This document shows, piece after piece, positions 1 through 64,000 of a stretch of 64,000 bases of DNA. The notes beneath the pieces are model-generated. The model was given only the letters and a program-made list of their open reading frames with translations. It did no database searches and was not told the origin of the DNA. Source of the DNA: an uncultured delta proteobacterium. GTDB taxonomy: Bacteria; Desulfobacterota; Desulfobacteria; Desulfobacterales; JAHEIW01. The DNA lies in assembly GCA_963706575.1 (NCBI GenBank), contig CAVPNL010000015.1, positions 160,001 through 224,000 on the forward strand, given 5' to 3'. Position 1 is the first letter of the stretch, and the number at the start of each line of letters is the position of its first letter. The translations under genes and the position numbers were made by a program.

Positions 1-1
1 A

Positions 2-226
2 CCGATCAAGGATTTCATTCGGGCGCCTTTTTGTGAAGAATGTGACGGCGCCGGCTCGATGAGCGCTGCCGAAGCAGTTGATGCGGCCCGCCGCCTGGAA
101 GACCGCGCGGTTCGTTACTACACCGAAGCTGCAGTAAAAATCAAAGCCCAGCCTGAGGTGGCGCGCGCCTTGAAGACCGTCGGGAAAAAGCATATTGCCC
201 ATCTCAATAAGCTCAAGGAAATGTAA
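2..226 (+). CDS. 3' end of a ferritin-like/rubrerythrin-like protein (partial, starts upstream of the window)
   Basis: Frame 2 reads PIKDFIRAPFCEEC...AVDAARRLEDRAVRYYTEAAVKIKAQPEVARALKTVGKKHIAHLNKLKEM*; helical A..LE..A..YY pattern. Confidence 0.55.
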   Translation, partial: PIKDFIRAPFCEECDGAGSMSAAEAVDAARRLEDRAVRYYTEAAVKIKAQPEVARALKTVGKKHIAHLNKLKEM

Positions 227-365
227 GTAAAGCGGATGAACCATTCAGCCTGATTCGTAAAACCACCTGACAGGCTTTGCTAAAAGGGCGCTCAGGCAGA
301 TTGAACCGCCTTTCTTTTGGGAGGCGATATACAGGCAAACCCATATCAAAAAAGGAGCAGGCAAA

Positions 366-1745
366 ATGAGTGAAGCGGTCGAAAAAATCAAAGCGTTGAC
401 GGATCACACCTACGGCACCTGGAATCGCCAGTCGGGCTGGAAAACGCCCATGCTGGTTACCGATGCCGAAGGGATTTATTTTTACAACGCGGATGGAAAG
501 CCGTTCATCGATTTTTCTTCACAATTGATGTGCTCGAACCTGGGGCACAAGAACAAGGCCATTATCGAGGCGATTGTCAAGCAGGCTGAAAAACTGCCCT
601 ATGCCGCTCCGGGATTTGTCACCGAGGCTTCCATCGCCGCGGTGGAAGCGCTTAAAACGGTGGTGCCGGAGCCGATCAACCAGTTCTTTTTCTCAACCAG
701 CGGGACAGAAGCCAACGACGGCGCCCTGATAATGACGCGTCAAAGCAAGGCACCGGCCTATAAAATCATATCCCGCTACCACTCCTACCACGGGGCCACC
801 TCCGGCGGGCTGTCATTTACAGGCGACCCGCGCCGCTGGCCGGCCGAGCAGGCACGCTATACGGTGCAGGGCGTTCGGTTTGCACCGGATAATTATTGCT
901 ATCGGTGCCCGTTCAAAATGGACTATCCGCAATGCGACATCCAGTGTGCCCGCTACCTGGATTATATGATCAAGGAAGAGGGCAATGTGGCCGCATTTAT
1001 TGTTGAGCCGGTTGTCGGAACTAACGGCCGCATCGTGCCGCCGCCGGAGTATTTTCCGATTGTTCGCCAGATATGCGATGAAAACGATGTGCTGCTGATT
1101 GCAGATGAAGTGATGTCCGGCTGGTTCCGGACCGGTACGGCTTTTGCCATGCAGAACTGGAAGGTTGCTCCAGACATCATGACAACCGCCAAAGGCGCCA
1201 GCAATGCATACACCCCGGTGGCGATCACCATGACCACCGAAAAAGTCAAAAGCCATTTCGAAGATGAGTTTTTCTGCCACGGCCACACCTATGCCTATCA
1301 CGCACTGGCAGCTTCGGCGATTCCCGCAGCCGTCGCAGAATATGACAAATTATTCAAATCCGGCTTGCCCCAGAAAACCGCACAGCATCTGCAGAAAAAG
1401 CTTTATGAAATGGGCGATAAGCACATCTGCGTCGGTGACGTCCGCGGTATCGGGCATTTCTGGGCGTTGGAAATCGTTAAAAACCGCGAAACCAAAGAGC
1501 CCTTTGACTACAAGGCCGACAAATTGAGCGGCAAAGCGCTGATGACCGGGCAGATTGCCGGAGATGCCATGAAACAGGGTTTGTATATGGCCCCCTGGTA
1601 TGACACCCTGGTGATTGCGCCGCCGCTGATCATCACCGAAGATCAGATCGATGAAGCTGTGGATATTCTCGATAAAGCGTTAAAAATCGGCGATGAACAG
1701 GCAGTTGAAACCGATGTGGCGGCTTCACATAGCTCTGCATATTAA
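366..1745 (+). CDS. class III PLP-dependent aminotransferase
   Basis: DFSSQL, SGTEAN, YHG, LLIADEVMSGWFRTG, PDIMTTAKG (PLP lysine), GHTY; RBS AAGGAG. Confidence 0.93.
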   Translation: MSEAVEKIKALTDHTYGTWNRQSGWKTPMLVTDAEGIYFYNADGKPFIDFSSQLMCSNLGHKNKAIIEAIVKQAEKLPYAAPGFVTEASIAAVEALKTVVPEPINQFFFSTSGTEANDGALIMTRQSKAPAYKIISRYHSYHGATSGGLSFTGDPRRWPAEQARYTVQGVRFAPDNYCYRCPFKMDYPQCDIQCARYLDYMIKEEGNVAAFIVEPVVGTNGRIVPPPEYFPIVRQICDENDVLLIADEVMSGWFRTGTAFAMQNWKVAPDIMTTAKGASNAYTPVAITMTTEKVKSHFEDEFFCHGHTYAYHALAASAIPAAVAEYDKLFKSGLPQKTAQHLQKKLYEMGDKHICVGDVRGIGHFWALEIVKNRETKEPFDYKADKLSGKALMTGQIAGDAMKQGLYMAPWYDTLVIAPPLIITEDQIDEAVDILDKALKIGDEQAVETDVAASHSSAY

Positions 1746-1786
1746 TAATTGACTTTTTTAGCTGAATTTTCCTAAATATGATATAC

Positions 1787-1824
1787 AAAAATAAGCCGGA
1801 AGCTGGTTCCCGGCTTATTTTTTT
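1787..1824 (+). terminator. intrinsic terminator, possibly bidirectional
   Basis: AAAAATAAGCCGG...CCGGCTTATTTTT hairpin with A and T tails. Confidence 0.75.
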
Positions 1825-1910
1825 ATATTCAAGATTTGGGGCCAAAATGCCGATGATACAATGGGCACAATTTTCAATGAATTTGAGTATTTGTTAATAA
1901 TCCTTTCAAT

Positions 1911-1939
1911 TTGACACTTTATAGACAGCTTTTTATAAT
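1911..1939 (+). promoter_or_regulatory. sigma70 promoter of the mglA-like gene
   Basis: exact TTGACA-N17-TATAAT. Confidence 0.8.
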
Positions 1940-1948
1940 TATTTGATA

Positions 1949-2557
1949 ATGGCTATTATTAATTTGAAAAAACGGGAGGTTGAGTGCAAGATCGTGTATT
2001 ACGGTCCGGGTAGGGGCGGTAAAACATCAAATTTGCAATATATTTTTCAAAAAAGCCGCAAATTAATGACCGATGAAATGGTTTCGATTAAAACCAAAGG
2101 GGACCTGACGCTCTTTTTTGATTTCGTGCCCATGGGTGTAGGAAAAATTAAGGGCTGCGATGTACGGATTCAGCTGTATACGGTGCCGGGCCAGGTAAAG
2201 TACAGCTCTACCCGCAAACTGGTCCTAAAAGGTGCCGACGGCCTGGTATTTGTTGCCGATTCCCTTGAAGTCCGCCATGAAAAAAACCTTCTTTCCCTAA
2301 AAGACCTCGCCTTAAATCTTAAGAGTTACGGCCTGAATATCATGGAAATACCGCTTGTGCTTCAGTACAATAAGCGCGACCTCGCCGCTGAAGGAGTACC
2401 GCTGATGCCGGTCGAAGCAATGGAAAAGGCCTATAATCACCAGCTTAAAGTACCATCCTTTGCCGCCAGCGCCATTACCGGGCAAAATGTGAATGCAACG
2501 TTGAAGGAGTGTCTGGTGCGGACGCTGCGGTCCCTAAAAAAAGAAGCTGGCTGGTAA
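1949..2557 (+). CDS. mglA: MglA-family small Ras-like GTPase (no mglB neighbour)
   Basis: KIVYYGPGRGGKTSN, TLFFDF, LYTVPGQV, QYNKRD, ASA motifs; ATG 1949 preferred over TTG 1943. Confidence 0.85.
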   Translation: MAIINLKKREVECKIVYYGPGRGGKTSNLQYIFQKSRKLMTDEMVSIKTKGDLTLFFDFVPMGVGKIKGCDVRIQLYTVPGQVKYSSTRKLVLKGADGLVFVADSLEVRHEKNLLSLKDLALNLKSYGLNIMEIPLVLQYNKRDLAAEGVPLMPVEAMEKAYNHQLKVPSFAASAITGQNVNATLKECLVRTLRSLKKEAGW

Positions 2558-2702
2558 AACTTGACCCTAAATGCCCATCTTTCGCCCGATGGCGGTGTTC
2601 CGATCCACTTCAAAATACTCACGTACTCACGTGTACGCTCCGTTGTTTGAACCGAATCGCGCCTAACCATCGGACAAAATCTGGTCATTTATGATCAAGT
2701 TT
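2557..2702. repeat. ~145-bp imperfect palindrome (MITE/REP-like)
   Basis: AAACTTGACCCTAAATGCCCA...CCGATGG pairs with CCATCGG...TGGTCATTTATGATCAAGTTT; central CACGTAC-TCACGT-GTACGC hairpin. Confidence 0.65.
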
Positions 2703-2779
2703 ATCTTTTTTCTGAAAGAAGAAAATCGGCAGATTGGAGTTGTGAGGGTTTGAAGCCTTGATTGCTTTGGTTGATTCAC

Positions 2780-3826
2780 TTATGAGTCTTTAAATTCACG
2801 GCGGAAGACCTTGCCGGATCCCATCATGACGCTGATCGGATGCAATGTTTGAATATTTTCACAAACGATTTTAACTGCCGCCGCGATCGGGATTGAAAGC
2901 AGCGCCCCGACAATACCCCACAACCAACCCCAGAATAGAAGAGATAGCAAAACCACTACCGGGCTTAAGTTCAACTGATCCCCCAGGATCTTGGGCGCCA
3001 AGGCGTTTCCCATGCCCATCTGAATGGTGGCCACCGATAAAAGGGTGATCGCAGCAGGCCAAAAAGAGGGATAGAATTGAACCAGCGCAAGCAAAACAGG
3101 AGGTATAGAAGCGACTATCGAACCGACCGTTGGAATAAAATTAAGGAAAAACGCCAGCGCTCCCCAGGTCACAGCAAAATCCACCCCGATAAATTCCAGC
3201 GCCAGCCATACCAGAACGCCGGTAGTAAAGCTGATCAAAAACTGCAGTGAAAGATAGCGCCGGATCTGTCCGGTAATTGAAAAGGTAATACGGGCAATCT
3301 GGTCGGCATCTTCGGATGAAAAAGATTTAAGAATTTTATAACGGAAAAAGGGTTTGCCCAGTAAGATGAAGAAAAGGAATATGATTACCAGAACCAGCTG
3401 GGAGACAAAGGCGAAAATGGACCGCGAAAAGGATGCCAGAAAGCGCCCGATGTTCTGCCCCCAGTTGATGCCTGCGAGGGGATCAAACTCCAGATTCCAT
3501 TTGCTGGTTACCAGAGTAATCAGATCCGTGAATCGCGCATGGTATCTCGGATAGGCTTCGACAAACGCCGCAAACCGGGCATACAAAAATGTGCCGGATA
3601 AATAAAAAATACCGAGCAAAACAACGATGATGATTAAAACGGCCAGCGTTGTCGGTATTTTGCGGGCAGTCATGAAATTGATCGCCGGACCGATAAGAAA
3701 GGACAGCAGCCAGGCAATGATTAGAGGAAGAATGACCGATTGGGCGGTTTTTAACACAGCCCCTACAGCAACCATCACCAGGATGCCCAGAAAGATAAAC
3801 GTAATCTTGCCTCTATCAAATTCCAT
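2780..3826 (-). CDS. AI-2E family transporter
   Basis: 348-aa multi-pass membrane protein, LNFIPTVGS, LSPVVVLLSLLFWGWLWGIVGALLSIP. Confidence 0.9.
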   Translation of the reverse strand: MEFDRGKITFIFLGILVMVAVGAVLKTAQSVILPLIIAWLLSFLIGPAINFMTARKIPTTLAVLIIIVVLLGIFYLSGTFLYARFAAFVEAYPRYHARFTDLITLVTSKWNLEFDPLAGINWGQNIGRFLASFSRSIFAFVSQLVLVIIFLFFILLGKPFFRYKILKSFSSEDADQIARITFSITGQIRRYLSLQFLISFTTGVLVWLALEFIGVDFAVTWGALAFFLNFIPTVGSIVASIPPVLLALVQFYPSFWPAAITLLSVATIQMGMGNALAPKILGDQLNLSPVVVLLSLLFWGWLWGIVGALLSIPIAAAVKIVCENIQTLHPISVMMGSGKVFRREFKDS

Positions 3827-3982
3827 CGTAAACTTTATATCAATTCAACCGGCGGATTAATTTCAGCCCACATTATCTTAAGCCTGCCCATTGGGTCAAC
3901 TGCAAAGTGGCAGGCTTTTTCTCAAATTAAATTTAGAACCTATCTCAAAATTTCACTATAGAATCATATACCCTAATTCAAC

Positions 3983-4138
3983 GAGTGACTAAAGTGAACT
4001 AAAGTTGGGAGTGACTAAAGTTTAGGTGTCGCTTCGCTCCGCCATTTATAAAAATAGATCGTTCGACCCAGAGGCTCTCGACGGGCAGAAAGCCTTAACT
4101 CTAGTCATTTTAGCTCACTTTAGTCACTTTAGGCACTT
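3983..4138. repeat. inverted tandem-repeat module (AGTGACTAA/TTAGTCACT type)
   Basis: 9-mer tandem copies on the left arm, reverse complements on the right; related to 59018-59136. Confidence 0.75.
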
Positions 4139-4142
4139 TGTT

Positions 4143-4889
4143 TTAGAACTTTTTGGCGGCCTCCTTTAAAAGCTCCCGCACCGCCGGATTGAACCAGCAG
4201 TCCAGAAACCTATCGGCATCCGCGCTGCCCATTTCTTCAAATCTGGATCTTACCGCCTCAATGCGGTTATTTTTAACTACCCTAATTCCGTATGGCGGCA
4301 AGGCGGCCAATTCCGCAATTTTAGCGACAGCCTTTTCTTCCAGATCTTCCGAATCAAAGACATCATCAACCAGACCGATTCCTTTCGCCTCTTCGGGCTC
4401 AACAAATTTCCCGCTAAACATCATATCAGTAGCGCATCGATCGCCTATGATTTGCCTCAACATTAGATCGGCTATATAGGGGACGGGCACGCCAATTTTG
4501 ACTTCGTTAAAACCGATGAATCTGCGGCCTGAGGATACGAAGCGGAAGTCGGAAGTCAGGGCAAAAATGGCGCCACCGGCAGTGGCATGGCCATTAATGG
4601 CGCAGGCGGTGGGCACCGGCAGGGTATAAAGATCGAAAATCGCCTGTTCAAACCGGACATAGAATTCGGTCATATCCGGTTGGTCTAATTCGAGCAGCGC
4701 CGGCAAATCCAGGCCGATGCAGAAAAACTTTTCCCCACCGGCCAAAACCATTCCGTTATATTCGCTCTTTATAATGTTTAGTGCTCCTACTAAATCATCC
4801 GCCAATTCAGGACTGATAGCGTTGGTAACACCATTGTTTAATCGCAAAACGGCTACGGCATCATGTGCCTCGAGATTTACTTTAGACAT
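4143..4889 (-). CDS. enoyl-CoA hydratase/isomerase family protein
   Basis: FCIGLDL, CAINGHATAGGA, FNEVKIG crotonase motifs. Confidence 0.9.
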   Translation of the reverse strand: MSKVNLEAHDAVAVLRLNNGVTNAISPELADDLVGALNIIKSEYNGMVLAGGEKFFCIGLDLPALLELDQPDMTEFYVRFEQAIFDLYTLPVPTACAINGHATAGGAIFALTSDFRFVSSGRRFIGFNEVKIGVPVPYIADLMLRQIIGDRCATDMMFSGKFVEPEEAKGIGLVDDVFDSEDLEEKAVAKIAELAALPPYGIRVVKNNRIEAVRSRFEEMGSADADRFLDCWFNPAVRELLKEAAKKF

Positions 4890-4940
4890 GGTTCCTCCTT
4901 AAATTATCTAACCAGCAGGGGATGGTAATGAACTGTAAAA

Positions 4941-5252
4941 CTAGTTTTGTTTTATGGATACGTCCAATATCTTGACCGGCTTATCGGAAGTTTTCCAGCC
5001 ATGCTTTATACCCGCAGGAGCAAAATAGGTTTCATTTTCTGCCAATATCTTATGCTCATCTCCGATAAACATTTCAATCTGACCCTGCACAACAATTCCG
5101 CATTGTTCAAAAGGATGCGCATGGCCGGAATCTTCCTGATGAGCCTCAATTTCCATACAGGCCATTATCAGCCCGTCGCCGATTTCGGCTTTGCTGAATA
5201 TTCCGGGCCGAAATGCTTCCAGTTTCAAATTCTTCAAATTCCAAAATGACAC
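4941..5252 (-). CDS. cupin domain protein
   Basis: HAHPFEQ...PAGIKHG cupin metal-binding motif. Confidence 0.85.
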   Translation of the reverse strand: MSFWNLKNLKLEAFRPGIFSKAEIGDGLIMACMEIEAHQEDSGHAHPFEQCGIVVQGQIEMFIGDEHKILAENETYFAPAGIKHGWKTSDKPVKILDVSIKQN

Positions 5253-5290
5253 TTTTCCCCCCTATCCGAATAAACCTGGAAAAATTTTAA

Positions 5291-5677
5291 TTATGCGACG
5301 ATCTTTTTGATCTCCTCTAAAATTCCTGAAAGGCCAAGGCCTGCTTTTTCCGCGACCACTAAATCCGCACCGGGAAATACGCGCTCGATGTTCACTTCCA
5401 CGATTTTGGCACCTTTCTGCTGAGCCAATACAGGCAGAGAAGCTGCCGGTTGAACCACCGCCGAGGTGCCGATGACCAGCATCAGTTTGCAGGTTGCCGA
5501 TTCATGATAGGCGGTTTCTAAAGCGCCTTCCGGCATAGGATCATATTTCTCCCACAAACCGCCTTTGGAGCGAAACGTCGGAATGCCGCTTTCAGCTGAA
5601 ATCCCGGCACCGGTTAAGGCCACACATGGCTTCAGTTTCACCATTAAATTGGCAATCTCTTGGTAAATGGCATTCAT
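5291..5677 (-). pseudogene. Sir2/CobB NAD-dependent deacylase with a large in-frame internal deletion
   Basis: [15 protein letters not shown]...GLW joined directly to the [14 protein letters not shown] region; QNxD, catalytic HG and Zn-binding Cys pairs absent. Confidence 0.75.
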
Positions 5678-5773
5678 AAAGAACAAGCACCCAATGCAAT
5701 TTTGTTTTCATCATCGCGCGCCGGAAATAGCTCACTGGATTTTTCAATCAGGGTGAGGCCGGTAATCTTAATC

Positions 5774-6097
5774 CTAAACCACCAGCGCCGCCATGTCTCT
5801 TCCAAATAGGCCGATCCGGTCCCCCGATTTGACCGCGACTTCCAGATTCCAATCAAGCGGGTCTTCGTTAACCTGCTGATACCTCATCCAATATGCCATT
5901 TTACTGCGGGAAGCGAGCAGCTTGGAGTTGAGAAATATCGTATAAATTTCATCAAGCGAGATTCCGATCCGAGCCAAAAGTTGCTGCAGTGTTTCTTCTG
6001 GCTGAGGAGCAATCCGCATTAGATTGTCATGACCCGCTTCGGGTTCTTTGACAAAATGGCGAAGCTTACCATACAGACGAATATCAACCATTTCCAT
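5774..6097 (-). CDS. MoaD/ThiS-like (ubiquitin-fold) protein without C-terminal Gly-Gly
   Basis: IRLYGKLR...TLQQLLARIGI...IFLN...VKSGDRIGLF; ATG 6097, because the longer ORF call overlaps the OsmC gene. Confidence 0.6.
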   Translation of the reverse strand: MEMVDIRLYGKLRHFVKEPEAGHDNLMRIAPQPEETLQQLLARIGISLDEIYTIFLNSKLLASRSKMAYWMRYQQVNEDPLDWNLEVAVKSGDRIGLFGRDMAALVV

Positions 6098-6180
6098 TGT
6101 CTTTCTATCGGTCCAAGCAAATAATACTCGATCTCCAGTAGCTGCTGTCCGGCACAGAAGCCAGCTGCCAGAAGCCAGGA

Positions 6181-6654
6181 TTAGACATCTTCCATCTTTA
6201 GTTCGGTCGTAATATCGATACTGCCCTTGATCGACCGGGCAACCGGGCAAAAATCAGCGTGGAATCCATGGACTTTTTGAGCGGTTTCCTGCTGATCCGA
6301 TTTTAATTTTAGATGATAGGTTACATGAATCCGGCGGATGACCAGCACCTTGCCGTCTTTTTCAATCTCTCCCCTTGCCTCTGAAATCAGTCGGCCCTCA
6401 CCGGCCGGAATTTCGCGCGCTTCCAGCGCGCCACCAAAGGTGCCGGTCAGTCAGCCGGCCGCGGCGGCGACAACATAATCCAGCGTGGTGGCATGGGGTT
6501 CGTGGACCTGAGGGTCAACGCCGTAGTGCTCGGCGATCTCGGAATGAACGCCAAACAGCACCGGTTCATCTTCCTGGGGTAAATAAGCCCGACGCAAAGG
6601 GCCTTTGACCCGTTCAATTTTTACCTTGGATGTATAGACAACTTGATCGCTCAT
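6181..6654 (-). CDS. OsmC-family peroxiredoxin-like protein with in-frame UGA (probable selenocysteine, codon 68)
   Basis: RBS AAAGGAGG; reading through TGA at 6451-6453 gives 157 aa: ...DYVVAAAAG-U-LTGTFGGALEAREI...VIRRIHVTYHL...HADFCPVARSIKGSIDITTEL*. Confidence 0.85.
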
Positions 6655-6676
6655 AGGGCCTCCTTTATGATTTTTT

Positions 6677-6793
6677 TGCCACGAAAGCACGAAAGAACAG
6701 AAACACGAAAAAAATAAACCCCACGCAAAGACGCTAAGACGCCAAATTTTTTAAAATATATTTTCTTTGCGATCTTTGCGACTTTGCGTGCGA
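6677..6793. repeat. intergenic tandem/inverted repeat (CACGAAA and CGCAAAG/CTTTGCG types)
   Basis: CACGAAAG tandem, then ACGCAAAGACGCTAAG...CTTTGCGATCTTTGCGACTTTGCGT. Confidence 0.65.
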
Positions 6794-6798
6794 ATAAC

Positions 6799-8154
6799 CT
6801 ATCCACTATCTCCATTAAGCCGTTGGGCGATGGTGCGGGCAGCAAGAATGCCGGAGGCAGAAGCCTGGATCAATCCCCGGGTGATGCCGGCTCCATCACC
6901 TATGGCAAACAAATTCTTCACACCGGTTTCCAATTCCGGAGACAATTCAATGCGGTTGGAATAAAATTTTACTTCAACGCCGTATAGGAGCGTATGGCGC
7001 GAATATACGCCCGGTGCTATTTTTTCGAGTGCCTGAAGCATTTCAATGATGCTTTGAAGGTGTCGGTAAGGAAACACAAAACTTAAATCACCGGGGGTGG
7101 CCTCAGGAAGCGTTGGCCGTGTCAGACACCGATTGATGCGTTCAGGCGTGCTGCGCCGCCCGGCCAGCAGATCTCCCAGCCGCTGGACAATGGGCCCATT
7201 GCCCAAAAGATTTGCCAGCCTGGCAATGTACAATCCATAGCCAATGGGGTCGTCAAAGGGTTCCGTAAATGCGCTGCTGACCAAAATGGCGAAATTGGTA
7301 TTTTCACTTTTTTTCCTGGCATAGCTGTGGCCGTTGACTGTAACAACCTCCTTGGTTTTTTCAATGACGACCTCACCATAAGGGTTCATACAGAATGTGC
7401 GCACCTTTTCGTCGAATGTTTTAGAGTAATAAATCAGTTTCGATTCGTAGATAATATCGGTAATTTCCTTTAAGACCGCGGCCGGCAATTCCACCCGAAC
7501 GCCGATGTCCACCGGGCTGGCCTGGGTATTAAGCCCCAGGGATTCTGCTTCCTTTTTCATCCAGCCGGCTCCCGAGCGCCCCGGTGCGGCAACGACAAAT
7601 TGACTCGTAAGGGTCTCGCCGCTTTCCAATTTGACGCCCTGGATCCGGCCGTTTTCAGCCAGAAGACTTTCAACCGGACAGCTGGTGCGGGTTTCGACGC
7701 GATCCACCATCGATTGGCGCAATCGATCTAAGACCACCTGACAGTTCTCTGTTCCGATATGCCGGATGCGCGACGGGATTAAGTCCAAATTGGCCAGACG
7801 GGCCCGGTCGGCCAGATCTTCCAGTTTGGGTGATGGCTCGCCAAATACAACTTCAGGCGCACCGTGTTTTACCCAGATTTCATCTGAGGTTTGCAGGATC
7901 TGATTGAGCGAATCCGGCTCCAGGTACTCCCCCAGCAGCCCCCCGACCTCGGACGATAACGTCAATTTGCCGTCGCTATAGGCGCCGGCCCCTCCCCATC
8001 CGCAAAGCATATCATTCGAATTGCGGCGTTTGCGCTCACTGAGATCTTTGCCGAGTTCGAGCAGAAGAATCGGCTTAATCCCCTGATCGGCCAGGGTTAA
8101 GGCCGAAAAAATCCCGGCGGGGCCTGCCCCGACGATGATGACTTTGTAGTCCAT
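6799..8154 (-). CDS. FAD-dependent oxidoreductase (uncharacterised dehydrogenase family)
   Basis: IVGAGPAG, GWGGAGAYSDGKL, RTFCMNP, GDGAGITRGL. Confidence 0.85.
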   Translation of the reverse strand: MDYKVIIVGAGPAGIFSALTLADQGIKPILLLELGKDLSERKRRNSNDMLCGWGGAGAYSDGKLTLSSEVGGLLGEYLEPDSLNQILQTSDEIWVKHGAPEVVFGEPSPKLEDLADRARLANLDLIPSRIRHIGTENCQVVLDRLRQSMVDRVETRTSCPVESLLAENGRIQGVKLESGETLTSQFVVAAPGRSGAGWMKKEAESLGLNTQASPVDIGVRVELPAAVLKEITDIIYESKLIYYSKTFDEKVRTFCMNPYGEVVIEKTKEVVTVNGHSYARKKSENTNFAILVSSAFTEPFDDPIGYGLYIARLANLLGNGPIVQRLGDLLAGRRSTPERINRCLTRPTLPEATPGDLSFVFPYRHLQSIIEMLQALEKIAPGVYSRHTLLYGVEVKFYSNRIELSPELETGVKNLFAIGDGAGITRGLIQASASGILAARTIAQRLNGDSG

Positions 8155-8231
8155 GGACTCCTCCCAGTTAAAGTCGATTATATTTTAAATAAGGTTTCGG
8201 GTTCTGAAATTTCGCTTCTGACCACTGGCCC

Positions 8232-8380
8232 TTTGGTTTGTTCGATTCGTTAATTGGTCGAATTGTCAAATAGTTTAAAATGATTGAATCCACTGACAAG
8301 TTGACTATTCAACTAATCAACTATTTAACTATTTCCTCTAACCTTTGAACCTTGAACCTTGAACCTATGAACCTATGAAC
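8232..8380. repeat. intergenic tandem repeats (TTGGTT/AACTAA and TGAACCT types)
   Basis: complementary low-complexity arms followed by (TGAACC(T/TA))n. Confidence 0.6.
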
Positions 8381-10197
8381 TATGAACCAAGCGCCTGATA
8401 GGCATCCATGAGCCGATCTACCAGGTCAGAAAAATACTGGATCGCCCGCTGAATCGGTTCCGGGGACCGCATATCAACGCCGGCATCAGCAAGTTCGTCA
8501 AGCGGAAATTTGCTGCCGCCCAGCTTTAAAAAATTTAAATATGCATCCCTGACGGATGCGCCTTCATTCACAACCTTATCGGCAAGCGCAATGGACGCTG
8601 AGATTCCGGTTGCATATTTATAGACGTAAAAAGCAGAATAGAAATGGGGAATTCTTAGGCATTCCAGACTTAGTGCCGGGTCCAGGACCAATGTATCGCC
8701 AAAGTAGGTTTGCAGCAGTTCGCGGTATGTACCGGTTATGACATCAAGGGTTAGCGGTGAATTGTCTTCAACGATACGGTGGGTGATCTTTTCAAATTCA
8801 GCGAACATGGTTTGCCTGAAAAGCGTGGCGCGTATATTGTCGATTTCCCGGTTTAGAATGTATGCCGTTTTGGCTGGATCGTTTTTGTAATGGTCCAGAA
8901 GATATCGACTCAGCAAGTTCTCATTAAAAGTAGAGGCGACCTCAGCGACAAAAATCGTGTAGTCATGATCCACATAGGGCTGATGTTTATTGGAATAAAA
9001 TGAGTGCATGGAATGACCGCCTTCATGCAACAGCGTATAAACGCTGTTGATATTCTGCGATTCATAATTCAGCAGAATATAGGGCGGTGAATCGTAGCTC
9101 CCCGCAGAATAGGCGCCACTTCGTTTTCCCCGGTTTTCATAGCGGTCCACCCACCCGCCGAGCAGGCCTTCCTGTAATATTTTTGAATATTCATCTCCCA
9201 GCGGACGCATGGCCTGGACGCCCATATCGACCGCCGCCTCGTAAGGGATGTCAAATGTAACATCACTGACGACCGGCACATAGGTATCATAAAAGTGAAG
9301 GTCCGATAAAGCAAGCGCCTGTTTACGAAAATTCAGATATTTGAAAAGCGGCGCCAGGTTACTTTTCACCGTTTCGATGAGGTTGTCGTAAACGCTCTCC
9401 GGGATGCGGTCGGCAAACAATGCGGATGCCCTGCAATTGTCGAAATGGCGAACTCTGGCATAAAACAGGTCTTTTTTAATGGCATGCAACAGGGTTGCCG
9501 CAAGTGTGTGTTTATGATTTTCGTAAGCCTGATAATATTGAAAAAATGACTTCCGGCGTATATCTCTGTTCGGGTTGATTAAAAACGTGCTAAAATTTCC
9601 ATGGCTTAATTCGATTTTTTTTCCGTCCTCACCTTCCAGGCTGCCGAAATTCAAATCAACATTATCCAATTGCCCGAATACCTGAGTCGGTGCATTGGCT
9701 ATCTCCTGGCTCATGGCCAGAACGTGCTCAACAGTTTCGCTGCGCGTGTGGGGTTTATATCGCAGGATTTTTTCAAGAAAGAATTTATATTCCGCAAGTG
9801 AATCATCGGACAGAAATGAATTCATTTGGTCATCCGGTATCGACTGAATCTCTGGGGTCACGAAGCTTGCAGATTCCGAAACCCGGGTATGTAAACTCAC
9901 GGCACGTTGATGAAGCCCCAGGTAAAATTGATTTGATTTGTCTTCATCACTTTTTAAATGTGCATAAGTGTAAATGCTTTCCATTTTACGTGTGAGTGAC
10001 AGATGAAAATCAAGGGCCTCCTTAAAAACGCCAACTGAATCCTTCAATCGACCCTTATAATCAGCATACAAATCGATACGGCTTTCAACCGCGGCAATCC
10101 CTTTTTCCCAATCTTCATTTGAGCGAAATAATGGTCTCAGATCCCACTTGTGTTCATCGGAGATATCTTTCCTCTCCGGAATTGTCCGCTCTGCCAT
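8380..10197 (-). CDS. pepF: oligoendopeptidase F (M3B)
   Basis: WDL N-terminus, GKRSGAYS, TLLHEGGHSMH, FVAEVAST, HFYSAFYVYKYATG. Confidence 0.93.
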   Translation of the reverse strand: MAERTIPERKDISDEHKWDLRPLFRSNEDWEKGIAAVESRIDLYADYKGRLKDSVGVFKEALDFHLSLTRKMESIYTYAHLKSDEDKSNQFYLGLHQRAVSLHTRVSESASFVTPEIQSIPDDQMNSFLSDDSLAEYKFFLEKILRYKPHTRSETVEHVLAMSQEIANAPTQVFGQLDNVDLNFGSLEGEDGKKIELSHGNFSTFLINPNRDIRRKSFFQYYQAYENHKHTLAATLLHAIKKDLFYARVRHFDNCRASALFADRIPESVYDNLIETVKSNLAPLFKYLNFRKQALALSDLHFYDTYVPVVSDVTFDIPYEAAVDMGVQAMRPLGDEYSKILQEGLLGGWVDRYENRGKRSGAYSAGSYDSPPYILLNYESQNINSVYTLLHEGGHSMHSFYSNKHQPYVDHDYTIFVAEVASTFNENLLSRYLLDHYKNDPAKTAYILNREIDNIRATLFRQTMFAEFEKITHRIVEDNSPLTLDVITGTYRELLQTYFGDTLVLDPALSLECLRIPHFYSAFYVYKYATGISASIALADKVVNEGASVRDAYLNFLKLGGSKFPLDELADAGVDMRSPEPIQRAIQYFSDLVDRLMDAYQALGS

Positions 10198-10426
10198 TTC
10201 AGAATTCCTTTCGCCACAGAAGTGAAGAATAACACTACCAAAGTAAAAACTAAATGGCGAATTGCAAACGATTAAACCGCCATGTTTGAAAAATAGGTAA
10301 AACCCAATGTTTCAGAAGCCTTGAAATCCGCATCGTCCGTTTTTTGTTTTCGATAGCGCCAAGCCAAAATTTATATATGATTTCAGTAGTTTTTATTTAT
10401 TAAAAAATGCAGGCTATTGTAATATT

Positions 10427-10455
10427 TTGACAATCTCAAGTAAATTCAATATAAT
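10427..10455 (+). promoter_or_regulatory. sigma70 promoter
   Basis: exact TTGACA-N17-TATAAT; the ORF-track TTG start lies inside the -35 box, so the true start is downstream. Confidence 0.75.
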
Positions 10456-10477
10456 TATACGAAAATATAGATTATTT

Positions 10478-13207
10478 TTGCTGTCATCCCATCCAAATAA
10501 AAAATTGGAACCAAAAGCCTTAAAATTGAACTATCGCTCGGCCGAGCGATTCAGTAAAGACTATGCCCTGCTAAAAAGCGGGAGGATATTTCTGCCATCC
10601 AAAACCCTCCCTGCCTTAAAAACCGCCCTGACTTTAAATTTCACCGTCCCAGGAATCGACAACGTATTCACAGTCGAGGGGGTGGTTGAGAAAACCATCG
10701 ATGAGGAAGCGGCCGCCATACTCAATAAACCGACGGGTATAGTGCTCGCGGTGGTAGATGAACTGGATGTGTTTTTAAATAAATTGAACGCGGTGTTGTG
10801 CAGACACATCGAGTATCAGATATTGCTGGGATTGATGCCACCTGAGGAATCCGACACATCTGCTGTCGATATGCACCCGGTTTCACACCAAGCCGATAGC
10901 GAATTGAATGACCTGGATGAAGCCGAGTTCGAAGATGCCGGCGAGGCTAAACTGTCCCTGGATTGGCTGCGGAAAGCAGTCGCACAGGAAAAGGTTGTCA
11001 AAGAGGATGTGCCGCCACTTGAACTCACAGTTGCGCCGACCGCTGAGAAAAAGGATCTAACCCCGGAAGAACGAACAAAGGTAAAGCCCTCCGGTGAGTT
11101 TCTCATGGATCTAACCAAAGCGATGCTTCGAAGCGGCTACTATTCTGCGGAACATCCCGGTTCTGAAGGCGCCAAGCAGGGTTTATTTGAAAAGTTTCAA
11201 AGCTGTCTGGGCGAATCCAGACAGATCGAGATCACCAAGCAGGAAACCCGCCAAAAAGCAGATATCCTGATTACCGGAATTCTTGAGGAACCGGTTAATG
11301 TGCGAACACTCGTCGGGACGGGTATGGCTGAATTATTTCTTCCCAAGTTGACAGAATATTTCAAGCGCAAAGCGCTGGTAAGCTTCGCCATCAAAAATGA
11401 TATCACCCTGGAGCATTTCGAAAGCTTTGTGGATATCATGAGCGATCCCAAGGCCGACAGTGGTGAGGGCACTAAAATTGGCCAGTTGCTGTCCACGGCT
11501 CTGGTTGAACATGGGATTACCGAAATATCCACGGTTTTTATGGACGACCTGATCATGCTGGAATTAAACCTTCCCTGGCGGGTCGAAATGGCGATTCAAC
11601 GCCTGGCTAAAGATCTTAAAATGCTGCCCATGTTTCAGGGTGGTTCCGATGAAAATATCCGGACCTTAAAACTTCAAATTATCCAGGATATCATCCGTCC
11701 CCTCAGGCACCCCGAGTTTCTGAAAGACCTGGTCATCAATTGTTACATCATCGCCGAACATGTGGATGGCATTGAGAAGGAAGACATCGAGCAAGTTATT
11801 ATCGAATCTTTTCCCTTAGACACCCTGTTGCCCACTTCCAAGTTCATTTTTGCCGAACTCAATGACTTGCGGGAAAAGCATGCGCAAGATTTGGACAATC
11901 CGACTTTGGTCAGGCGGGTTGAGGGCGCCAAACGAATTCTTAAATGGGTCGTCAGTCGATTGGTAAAGGAGGATGTCAGCGGGGCGCAAAGCTTCCTTGA
12001 AGAACTCTATTTAAATGAAATCCTCACTTTTGAAGAACTGCCGCCGGATGTTCAATATCTGGTAAATACCTTGGTAATGACCAGAGATGCACAGGCCCAC
12101 CTTTCGGCCTATGTTCGCAGACTCCTGGGTGCTGAAACAACCGCCGATGCGGTGCTTCTGGTAAAATTTTGCCGAAGAATCTTTCCGACGCTTTTTGAAG
12201 ATAACGACTGGAAAATTGCCCTTTTGCTAACCCGGGCAGCGGATAGAGCCGGCAAAGAAAATCAGGCCTTTAAAAAAGACAGCAGCCTATCACCCACTCC
12301 GCAAAGATTTATTTACAAGAATTTGACTGAGGAGCTGGTGACTGCATATGAAAACGCAGAAGACGCCGAACGTAAAATTATTGATCAAATCGCCGGCTTA
12401 CTGGGACCTCAGGGAATTGAGATTTTAAGCAGAGTTCTCAGCGAGTGTGAAGATCGCCAGGCTCGCAAATTCGCAACCGATGCCCTCATCCAGCAGGGCG
12501 AGATGGCCCGTCTCTGGGTTCTCAAAGCTTTGGGCAATCCTGACCAGCCCTGGTATTTATTACGTAACACCCTGATGATTCTCAGATTTGTAGGCAAAGG
12601 TGAAAAAGGAATCGAGCGGGCGCGTCAATTTATATCACATGAACACCCCCGTGTGAGGGACGAGGCCTTACATACCTTCCTGACTTTAAAGGCCCCTGAT
12701 GCCGAACAAATCGTCATCGACGCACTAGAGGATCCCGATGACAAAGTTCAATGGCGGGCGACAGCCGCATTGAGTGAACTCGCCCCGCTATCAGAAACTT
12801 CTGTAGCCAAAATCATTCAAATGATCAAGGCCGAAATTCCGGAGGAAGAAGAAGCCGCAGCACAGCACAGCCGTAAAATATGTAATATCATCAGAACCCT
12901 GGGGACCGTAATCAATATTAAAAACATCCAAGGCGTCGAAGAATCTCTGATAAAAATCTCCCAGATGATCAACGGAAGAAATAAAGGATTTCTTAAACGG
13001 CTAAAAAAATCTTCCTCCCCGCATCATACCGCTATTCTATCAGCTGCCATCGCCACCCTGGGTAAAATTGGCACAGTCAATTCCGAAGCGTTTCTCAAAA
13101 AAATGGCAGGCACAAAGACAGCACAGGCAGAAGCCGCCCGCAAAGCAATCGAAGGCATCCGCCAGCGTTATGCCAAACAGCAGGACGGTGAGCCTGCCGC
13201 ATCCTAA
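10478..13207 (+). CDS. HEAT-repeat protein with N-terminal PilZ-like domain (start uncertain)
   Basis: SGRIFLPS...LTLNFTVP...VEGVV PilZ-like segment, acidic linker, C-terminal HPRVRDEAL / DPDDKVQWRATAAL repeats. Confidence 0.7.
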   Translation: MLSSHPNKKLEPKALKLNYRSAERFSKDYALLKSGRIFLPSKTLPALKTALTLNFTVPGIDNVFTVEGVVEKTIDEEAAAILNKPTGIVLAVVDELDVFLNKLNAVLCRHIEYQILLGLMPPEESDTSAVDMHPVSHQADSELNDLDEAEFEDAGEAKLSLDWLRKAVAQEKVVKEDVPPLELTVAPTAEKKDLTPEERTKVKPSGEFLMDLTKAMLRSGYYSAEHPGSEGAKQGLFEKFQSCLGESRQIEITKQETRQKADILITGILEEPVNVRTLVGTGMAELFLPKLTEYFKRKALVSFAIKNDITLEHFESFVDIMSDPKADSGEGTKIGQLLSTALVEHGITEISTVFMDDLIMLELNLPWRVEMAIQRLAKDLKMLPMFQGGSDENIRTLKLQIIQDIIRPLRHPEFLKDLVINCYIIAEHVDGIEKEDIEQVIIESFPLDTLLPTSKFIFAELNDLREKHAQDLDNPTLVRRVEGAKRILKWVVSRLVKEDVSGAQSFLEELYLNEILTFEELPPDVQYLVNTLVMTRDAQAHLSAYVRRLLGAETTADAVLLVKFCRRIFPTLFEDNDWKIALLLTRAADRAGKENQAFKKDSSLSPTPQRFIYKNLTEELVTAYENAEDAERKIIDQIAGLLGPQGIEILSRVLSECEDRQARKFATDALIQQGEMARLWVLKALGNPDQPWYLLRNTLMILRFVGKGEKGIERARQFISHEHPRVRDEALHTFLTLKAPDAEQIVIDALEDPDDKVQWRATAALSELAPLSETSVAKIIQMIKAEIPEEEEAAAQHSRKICNIIRTLGTVINIKNIQGVEESLIKISQMINGRNKGFLKRLKKSSSPHHTAILSAAIATLGKIGTVNSEAFLKKMAGTKTAQAEAARKAIEGIRQRYAKQQDGEPAAS

Positions 13208-13265
13208 TGTCCGATTTGCTATTCTGGTTTATTTTCCACCAATTAAATTGTTGAACAGGAATTTA

Positions 13266-13357
13266 TACTCGTCCTCGTCCTCGTCGTCGTACTCGTAATC
13301 GATAAATCAAACACTCGCGAAACCCTGTCTCGAGGACGAGGACGAGAACGAGGACGA
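13266..13357. repeat. inverted hexamer tandem repeat (TCGTCC/GGACGA)
   Basis: (CTCGTC)n ... (GAGGAC)n between convergent genes. Confidence 0.75.
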
Positions 13358-13427
13358 TGTGCTCATAAAAGATATGAATTAATTTATGCTTTCTTAACGG
13401 ACTCAACGGGCCAACCGGCAAGCCGCT

Positions 13428-14339
13428 TTACCCGGACTTGCGCATTTTTTTTGCGTAAGTTGCGGCTGCAATGCCGGCGACGCAACCTTCACCCACCGCC
13501 TTGGCCATTTGCCAGGGAGGGCCGCAGATATCACCGGCAGCAAAAACGCCCGGCACGTTGGTTTCCATTTTTTTGTTGGTTGCGATATATTTCATTTCAT
13601 CGTCAAATTGGATCCCGATATGGGTCGCCAGTTCCATAACGCCCCTGGCACCCAGTTCGATAAAAACGCCTGCCACAGGTATTTTTGACCCATCATCCAA
13701 AATAATCTCCTTAACACCGGTATCTCCGGAAATCTCTTTTACTTTTGTTTTTTCACGAATCACCACACTGCTTTTTTTCAGTTCTATGGCCAGTGTATCG
13801 GAGATGTCCAATTTCTCACAGATCAGGTTTACGGTTTTGGCATAGTTCAGCAATGTCAGCGCTCCGCTTACAGCAGCACTGGCTCCACCGATAACCACGA
13901 CATCTTCTCCTTTAAAAAAATTGGCATCGCATTCCACGCAATAACTGACCCCGCGGCCCAAAAATTCCTTTTCACCGGGAGCACCTAATTTGTTGCGGGC
14001 CGCACCGGTGGCGACGATAAGCGAACGGCAAGTAAGTTCTGTTCCACTCTCGGAAATAATTTTAAACTGCTGCCCATCAGGCAATATGTTCAAAACATCT
14101 TCGTCAAGTAAATCGGCACCAAAATTAGCAGCTTGCTGTCGACCGACATTCAGCATTTCCTCACCGGTGATATTGAAAATGCAGCAAAAATTTTCAACAT
14201 GGGCATGAAACAGGCTGCTTTTGGTCTCCTTGCCCAATACCAGCACGGAAACTTTTTTACGGGCGGCATGAATCGCCGCCTGTAATCCGGCCGGTCCGGT
14301 GCCCAGAATGATGACATCGTAGTCTTTTTTCTCTGGCAT
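13428..14339 (-). CDS. thioredoxin reductase-like flavoprotein
   Basis: GTGPAG, GRGVSYCVECD (CxxC), TNVPGVFAAGD. Confidence 0.88.
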   Translation of the reverse strand: MPEKKDYDVIILGTGPAGLQAAIHAARKKVSVLVLGKETKSSLFHAHVENFCCIFNITGEEMLNVGRQQAANFGADLLDEDVLNILPDGQQFKIISESGTELTCRSLIVATGAARNKLGAPGEKEFLGRGVSYCVECDANFFKGEDVVVIGGASAAVSGALTLLNYAKTVNLICEKLDISDTLAIELKKSSVVIREKTKVKEISGDTGVKEIILDDGSKIPVAGVFIELGARGVMELATHIGIQFDDEMKYIATNKKMETNVPGVFAAGDICGPPWQMAKAVGEGCVAGIAAATYAKKMRKSG

Positions 14340-14353
14340 ATATCACTCCTAGT

Positions 14354-14478
14354 CAAAGGTTCAAGGGTTCAGAGGACTTGTTAGATTAGTTTTATTAGTT
14401 TCATTGGTTGAATTGGTTGGCTTAAAACCGAACCAATTGAACGAATTAAACCAATCAAACCAATTAAACAGTTGAAAC
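14354..14478. repeat. inverted tandem-repeat module (ATTGGTT/AACCAAT type)
   Basis: same family as 46250-46325 and 50522-50610. Confidence 0.7.
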
Positions 14479-14498
14479 ACTAGCTGACTTGCTGACAC

Positions 14499-15152
14499 CT
14501 ATTTATTTAGCTGTTTTAGGGCCTCAACCGCCAGGATTTTCTTCTTTATGCGCGGCGGATAAAGCTTCTCGACTTTGCTGGTCTTATAGTCAAAGCGGTT
14601 GATGTAAGGCCGGCGAATGGGGCTTCCGTAAACACTGATCATAATCGTTGTGCCGTCAACCGGGTTTCCCGTTTGATGAATGCCTTCGTTTAACGGATGC
14701 GTCAGTTCGATCTCTCCGGGCTGCAGATAAACCGGGGCCGCCTGCAGTAATTGGGCGAATCCTTCAACGCTGCCGTCGTCTTCGCGTACGTAGCGAATCA
14801 CCCCCAGTTCTCCGACCGCCGTGCCCGAGACTCCCCAGGAAGAATGATCATGAATCGGGGTGTAGTCCCCTGGGCCGTATAGAAACATGCGAAGGGAGAA
14901 AAGGCGCTTTGGATTTAGATACAGCAGAATTTCATCATCGATCATCTGGGCCTGGCGCAAATCCGGGTAAGGGCTGCCGGCTTTGATATTTTTTAGCAGT
15001 TCCTCAAATACCGCTTGCTTCCGCAGAAAATCCGCCAGTTCGTTTTGAAAAAATTCCATACGCGCCGCATCCCCGGAAATATTTTCAATGGATTGAGACC
15101 ATCGATTGCAGATTTTCAGCAGCTCAATAGGCGGCTTCGGTGGTCTCGGCAT
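14499..15152 (-). CDS. cysteine/thiol dioxygenase-like cupin
   Basis: TPIHDHSSWG...GIHQTGN...ISVYG (3-His arrangement). Confidence 0.75.
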   Translation of the reverse strand: MPRPPKPPIELLKICNRWSQSIENISGDAARMEFFQNELADFLRKQAVFEELLKNIKAGSPYPDLRQAQMIDDEILLYLNPKRLFSLRMFLYGPGDYTPIHDHSSWGVSGTAVGELGVIRYVREDDGSVEGFAQLLQAAPVYLQPGEIELTHPLNEGIHQTGNPVDGTTIMISVYGSPIRRPYINRFDYKTSKVEKLYPPRIKKKILAVEALKQLNK

Positions 15153-15221
15153 CAGTGATTATCTCCCAAATTATTGGTGATTTATTAGAAAAATTATACC
15201 CTGCAATGGCGCCGCGAGCGC

Positions 15222-15387
15222 TGCGCTTAAAGAGCGTTTCACTTGAAGAGCGCTTCGCTCGATGTATCCACAACTTAGACTCTAACCTCAATCCGCCGAA
15301 GGCGGAGCTCCTCAAGGCTCGAAGAGCCGCTCCTAAAGGCCTGAAAGGCCGCTCCTCTAGTTCCACCGGAAGGGTGGAGACGCTCGT
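15222..15387. repeat. multi-hairpin repeat element (GAGCG/CGCTC family)
   Basis: short hairpins separated by GCTCCT; related copy at 44179-44356. Confidence 0.7.
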
Positions 15388-15406
15388 CCATCGAAAAGAT
15401 GGGCAT

Positions 15407-17335
15407 TTAGACGTTCTCCAATCTGACATACTGATCATAATAAGCAGCGCCGGAGCCGATGTCGGTTAAGCGGGCCTCAATCAGCTGATTAACACCGCCG
15501 CCCATACTGATCCAGTCTCCCCGGCGGTAAATAACAACATCAGGGTGAAGATCCGACAGCGTCTGCACGCTGACTTTCAGCCGCCCCAACGGTGAAACCA
15601 GCTCAACGGGTTTTTGCAGGTTCAAATTCTCCAGGCAGAGACTATCCGACGCCACCCAGACTACGGGCGGTTGTTTTTGATCCTCAGGCAATATCTGGGA
15701 ATGAATAGACTTGCGGCGCACCAGAGTTAACAGGCGCAGCGGGTATTCTGCCGGTGGTTCCGGTTCGGCATGCAGCAGATAAGGAAATCGGTATTTGCCG
15801 TCCTGATGCATAAACCGCAGACCGGCGTAAGCAACTTCAGGCCGATTGGAACGGACACAACCGCACTTCTGAATCTCCTCGAGGGTCGTTGACAGAAAGG
15901 GCGAATCCAAGGCAGCCCGCAGGCATTCTTCCGCGCTCGGCAGGGCAACCGGCGGATCGAGGCGTCTGGCAATTTCAGTCAGAATCCAGTAATCGTTTCT
16001 GGCCTCGCCGGGAGCGGGAAGCACGGGGCACACGTATTGAACCTGCTCATGCAGATATGAGCCGATAATGTCTTCCTGCTCCAGGATAAGGGTGCTGGGC
16101 AGCACCAGATCGGCTTGCTGGGCCGTATCATTCATAAAGGCATCGACCACAACCTTAAAATCAACCCTGGCGAATGCTTTTATGAGTTGCAGCGAGTCCG
16201 GCGCCTGGTTAATGACATTGGCGCCGTTGATCCAGATCATCTCAATCGGCGGGTTTTCCGCCGCCAGGATCTCCCGGCCGATCACCGGAAACTGAAAAGA
16301 ACGACGCGGTAGTTTTTCCAGCTCCCGCGTCCATTTTAGATTCAGGTTGCGATAGGAATGCAGCTGGAAATAGCTGCCGCCCCCTGATCGCCCGATATTG
16401 CCGGAAAGCAAGGCCAGCGCATTGATAAACCTCACATTTTCGCCGCCATATCGATAACGCTGCAGCCCGGCGCTGATCAGGGTGGCCACCGGATCTTTTT
16501 GTGCGTAGCATTCATAAACCCGCTCAAAATCTGCTTCGGACACATCGCAAGCATCAAGCAAATCGTTCATCGGCTGAGCTTTGATCAGCGCCAAAAACTT
16601 CTCCGGAGCTCGCGTGTGGCGTAAAACATTTTGATCAATCACATCGTTTATCATCAAAACCTGCAGGACGGCTGCTGCCAGGAATCGATCCGTGCCGGGC
16701 CGGATACGAATGTGCGCATCGGAATAGGCATGATTGCCATCCCCCCCCGGGGAGATGGTCAGCACCCGGGTGCCGTTTTTACGGACCCGTTTGACCAGCG
16801 CGGCCGTATGAACCGAACTGCGCGAAAAATCCTTGCCCCAGTTGATGATTCGGGAGGCATTGATCAGGTTGTTGATATCGTTGTTTTCCCGCGAGCCGAA
16901 ATCATGCACACCGGCCATATAACCGGCTGCATCACAAAGCGACCCTCTCACCCGGCTGGTTCCCAGTCTGGAAAAAAGAAGCGTGGTTGCTTCTTTTAAA
17001 ACGCCTTTGGCGCCCTCGTTATGGATATGCAGAATTGCCGTGGGCCGGGACCGCAAATTCTGGATCTTTGCGACACACAGATCGAGTGCCGAGTCCCAGC
17101 TGATGGTTTGCCAACCGGATTTGGTTTGCAATTGTGGCTGGGTAATCCGATGGGGGCTCTGGACTCTTCTGACATGATCTTTCAGTTTGGCGCAGGTAAA
17201 CCCGGAGGTGAACGGATTGTCTGGATTGCCCTGGACCTTCACCCTTCCATCCGCTTCGCGACTTACGACGATAGAACAGGCGTCGGGACAATCCATGGTA
17301 CAGGCAGTGATTGCTTTTTCTTTTTTTTCATTCAT
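15407..17335 (-). CDS. molybdopterin-dependent oxidoreductase (DMSO reductase superfamily), cytoplasmic
   Basis: CTMDCPDAC...C Fe-S motif, ISWDSALD, IRPGTD, DTAQQADLVLP; no Tat signal; ATG 17335. Confidence 0.88.
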   Translation of the reverse strand: MNEKKEKAITACTMDCPDACSIVVSREADGRVKVQGNPDNPFTSGFTCAKLKDHVRRVQSPHRITQPQLQTKSGWQTISWDSALDLCVAKIQNLRSRPTAILHIHNEGAKGVLKEATTLLFSRLGTSRVRGSLCDAAGYMAGVHDFGSRENNDINNLINASRIINWGKDFSRSSVHTAALVKRVRKNGTRVLTISPGGDGNHAYSDAHIRIRPGTDRFLAAAVLQVLMINDVIDQNVLRHTRAPEKFLALIKAQPMNDLLDACDVSEADFERVYECYAQKDPVATLISAGLQRYRYGGENVRFINALALLSGNIGRSGGGSYFQLHSYRNLNLKWTRELEKLPRRSFQFPVIGREILAAENPPIEMIWINGANVINQAPDSLQLIKAFARVDFKVVVDAFMNDTAQQADLVLPSTLILEQEDIIGSYLHEQVQYVCPVLPAPGEARNDYWILTEIARRLDPPVALPSAEECLRAALDSPFLSTTLEEIQKCGCVRSNRPEVAYAGLRFMHQDGKYRFPYLLHAEPEPPAEYPLRLLTLVRRKSIHSQILPEDQKQPPVVWVASDSLCLENLNLQKPVELVSPLGRLKVSVQTLSDLHPDVVIYRRGDWISMGGGVNQLIEARLTDIGSGAAYYDQYVRLENV

Positions 17336-17466
17336 TATCCGTAACTTAAGCAGCATAAAAAATTTAGTCAAGAACGGGGTGGATTGAAAATAGGCGTGGC
17401 AATGCGGATGCTGCCTGCCGTCAAATAACAAATTTTTAGGTGGAATCGGCGTGGTGAAACAGATGG

Positions 17467-17501
17467 AAGGATAATGCAGGTATTCGTAACTTTTCGATTC
17501 G
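17467..17501 (+). repeat. 35-bp direct repeat, left copy
   Basis: AAGGATAATGCAGGTATTCGTAACTTTTCGATTCG; 34/35 identical to 33751-33785. Confidence 0.9.
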
Positions 17502-17625
17502 AGTGAAAAGGCCATCTATGACTTTTTTAGATGGCCTTTTATTTGGTAAAAATATAATTAATTTAAAAAAGGCTACAGGGATGGTCGGATTTGCTCTGAG
17601 AGAAGTTAATCCAAACCGAAAAATT

Positions 17626-17651
17626 TGTAACTTTTTGGGTCATTATTCGTT
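17626..17651 (+). promoter_or_regulatory. ECF-type promoter (autoregulatory)
   Basis: TGTAAC-N16-CGTT just upstream of the ECF gene; same motif at 20148-20173. Confidence 0.7.
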
Positions 17652-17662
17652 ATATAACAAAA

Positions 17663-18142
17663 GTGGTGAAATTCAGGTCATTTTACAACAGATATAAAGA
17701 TATGCTTTTTGCTTACCTGATGCGTACTAGCGGTGATTATTACCTGTCCGGCGACATCATGCAGGAAAGCTTTACCCGTTATCTCGACCGATACGGCAAA
17801 CGCGAACCGAGCGCGCCCCTGCTTTTTAAAATCGCACGCAACGCCCTGCTGGACCATCGGCGCAAATCGAATCGCACCTCCCAGTTCCGGGATGAAAACG
17901 AGCTTCAGGGCGGTAATCCGGAGCATCATCTGATGGTCAGGGACGAATACCGGCGTACGCTGTTAGCCATACAGCAACTGGAGGCGGCCGAAAGGGATAT
18001 TTTAAGCCTCGTTGTCAGCAGTGATCTGTCTTATCGGGAAATTGCAGAAATTCACCGTACCAGCGAGCAGAATATAAAAGTCAAAGTTCATCGGGCCCGG
18101 GTGAAACTCAGAGAAGCCCTTGGAGAAAGGGATAAGAAATGA
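17663..18142 (+). CDS. ECF RNA polymerase sigma factor
   Basis: DIMQESF, LFKIARNALLDHRRK, LSYREIAEI...IKVKVHRAR. Confidence 0.92.
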   Translation: MVKFRSFYNRYKDMLFAYLMRTSGDYYLSGDIMQESFTRYLDRYGKREPSAPLLFKIARNALLDHRRKSNRTSQFRDENELQGGNPEHHLMVRDEYRRTLLAIQQLEAAERDILSLVVSSDLSYREIAEIHRTSEQNIKVKVHRARVKLREALGERDKK

Positions 18143-18696
18143 AGGATTATTTGATCAGTATGTTCATCGATGACGAGATGAATGTCGATGAAAAAATCGA
18201 GTTTGTCGAGACGGTCCACAGCGACGCGGCGGTCAAAGACGAAACCATCGGTCTCCTGCAGCAGGAAAAGGTGATTCGCGCCCGGGTGGTTGACCGAATT
18301 GGCGGCGCTCAGGTGGACATCCGGCCGACGCTGCATCTGCGATTTTGGAAGCCGGCCGCGGCTTTTATGGGTGGACTGGCGGCAGCCCTGATCATTGTCT
18401 TTTTTGCGCAGCCGGAGCCGAAAATGGCGGCCGTGCCTTACCGGTTCGTCATTTATCAACCCGATGCCGGTCAGGTTGAACTTACCGGCAGTTTCACCGG
18501 CTGGAACACCATCCCCATGAAAAAGATGGGGGCCAGCGGATACTGGGAGGCAACAATTGATCTTTATCCGGGTGAACATCATTACAGTTACATCCTCGAG
18601 GGCGGCCGGCGCGTGCCCGACCCGACGATTTTGACACGCGAGAAAGACGATTTTGGTGGCGAAAATTCAATTATAGATATACACAGGAAGGTATGA
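18139..18696 (+). CDS. putative anti-sigma factor with one TM helix and C-terminal CBM48/AMPK-type glycogen-binding domain
   Basis: ATGA overlap with sigma gene; LISMFIDDEM N-terminus; VELTGSFTGW...GYW...PGEHHYSYIL...PDP...DDFGGENS. Confidence 0.8.
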   Translation: MKDYLISMFIDDEMNVDEKIEFVETVHSDAAVKDETIGLLQQEKVIRARVVDRIGGAQVDIRPTLHLRFWKPAAAFMGGLAAALIIVFFAQPEPKMAAVPYRFVIYQPDAGQVELTGSFTGWNTIPMKKMGASGYWEATIDLYPGEHHYSYILEGGRRVPDPTILTREKDDFGGENSIIDIHRKV

Positions 18697-19019
18697 AAAG
18701 ATGGTTGATTCCCGTTTACGCCATACTGCTTCTGATATCAGGCTGCACCGGGCGCCTCTACCGGGTGGAGGATGATCGGGTGACTTTCTATCTGGACTTG
18801 CCGGCTGCGCAGCAAGTTGATTTTGCCTATTCTCTTGATGAATTCAGGTTGCATAAAGTTAAAAAAAAGCAGGGCGGCACATGGGAAATCGCCGTCCCGG
18901 CGGACATTGAATTCAGATATTTCTTTATTGTCGATGGGGTGGTGTACCTCCCCGGGTGTGATCTCAGGGAAGCAGACGATTTCGGCTCCGGAAACTGCAT
19001 TTTCGAGCCTGCCCGCTGA
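18693..19019 (+). CDS. lipoprotein with CBM48-like domain
   Basis: lipobox LISGC; GTW...FRYFFIVDG...DDFGSGNC. Confidence 0.75.
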   Translation: MKRWLIPVYAILLLISGCTGRLYRVEDDRVTFYLDLPAAQQVDFAYSLDEFRLHKVKKKQGGTWEIAVPADIEFRYFFIVDGVVYLPGCDLREADDFGSGNCIFEPAR

Positions 19020-19057
19020 CGGGCAACATCATAGAATGCGATGGAGCTTCACGTGCC

Positions 19058-19984
19058 ATGAAAAAAATGATGAAAAAATTCTGTATCACAGCAGGCATCC
19101 TGCTGCTGGCGACCACCATCGCCGGCGCGGATGCGGTGGAACAGGCCCTGTCCGACATTGCCCCGCAGGCGGTTGTGCAGAGCACGCGCGAACTGATTGA
19201 ATCCGGCCTGGTGTCTGAGCGCGCCATCGAAGTGACCCGGGACATGCTGCAAAATCGGTTCGAGACGCCGCAGATCGCCGCGGCGCACCGGGTGCTGCTG
19301 AAAGCCCAAAACCAGGGATTGCCGCCGGGCCCCATTATCGATAAAGCCCTTGAAGGCATGGCCAAGCACGTTCAGGCAGACCGGATTGTCCGGGCGATGG
19401 ACGCGGTTCGAGCGCGGTATGACTTTTCGCTCCATGAGGCCCGTAAACTCACCGCCCGCAAATCCCCAATGAATCAGATAGGGCATGTCATTGCCGCCGG
19501 GCTGAGCGCCGGATTGACCCCGCAAAGCGTTGAATCCATCACCGAAGGGCTTCAGGAACGATCCCGTGCAATGAATACCGACCAGCGAGACGCTCTGGCA
19601 CTGGAGACTTTTAAAATGGCCCGGGATATGGCGCGTCTGGGCGTATCCCCTTCGCAGACCGCAGCGGTGATCGGGCAGGCGCTGCAGCATCAGTTTAGCG
19701 TCAGGCAGATGCAAAATATGCGTACGGCCTTTCGAAACGATTCCCGTACGACCGCATCTCAGGGACTGGCGGCCACTTACGACCGGGCCATTCAGCAAGG
19801 AAAAAGTTTTGAAGGCCCCGGCGGCGGTCAGATGGGCGAAGGCCATGGCGCCGGGTCGACCGGCGGAGCCGGGGGCGGACCGGGCGGTTCCGGCTCCGAA
19901 GGCGGCGGCCCGGGAAGCGGCCCGGGCGGCGGTCCTGGCGGTGGTCCTGGCGGTGGAGGTGGTCCCGGAGGTTCCGGCAGTTAG
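19058..19984 (+). CDS. secreted helical protein with Gly-rich low-complexity tail
   Basis: signal peptide; C-terminal GPGG-rich tail; followed by a terminator. Confidence 0.75.
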   Translation: MKKMMKKFCITAGILLLATTIAGADAVEQALSDIAPQAVVQSTRELIESGLVSERAIEVTRDMLQNRFETPQIAAAHRVLLKAQNQGLPPGPIIDKALEGMAKHVQADRIVRAMDAVRARYDFSLHEARKLTARKSPMNQIGHVIAAGLSAGLTPQSVESITEGLQERSRAMNTDQRDALALETFKMARDMARLGVSPSQTAAVIGQALQHQFSVRQMQNMRTAFRNDSRTTASQGLAATYDRAIQQGKSFEGPGGGQMGEGHGAGSTGGAGGGPGGSGSEGGGPGSGPGGGPGGGPGGGGGPGGSGS

Positions 19985-20079
19985 TCTTAAAAACGATGGT
20001 GCCGTCCTGAAGCTTTCCGGATGACAGCAGCTGAATTTACCTGCCTGAGCAAACGCAGCGCTTTTAATTTCCTTCTCCG

Positions 20080-20109
20080 AAGCGGGGCCCATGGGGCCCC
20101 GCTTTTTTT
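20080..20109 (+). terminator. intrinsic terminator
   Basis: AAGCGGGGCCC-ATG-GGGCCCCGCTT followed by a T run. Confidence 0.85.
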
Positions 20110-20147
20110 GGAGGAGGGGTCTGTGGGGAAAAAAAACATAAAAAATT

Positions 20148-20173
20148 TGTAACCTTTTCCAATGCGAGCCGTT
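20148..20173 (+). promoter_or_regulatory. second ECF-type promoter
   Basis: AAAATTTGTAAC-N16-CGTT, matching 17626-17651. Confidence 0.65.
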
Positions 20174-20297
20174 TATGGTTTGAAACGCGCGCAAATATCC
20201 GCGAAAAAACTGGGCTGTCCGGGGCAGGAATTGAACCCGAAAAACGGAGAGGACCTGTTCCCGGTCTCCTGAGACAATTTCAGGAAAAGGAGGAGAA

Positions 20298-20824
20298 ATG
20301 ATGTCAAAAAAGATTATTTCCGCGATATGGCCGCTGATGGTGTTGGGCTTCATGCTGACGGCGACATGGGCGGCAACACCCGATGATTTTAATTTTCAGA
20401 AGCCGATCGCACTGAGTTCGCAAAACCGTGCGGTAGGCGGCTGTCCAATGGCAGCCGACATGCTGAGAGATCCGTTTGTTCTCGCCCAAGGTGGTGGCGG
20501 CGGTGGTGGCGGCGGTGGCGGCGGTCCGGTGACGCTGGCGGTTCGGGCGGCAGCGGTGGTCCGGGCGGTTCCGGTAACGGCCAGGGCGGCAACAGCGACA
20601 GTAACGGCGGCGATGCCCTGGGCGGCAGAGGACCAAAGGGCGGCCAGCAATCGAATCAGCAGCAGCAATTACAGCAGCATTTGCAGGTCCAAAATCAGCA
20701 TCAACATCAGCATCAACATCAGCACCAGCATCAGCACCAGCATCAAGAACAAGAACCGCAGGAGCAACAGCAGCACCACCAGTATCAACATCACCACCAG
20801 TACCGGTACGGGCAAACGCCTTAA
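20298..20824 (+). CDS. secreted Gly-rich and (Gln-His)n protein, one frameshift near 20524
   Basis: RBS AGGAG, signal peptide, poly-Gly; shifted frame reads SGDAGGSGG...QN(QH)8QEQEP...HHHQYRYGQTP*. Confidence 0.65.
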
Positions 20825-20996
20825 TAATGCTCTGCTATAATATCTAACGGTCCCGGTAACGGCGGCTGAGCCGGTCCTCGGCGTTCAATGGTCGGTCAGT
20901 CGCCGCCGGGCCTGGCTCAAAGCCGCAGAGTTGACTTTCCAGCACTGGTGAGGTGTCTATTAAGCAGATGGAGAATTGAAATAGTTTAAATTAAAA

Positions 20997-21042
20997 TGCG
21001 CCATCACACAATTTGTGCCGCAATAAAGTGTGTCATGTTACA
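20997..21042. promoter_or_regulatory. putative enhancer (UAS) A: two 14-bp boxes 32 bp apart
   Basis: TGCGCCATCACACA and TGTGTCATGTTACA; homologous to 28815-28860 and 33320-33365. Confidence 0.7.
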
Positions 21043-21100
21043 CTCGAAGCGCCGGCGTTTTTCCGTCAAACCCCTCGGATCATCAAGACTTGCTTTTCGA

Positions 21101-21113
21101 TAACTAATTGATA
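21101..21113 (-). promoter_or_regulatory. IHF-binding site
   Basis: TATCAATTAGTTA on the minus strand matches WATCAANNNNTTR, between UAS and promoter. Confidence 0.55.
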
Positions 21114-21165
21114 TTTTAACAATTAATTCCAACACATTGAGAATCCGGTGTATGGAAGCTTTTTC

Positions 21166-21180
21166 TGGCACAAATCTTGT
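21166..21180 (+). promoter_or_regulatory. sigma54 -24/-12 promoter
   Basis: TGGCAC-AAATC-TTGT. Confidence 0.6.
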
Positions 21181-21289
21181 TTTACAAAATCTACAAGAGT
21201 CTTAGATTACGCAGCAGGTCTGTTAAGCGGTTTTCGATCCTAAAAACGGCAAGGCGCACGTTCTGCATTCATCACGGAATTGGCTGAAA

Positions 21290-21487
21290 ATGAACGATTT
21301 CAAAACGCTATCATCGGACAGAGGGAACGGAGAGGAAAAATTCTGCCCCGTGCTCATCGACCCCGAGCCGGACTGTTACTGCTTCAACCTCAACAGCCAG
21401 AACATTGCCTTTGCCCTGAAGTACTGCCAGGGCAACTATGTGGCCTGTGACATTTATCAGCGTGTGCTAAATAGAGAAAATCCCTGA
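21290..21487 (+). CDS. small Cys-rich protein (65 aa)
   Basis: CP...CYC...YC...C.IY, five Cys; sigma54-like promoter upstream. Confidence 0.6.
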   Translation: MNDFKTLSSDRGNGEEKFCPVLIDPEPDCYCFNLNSQNIAFALKYCQGNYVACDIYQRVLNRENP

Positions 21488-21825
21488 GATTTCTTGCAGT
21501 TCTCCTGACAGAAAAGCACTATTCCTGCAAATCGAAAACCGCAACATCTTTTGTATAATGGAATTTGATATATTCTGCCCGAGGCGCTTAACGGCTCCAT
21601 CGGGCGTTGTAGACTGCAAAGCTCAGCGGCGTTGCCCGCGATTGGTGGCGATAAGGGGCTTTGCTCGGCGGCTGGCACAATGAGGGAATATTCCACCTGA
21701 GTGAAACGATTTTTTTAAAAGCGGCTCTGCAGAGCCGCGTCCAAGAAGTCTTTTATCTTTACTGACCCCTCCAAGCCATTTCAAGGCCCTCGACTGACAC
21801 GGTCCATACGGAAACCTGGAAAGTC

Positions 21826-22422
21826 CTAGTCCTCGCTATTCGGTTTTTTCTTTCCCTTCTTGTTTTTGCCTATAGCCTTCCAGAGCACTTCCAGAGTCTC
21901 CTGGTTACGTAGAAGAACAGCGCTTACGCCGCCATTTGTTTTTACGACCACCCACAAGGCGATGAGATCTTCCCCTTCCAGACATGGATAGTAACCGATA
22001 GCAACATTGTCACCCGGCCTGGGTTGGGGAATTGCAGAGGTTGCTTCCATGACCGTATACTGTTCACTTTCATCAGTTATAGGCAAACAGTTACTATCAT
22101 CAATTTCCAGGGTAACAGCGTTTTCCCAATAAAACGCCGGCCCTATGCCCAAGATTGTCGTTACGTTCCCATCCACGCACTCATTGCAGTCGTCGTTGCC
22201 GTCTCCGGGGCAATCTATTGGCCCATCGTTCAGAGTCTCAATGTCACTGCAAATCGTAATTCCATCTTTTCTGTCATCGTGAAGCGATAGGACACACCCG
22301 GACACAACTTCTAATGTGTCCACATTAGGGCCCTTCTTAAATTCTTTACCAAAGGCCTGCACGGCTGCGAAGATCATGATGGTTGCCAATCCAACAAGCA
22401 CTATCCGGATAGAATTTTTCAT
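21826..22422 (-). CDS. secreted acidic Cys-containing hypothetical protein
   Basis: RBS AAAGGAG, signal peptide MKNSIRIVLVGL..., Lys-rich C-terminus. Confidence 0.65.
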   Translation of the reverse strand: MKNSIRIVLVGLATIMIFAAVQAFGKEFKKGPNVDTLEVVSGCVLSLHDDRKDGITICSDIETLNDGPIDCPGDGNDDCNECVDGNVTTILGIGPAFYWENAVTLEIDDSNCLPITDESEQYTVMEATSAIPQPRPGDNVAIGYYPCLEGEDLIALWVVVKTNGGVSAVLLRNQETLEVLWKAIGKNKKGKKKPNSED

Positions 22423-22479
22423 CGTAACGCTTTCTCCTTTGTTAATGTTTTGTAACTTCGCCATCCACGCTTCAACATT

Positions 22480-22815
22480 GCGCTCGGGATTGACGCCTCA
22501 GCCAACGATCGGGCCGCCTGCGGCCGAAACCCCGTGGCCTCGTTCAGGTTCCGTTCGGATTCCATCCCGGAAAGCTTACCGGCGCCGGTCTTGCTCAGGA
22601 TATATTCCAGATCGTACAGGTGGTCGATGCCATCATCCTCGGCCACGGGATCGCCGGTCCACTCGAAGGCTTCCGAATCGAAGCGATCGCTTTTGCTTTT
22701 GCCCACGACCATGAGACCACCGGCCGCGGATCCGAACTTATGGGCAGTTCCGGTGGCCACGCTGTCAGGCTTCTACCTGGAAAGCCCGCCCAGCGCTTTG
22801 TCACCCACTACCCGA
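22480..22815 (-). pseudogene. degenerate duplicate of the 3' part of the neighbouring repeat-protein gene
   Basis: DSEAFEWTGDPVAEDDGIDHLYDLEYILSKTG aligns with DSEAFVWAGNPVLEDDEIGYMYDLEYILTKTG; no 5' part, frame broken. Confidence 0.8.
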
Positions 22816-22858
22816 TGGCGCTACCATACAGGATACCATGGCGGCCCGGGCTCAAGTG

Positions 22859-22891
22859 ATTGCCCCGCCCGGGAGACCCGGGCGGGGCAAT
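22859..22891 (-). terminator. strong GC hairpin after the repeat-protein gene
   Basis: ATTGCCCCGCCCGGG-AGA-CCCGGGCGGGGCAAT. Confidence 0.55.
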
Positions 22892-22961
22892 GGCAATGTC
22901 CGGGGGGGCAGGACCGCCGGCCGCCATAAATTTTTTCGGGCCGAATCCTGCCCGGCCGGAG

Positions 22962-24370
22962 CTACTCGTGGGTGAAGACCAGCTCATCGAACGGGAAACC
23001 CGTAACCACCCAGGCTTCGACCCCGCCCTCGGGGTTGATGCCCCAGCCGACGATCCGATCGCCGGCATCCGACACCCCCGTGGCCTGGTTCAGGATCCAC
23101 TCGGAACCCATCCCGGACGCTTCACCGACACCGGTCTTGGTCAGGATGTACTCGAGGTCGTACATGTATCCGATCTCATCGTCCTCGAGGACCGGGTTGC
23201 CGGCCCACACGAAGGCCTCGGAGTCGTAGAGGATGCTCTTGCTGTAGCCCACCACGATGAGTTCGCCGACCAACGATCCGGTTCGATATGCGATGCCGGT
23301 CGCCGTGGCGTCGAGCTTCTTCTTGGAAAGCCCGCCCAGCCCCTTGACCACCCACTCTCCGGTAGTGCCGTCCACGAACCAGATGCAGGCCTGGGGGCCC
23401 TTGGGGCTGTCGCTGCGACCCGCGATGATCGCGCCGTCGGGCGTCATGGCATAGGCCTCGCTCCACTGGCCTCCGTCGACATTGGGCAGGACCACGCTCA
23501 ACAGCGTGATCGGGTCGGTGTTCGCGTCAACCACGGTGGTGACAAAGGCCCGGTTGCCCCGCTTGGTGCCCCCATAGCCGGCGATGATCAAGCCGTCCGC
23601 CGACACGGCCTCGGCCTTGGTCCACTGGAGAGTCTGCTCGGTGTAGACCGAATCGGTGATGGTCAGGCGCCTTGACCACCGGCAGCAGCGGGTCGGTCAT
23701 GTCGGCGCGGAATGCCAGCGCGCCGCGCGTGTTGTGGCCGTAGCCCACCATGATGAGCCCGTCGGTCGACACTTCCTTGGCCACCATCTCGGAGACGCCG
23801 CCGCCGAAGTCCGGAATGGTCGTGTAGTCCCCATCATCGACCGAATCGAGCACCGGCAGCAGCCATTGAACGGCGTAGGACACGGTCCCCAGGGTGTATG
23901 TTCCGACGGGCGTCGAGCCGCCCCAGTCGAGATTCAGGTTGGGCAGGTCGTAGCCGGTCGGCATCGTAGGTCATGTCCGAGGACGCATAAGCGGCGCTCG
24001 GCCGGGACGGGGCGATGACCCCGATGTCCTCCTGGACCTGGAGCTCGTTGTAGAGCGGCGGCACCCCGTCGTCGGTGGCGATGGCCCAGTCGATGTCGCT
24101 GCGCCAGGCCCGCTCGAAATCCACCACCACGGTCGAGCCGACGGCCGTCCTCCCGTCGCGGGAGATGCCCAGGGCCTTGGCCGAGTCGTGGGGGCCGTCC
24201 ATGTGACCCCAGCGCCAGAAGTAGAAATCGTCAATCGGCGTTTCGGGCGGAGGGTCCTCGTTCGGCGGCGGCTTCCCGGGGATGCCCCCTTTGGCCCCCC
24301 ATACGGTGGTGCCGGCCGCGAGGAACATTGCGCAAAGCACGATCGTTATAAGAAAGAGTTTTCTTTTCAT
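22962..24370 (-). CDS. secreted HAF-type repeat / beta-propeller-like protein (~468 aa), frameshifts near 23962 and 23668
   Basis: RBS GGAGG, signal peptide; repeats SRDGRTAVG, STDGLIMVG, SADGLIIAG, TPDGAIIAG, SDAGDRIVG spread over three frames. Confidence 0.75.
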
Positions 24371-24530
24371 GATTTCCTCCTTTCGGATAGGTTGATAGGA
24401 AGACGTTAACGGCGGCTGCGGGTAAACCCGCGCCGGCGCGCTTATTTCCGGCGATCCCGTCCCCTTTTTCAAGCGGACTTCGATCGTCCGCGCGTCGTGC
24501 CCTGATCTGTACGCACGCAAACCGTGTCGT

Positions 24531-24559
24531 AGCGGCCCCCGTTTTCGGCGGGGGCCGCT
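24531..24559 (-). terminator. GC hairpin downstream of the large secreted protein gene
   Basis: AGCGGCCCCCG-N7-CGGGGGCCGCT. Confidence 0.5.
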
Positions 24560-24614
24560 CGAACTTAGCGTCAGGGCCTCCCGGCGCTCGATTGCGCTAT
24601 ATTGCGGCGCGGTC

Positions 24615-27600
24615 TTAGCGGTAGTCGACCCGGCGGAACATGATGTCGCTGCTGATGACATCGCCGTTGTCGTTTTTAGCTTCCTCCAGCCAGATGCCGT
24701 ACATGCGCGAGCCGTCCGGCGTCTGGCGCAGCTGGGCCGCGCCCTGCTCGGGCTTGTCCTTGGCCAGCGGGTTCCAGCCCTCCTGGGGCTTGCCGCTGCC
24801 GCCCTGGGGGGTCACGATCACGCTCTCGTAGCGCTGCCCCTTGTCTTTGGTGCGGCTGTAGTCGATGTCCAGCGGCATCTTGGGGTAGACGACGTCGTCG
24901 GGCAGCTGGTTCTGGTTGAACTCGAGGCCGTAGGCCAGCTGGTAGACGCTCTTGTCCCACTTGTCTTCCGGGTACTTGATGGCCCCGTCGGTCAGGATGG
25001 TCCCCGGCGTCTTGACCAGCCGCGGCTCGAGCACGCTGATGCGGTTGTTGCGCAGGTTGGAGACGTTGCGCGGCGGCTCGGCCGCCCCCGGCACGTACAC
25101 GGTGGTGACCACCTCCTCTTCCCAGAAGACCTCCTGATTTTCGTCGTCTTCGATCGGCACCCTGAAGACCACGTTGTGCTCGATGGGCACGGCGTCTGCG
25201 GGATCGGTCGTCCAGGATTGGCCGCCGTTGAAGGAGCGCCGGATAAAGAAGTCGTACTTGTCGTTGGCCTTTCTGCCCCAGTTGGGCGTCAGGCTGTAGC
25301 CGATGAGCAGCTCGTCGCCGTTGATGGCCCCGCGGTGGGCCCGCGCGTCGGTATAGGGGTTTTTGGCGGACGAATCTGCGAGGTTGGCCGCTGACCACCC
25401 CCACCGGAGCATCTTGACCGGCTTCTCAAGGTCATACGGGTTCTGCCACAATTCGGTCGGCTCCACACTGCTGAGGTTCTGGGCGCCGGGCAGGAAGTTG
25501 CCGAAGGCGTAAGGGTTGCCAGTGGCAGAAGCCACTGCGCGCCGCATGAAAATGTCGGCCGGCTTGCCGCTGCCCTCCTCGCCCTGGCGATAGAGGGCCA
25601 CCAGGACCGTCTTGGATGGTCCGGCCTTGGACTTGGGCTGGGTCACGAAGCGCACCCTCCGCGCGTTTTCGTAGGCCAGCTGCGGCTCGCCCTTCCAGTC
25701 AAGCAGCAAATCCCCGAACTCGTCGAACAGGTAGACCGGGTTGCCGTTCTCGTCGGTTTCCGGCAGGTTGACGATGCCCCCGCCGGCGGCGATGTCGGGA
25801 TTGGCGAAATCGAAGCTGTGGTAGATGACGTTTTTGCCCACGTCCGGTTTGTAGCGGTCTTCATCAGGCTCAGTCTCTGAACCTGCCACATCGGGATCAC
25901 AGGGGTCTTCATACTCATCATGGTCCGGGGGCACGCCCACGCCCTTCCTCTCCTCGTAGCCGATGATGGCCCAGGCGCTCTTGCTGCCGTCGGACTTCTT
26001 GTAGGGCTGCAGGAAGATGTTGGCCCGGGAGGCGCCGGTGTTGCCGTCGAGCAGGCGCCCGTCGGCGGTGACGCAGACGTGGTGGACTTCGCCCTTGGGG
26101 TTGGTTTTCTCCACGGTATAGGCGCACAACGGATTGGACCCCGGGAGCTCGGCCGTGCCGATGTTTTCGATGGTGCCGCAGTAGCGGTGGGTGCCCTCGC
26201 CCTCGCCGTCATAATCGTGCTCCCCGCTTCCCCCCGTGGGGACGATGTTCTCCTCGCTGCACATGTCGTTGTCGGAGATCTTCACCGGCAGCGACATGGG
26301 CGCCAGGGCCTTGACCCGTCCGGCCAGATCGGGATCGGTGTCCACGAGGTCGTCATTGTCGCCGTGGCCGCCCTCGGGGTAGTCGTAGTCGATCTTGCCA
26401 AAATCGCTCAGCTTGATGTAGCTGTACCAGATGTCGGTCTTGTTGTTCGTTCTGGCGCCGCTCCAGCCCTCGCCGGGGCCGTCGCCTTCACCGGGCACCA
26501 GGCCCTTGGGGTCCTCCTGCCAGACGATGGCGAACCCGACGCCGGTGCCCGCCCCGGCAAAGAGCTGGTGGGCGTCGCGCCGGCCGGAGGTGAGCCGCTC
26601 GGGCTTGAACCACTGGACATTGCCGCCGGAATCGACCACGCCCCGGGCCGCCCAGACGCAGCTGTAGGGCACCTCGCCCTTTTCGGGATAATCCTCGTAG
26701 ATCACCGAGCGCTGCGGGCCGCCCACGCCCGTAAAGGTCGTCGGCCCAGTAGGCGTCGTCGCCCGGGTAGTCAAGCGTGCACACGGTGCCCTCGGCGGTT
26801 TCGCGGCATATCTCACAGGGATCGGGCAGGCCGTCCCCGTCCGTGTCGGGGCAAACCTTGATGGCGTAGCCCGGCCGCCCGCCCCGGCAGTACTTGTCGG
26901 TCCAGGCCACAAAGATCATGTTGTCCTTGACCTTGAGCATGGGCTTCACGGACTCGCCGGGGTAACCATTAACGTCGAAAGACGACTTGCCGGCGGTCTT
27001 GGAGATGTTGCGGCGCTTCCAGGTCTCGCCGTCGTCCCTCGAGATGGCCACGAACACGTCCGAGGCACCCGTGTCCTCGACCTCGTCAAGATAGGCGACC
27101 ACGATCGGTTTGGCCTCGTTTCGCGTCTCGATCACATTGCCGTCCGCGTCGTGGTAGACGACAGAGGCAGAGCTCCCGTCCGAGCGCTGGGCCGGGACGT
27201 AGACCGGCATGATCTCGATTTTGGCCTTGTCGCTTTTCATATCGGGAGTCTTGGAGATGTTTCGCTTCATCAGGTTGCCGGCCTTCTGGCCGGAGTTGAG
27301 GTTCTCCCGGGCCTCCTCCTTGGAAACGGCCTTCAGTGCGACCTCACCGGCGCAGGCCGCCACCGTCGCGTTGATCAGGGCGCTGACGGCGGCATCATCG
27401 GCGAAGAAGACATCAAGCTCCGGGATCGGAGGAAGGCCATTCAGCGCGTTATCCAGACAGCCGATCACCGTTTCGGTGATGTTGATCGCGCCCTGCGCGG
27501 GGTTGCCGTCCGCGTCCAGGCTCTGCAGCAGCCGGGCCACGTTGAGGACCCGGTAGTCATCCAGGTCGCCTCCCTCGAAGAGGTCTACCGGCGAGACCCG

Positions 27601-28404
27601 GCGATCGGCCAGGACGTCGCCCAGGGGCAGGCTGCCCACGAAAAAGTTGACCCGCTCTTCAGGGATGAACCAGAACTGCCCGTTGTCGCCGGTCGTCCCG
27701 GACTGCGTGGGCGTCTCGAACCTCAGGCCGTTTACGTTGGCGTCGATGAAATGCCCCGGCTCGACCTTGGCCAGCGGGTAGGTGACGTACCAGGCCCACA
27801 CGGCCTCTTCTTTTTCGAGCCGGTCAAAAAACGTCAATTCGTGCTCGGCATAGGCGGACTGGGGGATGTCCACCCAGTTCTCCGTACCGTCGTCATTAAC
27901 GCCGTCTTGCTCATAAAGTTCGACGCGGACGATGACGAAGCGGTTGGGCGGGCACTTTTCCGGATCGACCCCCCAGCAGATCGAGTTTGCTCCCTTGGGA
28001 ATCAGATCTTCAAAGGAAATCACCTCTGTGTGGCCTTCGGCCAGATATCCGTAAGTCCCCAGGTAGTCCGTCTTGTAATCAAATTTGCCGGCGATGGGCT
28101 TGCCTTTTTTGTCTAAAACTTTTTCAAAGTCATCCGGGTCAACGACGACATGGATGTTGACCTTCTCGAGCCTATAACCGATAGTGGGAATGACTTCGAT
28201 TTTCAGTTTGTCTCTGGTGTTCCAGAACTTGACATCGCCCACATACACCCAATCATCAGGGGCAGCCCCATCAATCCAGTTCTTGCACATCAGCTCGGTT
28301 ACGATCGGCCAAAGCGGCTCCCCTTCGGCGCCGGCGCTGCCGCCAGGCAGGCACAGCGCGACAAACAAAAACAAGAGTAAAAATTTTGGTTTAGTCTTAA
28401 ACAT
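24615..28404 (-). CDS. large secreted multidomain protein (~1262 aa) with Asp-box motifs, resembling choice-of-anchor O proteins; frameshift near 26730
   Basis: RBS AAGGAGGTG, signal peptide; SRDDGETW and SFNGGQSW Asp-boxes; DTDGDGLPD; WQEDPKGLVPGEGDGPGEGWSGA; the two ORFs join at YWADDLY/GVGGPQRS by removing one G. Family name is from recollection. Confidence 0.75.
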
Positions 28405-28688
28405 GATTTTCACCTCCTTGTGTGTGTCCGTTATGGCGATCCATCCCGGGCCTCAGGACTGCGGCCCGAAGACCCGGATAAAGTATCCGATCGCCCCCAT
28501 CGTTCGATGCTGCCGGCCGGTCTGCCCGCAGCCCCCCTCCGTCGGCCGTAAATCTTCTGAGATGTCGGATGAGATGTCGGATTGATTTCGCGCTTTTAAT
28601 TATTGCTAATCGCATTCGGGCATCGGTATGCGGTGTCACTGCTGGTTTCGCGGTGTCGTGGCGGGCTTGATACCGAAATTTTTACAGA

Positions 28689-28703
28689 TCAAAAAATGTG
28701 CCA
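28689..28703 (-). promoter_or_regulatory. sigma54 -24/-12 promoter of the secreted-protein operon
   Basis: TGGCAC-ATTTT-TTGA on the minus strand. Confidence 0.6.
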
Positions 28704-28814
28704 TGATGGAAATGCGCCGTCGATGGGCGCACCGAAATGTATGATTGTTTTAAATATTGGCGGGTTATCCGGTGGGTCGGCAGGCGGAAGTAAAAGATCC
28801 TGCCATGCGGGGGA

Positions 28815-28860
28815 TGCGACATGGCACGGTATGAGACGGCAGACTTTGTGCCACGGCGCA
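28815..28860. promoter_or_regulatory. putative enhancer (UAS) C
   Basis: TGCGACATGGCACG and TGTGCCACGGCGCA, 32 bp apart. Confidence 0.7.
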
Positions 28861-29071
28861 TTTTCAAAACGAAGGCAATGGCCTTAACTGCTCTAAATAG
28901 GCCTTTGCTGAGTTCTGATTTCGGGCTTGCCGGGGTCCCTAAAGGTTGCAGCGAATCGGCCGCCTTGCCCTGCTTGCCGGTGCTGCGCTGTGGTGCGCTC
29001 CAGATTCGCCTGCGATCGACCCAATTGGTGCAGAAGCATAGGAAGGCATTGCGGCCGTCCGAACCCAACCC

Positions 29072-30782
29072 TCACGACAGCGCAATGCCGTATTTTTGCA
29101 TCTTGCGGTAGATGGTGCGGCGGCTGATGCCCAGCAGCCCGGCGGCCCGGGACTTGTTCCAGCGGGCTTTGCGCAGGGCCCGGCGGATGGCTTCGGCCTC
29201 CTGGTGCTGCGCTGCACGGGCGGCGACCCGGTCGGCACTGCCCGGTGAAGCTCGCGGAACTCGGCCGGCAGGTGGATCCAGGGTGATGACGCCGCCTCGT
29301 GGCAGCGGACAAAGGCGTGCTCCAGGGTGTTTTCCAGTTCGCGCACGTTGCCCGGCCAGTGGTGGTTCTGGAACATGGTCCACACGTCGGTGGAAACGCC
29401 CTTGATCTTTTTGCCGAACTTCCGGTTGAAAACGGCCAGAAAGTGCTCGACCAGCAGGGGGATGTCGTCGCGGCGCTCGCGCAGAGGCGGCAGCTGGATC
29501 TCCACCACCTTCAGGCGGTAGTAGAGATCTTCACGGAACTTCCCCCCGGCCACTTCGCCTGCAGGTCCTGGTTGGTGGCCGCCACCACCCGCACGTCCAC
29601 CCGGATCGGGGTGGAGTCTCCGACCCGCTCGAACTCCATGGTTTCGAGCACGCGCAGCAGGCGCAGCTGCATGCGCGGGGAGATTTCGCCGATTTCGTCC
29701 AGAAACAGGGTGCCGCCGTCGGCGCGCTGAAAACGGCCGACCTGTCTTTGACCGCACCGGTGAACGCGCCGACCACGTGGCCGAACAGCTCGCTTTCGAG
29801 CAGGTTTTCCGACAGGGCGGCGCAGTTGACCTTGACCAGGGGCCCGTTCCGCCGCTCGCCGCTGCGGTGCAGATCTCGACCACCAGCTCCTTGCCGGTGC
29901 CGCTCTCCCCGGTGACCAGCACGGTGGTCTGGACGTCGGCCAGGTCCTCGATCAGGGACTCGGACCTTGCGGATCTCCTCGCTTTTGCCCACGATGGGGC
30001 CGGTTCCTGCTTTCCTTGAGTCTGCGCTTTCCAGCTCGACAAGGCGCGTTTCATCGCGGATCACCATCACGGCGCCGGTGAACTCATCGGCCGGACCCAG
30101 CAGGGGGGAGGCGGTCAGGCTGACCACCTGGCGCCGGCCGGAGTTCGAACCGGCACTCGACGTAGCGGATTTCCACCGCCTGGCGGGTTTCCAGGATTTC
30201 ATGGAGCGCTTCGATGCACTTGCCCTGGCAGCGTCTGGCCAGCGCGCGGACGGGTTTGCCGATGACCTCGTCGCGCTGCGATACCGCAGATGCGGGTGGC
30301 GGCCTCGTTGATCTCGACCACCACCATGTTCTCGTCCACCGTAACGATGCCGTCCTTGACGCTGCGGAAGATCGCTTCGAAGTTCAGGCGGCAGTTTTCC
30401 TTTTCCTCGGTCACCGCCTTGTGCTTGAGGGCCAGGCGGCGGACCGCAGCAGGGTATCCTGGCGGATCGGCTTGATGATGTAGTCCAGGGCGCCGAGGCG
30501 CAGGGATTCGGTCGCGGTTTCGATGCTGGGCACCCCGGTGATCATGACCACCGGCAGACTCGGGCCGGTCTTCCCGGACCGTCTTGAGCAGGTCGATGCC
30601 GCGTTCTGCCTCCAGGACGATGTCCACGTACATCAAATCGAAGTCGCTTTCCTCGCATCAATGATGACCGCTTCGTCGTAGCTGGCGGTAGCGGTGACCC
30701 GTATGCCCTCTTCGGAAAGGAAAAGGTCGAACGTGTAACGGATGCTCTCCTCGTCGTCGACGACCAGAATTTTTCCATCCAT
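29072..30782 (-). pseudogene. REC-PAS-AAA+-HTH sigma54-dependent activator, many frameshifts
   Basis: [81 protein letters not shown] in different frames. Confidence 0.85.
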
Positions 30783-30792
30783 GATTCAGTCC

Positions 30793-32870
30793 TCAGACGG
30801 TTTTTCCCTGTCCGGCGGGCAGATCGACGCTGACGCGGGTGAACTCGCCTTCACGGCTGTCGATCGTCAGTCGTCCGCCGTGATCGTTCACGATGCCGTG
30901 GCTGATGCTCAGCCCCAGCCCGGTGCGTTTGCCTTCGGTTTTGGTGGAAAAAAACGGATTACGTACCTTGCCGATGATCTCTGGCCGGGATCCCGGTGCC
31001 CTGGTCGCAGAACGACATCCGAACATACGGACAGCCGAGTCGCCCTGTGACGTTTCGGCGATGATCTCCAGCAGCTTGTTCTTATCAGGCTGCGGGATAC
31101 TTCTGGTTCAGGGCATGGCGGGCGTTGCTGATGATGTTGACAAACACCTGCTCGATCTCATGGGCCTGGGCCCGATCAGCGGGGAGATCTGCCGGCGATG
31201 TCCTTCTTCACAACGATGTTGTCTTTGCGCATCTGGGCGCCGGTCAACGCCAGGGAATCGGCACAGGACGTCTTCCACCGCAACCAGTGCTTTTTCCTCC
31301 TGCGCCGGGCGCAAAGGACAGCAGCCCCTCGACGATCCGGGCGATCCGGTCGCCTTCTTTGATCATGCGTCCGCCAGATTCGTGGACCAGGCTGTTTGCG
31401 CTGCTTTTGTTGACCAGAATCTGGGCGTAGTTGATGATGCCGTTGATCGGGTTGTTGATTTCATGGGCGACCCCGGCCGCCATCTCGCCCAGGGCCGCCA
31501 GTTGCTCGGCGCGCATCATGGCGGCCATGGAAGCCTTCTTGGCGGTGACATCTCTCAGCAAAACGACTACTTTTTCTTCCTCATCCACATCCCTGACCGG
31601 TGTATAGAGCCTGTTCAAAAGACCGGCCGTCCGCTGTTTCAAACTCGTGCTGTTGAATCTTACCGGTCCCGAGGGCCTCTCGCATCAAACAGGGCTCACA
31701 CGGGGTGCCCTTTTGCCGAAAGGCACTGAAGCAGGGTTTGTTCTGGCAGTCACCGATACATTCTTTGAGGCTCTTATTCTGGTATTCAATAACCAGATCG
31801 GTGTTGACGATGCTGACCCCTTCCGTCAGGTTGGACAGGATCCGGTTCAGCTTGTCGCGTTCGGACAGAATCGCCTCTTGAGCGTTTTTGAGGTCGGTGA
31901 TATCCTGAAACGATTCGACAATCCCGACGACCTCCCCGTCCGATCCCGAGAAGGGGGTGGCGGTCAGGATGCTCGGGATACTGATCCCGTCCGCCCGCTG
32001 TTTATCCACATAGCATTCCACTGCCTGCTCTCCGGCAATAATGAGCGTCAGGGGGCATTCGGGGGTCGCGCACATGGAACCCGCAAAAACCTCATAGCAT
32101 TTTCTTCCGACGGCATCCGCCTCGTTTACACTGGTCATGTTCGCAAAGGTCCTGTTAATTTTGAGAACATTAAAATCACGGTCGACCACCCGCATACCCA
32201 CCGAAGCGGTCTGAAAAATCTGATCCAGTTCGGCATGGGCCAGCTGCAGGTCCTGTTCCATTTTTTTGCGGTCGCTCAGGTCAAAAAACGCCTCCAGCAG
32301 ATGGTCTTTTCCGTTATATTTAACATGCGTCACGCTTTTAAGTATAGGCAGATTTTCGCCTTCGGCGGTCAGCAGTAATCGCTCCGATTGGTCGATGGTC
32401 TTCCCAAGGTCCAGCACCGGGCAGCTGCCTTTGTCGGCCGGGCACAGGTGTTTGTGGCAGACATGGCCTTCAATGGACTGCTTGGTGGAACCGATCATCT
32501 TAAGGGCGTTGGTGTTAACCCAGCTGACCTTTCGATTCTGCGAATCGACGAGCATTATCCCGGCGGGGTTGTTTTCCAGGATCTCGCTGAGCTCCTTTTC
32601 ACGTTCGTGCAACTCGGCTTCAGCCCGCCGGCGCATGCTGATGCTGTACTGGGCGTAGATGCTGAAGACGATCAGAAGGGTGACCACCAGAACGCGCTTC
32701 CAGGTTTCATGCAGGTCGGGATTCAGTATTTGGGAAACGAGGTTGCCTTCCTGAAAAAAAATGACATGGATCCAGGATTCGAGAAACCAGTAGAACAAAC
32801 CCAGGCCGATGCCGATCCATATAAAATTTTGGGTCGATACCAAGGGGGTTGATTTAGCGGGGTAATGCAT
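30793..32870 (-). pseudogene. membrane-bound multi-PAS sensor histidine kinase, frameshifted in the 3' third
   Basis: two TM helices, three Cys-rich PAS domains, H-box GEMAAGVAHEINNP, FFSTK...TGLGLSISHGIV. Confidence 0.85.
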
Positions 32871-33193
32871 TTTTACCCTCCTGATTGGCGACGGAATTCG
32901 GCGCATTTTATTTTAAGCCGACCCCGAGCCGGCTTCTTCTATCTTGGAGCATCTCTAGAAAACAGGGAAAGGTCAGCGACTGAATGCATTGTTCCGTTCA
33001 ACAACGTCAACCATTACGTGGCGGGCACAGAATCATCTGCTTTATCGTTGCCAAACTACGTCAAACGACGCTGGCGTGTCAAGCCTAAACGCGTGTGATT
33101 CCGGAAGCTTAAATATTAACGATCTCAGAATTCAAAGATAAACGGTGGAATCCCCCCTTGCAGTAAGCGGCAAGTGCTTGATCCAATACCTAA

Positions 33194-33208
33194 CCAAAAA
33201 GCATGCCA
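33194..33208 (-). promoter_or_regulatory. sigma54 -24/-12 promoter upstream of the kinase-activator operon
   Basis: TGGCAT-GCTTT-TTGG on the minus strand. Confidence 0.55.
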
Positions 33209-33319
33209 CCGGTCGCCGGCGGTGTTGGTCTTGATGTCGAGTAAGTATTTTTTATAATGATTTTAATAATTTATTGTTTTATTGCATTGGGGAAGACAAC
33301 CGGGACCTATCGCCGGAAG

Positions 33320-33365
33320 TGTGTCATGGCACAAAGTGTGACGACATACTGTGTGTCATGACACA
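33320..33365. promoter_or_regulatory. putative enhancer (UAS) B
   Basis: TGTGTCATGGCACA and the perfect palindrome TGTGTCATGACACA, 32 bp apart. Confidence 0.75.
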
Positions 33366-33750
33366 CAATGTGCATTCTTCGGGTGACATTGACAAAAAGC
33401 TGAAACGTGGGCAATACAAAAGGGGAACAATTGAAGACCTCGGTGTATCCGATCGGTTTGATCCGGCCACCGGCCTTTTTCCTGGTATAAATACAATCAA
33501 TTTAACATGTTATTTTTGTGGATAAGCATCACAAATCCAGAAAAAGTGAGAAATAGCGATTAAGGACATGCCCAATTTGGATACTTGCATATTTTTGTGG
33601 ACTTGCACTTGCAATATGCAGTTGGTCACTGGCCGGACTATGGTCGGAAGTGCTCTATTGTATAATACGGATATTGACCGAGGACTATTGGCAAAAGTTT
33701 TTAGCGAAGTAGAGAGGATACCGCCAGTATCTTTGAGAACCTCTCGAACC

Positions 33751-33785
33751 AAGGATAATGCAAGTATTCGTAACTTTTCGATTCG
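33751..33785 (+). repeat. 35-bp direct repeat, right copy
   Basis: AAGGATAATGCAAGTATTCGTAACTTTTCGATTCG. Confidence 0.9.
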
Positions 33786-33950
33786 TCTAAAAAAGGCTAC
33801 TGGCAGATGAAGTCATGGGTACAGTTAAAAATTTTACGACCCAACAATCATACCATTATTGAACAGATTAAAATTGATACAAATTAACCAATGAAGTTAT
33901 CATCTGTGAACGATTGAAATAGGAGTTGACTGAAAAGAAACTTAATGTTA

Positions 33951-33969
33951 ATAGAAAATGATTATTATT
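33951..33969 (+). promoter_or_regulatory. Fur/Per box-like operator overlapping the perR promoter
   Basis: ATAGAAAATGATTATTATT downstream of TTGACT at 33926. Confidence 0.55.
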
Positions 33970-33988
33970 TAGGATAAAGAGGCTTCAG

Positions 33989-34432
33989 TTGGCAGACCAT
34001 AAAAAAAGATTTGAAATCATCATCCAAAAATTAAGGGATAATGGCCACAGGATAACGCCTCAGCGGCTGGCTATCGTTAAAATTCTTGCCAAAAGTGAAG
34101 GCCATCCCAGTGTTGAAAATATCCATGTCCAGATAAAAAAAGACTTTCCGACAATGAGTCTTGCCACTGTATACAAAAATATTGTATTAATTAAATCAGT
34201 TGGTGAAGTTCTTGAGTTAGGGTTCCCGGATGGGAGCAACCGATATGATGGAAACAGGCCTAACCCCCATCCACACGTCGTCTGTATCAGGTGCAAAAAA
34301 ATTGTCGACCCAGATCTGGATAACCTGGATGAAATGGAAAAAGAGGTCGCATTAGAGACTAATTTTAAAATTCTGAATCATAGGTTGGACTTTTTCGGTA
34401 TATGCAGCAATTGTATGGCAGAGCAAGTTTAA
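33989..34432 (+). CDS. perR: PerR-like Fur-family repressor
   Basis: RITPQR, HPS, SLATVYK, RYD, HPHVVCIRC, KIVD (Asp as in PerR), CSNC; next to katG. Confidence 0.85.
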   Translation: MADHKKRFEIIIQKLRDNGHRITPQRLAIVKILAKSEGHPSVENIHVQIKKDFPTMSLATVYKNIVLIKSVGEVLELGFPDGSNRYDGNRPNPHPHVVCIRCKKIVDPDLDNLDEMEKEVALETNFKILNHRLDFFGICSNCMAEQV

Positions 34433-34549
34433 TACAGATTTTGCGCTCAAAAAATGGTGCGATGTTGTTCTAACGATCCTTCAAGTCCGCTAAAGTTAAT
34501 TAGATAGATGGGCACCGACGCACGATATTCATAGCAGCACGGTGCCTAA

Positions 34550-36787
<2,238 letters not shown>

Positions 36788-36915
36788 TCGTAGCAAAAAC
36801 GTCTTCGAGGGCTCCTGAAGCGTATTCTGAACTGTAAACCGGATGATCAGGAAGCGATAACCGCCACGAATTGACGGATGTTTTGAACATACACGGAGGC
36901 TACTAACAACATATA

Positions 36916-36951
36916 AGGGCGGCGTTTCAATACAATCTGAAACGCCGCCCT
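36916..36951 (+). terminator. hairpin terminator after katG
   Basis: AGGGCGGCGTTTCA-N8-TGAAACGCCGCCCT. Confidence 0.7.
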
Positions 36952-36999
36952 CTCTTTAGTCCCTTACAGTCTGCCGGTCACATAATCGGAGCCAAAAAC

Positions 37000-37067
37000 A
37001 CATAACAAGCGCCTCAAGGGTGACACCTTCCGCGCTGCTCAAGGCGCGCCTTAGGCGAGCGTTCAAG
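37000..37067 (+). mobile_element. solitary integron attC-like site
   Basis: ACATAAC-AAG-CGCCTCAAGG...CCTTAGGCG-AGC-GTT with an unpaired C in the L box; VCR-like ends. Confidence 0.65.
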
Positions 37068-37514
37068 GATTATTATCCTAAGCGCAAACTCTTGACACTT
37101 TGAAAAATTCAAGGATACCAGATGCTATACTTAACTTGCCCCGGTTGGAAATTGAGTTTAAGATTTTAGCCTGGATCTATCGGATGCGAAGCGTGAATTG
37201 TTGAAAATACCACTCTTTTTCTGATTGTATGGCCATACCATATATTGAGGTGCTGGTCTGGCTTTGTTGGACAAAATCAGGAAGGGTAAAATTTTCTTCG
37301 GCCCAAGGGTCTTGATATCGAAAATCCAAAAGGATCATTTTCTGCCTCCTTTTCTGTTTTAATAGAAATATCAGGCAGATAATGACCCTTTCTACCTCTA
37401 AGAGTCAATCATCATTTTGTTACGGGTACTGGCTATGCTTCCACAATAGCTATATTTTATAGATAGCTTACCAAAATCTAAAATAAATTGCCTATTAGAA
37501 TCTCCTGTAGATCG

Positions 37515-37811
37515 CTATTTTAATTTTTCTTTGACCGACGCCACTTTGCTTTTCAGGCGGCCGGAAGGCCCTTTACGATAGTCGGCTTTCAACGACAGGT
37601 TTATCCGGCCACTGTCTTTCTGCATCTCCTGAAAACATCGATCCACCAGGGCCATCACCTCGCTCCATTCGCCTTCCACACAGGTCCCCATGGGATTGAG
37701 CTCGTAAGGCAAACCGCTAGCTTGAATCGTTTTAAGCGCCCGGGCGACATACGGGCTCAGGCTTTCACCTTTGTCCATCGGAAAAATTGAAAACTCAACA
37801 ATTACGCTCAT
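37515..37811 (-). CDS. MTH1187/thiamine-binding family protein
   Basis: FSIFPM...SLSPYVA...YELNPMGTCVEG...DYR. Confidence 0.88.
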   Translation of the reverse strand: MSVIVEFSIFPMDKGESLSPYVARALKTIQASGLPYELNPMGTCVEGEWSEVMALVDRCFQEMQKDSGRINLSLKADYRKGPSGRLKSKVASVKEKLK

Positions 37812-37894
37812 GGGAACCTCCCTCATATCGAATTATGAATTTACGGGTTTAATTTGTCCTTATAGAGCTAGAAGTACACAGTGGTCAAAATCCG

Positions 37895-38001
37895 GTTCGT
37901 TATTTGTTAATCGCTATTCGTTATTGGTATTGACAGGTATGAAACTAAAACAAATGACAACAACGCCGCACTCTAATTACAGATAACTAATAACCAATAA
38001 C
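37895..38001. repeat. inverted heptamer tandem repeat (GTTATT/AATAAC type)
   Basis: complementary 7-mer arms. Confidence 0.65.
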
Positions 38002-38076
38002 TGTTTCTGAAAACCGCCTCAGTTCACTCATGAAAAAGGTAATTCAAAAGTACAGAACCCCGGTCATCTCCAATAT

Positions 38077-38105
38077 TTGACAGGCTCTGCTTATTTCTTT
38101 ATACT
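38077..38105 (+). promoter_or_regulatory. sigma70 promoter
   Basis: TTGACA-N17-TATACT. Confidence 0.7.
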
Positions 38106-38184
38106 TCTCACCTTTTTAAAAATACATTTTACGTCAGCTGTCAATAATATCTCTTTTCCAATCACTGGCCTCGAGGAGGAAACC

Positions 38185-40668
38185 ATGGAGCAGGTCGCAT
38201 CTAAAAACTACCGGATACATTTGATTCCCGATATGACGAATTTTACGTTCGCCGGCAAGGTAACGCTTCTGGTTGACGCCCCCGCTGCTATTGAAGCACT
38301 GGGTTTAAACATCCTCGATCTTGCTATTTTAAGCTGTGCCGTCGAACAAAATCACGATTGGGTTGAATGTGCATTCGAAACGGATGTTGAAAAAGAAGAA
38401 TTGCAGATTTTGCTTCCTCATCAAATGCAAGGGGCCATCCGGATAGAGATTCGCTATGAGGGTCAAATTAACGACAAAATGGCCGGTTTTTATCGGAGTC
38501 AATATACCCATTCGGGCAAAACCCAATATATCGCAGTAACCCAATTTGAGGAAAGTGATGCCAGAAAAGCGTTTCCTTGCATGGACCACCCCGCCAAAAA
38601 GGCGACCTTCGATATCATCATGGACATTGACCGGGATCTGGTGGCAATTTCCAATGGTGCCATCGCCCAGGAAACTTTACTGGATAACGGAAAAAAGCGG
38701 GTAACCTTCGAACAGACTCCTAAAATGTCCACTTATTTGGTGTTTTTCGGGATCGGTGAGTTTGAATTTACCGTGGACAAAGAAGACCCGCGGGTTCGGG
38801 TGGCCACCTTGCCCGGAATGAAGCCTTACGCAACGTTTGGCCTGGAGTTTGGTCGCAAATCCCTGGCATTCAGCGAGGATTACTACGGCATCCCCTACCC
38901 GCTTCCCAAAATGGATCTGATTGCGATACCTGATTTTGCCTTCGGGGCCATGGAAAACTGGGGGGCGATTACCTTTCGTGAAAATTTGCTGCTGCATTAT
39001 CCGCAGATTACCTCTAAATCCGGCGAAGAACGCATATGTGAAGTCATCGCCCACGAGATTGCCCATCAGTGGTTCGGCAATCTGGTGACCCCTGCGGACT
39101 GGAAATATTTGTGGTTAAATGAAAGTTTTGCCACCTATTTCGGCAATGGCGTTGTTGCTTATTATTATCCGCAGTGGGAAACCTGGCAGCAGTTTTTATG
39201 GGTAAATACCGGCAGTGCCATGGCGCGGGATGCGCTGTTGGAAAATTTCGCCATTGAGATCCCGGGAGGCGAGCATGTGATTATCAATGTCAGCACGGCT
39301 CCGATTATTTACAGCAAGGGCGGCAGCATATTGCGGCAAATCGAAGGCTATATCGGCTCGGAAAATTTTAAGCAAGGTTTGCGACAATACCTCAAAACCT
39401 ATGAATATGCCACCGCCACCAGTGAGGATCTTTGGAATTCTTTAGAAAAAGTGTCCGAGCAGCCCATCGGCATCATGATGAAAAGCTGGATCGAGCAGCC
39501 GGGATTTCCCATGATCTCGGTCGAACAGAAGGGCAACAAGCTGCAATTGACCCAGCAGCGTTTTAGCTATCTACCGGCTGATTCCGACCAGATTTGGCAG
39601 GTGCCCGTCACCGTTCGGTTTTTTTCAGGCGCCGCAGAGACTGAGCGGCTGACATTTTTGATGAACAGCGCCCAGCATGAAATTGAACTCCCAAACCAAG
39701 CGGACGCCTATAAACTCAATGACCAACAAACCGGTTTTTATATCGTTCGTTACCAGGACACCGAAAATCTGGCAGCCCTCGGCCAACGGGTCGGTGATCA
39801 ATCGCTGGCACCCGAAGACCGCTGGGGCCTGCAAAACGATCTTTTTTCACTGTGCAAACGCGGCGACGTCCCGTTCAGTGAATATCTGGATTTTCTGGCC
39901 TTTTACCAGGATGAAAATGCATTTTTACCGCTGGTCAGTATTTCAAACAACCTGCAGCATGCCTACCTGGTGCTCGACGCTGAGAAGAAAGAAAAAATAT
40001 CGTCGCTCGTTCGCCCCTGGTTTGAAAAAGTACTTAAACATATCGGATTCGAACCGGGGCCTGATGAAAAACATACCAACGCTATCCTCAGGGAACAGTT
40101 GCTCTGGCATGCGGCACTGAGCGGCTCCCAAAGTGCAATTGAGTTTGCCGGCGTTCAGTTTGCAGAGTGGATGCAGGATAAACCAGTGCATCCGGATATC
40201 GTCAAAAGCGTCCTGCAGATCGCAGCATTGGGCGGCGATCAACAGACCTTTGCGTGGCTCGATCAGCGTTTTCAGTCATCGCAGATCGAACACGAACGTA
40301 TGAATATACTGGTGGCGCTGGGCTGCTTTAAAGAAAAGGTTTCGCTTCAAAACGCCCTGCAATACATTCTGGATACGGTACCGGCCCGCAATAAATTTGT
40401 GCCGGTTGTAGCGATGGCGTCCAATCCGTACGCCGTCCCCCTGCTGTGGGAATGGTATGTGTCAAATCTGGAGCAAGTCGAGCAATTTCACCCGATGTTT
40501 TATGAAAGAGTTGTCGCGGCGATTGTCCCCGTAGCCGGAATGGATAATCCAAAAGCGGTAAACAAATTTTTTGAAGATTACATGCAAAAGACCGACACCG
40601 CCAAAGATGTGATCAAACTGTCCCTGGAAAGATTAGAGATAAACCTGCGCATGCGCGCTGCTAATTAG
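38185..40668 (+). CDS. M1 family zinc aminopeptidase with ERAP1-like C-terminal domain
   Basis: TQFE, GAMENWG, HEIAHQWFGN...WLNE; RBS GAGGAG before ATG 38185. Confidence 0.93.
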   Translation: MEQVASKNYRIHLIPDMTNFTFAGKVTLLVDAPAAIEALGLNILDLAILSCAVEQNHDWVECAFETDVEKEELQILLPHQMQGAIRIEIRYEGQINDKMAGFYRSQYTHSGKTQYIAVTQFEESDARKAFPCMDHPAKKATFDIIMDIDRDLVAISNGAIAQETLLDNGKKRVTFEQTPKMSTYLVFFGIGEFEFTVDKEDPRVRVATLPGMKPYATFGLEFGRKSLAFSEDYYGIPYPLPKMDLIAIPDFAFGAMENWGAITFRENLLLHYPQITSKSGEERICEVIAHEIAHQWFGNLVTPADWKYLWLNESFATYFGNGVVAYYYPQWETWQQFLWVNTGSAMARDALLENFAIEIPGGEHVIINVSTAPIIYSKGGSILRQIEGYIGSENFKQGLRQYLKTYEYATATSEDLWNSLEKVSEQPIGIMMKSWIEQPGFPMISVEQKGNKLQLTQQRFSYLPADSDQIWQVPVTVRFFSGAAETERLTFLMNSAQHEIELPNQADAYKLNDQQTGFYIVRYQDTENLAALGQRVGDQSLAPEDRWGLQNDLFSLCKRGDVPFSEYLDFLAFYQDENAFLPLVSISNNLQHAYLVLDAEKKEKISSLVRPWFEKVLKHIGFEPGPDEKHTNAILREQLLWHAALSGSQSAIEFAGVQFAEWMQDKPVHPDIVKSVLQIAALGGDQQTFAWLDQRFQSSQIEHERMNILVALGCFKEKVSLQNALQYILDTVPARNKFVPVVAMASNPYAVPLLWEWYVSNLEQVEQFHPMFYERVVAAIVPVAGMDNPKAVNKFFEDYMQKTDTAKDVIKLSLERLEINLRMRAAN

Positions 40669-40829
40669 GATAGCATTTTAATTAACCGCAGACGCACGCA
40701 GACACACGCAGATTTTTTTTCCTTGGCCGACCTCCGCGATAAGGCTTTGCCTTCCTCGGGAGAATCTGCCAACCGAAGATACCATAATAAATATTAATAT
40801 CAAATATTTAAGCAGTCGTGCAGTTTTCC

Positions 40830-40857
40830 CGTCATGCCCGCGTCAGGCGGGCATCCA
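40830..40857. repeat. REP-like palindrome
   Basis: CGTCATGCCCGCGTCAGGCGGGCATCCA. Confidence 0.55.
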
Positions 40858-41071
40858 ATCTTTATCCCTGCGCAGAGCCTGCCCCCATGAAGATGGGGGG
40901 ATCAAAACTTAAAAAAAATGGGTATATATCCAATGGGGTGTATCGAACCGTAAAATAAAGTGTTCACCCCATTAACAGGCGGGTTCTTTTATATTAAAGA
41001 ATTTATAAGCGATATGAATTTGCAGAGAACTTAAATGCTCAGATCTTAAGCCGGGTAAATCTCATACAAGC

Positions 41072-41125
41072 TTGACAAGCAGAGCTCAATTTTCCTATAA
41101 AAGCAATCTTAGGAACCATTCCGAA
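41072..41125 (+). promoter_or_regulatory. sigma70 promoter with downstream Fur-family-like palindrome
   Basis: TTGACA-N18-TATAAA, then TTAGGAA-CCA-TTCCGAA. Confidence 0.5.
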
Positions 41126-41223
41126 TTAGGGACTGCATCCCGCATGAATGATTAATGCTTTCGGGATTATCAAAGTAAAAGTCATTTTTTCACCAACCGA
41201 TCCTTCTTTTTCTGCTCCAGGAG

Positions 41224-44175
41224 ATGCTATTCGATATGAATCGGCGAACCTTCCTCAAGATTGCGGGTATGGGCAGCATTTCCCTGGCAGCAGGCTGCAG
41301 TCCTCCTGAAAAAAACCTGTTTTCCCTCGTTCACGCACCCGACGACATGGTAACCGGCAAAGCGACCTGGTATGCATCGACCTGCCGCGAATGCCCGGCC
41401 GGATGCGGCATTCTGGCTAAAAATCGCGAAGGGCGCGTTATCAAAATCGAAGGTAACCCCCTGCACCCCATCAACAACGGCAAGATCTGTATGCGGGGCC
41501 AGGCTGCGTTGCAGGCCATTTACAACCCCGACCGCATCAAAACCCCCTTGCTGAGGGAAAAAGACAAATGGCAACCCATTTCATTTTCAAAAGCGCGGTC
41601 CATTTTAAAAAATAAAACCCAGGAGGCTTCCCAAAAAGGACCTGATCACATCCGCATGTTGACAGAGGTCGTGGGGGAAAGCCTGCTGGCGCTCTTTTCG
41701 GATGCGCTCAATCGATGGAACGCGCGCGAACCGATGGTATATGAGCCCTTTTCCTATGAATCCCTAAAAACTGCCAACGAAAAAGTTTTCGGGCAAAACG
41801 GCCTGGTTTCCTATCATATGCAGGAGGCGGATATACTGGTTTCTTTCGGGGCCGATTTTCTGGAAACCTGGTTATCACCGGTTGAATACGCTCATAAATT
41901 TAAGTCCATGCATGCTTTCAAAAACGGCCAAAAAGTCTCATTTTACCATCTGAGCCCGGTTCAATCCCTGACAGGAGCCAACGCCGACTCCTGGTTGGCA
42001 TGCAACACCGGCAGCGAGGCCAGCATCGCCCTTGGGCTGGTTCGTCAGGCGCTTGATATCCGTAAAGGCAAAACACTGCCATGGTCTTTCCGTAAAGCGC
42101 TGCTTGAAGCGACAGCCCCTTATACCCAGGATCGAGTGCTGCAATCATCCGGCTTATCTTTGGCGCAATATGAAAAACTCATTATTAAGTTGATGGGTGC
42201 CCGCAAACCTCTGGTACTGGGTACCGGCACCGGCGCGGGCGATTTAAACGGCCTGCAGACCAACATCGCGGTAAATTTATTAAACCTGCTGCTGGACCCG
42301 GATTTAACGCTGCTGGATTTCAACCAGCGCCACCGTGTGGAAATTGCAGCCAAACGGTCTGCTGTGCTGCAATTTTTTGATCGCCTGAAAACGGATGCGG
42401 TTGAAGTCTTGATACTGAACAATGTCAATCCGGCTTTTAGTATAGCGCCCAAAAGCGGCGTGAAGGAGGTGCTAGAACAGGACGACTTGTTTGTGGTCAG
42501 CTTCAGCAATTTCATGGATGAAACTTCAGCGCTGGCTGATCTGATTTTTCCGGTCGCCATGCCACTTGAAACCTGGGATGAATATAGCGGCTGGCAATCG
42601 GTTACCTCCACCCTGCAGCCGGCCATGGGCAGATTAACCCGGTCGACCCATATCGGCGATGTTATCCTGGACACCGCTTTTAAAAATGAAAAGCCGTCTG
42701 AAAATTATAAAACCTATCTATTTTCCAGACTGGTGGCCGAGCGCAAAATTGAAGATGAAAAAGGGTGGGTGCAGCTCCTCCAGGTGGGCGGCGCCATCGA
42801 TTCACCTGCGGCCGCCGGTTTAGCGAAATTGGACCTGGAACCGCAAAAAATAACCGATCACCTGTCGCAACCTGCGGAAACCGCTGCGGCTGAGCTGATA
42901 TTCGGTGCCATTCCGTCTATCCGGTTCTTTGACGGCAGGGGTGCCAACAGGCCCTGGTTGTGTGAAATTCCGGATCCGCTGACGCGGGTGGCCTGGCAAA
43001 GCCCGGTCAGCATGCATCCTGACACGGCCAAAAAACAAAATATCGCCCAGGGTGATATCATCCAGATTGAATCGAAATGGGGCAGTTTGGAAGCACCGGT
43101 TTACGTGAACGGATTTGTAAAACCGGGGCTGCTGGTCATGAATATCGGCCAGGGGCATCACGCTTACGGGCGCTACGCGGAAAACCAGGGTGTCAATCCG
43201 ATCGTCATCTTACCGCCTGATGCGAATCCGGATTCAGGGGGTCCGCTTTTTTCCACGGATCAAATAAAGATTCGCCCAACCGGCCGGAAGTTGAAACTGG
43301 CCAACACGGACGGCAGCCGAACCCAGCACGAACGGACATTTGCGCTGACCGTCGGCCTGACGGAATTGAACCTGGGGAAAATGCCCAAAAGGGCCGGTCT
43401 GACCATGGAAGATTTTCCCTTAACGCTGCCGATTCCCGAAGGTTATGATCCCAAACGGGATTTTTATCCGGCCCATGATCACGAAAACTACCGCTGGGCA
43501 ATGGTGATTGATCTGGATCGCTGCATCGGATGCGGCGCCTGCTCGGCCGCCTGCTATGCCGAAAACAATGTCGGCATTGTGGGTGAAGAACGGGTCATCC
43601 AAGGACGGGAGATGACCTGGTTGAGTATCGAGCGCTATCAAGACCCGGACCACATGCAAAAGGTAACCTTTTTGCCCATGCTCTGCCAGCATTGTGATAA
43701 TGCCCCCTGCGAATCGGTTTGCCCGGTGTATGCGCCACACCATTCAAAAGAAGGGCTCAACAACCAGATTTACAATCGCTGCATCGGAACCCGTTTTTGT
43801 GTCCAGAACTGCCCGTACAAAGTGCGGCGATTCAACTGGTTCGACTGGGAATGGCCCGAACCCATGAATGTGCAGCTCAATCCCGATGTCACCGTTCGCA
43901 GCAAGGGGGTGATGGAAAAATGCTCCTTCTGTATTCAACGCATCAAGGTCGCTCACAGCAACGCCAAGAACGAAAAGCGCATGATCCGTGACGGTGAGGT
44001 CATCCCGGCTTGCGTGCAAACCTGCCCGACCGATGCCCTGGTCTTTGGCAGTTTGATGGACAAACACAGCCGGGTCAGGCAAATGGTGGATGACCCCCGG
44101 GCCTATCAGGCCCTGGGCTATTTGAACACCAAACCGGCGGTGATTTATCTTAAGAAAGTTTTGCAGGAAATATAA
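41224..44175 (+). CDS. actB: alternative complex III subunit ActB (molybdopterin-oxidoreductase-like domain fused to Fe-S domain)
   Basis: Tat motif NRRTFLK plus LAAGC; CRECPAGC; CIGCGAC, CQHCDNAPC, CIGTRFC, MEKCSFC. Confidence 0.88.
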   Translation: MLFDMNRRTFLKIAGMGSISLAAGCSPPEKNLFSLVHAPDDMVTGKATWYASTCRECPAGCGILAKNREGRVIKIEGNPLHPINNGKICMRGQAALQAIYNPDRIKTPLLREKDKWQPISFSKARSILKNKTQEASQKGPDHIRMLTEVVGESLLALFSDALNRWNAREPMVYEPFSYESLKTANEKVFGQNGLVSYHMQEADILVSFGADFLETWLSPVEYAHKFKSMHAFKNGQKVSFYHLSPVQSLTGANADSWLACNTGSEASIALGLVRQALDIRKGKTLPWSFRKALLEATAPYTQDRVLQSSGLSLAQYEKLIIKLMGARKPLVLGTGTGAGDLNGLQTNIAVNLLNLLLDPDLTLLDFNQRHRVEIAAKRSAVLQFFDRLKTDAVEVLILNNVNPAFSIAPKSGVKEVLEQDDLFVVSFSNFMDETSALADLIFPVAMPLETWDEYSGWQSVTSTLQPAMGRLTRSTHIGDVILDTAFKNEKPSENYKTYLFSRLVAERKIEDEKGWVQLLQVGGAIDSPAAAGLAKLDLEPQKITDHLSQPAETAAAELIFGAIPSIRFFDGRGANRPWLCEIPDPLTRVAWQSPVSMHPDTAKKQNIAQGDIIQIESKWGSLEAPVYVNGFVKPGLLVMNIGQGHHAYGRYAENQGVNPIVILPPDANPDSGGPLFSTDQIKIRPTGRKLKLANTDGSRTQHERTFALTVGLTELNLGKMPKRAGLTMEDFPLTLPIPEGYDPKRDFYPAHDHENYRWAMVIDLDRCIGCGACSAACYAENNVGIVGEERVIQGREMTWLSIERYQDPDHMQKVTFLPMLCQHCDNAPCESVCPVYAPHHSKEGLNNQIYNRCIGTRFCVQNCPYKVRRFNWFDWEWPEPMNVQLNPDVTVRSKGVMEKCSFCIQRIKVAHSNAKNEKRMIRDGEVIPACVQTCPTDALVFGSLMDKHSRVRQMVDDPRAYQALGYLNTKPAVIYLKKVLQEI

Positions 44176-44178
44176 AAA

Positions 44179-44356
44179 AGAGCGTCTCGCTGAAGGCGAG
44201 ACTTTAGGAGCGGCCGTAAGGGCCTTAAGGAGCGTTCCGCTTCGCGGAACTTTAGGTTGGATTTAAAAAGTTTTGCCTCAAGCGAAGCGCTCCTCAAACA
44301 CAGCGCAAAAATTGCGCGGAGTGCTCCTCTAGTTTCGCTAAAAGCGAAACGCTCGG
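44179..44356. repeat. multi-hairpin repeat element (GAGCG/CGCTC family)
   Basis: hairpins separated by TTAGGAGC; related to 15222-15387. Confidence 0.7.
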
Positions 44357-44429
44357 CTCATCACGAGAAAAATGATCGTGACTGAAAACCTAAATGATTG
44401 GTTTGTAAATTAACCTTTGGAACATTGAT

Positions 44430-45746
44430 ATGAGCCAACTGACGTACGCGAGCATTGACCAAACGGTACTGAACACCTTGAGTACGCCCAAAAAATACTA
44501 CTGGGCGATCGTGGCGGTTTTGTTTTTAGGCGTGCTGGTCGGTGCTGCCTGCTGGACCTATCAGATTTTTGTCGGTATTGGCGCCGGCGGTCAAAACAAC
44601 CCGGTGGGCTGGGGCACCTATCTGATCAACTTTGTCTTCTGGGTGGGAATTGCCCATTCAGGAACCCTGATTTCGGCCATCCTGCACCTGTTTCGGGCCG
44701 GATGGCGCAACCCCATTGCCCGGGCTGCTGAAACCATGACCGTTTTTGCGGTTTGCATTGCCGGGCTTTTCCCCTTTATCCATCTGGGGCGCGTCTGGCA
44801 GGTCTATTATATGTTGCCGATACCCAGTCAGCGACTCCTGTGGCCCAATTTTCTGTCACCGCTGATGTTTGATGTGATTGCCATCAGCACCTATCTGACC
44901 GTCAGCAGCCTATTCTGGTACACCGGGCTGTTGCCGGATCTGGCTGCCGTCAGAGATCGTTCCCGGGGCACCCGTAAAAAAATCTTTAACATCCTGGCGC
45001 TGGGATGGACCGGCGCCCACGAACAGTGGCGCCATTACACCCGCGGCTATCTGTTCTTTGCCGCTCTGGCGACACCCCTGGTGATCTCGGTGCACAGTGT
45101 CGTGTCCTGGGATTTTGCGCTGGGAATTGCACCCGGCTGGCATACCACCATATTTGCGCCTTACTTTGTGGCCGGTGCCATCCATTCCGGTTTAGCCATG
45201 GTGCTGACATTGATGATCCCATTGCGTAAAATTTTTAATTACCAGAAAATCATTACCAAAGAGGTCCTGGAAAATGTGGCCAAAACCATCGTTTTTACCG
45301 GTTTGATTGTCGGCTTTGCCTACGCCACCGAATTTTTTATCGCCTGGTACAGCCAGAATTCGGTTGAAATAGAGCAATTTCGCTGGCGGGCATTTGGTGA
45401 TTACCGCTGGGGATTTTACTTCATGGTATTGTGCAACACCCTGACACCGCTGCTGTTCCTGTTTAAAAAAATACGGACCACCGTCGCAGCCCTTTTTATT
45501 ATTTCGCTGATTGTCAATTTTGGAATGTGGTGGGAACGATTTGTCATCATCGTCGGCGGCGTGGCGCGCGGCTTTTCGCCCCATGCATGGGGATTATACG
45601 CGCCCACCCTGATCGAATACGGCATTATGCTGGGCAGCTTCTGCCTGTTTTTCTTCTTTTTTCTGTTATTTGCCAAGCATCTGCCGTCGGTCTCGATGAC
45701 AGAAATGAAAGAAACCCTTGATCATGGAGGCAGCCATGCAGGGTAA
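44430..45746 (+). CDS. actC: ActC, NrfD-family quinol-binding membrane subunit
   Basis: NFVFWVGIAHSGTLISAIL, RAAETMT, HLGR, LVISVHSVVSWDFA, WWERFVI. Confidence 0.9.
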   Translation: MSQLTYASIDQTVLNTLSTPKKYYWAIVAVLFLGVLVGAACWTYQIFVGIGAGGQNNPVGWGTYLINFVFWVGIAHSGTLISAILHLFRAGWRNPIARAAETMTVFAVCIAGLFPFIHLGRVWQVYYMLPIPSQRLLWPNFLSPLMFDVIAISTYLTVSSLFWYTGLLPDLAAVRDRSRGTRKKIFNILALGWTGAHEQWRHYTRGYLFFAALATPLVISVHSVVSWDFALGIAPGWHTTIFAPYFVAGAIHSGLAMVLTLMIPLRKIFNYQKIITKEVLENVAKTIVFTGLIVGFAYATEFFIAWYSQNSVEIEQFRWRAFGDYRWGFYFMVLCNTLTPLLFLFKKIRTTVAALFIISLIVNFGMWWERFVIIVGGVARGFSPHAWGLYAPTLIEYGIMLGSFCLFFFFFLLFAKHLPSVSMTEMKETLDHGGSHAG

Positions 45747-46242
45747 AAAATACATTATGGGGCTTTTTAAAAATGAAGACCAGGTAGTTTCAACGCTGGC
45801 GGCGCTGAAAGAAACTGCCTACAAATTTCAGCGGGTTCACAGCCCGATTCCGAGTCATAAGATTATGGCTGCTCTCGACTTAAAAAAAAGCAAGGTCGGC
45901 TGGTTTACCCTGGCCGGCGGTATCCTCGGATTCATCAGCGGATTCGCCCTGGCCATATTTTGTTCAATTCAGTGGAATTTGATTGTCAGCGGAAAGCCGA
46001 TCATATCGCTGATTCCGTTTTTCATAGTTGGATTTGAATTTACCATCCTCTTTGCGGTTTTTGGCAATATCATCGGCCTGCTCACTCAGACGCGATTGCC
46101 CAGCTTTAAGAAAATGGAATATTACGACCCGCGTTGCTCGGGTGAACATTTCGGCGTGCTGGCAGCGTGTGATCCCGTGCATCAGGATGGCTTGAAAGAA
46201 TTTTTTCAGCAAAACGGAGGGGAAGTAAAGGTTTTTGAATAA
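45736..46242 (+). CDS. actD: ActD (DUF3341)
   Basis: HSPIP, two TM helices, VSGKP, FEFTIL, YDPRCS. Confidence 0.85.
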   Translation: MQGKKYIMGLFKNEDQVVSTLAALKETAYKFQRVHSPIPSHKIMAALDLKKSKVGWFTLAGGILGFISGFALAIFCSIQWNLIVSGKPIISLIPFFIVGFEFTILFAVFGNIIGLLTQTRLPSFKKMEYYDPRCSGEHFGVLAACDPVHQDGLKEFFQQNGGEVKVFE

Positions 46243-46249
46243 ACGTTTT

Positions 46250-46325
46250 ATTGGTTTGATTGGTTTCATTGGTTTCATTAGTTTGACGCAAAGGCAAAAA
46301 AAATTAAACCAATTTAACCAATTCA
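46250..46325. repeat. inverted tandem-repeat module (ATTGGTT/AACCAAT type)
   Basis: complementary 9-mer arms inside the operon. Confidence 0.7.
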
Positions 46326-46343
46326 ACATCCAGGCAAATTAAT

Positions 46344-47564
46344 ATGGCACCCAACGATACGAATACCGATAAGCCAAACAAATCACCGGCGAGGTGGATA
46401 TTTTTCGTCCTGATCATCATCGGTATGGCGGCTTTTATCCACGGCATTATGAGTCCCCATCCGGAAAAAGCCTGGCAGGCCTATTTAATTAACTTTCTAC
46501 TGTGGTCTGCAATCGCCCAGGGGGCGGTTCTCTTTTCAGCAGTGATGCATATGACCAAGGCCCGCTGGAGTGGTCCGCTATCCGCATTATCTGAATCCTT
46601 TGCGGCCTTTTTCCCGCTCTCATTCGTGCTGTTTCTGCTGCTATTTTTGGGACGCGCCCATATCTTTCCGTGGCTGCATGAGGATCTGCACGGCAAAGAA
46701 GTCTGGCTCAATATCCCGTTTCTTTTCACACGGGATTGCATCGGCCTGCTGGTGCTCTATGCCATTGGATTTGCCTATCTCTATAATGCGCTGCAGCTGC
46801 GATCTGACGCGAATCAAGCTCAGGGCGCATTTCGCCAAATGATTTACAAAGGCTGGATCCGCAACAACCGCAGCCCCAAAAAGGTAAAGAAAAAAATGAC
46901 CATCTGGGCCGGTCTTTATATTCTGGCATTCACGCTCGTGCTGAGCCTGATCGGCTATGACCTGGTGATGAGTATGGACCCCCACTGGATATCGACCCTG
47001 TTCGGGGGCTACACCTTTGTAAAAGCCTTTTATGTCGGATTGGGCGCCTTAATCATTCTGGCGGCCATCACCCGCATCAAAAGAGGCAAAGCCTCCGGTT
47101 TGGAGCCATCCCATTTTCATGATATCGGCAAACTGTTTTTTGCATTTTGCCTGCTGTGGGCCGACTTTTTCTATGTCCAGCTAACGGTCATCTGGTACGG
47201 CAATATACCAGAGGAAACCCATTATGTTATTGAACGCACCGTATCAGTCCCCTGGAACACATTGGCCTGGACCATTTTTGTGATCTGTTTCATTATTCCG
47301 TTTTTGATTCTTTTGAATAAAAGGGTGAAATCGATGCCGGTATTTATGGTGATTTTATGCAGCTTTATTATCATCGGATTCTGGCTGGAGCACCTTTTGC
47401 TGTTGGCGCCTGCGTTGAGCCATGATGTTCATTCGCTGTCGTTAAGTGTTTTTGATGGGTTGATAACGGTGGGCTTTTTAGGGCTGATGGCCGCTGCGGT
47501 AAGTTTCTTTTTAAAACACTTCCCGGAAATTTCCAGGCCGGCAGCGGTCGGCCCGTCGGGTTAA
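46344..47564 (+). CDS. actF: ActF membrane subunit
   Basis: WLNIPFLFTR, DLVMSMDPHWISTLFG, HDIGKL, IWYGNIPEE. Confidence 0.88.
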   Translation: MAPNDTNTDKPNKSPARWIFFVLIIIGMAAFIHGIMSPHPEKAWQAYLINFLLWSAIAQGAVLFSAVMHMTKARWSGPLSALSESFAAFFPLSFVLFLLLFLGRAHIFPWLHEDLHGKEVWLNIPFLFTRDCIGLLVLYAIGFAYLYNALQLRSDANQAQGAFRQMIYKGWIRNNRSPKKVKKKMTIWAGLYILAFTLVLSLIGYDLVMSMDPHWISTLFGGYTFVKAFYVGLGALIILAAITRIKRGKASGLEPSHFHDIGKLFFAFCLLWADFFYVQLTVIWYGNIPEETHYVIERTVSVPWNTLAWTIFVICFIIPFLILLNKRVKSMPVFMVILCSFIIIGFWLEHLLLLAPALSHDVHSLSLSVFDGLITVGFLGLMAAAVSFFLKHFPEISRPAAVGPSG

Positions 47565-47596
47565 AAGAAACAATTGTTTAACAAGGTATTAAACCA

Positions 47597-48110
47597 TTGA
47601 GTAAAAATGCAATCGCCATTTTAACAACCCTGGGGACCGCTCTGTTTATTGCGGCATTTATTTTCTTTTTCTATACCCCGCCGCAAGCCCAAATCGGGCC
47701 GGAACAACCGATCCCATTCAGCCATAATGTCCACAGCGGTGTTAAACAAATCCAGTGCCAGTATTGTCACCCCTATCGTGGCCTATTCCAATCATCCCGG
47801 AATACCGGCCGTGGGAAAATGCCTGCACTGCCATAAATATATTATTGCCAACCATCCCTGGATCAAGAAGGAACACGAATACTTTAACGCCAATACACCA
47901 ACGCCCTGGGTAAAAGTCAATTATGTGGCCGAACACGTGCTGTTTAATCACCAGCGTCATATTAACAATAAAATTGCCTGTACCGAATGTCACGGACAAG
48001 TGCAGAACCTTCAGCGCTTACCGCAAAAAATTTGGCGTATGGGTGAGTGCGTCGCGTGTCACCGAAAGAAAAATGCCAATCTCGACTGCTGGCTGGCGTG
48101 TCATAGTTAA
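47597..48110 (+). CDS. actA: ActA pentaheme cytochrome c, one extra base near 47777
   Basis: TM anchor, PEQPIPFSH; CQYCH, CLHCH, CTECH, CVACH, CWLACH across two frames. Confidence 0.85.
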
Positions 48111-48113
48111 TTA

Positions 48114-48191
48114 GCATAGCGCATGGAGCATAGAGCATGGCGTTTATTAACGGATGTTTTTTCGCTCTGCGCTTTGCGCTCTGCCCTATGC
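48114..48191. repeat. inverted heptamer tandem repeat (GCATAGA/CTCTGCG type)
   Basis: same family as 57483-57550. Confidence 0.7.
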
Positions 48192-48215
48192 AAAGCGAAA
48201 AAGGGAGTTTAGATT

Positions 48216-49595
48216 TTGTCGACTGAAGTCACTGAAAATGTGCCATCAAACAATCCGACAGCCAAGGCATTCACGTTGACATCCGCATTTTGGTTTGCCG
48301 CGGCAACCTCTCTTGGCATGATCGGCGCGGGTTACCTGATTGCGCCGGATTTCCTGGCCAACATTGAATATGTTCACTTTGGTCGAGTAAGACCGATGCA
48401 CATCAATGCCGTGTTGTTCGGGTTTGTCACGCCGGGTTTATTGGCTGTGGCTTTTTACTATATCCCCAGACTTTTGCGAACTGAACTGTTCAGCCACAAA
48501 CTGGGTGTGTTCAGCGCCATTTTCTGGAACATCACGGTGGCATCCGGCCTCATTGGCATCAGCCTCGGTTACACCCAGGGACGCGAGTATGCCGAATTGC
48601 CCTGGCCGGTTGATATTATGGTGGTTATCAGCTTCTCTTTGGTTGTATTCAACATTTTAATGACCGTCCGGCAACGAGAAGAACGAATTTTGTATGTATC
48701 CATCTGGTATACGACCGCCGCTGTCATTCTGACATCCATCACCTATTGTCTGGGCAACGTCATCTGGAAACCGGACACCGGCGCCCTGGTGGGTATCCCG
48801 GATGCTATTCTCCTGTGGTTCTACGGCCACAATATTTTCGGGCTTCTACTCACGCCCATGGGATTAGGGGTGGCCTATTATGTGCTGCCAATTGCCACGC
48901 GCAGTCCGCTATACAGCCACTCACTGTCGCTGCTGGGATTCTGGTCTTTGATCATTGTCTATACCCACATCGGCACCCATCACCTGCTGCAGGTGCCGGT
49001 GCCCACCTGGCTGAAAACCATATCGATTGTCGACAGTATCGCCATGGTGATCCCGGTGATGATTGTATTGATCAATCTGTGGTACACCATCAAAGGCAAG
49101 CTGGGAGAGATTCATGCCAACATCGGCGCCAAATTCGTGCTGACCGGCACCATTTATTATTTCTTTGTCAATATCCAGGGCTCGATGATGGCCCTGCCGC
49201 ATGTGCAGCGCATCACCCACTTCAACAACTGGGTGGTCGGCCATGCACATATCGGTGTGCTCGGATTTGCCGGCATAACGGCTCTGGGGGGACTGTATTT
49301 CATTTTGCCCAAAATTACGGGCAAACCCCTGTACAGCAAATTTCTGGCCGACGTCCAATACTGGCTGGTGCTGATCGGCGTCACGGGCTTTGCGATCGTT
49401 TTGACCATCGCGGGGTTAATTCAGGGCAATGCCTGGTACAATGGTGAAACCCTTTATCGGACGTTACCCATGATTCAACCCTATTACATTTTAAGAGCGT
49501 CGCTGGGGGCCTTTATTATGATTGGCGCATACATCGGATTATACAACGTGATTCGATCGTTATTTTTTAATCGTGGAGCTGCAACATGCGAATGA
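48216..49595 (+). CDS. ccoN: cbb3-type cytochrome c oxidase subunit I
   Basis: RPMHINAV, GREYAE, WFYGHN, YTHIGTHHL, GHAH: all six His ligands and the helix-7 Tyr. Confidence 0.92.
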   Translation: MSTEVTENVPSNNPTAKAFTLTSAFWFAAATSLGMIGAGYLIAPDFLANIEYVHFGRVRPMHINAVLFGFVTPGLLAVAFYYIPRLLRTELFSHKLGVFSAIFWNITVASGLIGISLGYTQGREYAELPWPVDIMVVISFSLVVFNILMTVRQREERILYVSIWYTTAAVILTSITYCLGNVIWKPDTGALVGIPDAILLWFYGHNIFGLLLTPMGLGVAYYVLPIATRSPLYSHSLSLLGFWSLIIVYTHIGTHHLLQVPVPTWLKTISIVDSIAMVIPVMIVLINLWYTIKGKLGEIHANIGAKFVLTGTIYYFFVNIQGSMMALPHVQRITHFNNWVVGHAHIGVLGFAGITALGGLYFILPKITGKPLYSKFLADVQYWLVLIGVTGFAIVLTIAGLIQGNAWYNGETLYRTLPMIQPYYILRASLGAFIMIGAYIGLYNVIRSLFFNRGAATCE

Positions 49596-50518
49596 CCCCG
49601 ACTGTCATATTCACGGGCATCCTGGCGCTGCTGACGGCCATCACACTGATTGTCGTCTATTGGCCCTACGCCACCCGTGATACGACACCATCAGATATTT
49701 TTCGCTCGCGCACGGCGATTGAAAATGCGGGTCGCAAGATTTACCTGGAAAACGGGTGTGTTTACTGTCACAGCCAGTCTATTCGGGCGATCGATTGGGG
49801 CCACGGGGCACAACGCATTGCCCAATCCGGTGACTATATTGCCGATGAACCCGTGGCGCTGGGATCCCAGCGCACCGGTGTGGATCTGTCGCAGGAAGGC
49901 GGCGAGCATCCGGACGACTGGCACATTGCCCATTTTATCAACCCTCGCTACACACGGCCCAGCTCGATCATGCCGCCTTTTAAGTGGCTGGGTACGCAAC
50001 GCATCGATACGCTGACCCAGTACATTCAAAGTCTGGGATTCAAGGATGCCGACCGGCGCATGCAGCGCCAGCGTTACTGGAAAGAGGAATCCATCAGGGC
50101 TTATGAAGCCGGGCCCGATGTGAACGCCCGCTGGCTGGCGGAAATCGTTCCGGAGGGATGGCGCAACATACCGAATCCGTATCCGACCACTACAGCCAGC
50201 CTGCAACGGGGCCATAAAATTTATCAGAATTTTTGTATAGGCTGCCACGGCCCGATCGGTGACGGCATGGGACCGGCCCAACCCTGGATATACCCGCCGC
50301 CGTTGAATTTCACCATTTTAAAGGGCAGAGAAATATCCGGCGGGATCATATACTATCAACTGATGAACGGCATTACCGGCACCGCTATGCCGTATTTTAA
50401 ACGCGATCTGGAATCGCAAAAAATCTGGGAAGTCGGTGACTACATCGCGGTTTATTTTATCAACCAAAGCGATGCCAATACCGAGCCGCGCGGTATCGAT
50501 TCTGCGTGGGAACCCTAA
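49586..50518 (+). CDS. ccoO: cbb3 subunit II fused to a second cytochrome c domain
   Basis: GCVYCHSQ, GSQRTGVDL, SIMP; second heme CIGCH...GTAMP. Confidence 0.88.
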   Translation: MRMTPTVIFTGILALLTAITLIVVYWPYATRDTTPSDIFRSRTAIENAGRKIYLENGCVYCHSQSIRAIDWGHGAQRIAQSGDYIADEPVALGSQRTGVDLSQEGGEHPDDWHIAHFINPRYTRPSSIMPPFKWLGTQRIDTLTQYIQSLGFKDADRRMQRQRYWKEESIRAYEAGPDVNARWLAEIVPEGWRNIPNPYPTTTASLQRGHKIYQNFCIGCHGPIGDGMGPAQPWIYPPPLNFTILKGREISGGIIYYQLMNGITGTAMPYFKRDLESQKIWEVGDYIAVYFINQSDANTEPRGIDSAWEP

Positions 50519-50521
50519 AGG

Positions 50522-50610
50522 AGTTTGATTGGTTTCATTGGTTCAATTGGTTAAATTGGTTCGGCACCAAACGAATAAAACAAATAAAACCAATCCAACC
50601 AATTAAACAA
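50522..50610. repeat. inverted tandem-repeat module (ATTGGTT/AACCAAT type)
   Basis: creates the spurious FDWFHWFNWLNW extension in the ORF track. Confidence 0.7.
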
Positions 50611-50622
50611 ACGATAGTAAAC

Positions 50623-50886
50623 ATGTACTACCCTTATTTCATCGCATACATGGCCGCCGGTTTTATCATCAGCCTAGTGGTGTTCTTCTGGGCCCTGAAC
50701 AGCGGTCAGTTCAAAGACCAGCAGCGGGCGCGCTTTCTGCCGCTGCAAAATGATCTGCAAACCAGACCGGCAAAGGTACCGCGATTTGCACGCATTCAAA
50801 CCGCTGTCCTGTTTACGCTGGTCTGCTTATGCCTGGCAAGCGCGGTGGCGGTGGTAATCTTTTCCCTGATGAAGGGCCTCAAATAA
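50623..50886 (+). CDS. ccoS: cbb3 oxidase maturation protein CcoS
   Basis: FFWALNSGQFKD motif, plus an extra C-terminal TM helix. Confidence 0.85.
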   Translation: MYYPYFIAYMAAGFIISLVVFFWALNSGQFKDQQRARFLPLQNDLQTRPAKVPRFARIQTAVLFTLVCLCLASAVAVVIFSLMKGLK

Positions 50887-50937
50887 TACCCGTGCGTGTA
50901 TAAAGCGCCGGTTAAGACACGAAAAAGGAAAGCGGTT

Positions 50938-51213
50938 ATGAGATATTTTCAGTTATTGGGCATTCAACATTTTGCCTTGTATCTGTTCCCGGCCCTGGCA
51001 ACGATTGTGTTGTTCATCATCGGTCTGGGATATTACTATATTGGTCGTAAAGACTCGGAGGAGCGCAAAACCCGCATCATCGAGCAGTATCCCGGTGGCA
51101 TCGAAGGTCGCAACGCGCCGTTTCCCTTGTTTGTGGTTCTCATTCTTGTCGGAACCATCGGCTGGTCATTGGCATATATTATCTTAATCGGCGTTTTAGG
51201 AGTGAGAATCTGA
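50938..51213 (+). CDS. small two-TM protein resembling the CcoP N-terminal domain
   Basis: YPGGIEGRNAPFPLFVVLILVGTIGWSLAY resembles the CcoP yDGIeE.dnPlP.W...Y segment. Confidence 0.55.
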   Translation: MRYFQLLGIQHFALYLFPALATIVLFIIGLGYYYIGRKDSEERKTRIIEQYPGGIEGRNAPFPLFVVLILVGTIGWSLAYIILIGVLGVRI

Positions 51214-51497
51214 TGGAACATCCGGTGCACGAGGCATCCGCATTCAAAACCTGGCTCCTTGTATTTTTATGTGTCGCCATCGTGGTATTCCAGGGCTGGC
51301 TGGCATTTACCGTAATCGGTGATCTCGGCCAGCCCGATTGGGACTACCGGCCAATCGCAGACGTTCCCGGAGAATCTGCCTTTGCGGTCTACGATCCCTA
51401 TCATCCGCTGCCTTACGCGCAGCATGTGCTCAAAGAGCAGGGCCAGGAAGAAAATCCAAAGCATTTGTATGTGTTGCCTTTTGAAGGTGTTGAATAA
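51213..51497 (+). CDS. small single-TM hypothetical protein
   Basis: TGATG coupling; TM helix then PDWDYRPIADVPGES. Confidence 0.65.
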   Translation: MEHPVHEASAFKTWLLVFLCVAIVVFQGWLAFTVIGDLGQPDWDYRPIADVPGESAFAVYDPYHPLPYAQHVLKEQGQEENPKHLYVLPFEGVE

Positions 51498-52016
51498 ATG
51501 AAAAAAATAATCGGACTTCTACTTGTCGCTCTGGTTTTAATTCTGGGTGCCTACCATCTGTTGATATTTTATGACAATAACTTCCGTTACGGTCGCATGC
51601 GTGAAACGCCGGCCGTGCGGCCGTATGAAGAACCACTTCTGATCAAGGAAGCCGGTCTTGTTCCGATCAACGGTGGCGAAGCTATCTACCGCGTATCAAG
51701 CGGAACCGAAATACAGTCACCCATTGATATGGCGCAACCGACCGTCATTAACAGAGGAGAAGCCGTATACCTAACCTATTGCGCCCAGTGCCATGGCCAC
51801 AATCACGATGGCAAGGGCACCGTCGGTCAGAGTTTTGCCCCGCTGCCGACCGATCTGCGCAGCGCCAAAGTCCAGGAGAGCCCTGCGGGGGTGCTTTTCC
51901 GAAATGTCAGCTACGGCGTCCCCGATGGCCGGCAGCCTCCTTTGCACGCAACCATCGCAGTTAAAGACCGCTGGAAGGTTGTGGCCTACGTCAAGTCCCT
52001 TGGCACCCGTGAATAA
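51498..52016 (+). CDS. monoheme cytochrome c, ActE-like
   Basis: N-terminal anchor, RMRETPAVRPYE, CAQCH, DRWKVVAYVKSL. Confidence 0.75.
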   Translation: MKKIIGLLLVALVLILGAYHLLIFYDNNFRYGRMRETPAVRPYEEPLLIKEAGLVPINGGEAIYRVSSGTEIQSPIDMAQPTVINRGEAVYLTYCAQCHGHNHDGKGTVGQSFAPLPTDLRSAKVQESPAGVLFRNVSYGVPDGRQPPLHATIAVKDRWKVVAYVKSLGTRE

Positions 52017-52069
52017 ATCTCCGCAAACCCAAATTCCATTTTTTTTATACCTTATTCATAATAACCTTT

Positions 52070-52250
52070 GGTTTCAGGTGTCGGGTGTCAGGTGTCAGTT
52101 TTAGAAGACAGAGGTCAGGCAACTGAGGACAGATGGTGAAACTGAAGGACGAAGCACTTTATTTGTTCTCGATTCGGCTGAGCTCGCAGCAGGCGGTTTT
52201 CTGTTTTCCGTCATCTGTTTGCTGACCCCTGAAACCTGACACCTGACACC
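52070..52250. repeat. nested inverted heptamer repeats (GGTGTCA/TGACACC and ACAGA/TCTGT types)
   Basis: outer and inner complementary arms. Confidence 0.7.
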
Positions 52251-52290
52251 TTGATTAAAGGAATTTATTATTTAGAATTTACCTGGATTC

Positions 52291-54897
52291 ATGAATAAAC
52301 ACCCTAACCCAGAAACAACCTCCCAAACATGCAACCTGTGTGGTCTGCCGTTGCGTTATGGAACCGTTAATTCGGTATTTTCAGGAGACACATATGCTTT
52401 TTGCTGTAACGGCTGCCGGCAGGTGTTTACGATTTTAATGGAGTCCACGGATTCGCCGAATCCTGAAGCTTTTCGTGAAACCGACCTGTTCAGACAATGC
52501 CGGGCCAGGGGCATCATTCCCGGCTCCGAAGAAGAACTGACCGGGGGGGACAATACCCATGCGCAAGCCGCACTGCTGCCTTCAGCGGTAGACCGGGACA
52601 ACGTTCTGACGCTCAGGCTGCGGGTCAGCAACATGTGGTGCCCGGCCTGCGCCTGGATCATCGACGAATCCTTGAAAAAAACCCCGGGCGTTGTCGATTC
52701 AGCCTGTAATTTTTCCACGGATCGGCTTCAGGTGGTTTACGATCCTGTCAAAGTCACCTCCCATCAGATCATCAAATCGATCGGCAAACTCGGTTACCGG
52801 ACGGCAGCGCCCGGTGAATCCGAAAAAACAACCGAACGCCGCAGGGAATTTGTTCGATTTGTCGTTTCTGCTTTTTTGACCATGAACGTCATGATGTTAT
52901 CCTTTGCCCTGTATACGGGGTTTTTTACGGATCTTTCTCCTGAAAATGCGGCTAAAATTTCCTGGCCCATGTTCGTCATGGCGACCGCCGTTTTAATCTA
53001 TGGCGGATATGATTTTTATAAAAAAGCCTGGGCCGGATTACGCAATGCCGCTTTCAGCATGGAAACCCTGATCATCATCGGTGCTTTGAGTGCTTACCTT
53101 TTCAGCACCTATAATCTTTTTGCAAGAAGCATTCATCTATATTACGACACCGCTTCGATGCTCATCACGCTGGTGCTCTTAGGCAAAACCCTGGAGCGCC
53201 GCGCCAAAGGAAAAGTTTTAGAAGATTTGGAAAATTTCTTTGCGTTGATGCCCACCAAGGTCAGAATATGCAGCGGCGATTTCCCCGAGGGCCGCTATGT
53301 GGCCATTGAACAGCTGATTGCCGGCGACATCTTTCGGGTAAGCGAAACGGAAATTATCCCGGCAGATGGCCGGATCCTTTCCGGCAACGGCAGCGTGGAA
53401 GAATCGTCACTGACCGGTGAGCCCTTACCGGTTACCAAAAAACCGGGTGACTTTATCAGAAGCGGTGCCCGGGTTCAGCAGGGCCGTTTTAAAATCAAGG
53501 CCGAAAAGGTCGGCACCGATTCTACGCTGGGGCAGATGATGCAGATCATCGAAAAAACACTGCTGACCAAAATGCCCATCGAGGGTAAAACCGATGTTAT
53601 ATTGCAGTGGTTCGTTCCCGTCATTCTGGTGCTGGCGGCAACCACCGGCATGGTGTGCGGGTTCATGGGATTATCGATAGAAACATCGATCCTGCGAGCC
53701 GTAACCGTGATGGTCATCTCCTGCCCCTGCGCCCTGGGAATTGCCATCCCTCTGGCCCGGGTGGCCGGTATCTCCATTGCCGGGAAAAAGGGTATCCTGG
53801 TGCGCAATTTCACTGCATTTGAACTGGCCCGCCGCATTACCGCATTTGTCTTTGACAAAACCGGAACCATCACACACGGCAACTGGACCCTGCAAAAAAT
53901 TGTGGCGTTCGCGCCTTATGATGAAAACCAGGGGCTTAAATGGGCGGCGGGGCTGGAGCAAAATTCAGATCATTTTATCGGAAGGGAAATTCTGCGGCAG
54001 GCACAAAAACGAAATATTGAACCCGCAACCATAGACGATATTCAGACGGAAGAAAATGGTGTAATCGGCCGCTTCGCGGGTGACATCCTGAAGATCGGAT
54101 CGGCGGACTTTCTGAAGGACACGACGGTAAAATTCAATCAACTTCCAGAGTCAACGACCACCCGCACAGCGGGTGGCTTGGATTTTTCCGCCATAGGCGG
54201 GAAAATACAGGGGCGCGAAGTGCCCCAATCGTGGCGGGTGGAACCGGGTGCGAAGCACCCGGTTTGGAAAACCCAATCCGATGGCAACCAACAGGGATCC
54301 GCATATTCGTATGTATATATGAGCATCGCGGATCGGCCCGCCGCCGTATTTGTTTTCGGAGACAGGATTCGAAACGGTGCCAGGGCAACCGTTGAAAAAT
54401 TGCATCAGCAGGGATTTAGGCTGGCATTGGTTTCCGGAGACGGAATTGAAACCACCCGGGCCATCGCAAAGGATCTCGGCATCCATGATGTTCACGGCGG
54501 TCAGATGCCGCAGGATAAGGTCGCAATTGTCAAAACCCTGCAAGGCCAGAACCATCCGGTGGCCATGGTGGGCGACGGTATCAATGACGCCCCCGCCCTC
54601 GTTCAGGCCGATCTCTCCCTGGCCGTACATTCCGGAGCGAATCTGGGGGAAGAAGTGGCGGATGTGACCCTGATGCGCGCAGAACCTGAACAACTCATTG
54701 ATTTTTTTAGATTTGCCGGCGCTGTTAATAAAAAAATAAGCCAAAATCTAATCTTCACATTTGCCTACAATGTGATCAGCATCCCCATGGCCATGAGTGG
54801 CCTGCTGACCCCGCTGGTGGCTGTGTCGGCCATGCTCTTGAGCAGCATCAGCGTCATTGGAAATACCCTGATGCTGGTACGGTCAGAGGACAGATGA
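52291..54897 (+). CDS. ccoI: P1B-type copper ATPase, CcoI-like
   Basis: CNLC...CCNGC, MWCPAC, TGE, CPC, DKTGT, GDGIND, YN; next to cco genes. Confidence 0.88.
54158..54264. repeat. four consecutive hairpins inserted in-frame in the ATPase gene
   Basis: CCACCCGC-ACA-GCGGGTGG; ATTTTTCCGCC-ATA-GGCGGGAAAAT; GGGGCGC-GAA-GTGCCCC; AACCGGGTGC-GAA-GCACCCGGTT. Confidence 0.85.
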
Positions 54898-55136
54898 AAA
54901 CAGCAGCCTGCTCTTTGTTTTCTGTCTTCTGTATTCTGTTTTCTAAAAAATGAGCACTTTTATGCTAAAAATTGCCATATCACTTGCCTCTCCTACCGCA
55001 TCATCTGCAGAATCGGGTTTCAGGCCTTGAAACAGCAAAACTTTTCGCTATTAAAAAATAATATATTCCAACTACTTACACCGTTTATCGGAAGCACTCA
55101 AAATTAATGCTCTAAAGCGCATTTTTATGAAACCAA

Positions 55137-55151
55137 TGGTACTGTTTTTGC
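55137..55151 (+). promoter_or_regulatory. sigma54 promoter of the prkA operon
   Basis: TGGTAC-TGTTT-TTGC. Confidence 0.7.
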
Positions 55152-55422
55152 ATCTATACATATAGATGTGTTGTAAGGCTCGGCGTTGATATTTCGACAA
55201 TACAGGGGTTAAGGTATTGCCGGGCAAAACATATTGTGCTCGAAAAATGCAGATAATCGTAGAATTTCGACGTTTGGCCTTAATTTTTAAGATTAATTAA
55301 AGTAAACAACGATAAGTTTTTCATTTGAAAATCAGCTCGATAGAAAAATAACGCTGCCATAAATTAGGCGCCTAACGTCAAAAAATCGTTAAATTTTTAC
55401 CACAATTGCAAGGGGAGGAAAA

Positions 55423-57480
55423 ATGCCTAAAAAATCAATCACCCTTCACCAGCACCTGACGGCTGTCAAAGACGGCAAGCTGCGGTTTGAAAACGCCTTC
55501 CAGGGGGTCTCTCGCATGGTCCTGGAAAGCGAAATTGAAAAAGTGGTGGTGAACGGCAAGACAACCTACGATTTTAAGATCTTCCGCAACGGTTCCAAAC
55601 ACATCATCGGCATGTATGAGGAGATCAACAGCCTTGTTTCCTATGTGAAAGATGCGGCCGAAGGCGGTTCTTCCCAGGAAATGGCCTTTGTCCTTGTCGG
55701 TGAACCGGGAAACGGCAAAACCTTCCTCATTGAATTTCTGGCCAGCAGATATCGCAACTTCCTGTCTATAGAAAACAATCGCAAGTATACGTTTAAGTTC
55801 CTGAATCTGGACAGGGTCGGCAACTACGGCAAGATTACTGCAATTGAGTCCCAGACCTACGAAGATCCCATGCTCCTGGCCATGAATCTGTTTGATGATT
55901 CGGATAAAAATAAGGAATATCTGGCGAAACAGATCGGCTTTTCCGATAAGGATATTGAAAAACTCTATGAAAATTACCGTCCTTTAGGCGCTTGCAGCGG
56001 CTATATCTGGAATGATATCCTGACGCACTGTGACGGAAATATCGATGAAACACTTAAATTTGTCGAGATCACACCGGTACCGTTGACCGAAAGCCTGGGC
56101 ACGCTGACCGGAAAATATCCGGCCAAAGACAAAATCACCTCCTCGGCCGTGGACCTGCTGGGCGAAGAGTCCATCCAGCGCTTGCTGCATATCACTGATA
56201 CCAACAACCCCTACCGTTTTGATTTACGGCGCGGCGCCCTGGCGCGGGTCGCCGGCGGTGGAATCCATTTCAGTGACGAAATCTTCAAAAACAAAAAAGA
56301 TCTGGTTCAGGTTTACCTGGGAGTGATTCAGAACCGCAGTATCGAGATCGACGGTTTCAAATGGCCCATTGACACCTTAATTGTTGCCACCAGCAACAAC
56401 TCCGAGTTCCACCGCTTTTTGTCGGAAAAAGAAGAGGCGCCCATCGTCGATCGCTGCAGGATCTGCTATGTGTCCCACAACACCAACTACAAGCTCCAGA
56501 AAGAGCTGACCAATTATGCCATCGGCAGTGAAACCCGCACCACCCTCACCCACGAAGATCTGCACCAGGATCCGAATATGAATTATGCTTCCTCGGTGGC
56601 CGCTGTTTTAAGCCGACTGCCGCGATCTGAAAAACTGACACCGGTGGAAACCATGAAACTGGCGGCCGGAGAGGTCGCCGGCGAAAAAAGCATTAAAACA
56701 TTGGCGGAGGTCATCGACACCCTTAACCAGGATCCGGACATCATCAATCGCTTTGGCCAGAAAGGTCTTGGGCAACGGAATCTGGGCCGGGCCATCCAGT
56801 TGTTGATTGAAAGTTCTGAAACCAATGAAGGCCGGTGCATGTTCGCTTATGATATCTTTAAGGCGTTGGAGCGCATTGTTCTGGATTATGTTACCGAAGC
56901 CAACGATCGGGCCAAATATCTTGAAGATCTCAAAACCGGCAAAGGCTTGTATCGCGAACGGATTATGACCGAAATGTTCAACGCCTATATGGATGAGCCC
57001 TACGCCATTCGCAAGGACGTCATGAACTATGTGAACATGATCATCGGAATTGATGCCGAAAACTTAGGCGCCGATAAGATGTGGAAATACAAAGACCCGC
57101 AAAACAGCGAGCTGAAGGCCTTGAAAATCGATGAACGCTATATCAACAGTGTGGAAGAACGGCTGGGGCTTAAAACCGAAGAACAGCGTGAGTCCTTTCG
57201 AACTTCGATCCGCAAAATATACGGCCAGAAGATTTCAGTTGATCCGGATTACGATTTTATGGACAACCTGGAACTGGTCAAAGCCGTGACCGATGTTCGC
57301 CTCAAATCCGATATCGCCGGTGCCGGCAGCCTGATCGGCGCGCTGGCCAACCGCACCAATGAGGAAAATCAGAAGCTGTATGATCGCATGATCGAAACCA
57401 TGCTCAAAAAACTGGGCTACTGCCGCACCTGCGCCCAGAAGACAATCGAGTACTTCTGTACCCAGGAAGACGAGAAGTAA
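55423..57480 (+). CDS. prkA: PrkA/YeaG-family AAA+ serine kinase
   Basis: Walker A GEPGNGKT, HFSDEIFK, C-terminal LGYC..CA. Confidence 0.88.
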   Translation: MPKKSITLHQHLTAVKDGKLRFENAFQGVSRMVLESEIEKVVVNGKTTYDFKIFRNGSKHIIGMYEEINSLVSYVKDAAEGGSSQEMAFVLVGEPGNGKTFLIEFLASRYRNFLSIENNRKYTFKFLNLDRVGNYGKITAIESQTYEDPMLLAMNLFDDSDKNKEYLAKQIGFSDKDIEKLYENYRPLGACSGYIWNDILTHCDGNIDETLKFVEITPVPLTESLGTLTGKYPAKDKITSSAVDLLGEESIQRLLHITDTNNPYRFDLRRGALARVAGGGIHFSDEIFKNKKDLVQVYLGVIQNRSIEIDGFKWPIDTLIVATSNNSEFHRFLSEKEEAPIVDRCRICYVSHNTNYKLQKELTNYAIGSETRTTLTHEDLHQDPNMNYASSVAAVLSRLPRSEKLTPVETMKLAAGEVAGEKSIKTLAEVIDTLNQDPDIINRFGQKGLGQRNLGRAIQLLIESSETNEGRCMFAYDIFKALERIVLDYVTEANDRAKYLEDLKTGKGLYRERIMTEMFNAYMDEPYAIRKDVMNYVNMIIGIDAENLGADKMWKYKDPQNSELKALKIDERYINSVEERLGLKTEEQRESFRTSIRKIYGQKISVDPDYDFMDNLELVKAVTDVRLKSDIAGAGSLIGALANRTNEENQKLYDRMIETMLKKLGYCRTCAQKTIEYFCTQEDEK

Positions 57481-57482
57481 AA

Positions 57483-57550
57483 AGCATGGTGCATGGCGCA
57501 TGGCGCATAGCGTTCGAGAGCTTTGACCCCATGCCCCCTGCCCCATGCTC
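57483..57550. repeat. inverted heptamer tandem repeat
   Basis: (GCATGG)n ... (CCATGC)n. Confidence 0.7.
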
Positions 57551-57572
57551 CCTGCCGTAATGGGGAGCTATT

Positions 57573-58955
57573 ATGGATCCAAAACTTGTAGCGCTTTATG
57601 AACGTTTGAAGGAAAAAGGACTGACGCCCGAGCAGGAGCGCAAGATTCTTGCTGAGATGGAAGCAGCCGGCTCCCATACTTTACCCGATAGCGGCAGGCA
57701 CGGATCCTATAAATCATTCCGTAAGTATCAGAATATTTACAATTATGATGACCTGTCATTTTTGCAGGGCATCACCGCGATGCAAAGTACCCATAACACC
57801 AGCCTGCGATCCATCGATGAGCTGCTCGAAAGGGATGCGCAGCGCGAAGAAGACGGGTTCCCGCGTAAAATAAACGTGGGCCGCTTGATCAAGCCGGGTA
57901 AAGCGGGCAAAGACAAGGTTGTGGTCGTTCCTTCGACCGTTGAAGAAAAATTTATTCATGACCCCACATTGCAAACCGCCGAAGAAGAGTCCTCCGGCGG
58001 ATCCGGCGATGGGGAAGAAGGCGATGTGATCGGTGAGCAGCCGGTCCATGCGCCGGATCAAGACGGGGGCACCGGTCCGGGACAGGGGGAAGGCGCTCAG
58101 CACGAAATGGAATCCAACGCCTATGATCTGGGCCGGATCCTGACCGAAAAATTTCAACTGCCGAACCTCAAGGACAAAGGCAAAAAGCGTTCCCTCACCC
58201 GTTACACGTATGATCTCACCGATCGACACCGCGGCTTCGGCCAGCTATTGGATAAAAAAGCCACCCTGAAAAAAATTGTCGAAACCAACATTCATCTCGG
58301 CAACCTGCATGATATTAACGCCATTGATCCTGCCGAATTTCTAGTTTCACCGGCGGACATGGTCTATCGGGTACTGTCGCGTGAAAAGGATTTTGAGTCT
58401 CAGGCGATGGTCTTTTTTCTGCGGGATTATTCCGGTTCGATGGCCGGCAAATCAACGGAACTGGTCGTCACCCAGCATGTGTTGATATACAGCTGGTTGC
58501 TATATCAATATGCCATGCAGGTGGAAACGCGTTTTATTCTGCATGACACCGAAGCTTCTGAGGTAAAAGACTTTCACACTTACTACAATTCGGCGGTGGC
58601 CGGCGGCACCCAGGTATCTTCCGCATACCGCCTGGTCAATGAAATTGTTGAAAAAGAAAACCTGGCCCGGGACTATAATATTTACATTTTTCACGGCACC
58701 GATGGAGATGATTGGGACACGGATGGAAAAGAATCCTTACCCCTGCTTGAAAAAATGTTGAGCTACGCCAATCGGGTCGGTATTTCCATCGCCGAACACA
58801 CTCAGGACACCACCCACAACACCGAAGTCGAAAAATATTTAAAAAAATCCGGACTGCTGACGGAAAAGCCGGATTTAGTCAGGCTGGACGTCATGAATCA
58901 AAGCGCCAACGAACCGCGGCTGATCGAAGGCATCAAGAAACTTATATCGGAGTAA
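57573..58955 (+). CDS. YeaH/YhbH (DUF444) protein with vWA-like domain
   Basis: DYSGSM, GGTQVSSAY, YNIYIFHGTDGDDW. Confidence 0.88.
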   Translation: MDPKLVALYERLKEKGLTPEQERKILAEMEAAGSHTLPDSGRHGSYKSFRKYQNIYNYDDLSFLQGITAMQSTHNTSLRSIDELLERDAQREEDGFPRKINVGRLIKPGKAGKDKVVVVPSTVEEKFIHDPTLQTAEEESSGGSGDGEEGDVIGEQPVHAPDQDGGTGPGQGEGAQHEMESNAYDLGRILTEKFQLPNLKDKGKKRSLTRYTYDLTDRHRGFGQLLDKKATLKKIVETNIHLGNLHDINAIDPAEFLVSPADMVYRVLSREKDFESQAMVFFLRDYSGSMAGKSTELVVTQHVLIYSWLLYQYAMQVETRFILHDTEASEVKDFHTYYNSAVAGGTQVSSAYRLVNEIVEKENLARDYNIYIFHGTDGDDWDTDGKESLPLLEKMLSYANRVGISIAEHTQDTTHNTEVEKYLKKSGLLTEKPDLVRLDVMNQSANEPRLIEGIKKLISE

Positions 58956-59017
58956 GGCAACATGAATTAAAGCGCGCTTTTAACATATCAATCTTCGGCA
59001 TCAAATTAAACAAATTG

Positions 59018-59136
59018 AAAATGCCTAAAATGAGCTAAAATGCCTAAAATTTAGGAAGACTGCCATTTTATAAAAAAATTGAGCGCAGCGACGCCATAAT
59101 TTTAGGCATTTTAGGCATTTTAAATTTTAGTCATTT
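59018..59136. repeat. inverted tandem-repeat module (AATGCCTAA/TTAGGCATT)
   Basis: same architecture and GCCATTT...ATAAAAA core as 3983-4138. Confidence 0.75.
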
Positions 59137-59200
59137 GTCTGGCGAACCTAGGTCTTAATCTAAAACACTTACAAGTATGGGTCACGGTTAGGTTGCCCGA

Positions 59201-60886
59201 ATGGAATTAATAAACCAGCATACCAAAAAGATAATGGAAGGGTGCAAAGAGCGGGCCCGGGAAGCCGGGCTGCAATTTCAGGATGAAACCCTGGAGTATA
59301 TCGTCACCAACCGCGATTTGCTCGAACTGACACCCAAACTGATGATCCCGACCCTTTATGATTACTGGGTTCACGATGTAGAAGTCCTCAAAGAAAAGGG
59401 CCGCTACGAGCTTTATCCCAGCAATCCTTATGAGACGGTGATCAATACGCGGCCGGCGATCTCATACTACAATGACAATAATCCGGACTGGATGAATGTC
59501 ATGATTTTTTACCACGTGCTGGCCCATATCGATTTTTTCCAGAACAATTTGTATTTTCGGCACACCTGGGATTATGATTTCACCGGCCGCGCGCTTTCGG
59601 ATAAACGCATGATCGCTAAATTCAGATCCGAAAAGGGCCGCTGGCTGGATTATGTCATTGAGTTTGCCCGCGGCATCGATAATCTGGTGGGATACCACAA
59701 TGAGCTTTCAGCCTTAAACCGGCCGCCGGTAACGACCAAATCGAAGATGCTGGATTTTTATTTTGATGAATTTTTGCAAACCCTTAAAAAAGCAAAAATA
59801 ACTGAATATATAAAAGAAATCGAAAGATACAATGATTGCATCAAAACCAGCAAAGCCCACGGTGAAAAAACCTTTTTTGCGGAAGTGCTCCGAAAATATC
59901 CGGAGTTTGATGCCATTTACAAAAAAAGCCTCACGCAAAATTCCAATCAACAGCTGGATTTGATGCAGCATATCCTGGAACATTCCGATTTTTTAAATAA
60001 AGAAGAAAACCGCTGGATGAAACCGGTTATTGAGGTGATTCGCAAAACCTCTTTGTTTTTCCAGCCCCAGATTCGAACAAAAATCATGAATGAGGGCTGG
60101 GCCAGCTACTGGCACGAAAAGCTGTTTCTGCAGGATGACCGCATCGAAGGGCACGAGGTGGATTTTGCCCGCACTCACGCCTTTGTCACCTCATTGCCCA
60201 GGGTGGGGATGAATCCCTATGCGCTGGGAATGCGGATTTTTCATTACATCGAAGAGCTGGCGGATAAAGGCAAGTATTCAATTGAGTTTAAACGGTTGCT
60301 GGATGCCAGGGAAAGAGAAAAGTTTGATGCCAACACCGGAAGCGGCAAAGCCTTTGCTTATAAAGTTCGCGAAAATTTAAACGATTTTATGTTTATCAAC
60401 ACATTTGTGGATCAGGATTTTATCAACCGTACCAAGCTGTTTGTGGCCGCAAAGCGGCTCAACCAGAACAGGGGTGTCTGGGAGTATTATGTCAAAAGCC
60501 GCAAAGCAAGAGATTATCGCCAGATGCTTTTTGACAGTCTTTATCATCCACCCCACATCAGCATTAATCCTGAAAAAACCAAAAACGGCGACCTTTATTT
60601 ATTCCACCACTTCGAGGGCAAACCGCTGGTTAAAGAATTTATTGCCAATACGATGATGGGAATTGAGTATCTGTGGGGAGCGCCGGTTAAGCTGGAGACC
60701 AGCGAAGTCGAAAAAGTCGAATCCCGCCAAATACGCATTCCGATTCCCGGCCTGGCAATGCCATCGGAGGATGATGCCAAACAAACGGAAATAAAATGGC
60801 AGCGGGCATTATACACCATGAAAGACCGCAAGCTTTCCAGAGTGGCCTTAACGAATTCAGATGTTCATCAACCTGCAGCAAGCTAA
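59201..60886 (+). CDS. SpoVR/YcgB family protein
   Basis: YETVIN, HVLAHIDFF, PQIRTKIMNEGWASYWH, NPYALG. Confidence 0.92.
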   Translation: MELINQHTKKIMEGCKERAREAGLQFQDETLEYIVTNRDLLELTPKLMIPTLYDYWVHDVEVLKEKGRYELYPSNPYETVINTRPAISYYNDNNPDWMNVMIFYHVLAHIDFFQNNLYFRHTWDYDFTGRALSDKRMIAKFRSEKGRWLDYVIEFARGIDNLVGYHNELSALNRPPVTTKSKMLDFYFDEFLQTLKKAKITEYIKEIERYNDCIKTSKAHGEKTFFAEVLRKYPEFDAIYKKSLTQNSNQQLDLMQHILEHSDFLNKEENRWMKPVIEVIRKTSLFFQPQIRTKIMNEGWASYWHEKLFLQDDRIEGHEVDFARTHAFVTSLPRVGMNPYALGMRIFHYIEELADKGKYSIEFKRLLDAREREKFDANTGSGKAFAYKVRENLNDFMFINTFVDQDFINRTKLFVAAKRLNQNRGVWEYYVKSRKARDYRQMLFDSLYHPPHISINPEKTKNGDLYLFHHFEGKPLVKEFIANTMMGIEYLWGAPVKLETSEVEKVESRQIRIPIPGLAMPSEDDAKQTEIKWQRALYTMKDRKLSRVALTNSDVHQPAAS

Positions 60887-60901
60887 AACCGGAGACACCT
60901 C

Positions 60902-63322
60902 ATGGGCAAGGTAAAAAAAGCCATACGCGCTTTGAAAAAGGAGGAAAAGGAGGAACAGGCCGCCAAAGAAGAGGTCAGCGCCGAGGACAGTATCCAAAAG
61001 GCCATGCTCAATCTCAACCAGAACATGAGCACACAGGAGCAGCGCACCTCGATTCCCTTTGAGGAATTTCTCAATGAACTGGTTGCCTATCCAAAAACGG
61101 TGACGCGCAATATTTTTCAGGTGTTTCACGACATGATGAAAGCCTATGTCGGAGAAGGCGTTGATGAATACCTCGATGATCCCGAATCCATCCAATATGC
61201 CAACTACGATTGCAGCAAACTGTTTGTGGAAGGAACAGACAATCCGTTTTTTGCGGACAGATTGTTTGCGAACCGGTTGGTCAAACTGGTAGAAGCCCTC
61301 AAGCGCGGCACCCAGCAAAACAAGATCTATATTTTTAAAGGCCCGCCAGGTTGCGGCAAAAGTACATTTTTAAACAATATGCTCACCAAGTTTGAGGAAT
61401 ATGCCAATACCGATGCCGGCTTGCGCTTTGAAACCGTCTGGCGCTTTGATCGCAAGATATTCGGCCAATTCAGAGATTATGAATCCCATCCCGTACTCAA
61501 GCAGCTATCCAGCCTGCTGGAGGGTTCCGCCCCGGATCTGAATGATTCTGACGGCAACAAAAGCTTGCTGGATTCGCCCGGCAACGCTGAAGAAATGCTC
61601 AATGATTCTCAAGCATCTTATATGGCGGAAGCCTATGTTGAAATCCCCTGCCCGAGTCACGACAATCCCCTGCTGATGATTCCCAAGCATTATCGGCGGG
61701 AATTTTTCGACGATTTATTCAAAAACGATAAATTCAAATGGCAGCTTTCCACCGAAAAAGAATTTGAGTGGGTGTTCAGGGATCAGCCCTGCACGATTTG
61801 CAGTTCACTGTATGACGCGCTTTTATACCGGCTCAAAAGCCCGCAAAGGGTCTTTGAGATGCTGTATGCGCGGCCGTATCGCTTCAGCCGGCGCCTGGGC
61901 GAGGGCATCAGTGTGTTTAACCCCGGCGATCAGCCCTTAAAGCAAAATGTGATGAGCAATATGATGCTCCAGCGGCGGATCAATAATTTACTGAGAGACA
62001 GCAACCGGGTCAAATACATCTTTTCCCAGTATGCCAAAACCAATAATGGGATTTATGCCCTGATGGACATCAAATCTCACAATACCGAGCGCTTAATTGA
62101 GCTGCACAACATTATCAGCGAAGGCATTCATAAAGTGGAGGACATCGAGGAAAACGTGAATTCCCTGCTGCTGGCGGTAATGAACCCTGAAGATGAAAAA
62201 AACATCCAGGGTTTTCAATCCTTCCTGGACCGCGTGGAATACATCAAAATTCCATATGTTATGGACCTGTCCACCGAAGTGGAGATCTACCGCAATATTT
62301 TCGGCCGGCACATTGATGAACGCTTTTTACCACGAGTGCTTCACAATTTTGCCCGGGTCATCATTTCCACCCGTCTGAATGCCAAATCCGACGCGATGCT
62401 GGACTGGATCAGTGAGCCGGCGAGTTATCGTCTTTTTTGTGATGAGAATTTACAACTGCTTAAAATGGAAATCTACACCGGATATATCCCCCCCTGGCTG
62501 TTGAGAAAAGACCGCAAGCGTCTGACCGCCAAGCGGCGGCGTAAAATTATTGCCGAATCGGAAACTGAAGGCGAGAAAGGCATCTCCGGACGGGATTCCA
62601 TTAATATTTTCAATAGGTTTTTCTCGACCTATGCCAAAGAAGACAAACTCATCAATATGTCGGACCTGTGTAACTTTTTCACCAAAGCCCGCAAAGAAAT
62701 TAGAGATTTTATACCCCAGGGATTTTTGGATTCACTGCTGCGGATGTATGATTACACGATCTTACAGGAAGTCAAAGAATCTCTCTATTATTACAATGAA
62801 GAGCAGATTGCCAGAGAGATTAAAAACTACCTGTTCGCAATTAATTTTGAAATTGGCTCGACTGAAACCTGCACCTACACCGGGGAGAAACTGGAAATTA
62901 CCGAAGAATTTCTGGAAAATATTGAAGGCAAGTTGTTGGGTCCCAAAGCGGAACGAAGTCAACGCCTCGTATTTCGGGATGAAACCCAGAAAGAATACAC
63001 CACCAAGACGCTGACCCAGGAGATCATGGTGGAGAACGTTCCAATAGCAGAAACAAAGATTTGTCAGTCCATGCACGACCGTTATGTGCACAACTTGAAG
63101 GAAAAAGTGCTGGATCCCTTTCTTAAAAACGAAAACTTTCGCCGCGCCATCAAAGATTACGATCAAGAGGATTTTAAAACCTACGATAAGCGGATCAGAG
63201 ACGATGTCACCTATCTGATCAATAATTTATGCGAAAAATGCAGATATACGGAACAGGGCGCCAAGGAAATATGCATTTACGTGATTGACAACGACCTGGC
63301 AAAGAAGTTTGCCGAAGCCTAA
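60902..63322 (+). CDS. second, divergent PrkA-family AAA+ protein
   Basis: Walker A GPPGCGKS, CPSHDNPL, EGEKGISGR, YTEQGA. Confidence 0.85.
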   Translation: MGKVKKAIRALKKEEKEEQAAKEEVSAEDSIQKAMLNLNQNMSTQEQRTSIPFEEFLNELVAYPKTVTRNIFQVFHDMMKAYVGEGVDEYLDDPESIQYANYDCSKLFVEGTDNPFFADRLFANRLVKLVEALKRGTQQNKIYIFKGPPGCGKSTFLNNMLTKFEEYANTDAGLRFETVWRFDRKIFGQFRDYESHPVLKQLSSLLEGSAPDLNDSDGNKSLLDSPGNAEEMLNDSQASYMAEAYVEIPCPSHDNPLLMIPKHYRREFFDDLFKNDKFKWQLSTEKEFEWVFRDQPCTICSSLYDALLYRLKSPQRVFEMLYARPYRFSRRLGEGISVFNPGDQPLKQNVMSNMMLQRRINNLLRDSNRVKYIFSQYAKTNNGIYALMDIKSHNTERLIELHNIISEGIHKVEDIEENVNSLLLAVMNPEDEKNIQGFQSFLDRVEYIKIPYVMDLSTEVEIYRNIFGRHIDERFLPRVLHNFARVIISTRLNAKSDAMLDWISEPASYRLFCDENLQLLKMEIYTGYIPPWLLRKDRKRLTAKRRRKIIAESETEGEKGISGRDSINIFNRFFSTYAKEDKLINMSDLCNFFTKARKEIRDFIPQGFLDSLLRMYDYTILQEVKESLYYYNEEQIAREIKNYLFAINFEIGSTETCTYTGEKLEITEEFLENIEGKLLGPKAERSQRLVFRDETQKEYTTKTLTQEIMVENVPIAETKICQSMHDRYVHNLKEKVLDPFLKNENFRRAIKDYDQEDFKTYDKRIRDDVTYLINNLCEKCRYTEQGAKEICIYVIDNDLAKKFAEA

Positions 63323-63413
63323 CGAGGGTGGTATTATGGAGTCTTATAATTCTGAGATTAGAACCTAAAAAAAATTGTAGTATATCTAATATCGATTGAG
63401 TCCTTCCTTTAAA

Positions 63414-63546
63414 AAATTCCCAAGCACCAAATAACAAATATCAAACAATATCCAAATTCCAATCTCCAATGATCCAAACATGTTTTAGATTTGATTCATT
63501 GTATTTTGAGATTTGTTTGGAATTTGAGTTTTGTCATTTGGGATTT
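63414..63546. repeat. inverted heptamer tandem repeat (CAAAT/ATTTG type)
   Basis: AAATTCCCAAGCACCAAATAACAAAT ... ATTTGTTTGGAATTTGAGTTTTGTCATTTGGGATTT. Confidence 0.7.
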
Positions 63547-63553
63547 AGCAAAT

Positions 63554-63733
63554 TCATTTGTTTTGTATCTGCGCTTTAAGACAGTCGCAGTATTCGTCGA
63601 AAATAAAATACATACAGCGATGTTCATAGCTTGATTTTTCAAAAAAGCTGCACTTTTCCTGTTGTTTGGAATCTTCAGCGCTGCAGATGGACATTTTTTC
63701 CTTTTTGCAGTAGTTGGTTTCAGATCTGCTCAT
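63554..63733 (-). CDS. small six-Cys protein (59 aa), below the ORF-track cutoff
   Basis: RBS AGGAGG; MSRSETNYCKKEKMSICSAEDSKQQEKCSFFEKSSYEHRCMYFIFDEYCDCLKAQIQNK. Confidence 0.7.
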   Translation of the reverse strand: MSRSETNYCKKEKMSICSAEDSKQQEKCSFFEKSSYEHRCMYFIFDEYCDCLKAQIQNK

Positions 63734-63782
63734 CTCGGCCTCCTGATCCAGGCTTCGTAACGGTTATTACCATATCTAAAAA

Positions 63783-63797
63783 GCAGAATTCATGCCA
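63783..63797 (-). promoter_or_regulatory. sigma54 promoter of the small Cys-rich gene
   Basis: TGGCAT-GAATT-CTGC on the minus strand. Confidence 0.6.
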
Positions 63798-64000
63798 ATT
63801 TGTTCAGCAATCCGAATCTTTTTTATTTCACGAATAAGTGCGACAGGTTAGCTAAATTCAGGGTTGGGATAGCCTTTGCAGGATTGGCTAAATGTTGTCA
63901 AATCATTGACCATCACGGGTATCGGCGCATGAAAGCGAGTTAATCCATCGTTTGTGGGTAACAATGCCCGAACGCTGAAAGTCGATACTTCAGGTTGAAC

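Follow-up and report, generated by a model that had tools for sequence, protein, structure and literature searches.

Three pairs of short boxes lie within the 64,000 nucleotides of delta proteobacterial DNA analysed here (the window), which raises the question of what reads them and what is switched on as a result. An earlier note on this DNA proposed a self-contained sigma-54 regulon with three targets, run by the local REC-PAS-AAA+-HTH activator. Sequence comparison now supports that proposal through co-location of the parts in multiple genomes and covariation of recognition helix and box. We give a probability of roughly 0.7 to the account as a whole, in which the arrays would dock the local activator and thereby open predicted promoters for the secreted-protein, kinase-activator and microprotein genes.

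The six 14-bp boxes were located where previously described, at 20997/21029, 28815/28847 and 33320/33352, the members of each pair being 32 bp apart. The last two match the consensus exactly, whereas the other four, also termed consensus boxes, carry one or two mismatches. Array 1 (20997..21042; like the others, not assigned to a strand) spans 46 bp and comprises a box, 3 bp, a middle site, 3 bp and a second box; array 2 (28815..28860) lies approximately 210 bp past the activator stop codon, and array 3 (33320..33365) holds the top-scoring box pair of the genome. In the genome scan suggested by the note, a matrix trained solely on 14 pairs of other genomes was run at spacings of 16-60 bp over the 5.7-Mb genome of this window (G000). 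The three window pairs ranked first among all pairs, scoring 46.1, 34.7 and 28.8 with the runner-up at 18.2, a test that is partly circular because some training pairs came from a pattern built on the window's boxes. The 32-bp pattern matched 14 of 301 genomes of the order, and its reversed control none. Matches in G290 and G231 look like chance, with 3 mismatches and neither promoter nor activator. The half-site reported between the boxes is likewise borne out: a middle site TGTGHC (5 or 6 of 6 positions) stands in register, exactly 3 bp from the outer box, in 15 of 17 arrays, compared with 0-3 of 17 at offsets 14-16 and 18-20. The window arrays have three consecutive sites of the NorR type. 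Full 12-bp middle dyads are present in L010 and G036; the middle site falls below 5/6 in 17 of 50 metagenomic arrays and is often a mere half-site. No Rfam match was found within 20500-34000. A literature search for five exact box sequences returned no paper, with subscription journals mostly outside it, so a similar Desulfovibrio motif may already be described.

Predicted sigma-54 elements of the form TGGCAY-N5-TTG[T/A/G] are present, as the note had it, at 21166 (+), 28703 (-) and 33208 (-), but the distances given for them (124, 112 and 112) are one base too many, 123, 111 and 111 nt separating box and element. The first (21166..21180, +; -12 TTGT) precedes the cysteine microprotein gene, the second (28689..28703, -; TTGA) lies ahead of the secreted-protein operon, and the third (33194..33208, -; TTGG) ahead of the kinase-activator operon, in the layout of L196 and L200. 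Counterparts of the second stand at 113-115 bp in G049, G189 and G226. All three possess the -24 GG in a TGGCAC context at the right spacing to -12, and all three lack the GC at -12, its C being absent as claimed. A perfect IHF consensus was correctly assigned to one spacer: between array 1 and its promoter, 21101..21113 (-) has 0 mismatches to WATCAANNNNTTR, the IHF consensus, and no perfect match occurs in the spacers of the other two arrays. Array 3 was ruled out as an enhancer of the divergent fur-katG genes, since no sigma-54 element lies within 330 bp on that side.

According to PMC4551910, 96% of sigma-54 promoters retain the -12 C, and this base holds basal transcription in check. A metagenome scan gave 88 loci, of which 80 were fetched; 4 tandem repeats and 26 duplicates were dropped, leaving 50 distinct arrays, and many of the loci are kin. 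In 30 of the 50 a sigma-54 element lies 60-200 bp from the array; the remaining 20, several on short or repeat-like contigs, gave no promoter match. The C is missing from 29 of these 30 promoters, and 23 of the 30 sit at 110-113 bp. The missing -12 C is a trait of the subfamily. It might nevertheless be inherited drift tolerated by a strong activator. The regulon would then be otherwise ordinary, with boxes read by the activator and a microprotein that is cargo like any other, acting for instance as a chaperone or as a buffer for zinc, copper or Fe-S. We regard this as the strongest alternative, a real possibility though not the probable one. Intergenic sigma-54 elements of G000 number 41 with C, 10 with A, 9 with T and 4 with G, about 3 of each being expected, and about one quarter of the excess lacks C, as drift would have it. 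Many promoters of the family also read TTGC, with the C retained in 11 of 29, and the traits are shared by kin, the -12 state having changed only six times among 29 activators. On the other side, the C is missing from 29 of 30 promoters at a near-fixed distance, where any of three bases takes its place, and from 9 of 11 promoters in a set from other orders collected by protein alone; this resembles avoidance of C more than drift.

The cargo of the second promoter is headed by a choice-of-anchor O protein of approximately 1250 aa (24615..28404, -), which has a signal-peptide-like start, a clear frameshift near 26727 and an NF040591 score of 467 bits, above the cut-off of 125. A secreted HAF-repeat-like protein (22962..24370, -), with two frameshifts here and DUF3466-like structural neighbours, is downstream of the large protein in L006-L010 also. 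A frameshifted partial duplicate of its C-terminal part (22462..22898, -) shows 47% to the L006 homolog, and the operon possibly ends with a 198-aa protein (21826..22422, -) that has a signal-peptide-like start and no homolog among the fetched loci. The core of the choice-of-anchor O protein is predicted to be an Asp-box beta-propeller. S-x-D-x-G-x-T/S-W motifs were found in it, and a model of the G049 homolog (pLDDT 82) resembles sialidase-type propellers (Z 13-16.6); sialidase matches reach Z 16.4, with rmsd 5.8 over approximately 300 aligned residues at 7-15% identity, and the non-sialidase CylK ties with them (Z 16.6). The note had spoken of an uncharacterised extracellular protein. Uncharacterised it is, no paper on "choice-of-anchor O" having been found in a search with subscription journals mostly outside its scope, but it already has a name (NF040591) and is not bound to the switch. 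Elsewhere in the family the cargos vary, with thiolase-like, CheW and giant surface proteins among them, and a redox or metal input is therefore not general. Metal proteins do occur among the cargos (NosL, cupredoxin, rubredoxin inserts), which agrees with a plain metal-handling role for the microprotein.

This microprotein (65 aa; 21290..21487, +) belongs to an unnamed family of 678 clusters and has the pattern C-x9-C-x-C-x14-C-x6-C; four cysteines are invariant across 150 aligned sequences, and 11 homologs show 68-97%. Pfam, NCBIfam, PDB-sequence (best E 0.37 with the profile) and fold searches gave no match. The fold searches used a model of pLDDT 71 and pTM 0.52 and returned nothing at Z>=2 or E<0.001, which indicates neither a new fold nor an absence. 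No paper on the protein was found, again with subscription journals mostly outside the search. Listed earlier as a minor target, it proves instead to be the most constant partner of the activator family. A sigma-54 element lies at most 330 bp upstream in 24 of 37 cysteine-gene loci (reverse strand, 1 of 37), with no promoter match in 13, and an activator C-terminus lies at most 1.5 kb away in 22 of the 37, preceding unrelated cargos. The cysteine gene is first in 18 of the 30 metagenomic arrays with a sigma-54 element. The family usually stands behind a sigma-54 promoter irrespective of cargo, and it is first behind many related switches of sulfate-reducer-type bacteria. In G000 the cysteine gene and the cargo are not co-transcribed, and the long leader behind each of the other two window promoters contains no remnant of the gene. 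In P0255 the domain is joined to a PAS kinase, and in P0260 to a thioredoxin fold. Its first place while cargos vary and the kinase fusion both argue against plain cargo.

The activator (29072..30782, -) is a REC-PAS-AAA+-HTH enhancer-binding protein with the recognition helix SRRTIYRK and, as assembled, 10-14 frameshifts. Its pieces match PF00158, PF25601 and PF02954 (Fis-type HTH), and contain GAFTGA and GESGTGKE, as do intact homologs, in which a GAFTGA-type loop is kept. All 15 homologs have the receiver phospho-acceptor Asp, which the window translation shows as well (PF00072 was matched on L008); four PAS cysteines (C-x18-C-x3-C-x20-C) are found in 13-14 of 15 homologs, and all four are visible in the window translations. 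The histidine kinase (30793..32870, -) comprises a membrane sensor, three PAS domains, HisKA and HATPase, and has 8 frameshifts in its last third. The sensor is a two-helix membrane domain with conserved ES-x-x-H and HE-x-W, and the three PAS domains are Cys-rich.

Some 19 frameshifts are packed into 29200-31600. With 33 of the 35 AAA+ activator domains of G000 in a single frame, such damage to the local activator gene is unusual, and the gene may be a true pseudogene. The module might then be a horizontally acquired, decaying island, functional in relatives, with kinase and activator dead here and the arrays therefore silent relics in this organism. The GC content of 0.62-0.66 in a genome of approximately 0.48, the lack of NF040591 in all 21 same-genus genomes searched and the broken duplicate at 22462-22898 would all fit. 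We consider it rather unlikely, as the breaks are indels confined to a single 2.4-kb block, where alignment with intact homologs (55-60% identity) reveals no clear nonsense codon, the first 420 kinase codons have none, and the arrays, like the promoters, are near-perfect. An independent run yielded short, near-identical contigs that match 28628-28976 (2 differences) and 33244-33462 (1 difference), both without gaps. All 20 public sources of contigs contributed small shares, none of the near-identical contigs ran across a break, and the one RNA run gave short pieces only. The frameshifts are probably assembly errors, the genes being intact in the organism.

Arrays lie directly behind or near a family activator in G049, G189, G226, G201, G209, G123, G220 and L010. 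A motif-independent search starting from the HTH arrived at these boxes too, spaced 30-34 bp apart, in G102, G228, G193, G178, G029 and G114. Among 43 activators compared, 19 were not classifiable, and in all 24 classifiable loci the box sequence tracks one recognition-helix residue: R/K accompanies TGTGHC boxes (16/16) and Q accompanies TGTAAC boxes (8/8). Helix residue and box each changed five times on the AAA+ tree, with only three independent pairs on well-supported branches (p=0.25). Co-occurrence of activator and secreted genes, which the note had offered as a check, holds in G049, G189, G226, G123 and the acidobacterial L010, each with the complete set of kinase, activator, array, C-less promoter and choice-of-anchor O protein, but the cargo often occurs without a twin box (6 of 8 NF040591 genome loci). 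That some other activator of the genome reads the boxes, or that they are mainly operators repressing the regulator's own sigma-70 promoter, is improbable: a similar three-site array with different bases and no adjacent activator does precede a cooS-like gene (G000:C15:304720), and several relatives have an array upstream of the kinase with no sigma-54 element on that strand, but the helix-box concordance, the adjoining of array and activator in many families and the confinement of the signature SR(R/K)T-x-YR, among the best 15 HTH matches of G000, to the local activator speak against another reader. The boxes are very likely read, and the three promoters driven, by the local activator.

The positive feedback proposed earlier is less well supported, and only in a lineage-specific form. 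G000 has a dedicated self-promoter, as do L196 and L200, two close relatives from metagenomes, but it is absent from G049, G189, G226 and L010 and from 9 of the 11 kinase loci examined in the metagenome scan, those where the kinase is divergent from, or beyond, the array. The dedicated self-promoter is limited to this lineage. In G123, where kinase and activator come after the cargo in the same orientation, feedback could arise by read-through.

In the preferred account, the membrane kinase would presumably phosphorylate the activator, which would then assemble on each three-site array. The predicted sigma-54 promoters would open for the operon of the secreted, predicted beta-propeller, the kinase-activator genes and the 65-aa cysteine protein, and this protein possibly feeds back on the switch. 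Partner proteins modulate the switch in PspA-PspF, NifL-NifA and ZraP-ZraSR, and PspA and ZraP are made from the regulated promoter; the 65-aa protein matches none of these accessory circuits. We somewhat favour a NorR-like assembly, in which three dimers on the outer boxes and middle site nucleate one hexamer, which a DNA loop formed by IHF or A+T-rich sequence would bring to the polymerase approximately 111 bp off. The chances seem evenly balanced that, with the -12 C lost, the closed-complex lock is weaker and the promoters have a slight basal leak or respond at a low threshold; the kinase promoter would then seed a self-amplifying loop in this lineage. Perhaps the switch responds to redox or metal status, the activator PAS binding an Fe-S cluster or metal through its four conserved cysteines by analogy with OrpR, and the microprotein could, equally tentatively, be an accessory that binds metal or Fe-S and is the first product whenever the promoter of the switch fires, and not cargo.

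As in NtrC/ZraR/AtoC two-component systems and the Desulfovibrio vulgaris sigma-54 regulons, a kinase and a receiver-AAA+-Fis HTH activator lie beside their targets (PMC4641369). The D. vulgaris local regulons share one to four operons and TGT...ACA dyads (Kazakov 2015, PMC4641369), with spacers of 9, 11 or 12 in the running text of that paper, and TGT-N8-ACA here. Unlike the NtrC/ZraR/AtoC type, the activator has an extra four-cysteine PAS domain and C-less promoters, and scores below all NCBIfam equivalog cut-offs (best AtoC at 387/714, then ZraR 370/760, NtrC 370/558.6, NorR 294/476). NorR of E. coli norVW requires three enhancer sites, according to PMC2831303, and three consecutive sites could likewise nucleate one hexamer from three dimers; NorR, however, is a one-component GAF activator sensing NO, whereas the activator here is of REC-PAS type and presumably phosphorylated, its box differs and the middle site is in many cases degenerate. 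PrsK-PrsR, as described for PEP-CTERM systems (Haft 2006, PMC1569441), also pairs a membrane kinase with a sigma-54 response regulator, exported surface proteins and a common upstream motif, and occurs in sediment and biofilm bacteria, a habitat type we likewise count as similar. Its promoters are GG/GC conforming with a spacer of approximately 63 nt in that account, whereas those of the window are C-less; the intact G123 activator homolog gives 351 bits with TIGR02915 (PrsR; cut-off 502.6), the PEP-CTERM model did not match the cargo, and no TPR partner gene was seen in the module. OrpR (DVU2106) of D. vulgaris is a sigma-54 activator of a small local regulon with a C-x3-C pair in its PAS domain, whose [4Fe-4S] cluster is held by C52, C61 and C65 (PMC8359166). 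It is presented there as single-component, with the site GGGCGYRTTTTGCGCCC and three cysteines (C-x8-C-x3-C), whereas the window activator has four (C-x18-C-x3-C-x20-C) plus a receiver. The novel parts are the microprotein and the C-less promoters; the remainder is an ordinary two-component local sigma-54 regulon.

Sigma-54 activators number up to 69 per genome in Desulfobacteria by the figures of PMC12316311, and these sets are among the largest known. Most of the activators are without known sites or signals, and one large family is now given a site, together with a candidate one-residue recognition code in which R/K reads TGTG and Q reads TGTA. The C-less promoters form a class overlooked by scans demanding a -12 GC and, because whole regulons lack the C, offer a natural test of its role. 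The microprotein family, so far without a name, and the choice-of-anchor O proteins, so far unstudied, are now placed in a testable circuit. In its widest form, which we hold to be unlikely, the switch would belong to an undescribed class of sigma-54 control, widespread in Desulfobacterota and reaching into some Acidobacteria, with an Fe-S PAS activator, a three-site enhancer, promoters systematically without the -12 C and, as first gene, a dedicated metal-binding microprotein that binds activator or kinase to restore control; it would be a portable, cargo-independent bistable module that crosses phyla with large surface proteins.

All six boxes and the three TGGCAY-N5-TTG elements described in the earlier note were present where it had placed them, with the -12 C absent from all three elements, and the IHF consensus that it reported in one box-promoter spacer proved to be a perfect match. 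The genome (5.67 Mb, 25 contigs) was then scanned with a matrix built from 14 box pairs of other genomes. The three window pairs, beginning at 20997, 28815 and 33320, ranked first in all of it, scoring 46, 35 and 29 against 18 for the next. The twin-box pattern occurs in 14 of the 301 genomes of the order (reversed control, 0/301). A middle half-site keeps the register in 15 of 17 arrays, so that every enhancer comprises three sites over 46 bp.

A second three-site array, with other bases and a 32 bp spacing, lies at G000:C15:304720-304925 in the source genome, together with a canonical sigma-54 element, ahead of a CO dehydrogenase gene that is cooS-like by sequence likeness. No activator gene is adjacent, and the array is probably read by a paralog. 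In G201 and G102 (loci L030:5381-16200 and L051) an array of the window's own type is predicted to drive SapC and a giant LEPR-XLL protein; the promoter there has kept its -12 C, whereas the context of its -24 is degenerate.

The activator (29072..30782, minus strand) was linked to the boxes by two routes. Starting from the motif, arrays were found to adjoin activators with the helix sequence SR(R/K)T-x-YR; starting from the HTH, the same boxes were found behind activators absent from the training set, with spacings of 30, 32 or 34 bp. Of the 43 activators of the family, 24 were classifiable: helix R/K accompanies TGTGHC boxes (16/16) and helix Q accompanies TGTAAC boxes (8/8). Input domains differ (REC-PAS, GAF, kinase-GAF), whereas helix and box remain coupled. 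The AAA+ tree implies five changes each for helix residue and box sequence. Because only three independent residue-box pairs fall on well-supported branches (p=0.25), this covariation is suggestive, not proven, evidence of recognition.

Intergenic TGGCAY-N5-TTG elements of the source genome end in C (41), A (10), T (9) or G (4), with about 3 of each expected. Its polymerase uses canonical sites for the most part, about a quarter of the excess elements lacking the C; around the array switch the ratio of C to non-C is the opposite. An exact twin-box scan of metagenomes returned 88 stretches, of which 80 were fetched; after four tandem repeats were dropped, 50 distinct arrays were left. For 30 of these a promoter lies at a distance of 60-200 bp, and in this set, which includes many related loci, the -12 C is absent from 29 (20 G, 6 A, 3 T) and the spacing is 110-113 bp in 23. 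The C is also absent from 9 of 11 promoters at loci of other orders for which the cysteine protein was the only search query, and from 18 of 29 across the wider activator family, in which loci spaced at 77-89 bp, several beside GAF-type activators, retain TTGC. Schaefer et al. (PMC4551910) report that 96% of sigma-54 promoters retain the -12 C and that it holds basal transcription down, from which we infer that its loss may cause a basal leak or a lowered threshold. The first gene behind the short-spaced canonical promoters of the family codes for a small unnamed protein of 77 aa (L032:3600-3917, L036:4358-4591, L037, L153), followed by that of a secreted 128-aa protein; GAF-type activators are adjacent to these loci in G220, and none in G059 or G253.

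On the minus strand of the window the module comprises the activator (REC-PAS-AAA+-HTH), the kinase (30793..32870; two membrane helices with conserved histidines, three Cys-rich PAS domains, HisKA and HATPase), a choice-of-anchor O protein (NF040591, 467 bits), a HAF-repeat-like protein with a broken partial copy, and an orphan secreted-type protein; the 65-aa cysteine ORF (21290..21487) is on the plus strand. Frameshifts, 10-14 in the activator and 8 in the kinase, are crowded into 29200-31600. No clear nonsense codon interrupts the block, where identity to intact homologs is 55-60%, and 33 of 35 other activator domains in the genome are single-frame. Among public contigs, none of near-identical sequence spans a break. 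The frameshifts seem more likely to reflect a local fault of the assembly than decay. The core of the large protein, modeled from the intact G049 homolog (pLDDT 82, pTM 0.86), is a predicted beta-propeller in which Asp-box motifs occur. Its matches include both sialidase-type propellers and CylK, at similar scores (Z 13-16.6, 7-15% identity).

The GC content of the block is 0.62-0.66 versus about 0.48 for the genome, and a search of 21 same-genus genomes detected NF040591 in none. Close homologs also occur in gammaproteobacterial and acidobacterial records, which suggests that the module is mobile. Complete modules were met again in G049, G189, G226, G123 and L010. Six of eight genome loci of choice-of-anchor O have no twin box, so this cargo does not depend on the switch. 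In G189 and G226 it carries two rubredoxin inserts and adjoins a type II secretion-like cluster (L039:9305-13888, L042:9105-13703). In G226 (L043), and probably in G189, a second such gene follows; that of G226 has its own box and C-less promoter. At two gammaproteobacterial choice-of-anchor O loci (L009:15168-15755, L007:14510-15860) the neighbour is a PAS kinase with a different type of output, which in L009 carries the same histidine-bearing membrane sensor as the window kinase; this sensor may travel with the cargo. An ECF sigma factor, an anti-sigma factor with a CBM48-like domain, a CBM48 lipoprotein and Gly/Gln-rich secreted proteins are encoded at 17663-20840, a cluster that reappears next to arrays or to the gene of the cysteine protein in G049, G184, G274 and G263 and at 10 of the 50 metagenomic array loci.

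The layout expected of the proposed positive-feedback switch was seen at some loci. A complete array and promoter precede the kinase gene in the source genome, L196 and L200, but were not found there in G049, G189, G226 or L010. Nine further metagenome-scan loci with an array upstream of the kinase have no sigma-54 element on its strand, and most are predicted to fire oppositely, toward the cysteine gene. On a single strand of G123 a promoter is followed by the genes of the cysteine protein, the cargo, the kinase and the activator, in that order. Feedback is therefore plausible in the source genome and, on these arrangements, is no constant feature of the module. In G189, G226 and G123 a TGCA-N7-TGC element precedes the gene of the kinase (L039:4650-4680, L042:4810-4840, L098:7875-7895); it is either a degenerate sigma-54 site or the site of another regulator.

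The system works like an NtrC/ZraR-type local regulon, resembles NorR in its three-site enhancer and PrsKR in its surface cargo, but scores below the cut-offs of all these families. The literature searched held no description of the box motif, the choice-of-anchor O cargo family or the microprotein.

Four cysteines of the activator PAS domain, a C-x3-C pair among them, are kept in 13-14 of 15 homologs. In OrpR of D. vulgaris three cysteines of the PAS domain are reported to ligate a redox-sensitive [4Fe-4S] cluster (PMC8359166). Some cargos and neighbours contain NosL, cupredoxin, NosD-like or rubredoxin domains, which would fit an input of redox or metal status; other cargos do not fit it. 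Divergent from array 3, at 33989-36787, lie a Fur-family gene and one that we take to be catalase-peroxidase-like, with no sigma-54 element within 330 bp toward that side; they form an oxidative-stress pair beside a possibly redox-sensing switch.

The cysteine microprotein has 11 homologs at 68-97% and a family of 678 clusters at 50% identity; across an alignment of 150 sequences four cysteines are invariant, and 129 of the sequences have a fifth. Its ORF is, on this conservation, a real gene, and it gave no match in Pfam, NCBIfam, PDB or a fold search. Searches recovered it from 19 of 301 genomes in the order and from 12 of 401 in the phylum. At 37 loci, four of them used in training, a sigma-54 element lies within 330 bp upstream in 24 (reverse control, 1), and the gene follows an activator in 22; it also comes first behind 18 of the 30 metagenomic promoters. 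The cargos behind it, mostly named by sequence likeness and not by family scan, include choice-of-anchor O, Rieske/cytochrome b-like, multiheme, CheW-like and large secreted proteins. Two fusion proteins join the domain to a PAS kinase (P0255) and to a thioredoxin fold (P0260). That the microprotein travels with the switch, and not with the cargo, points to a putative accessory of the switch.
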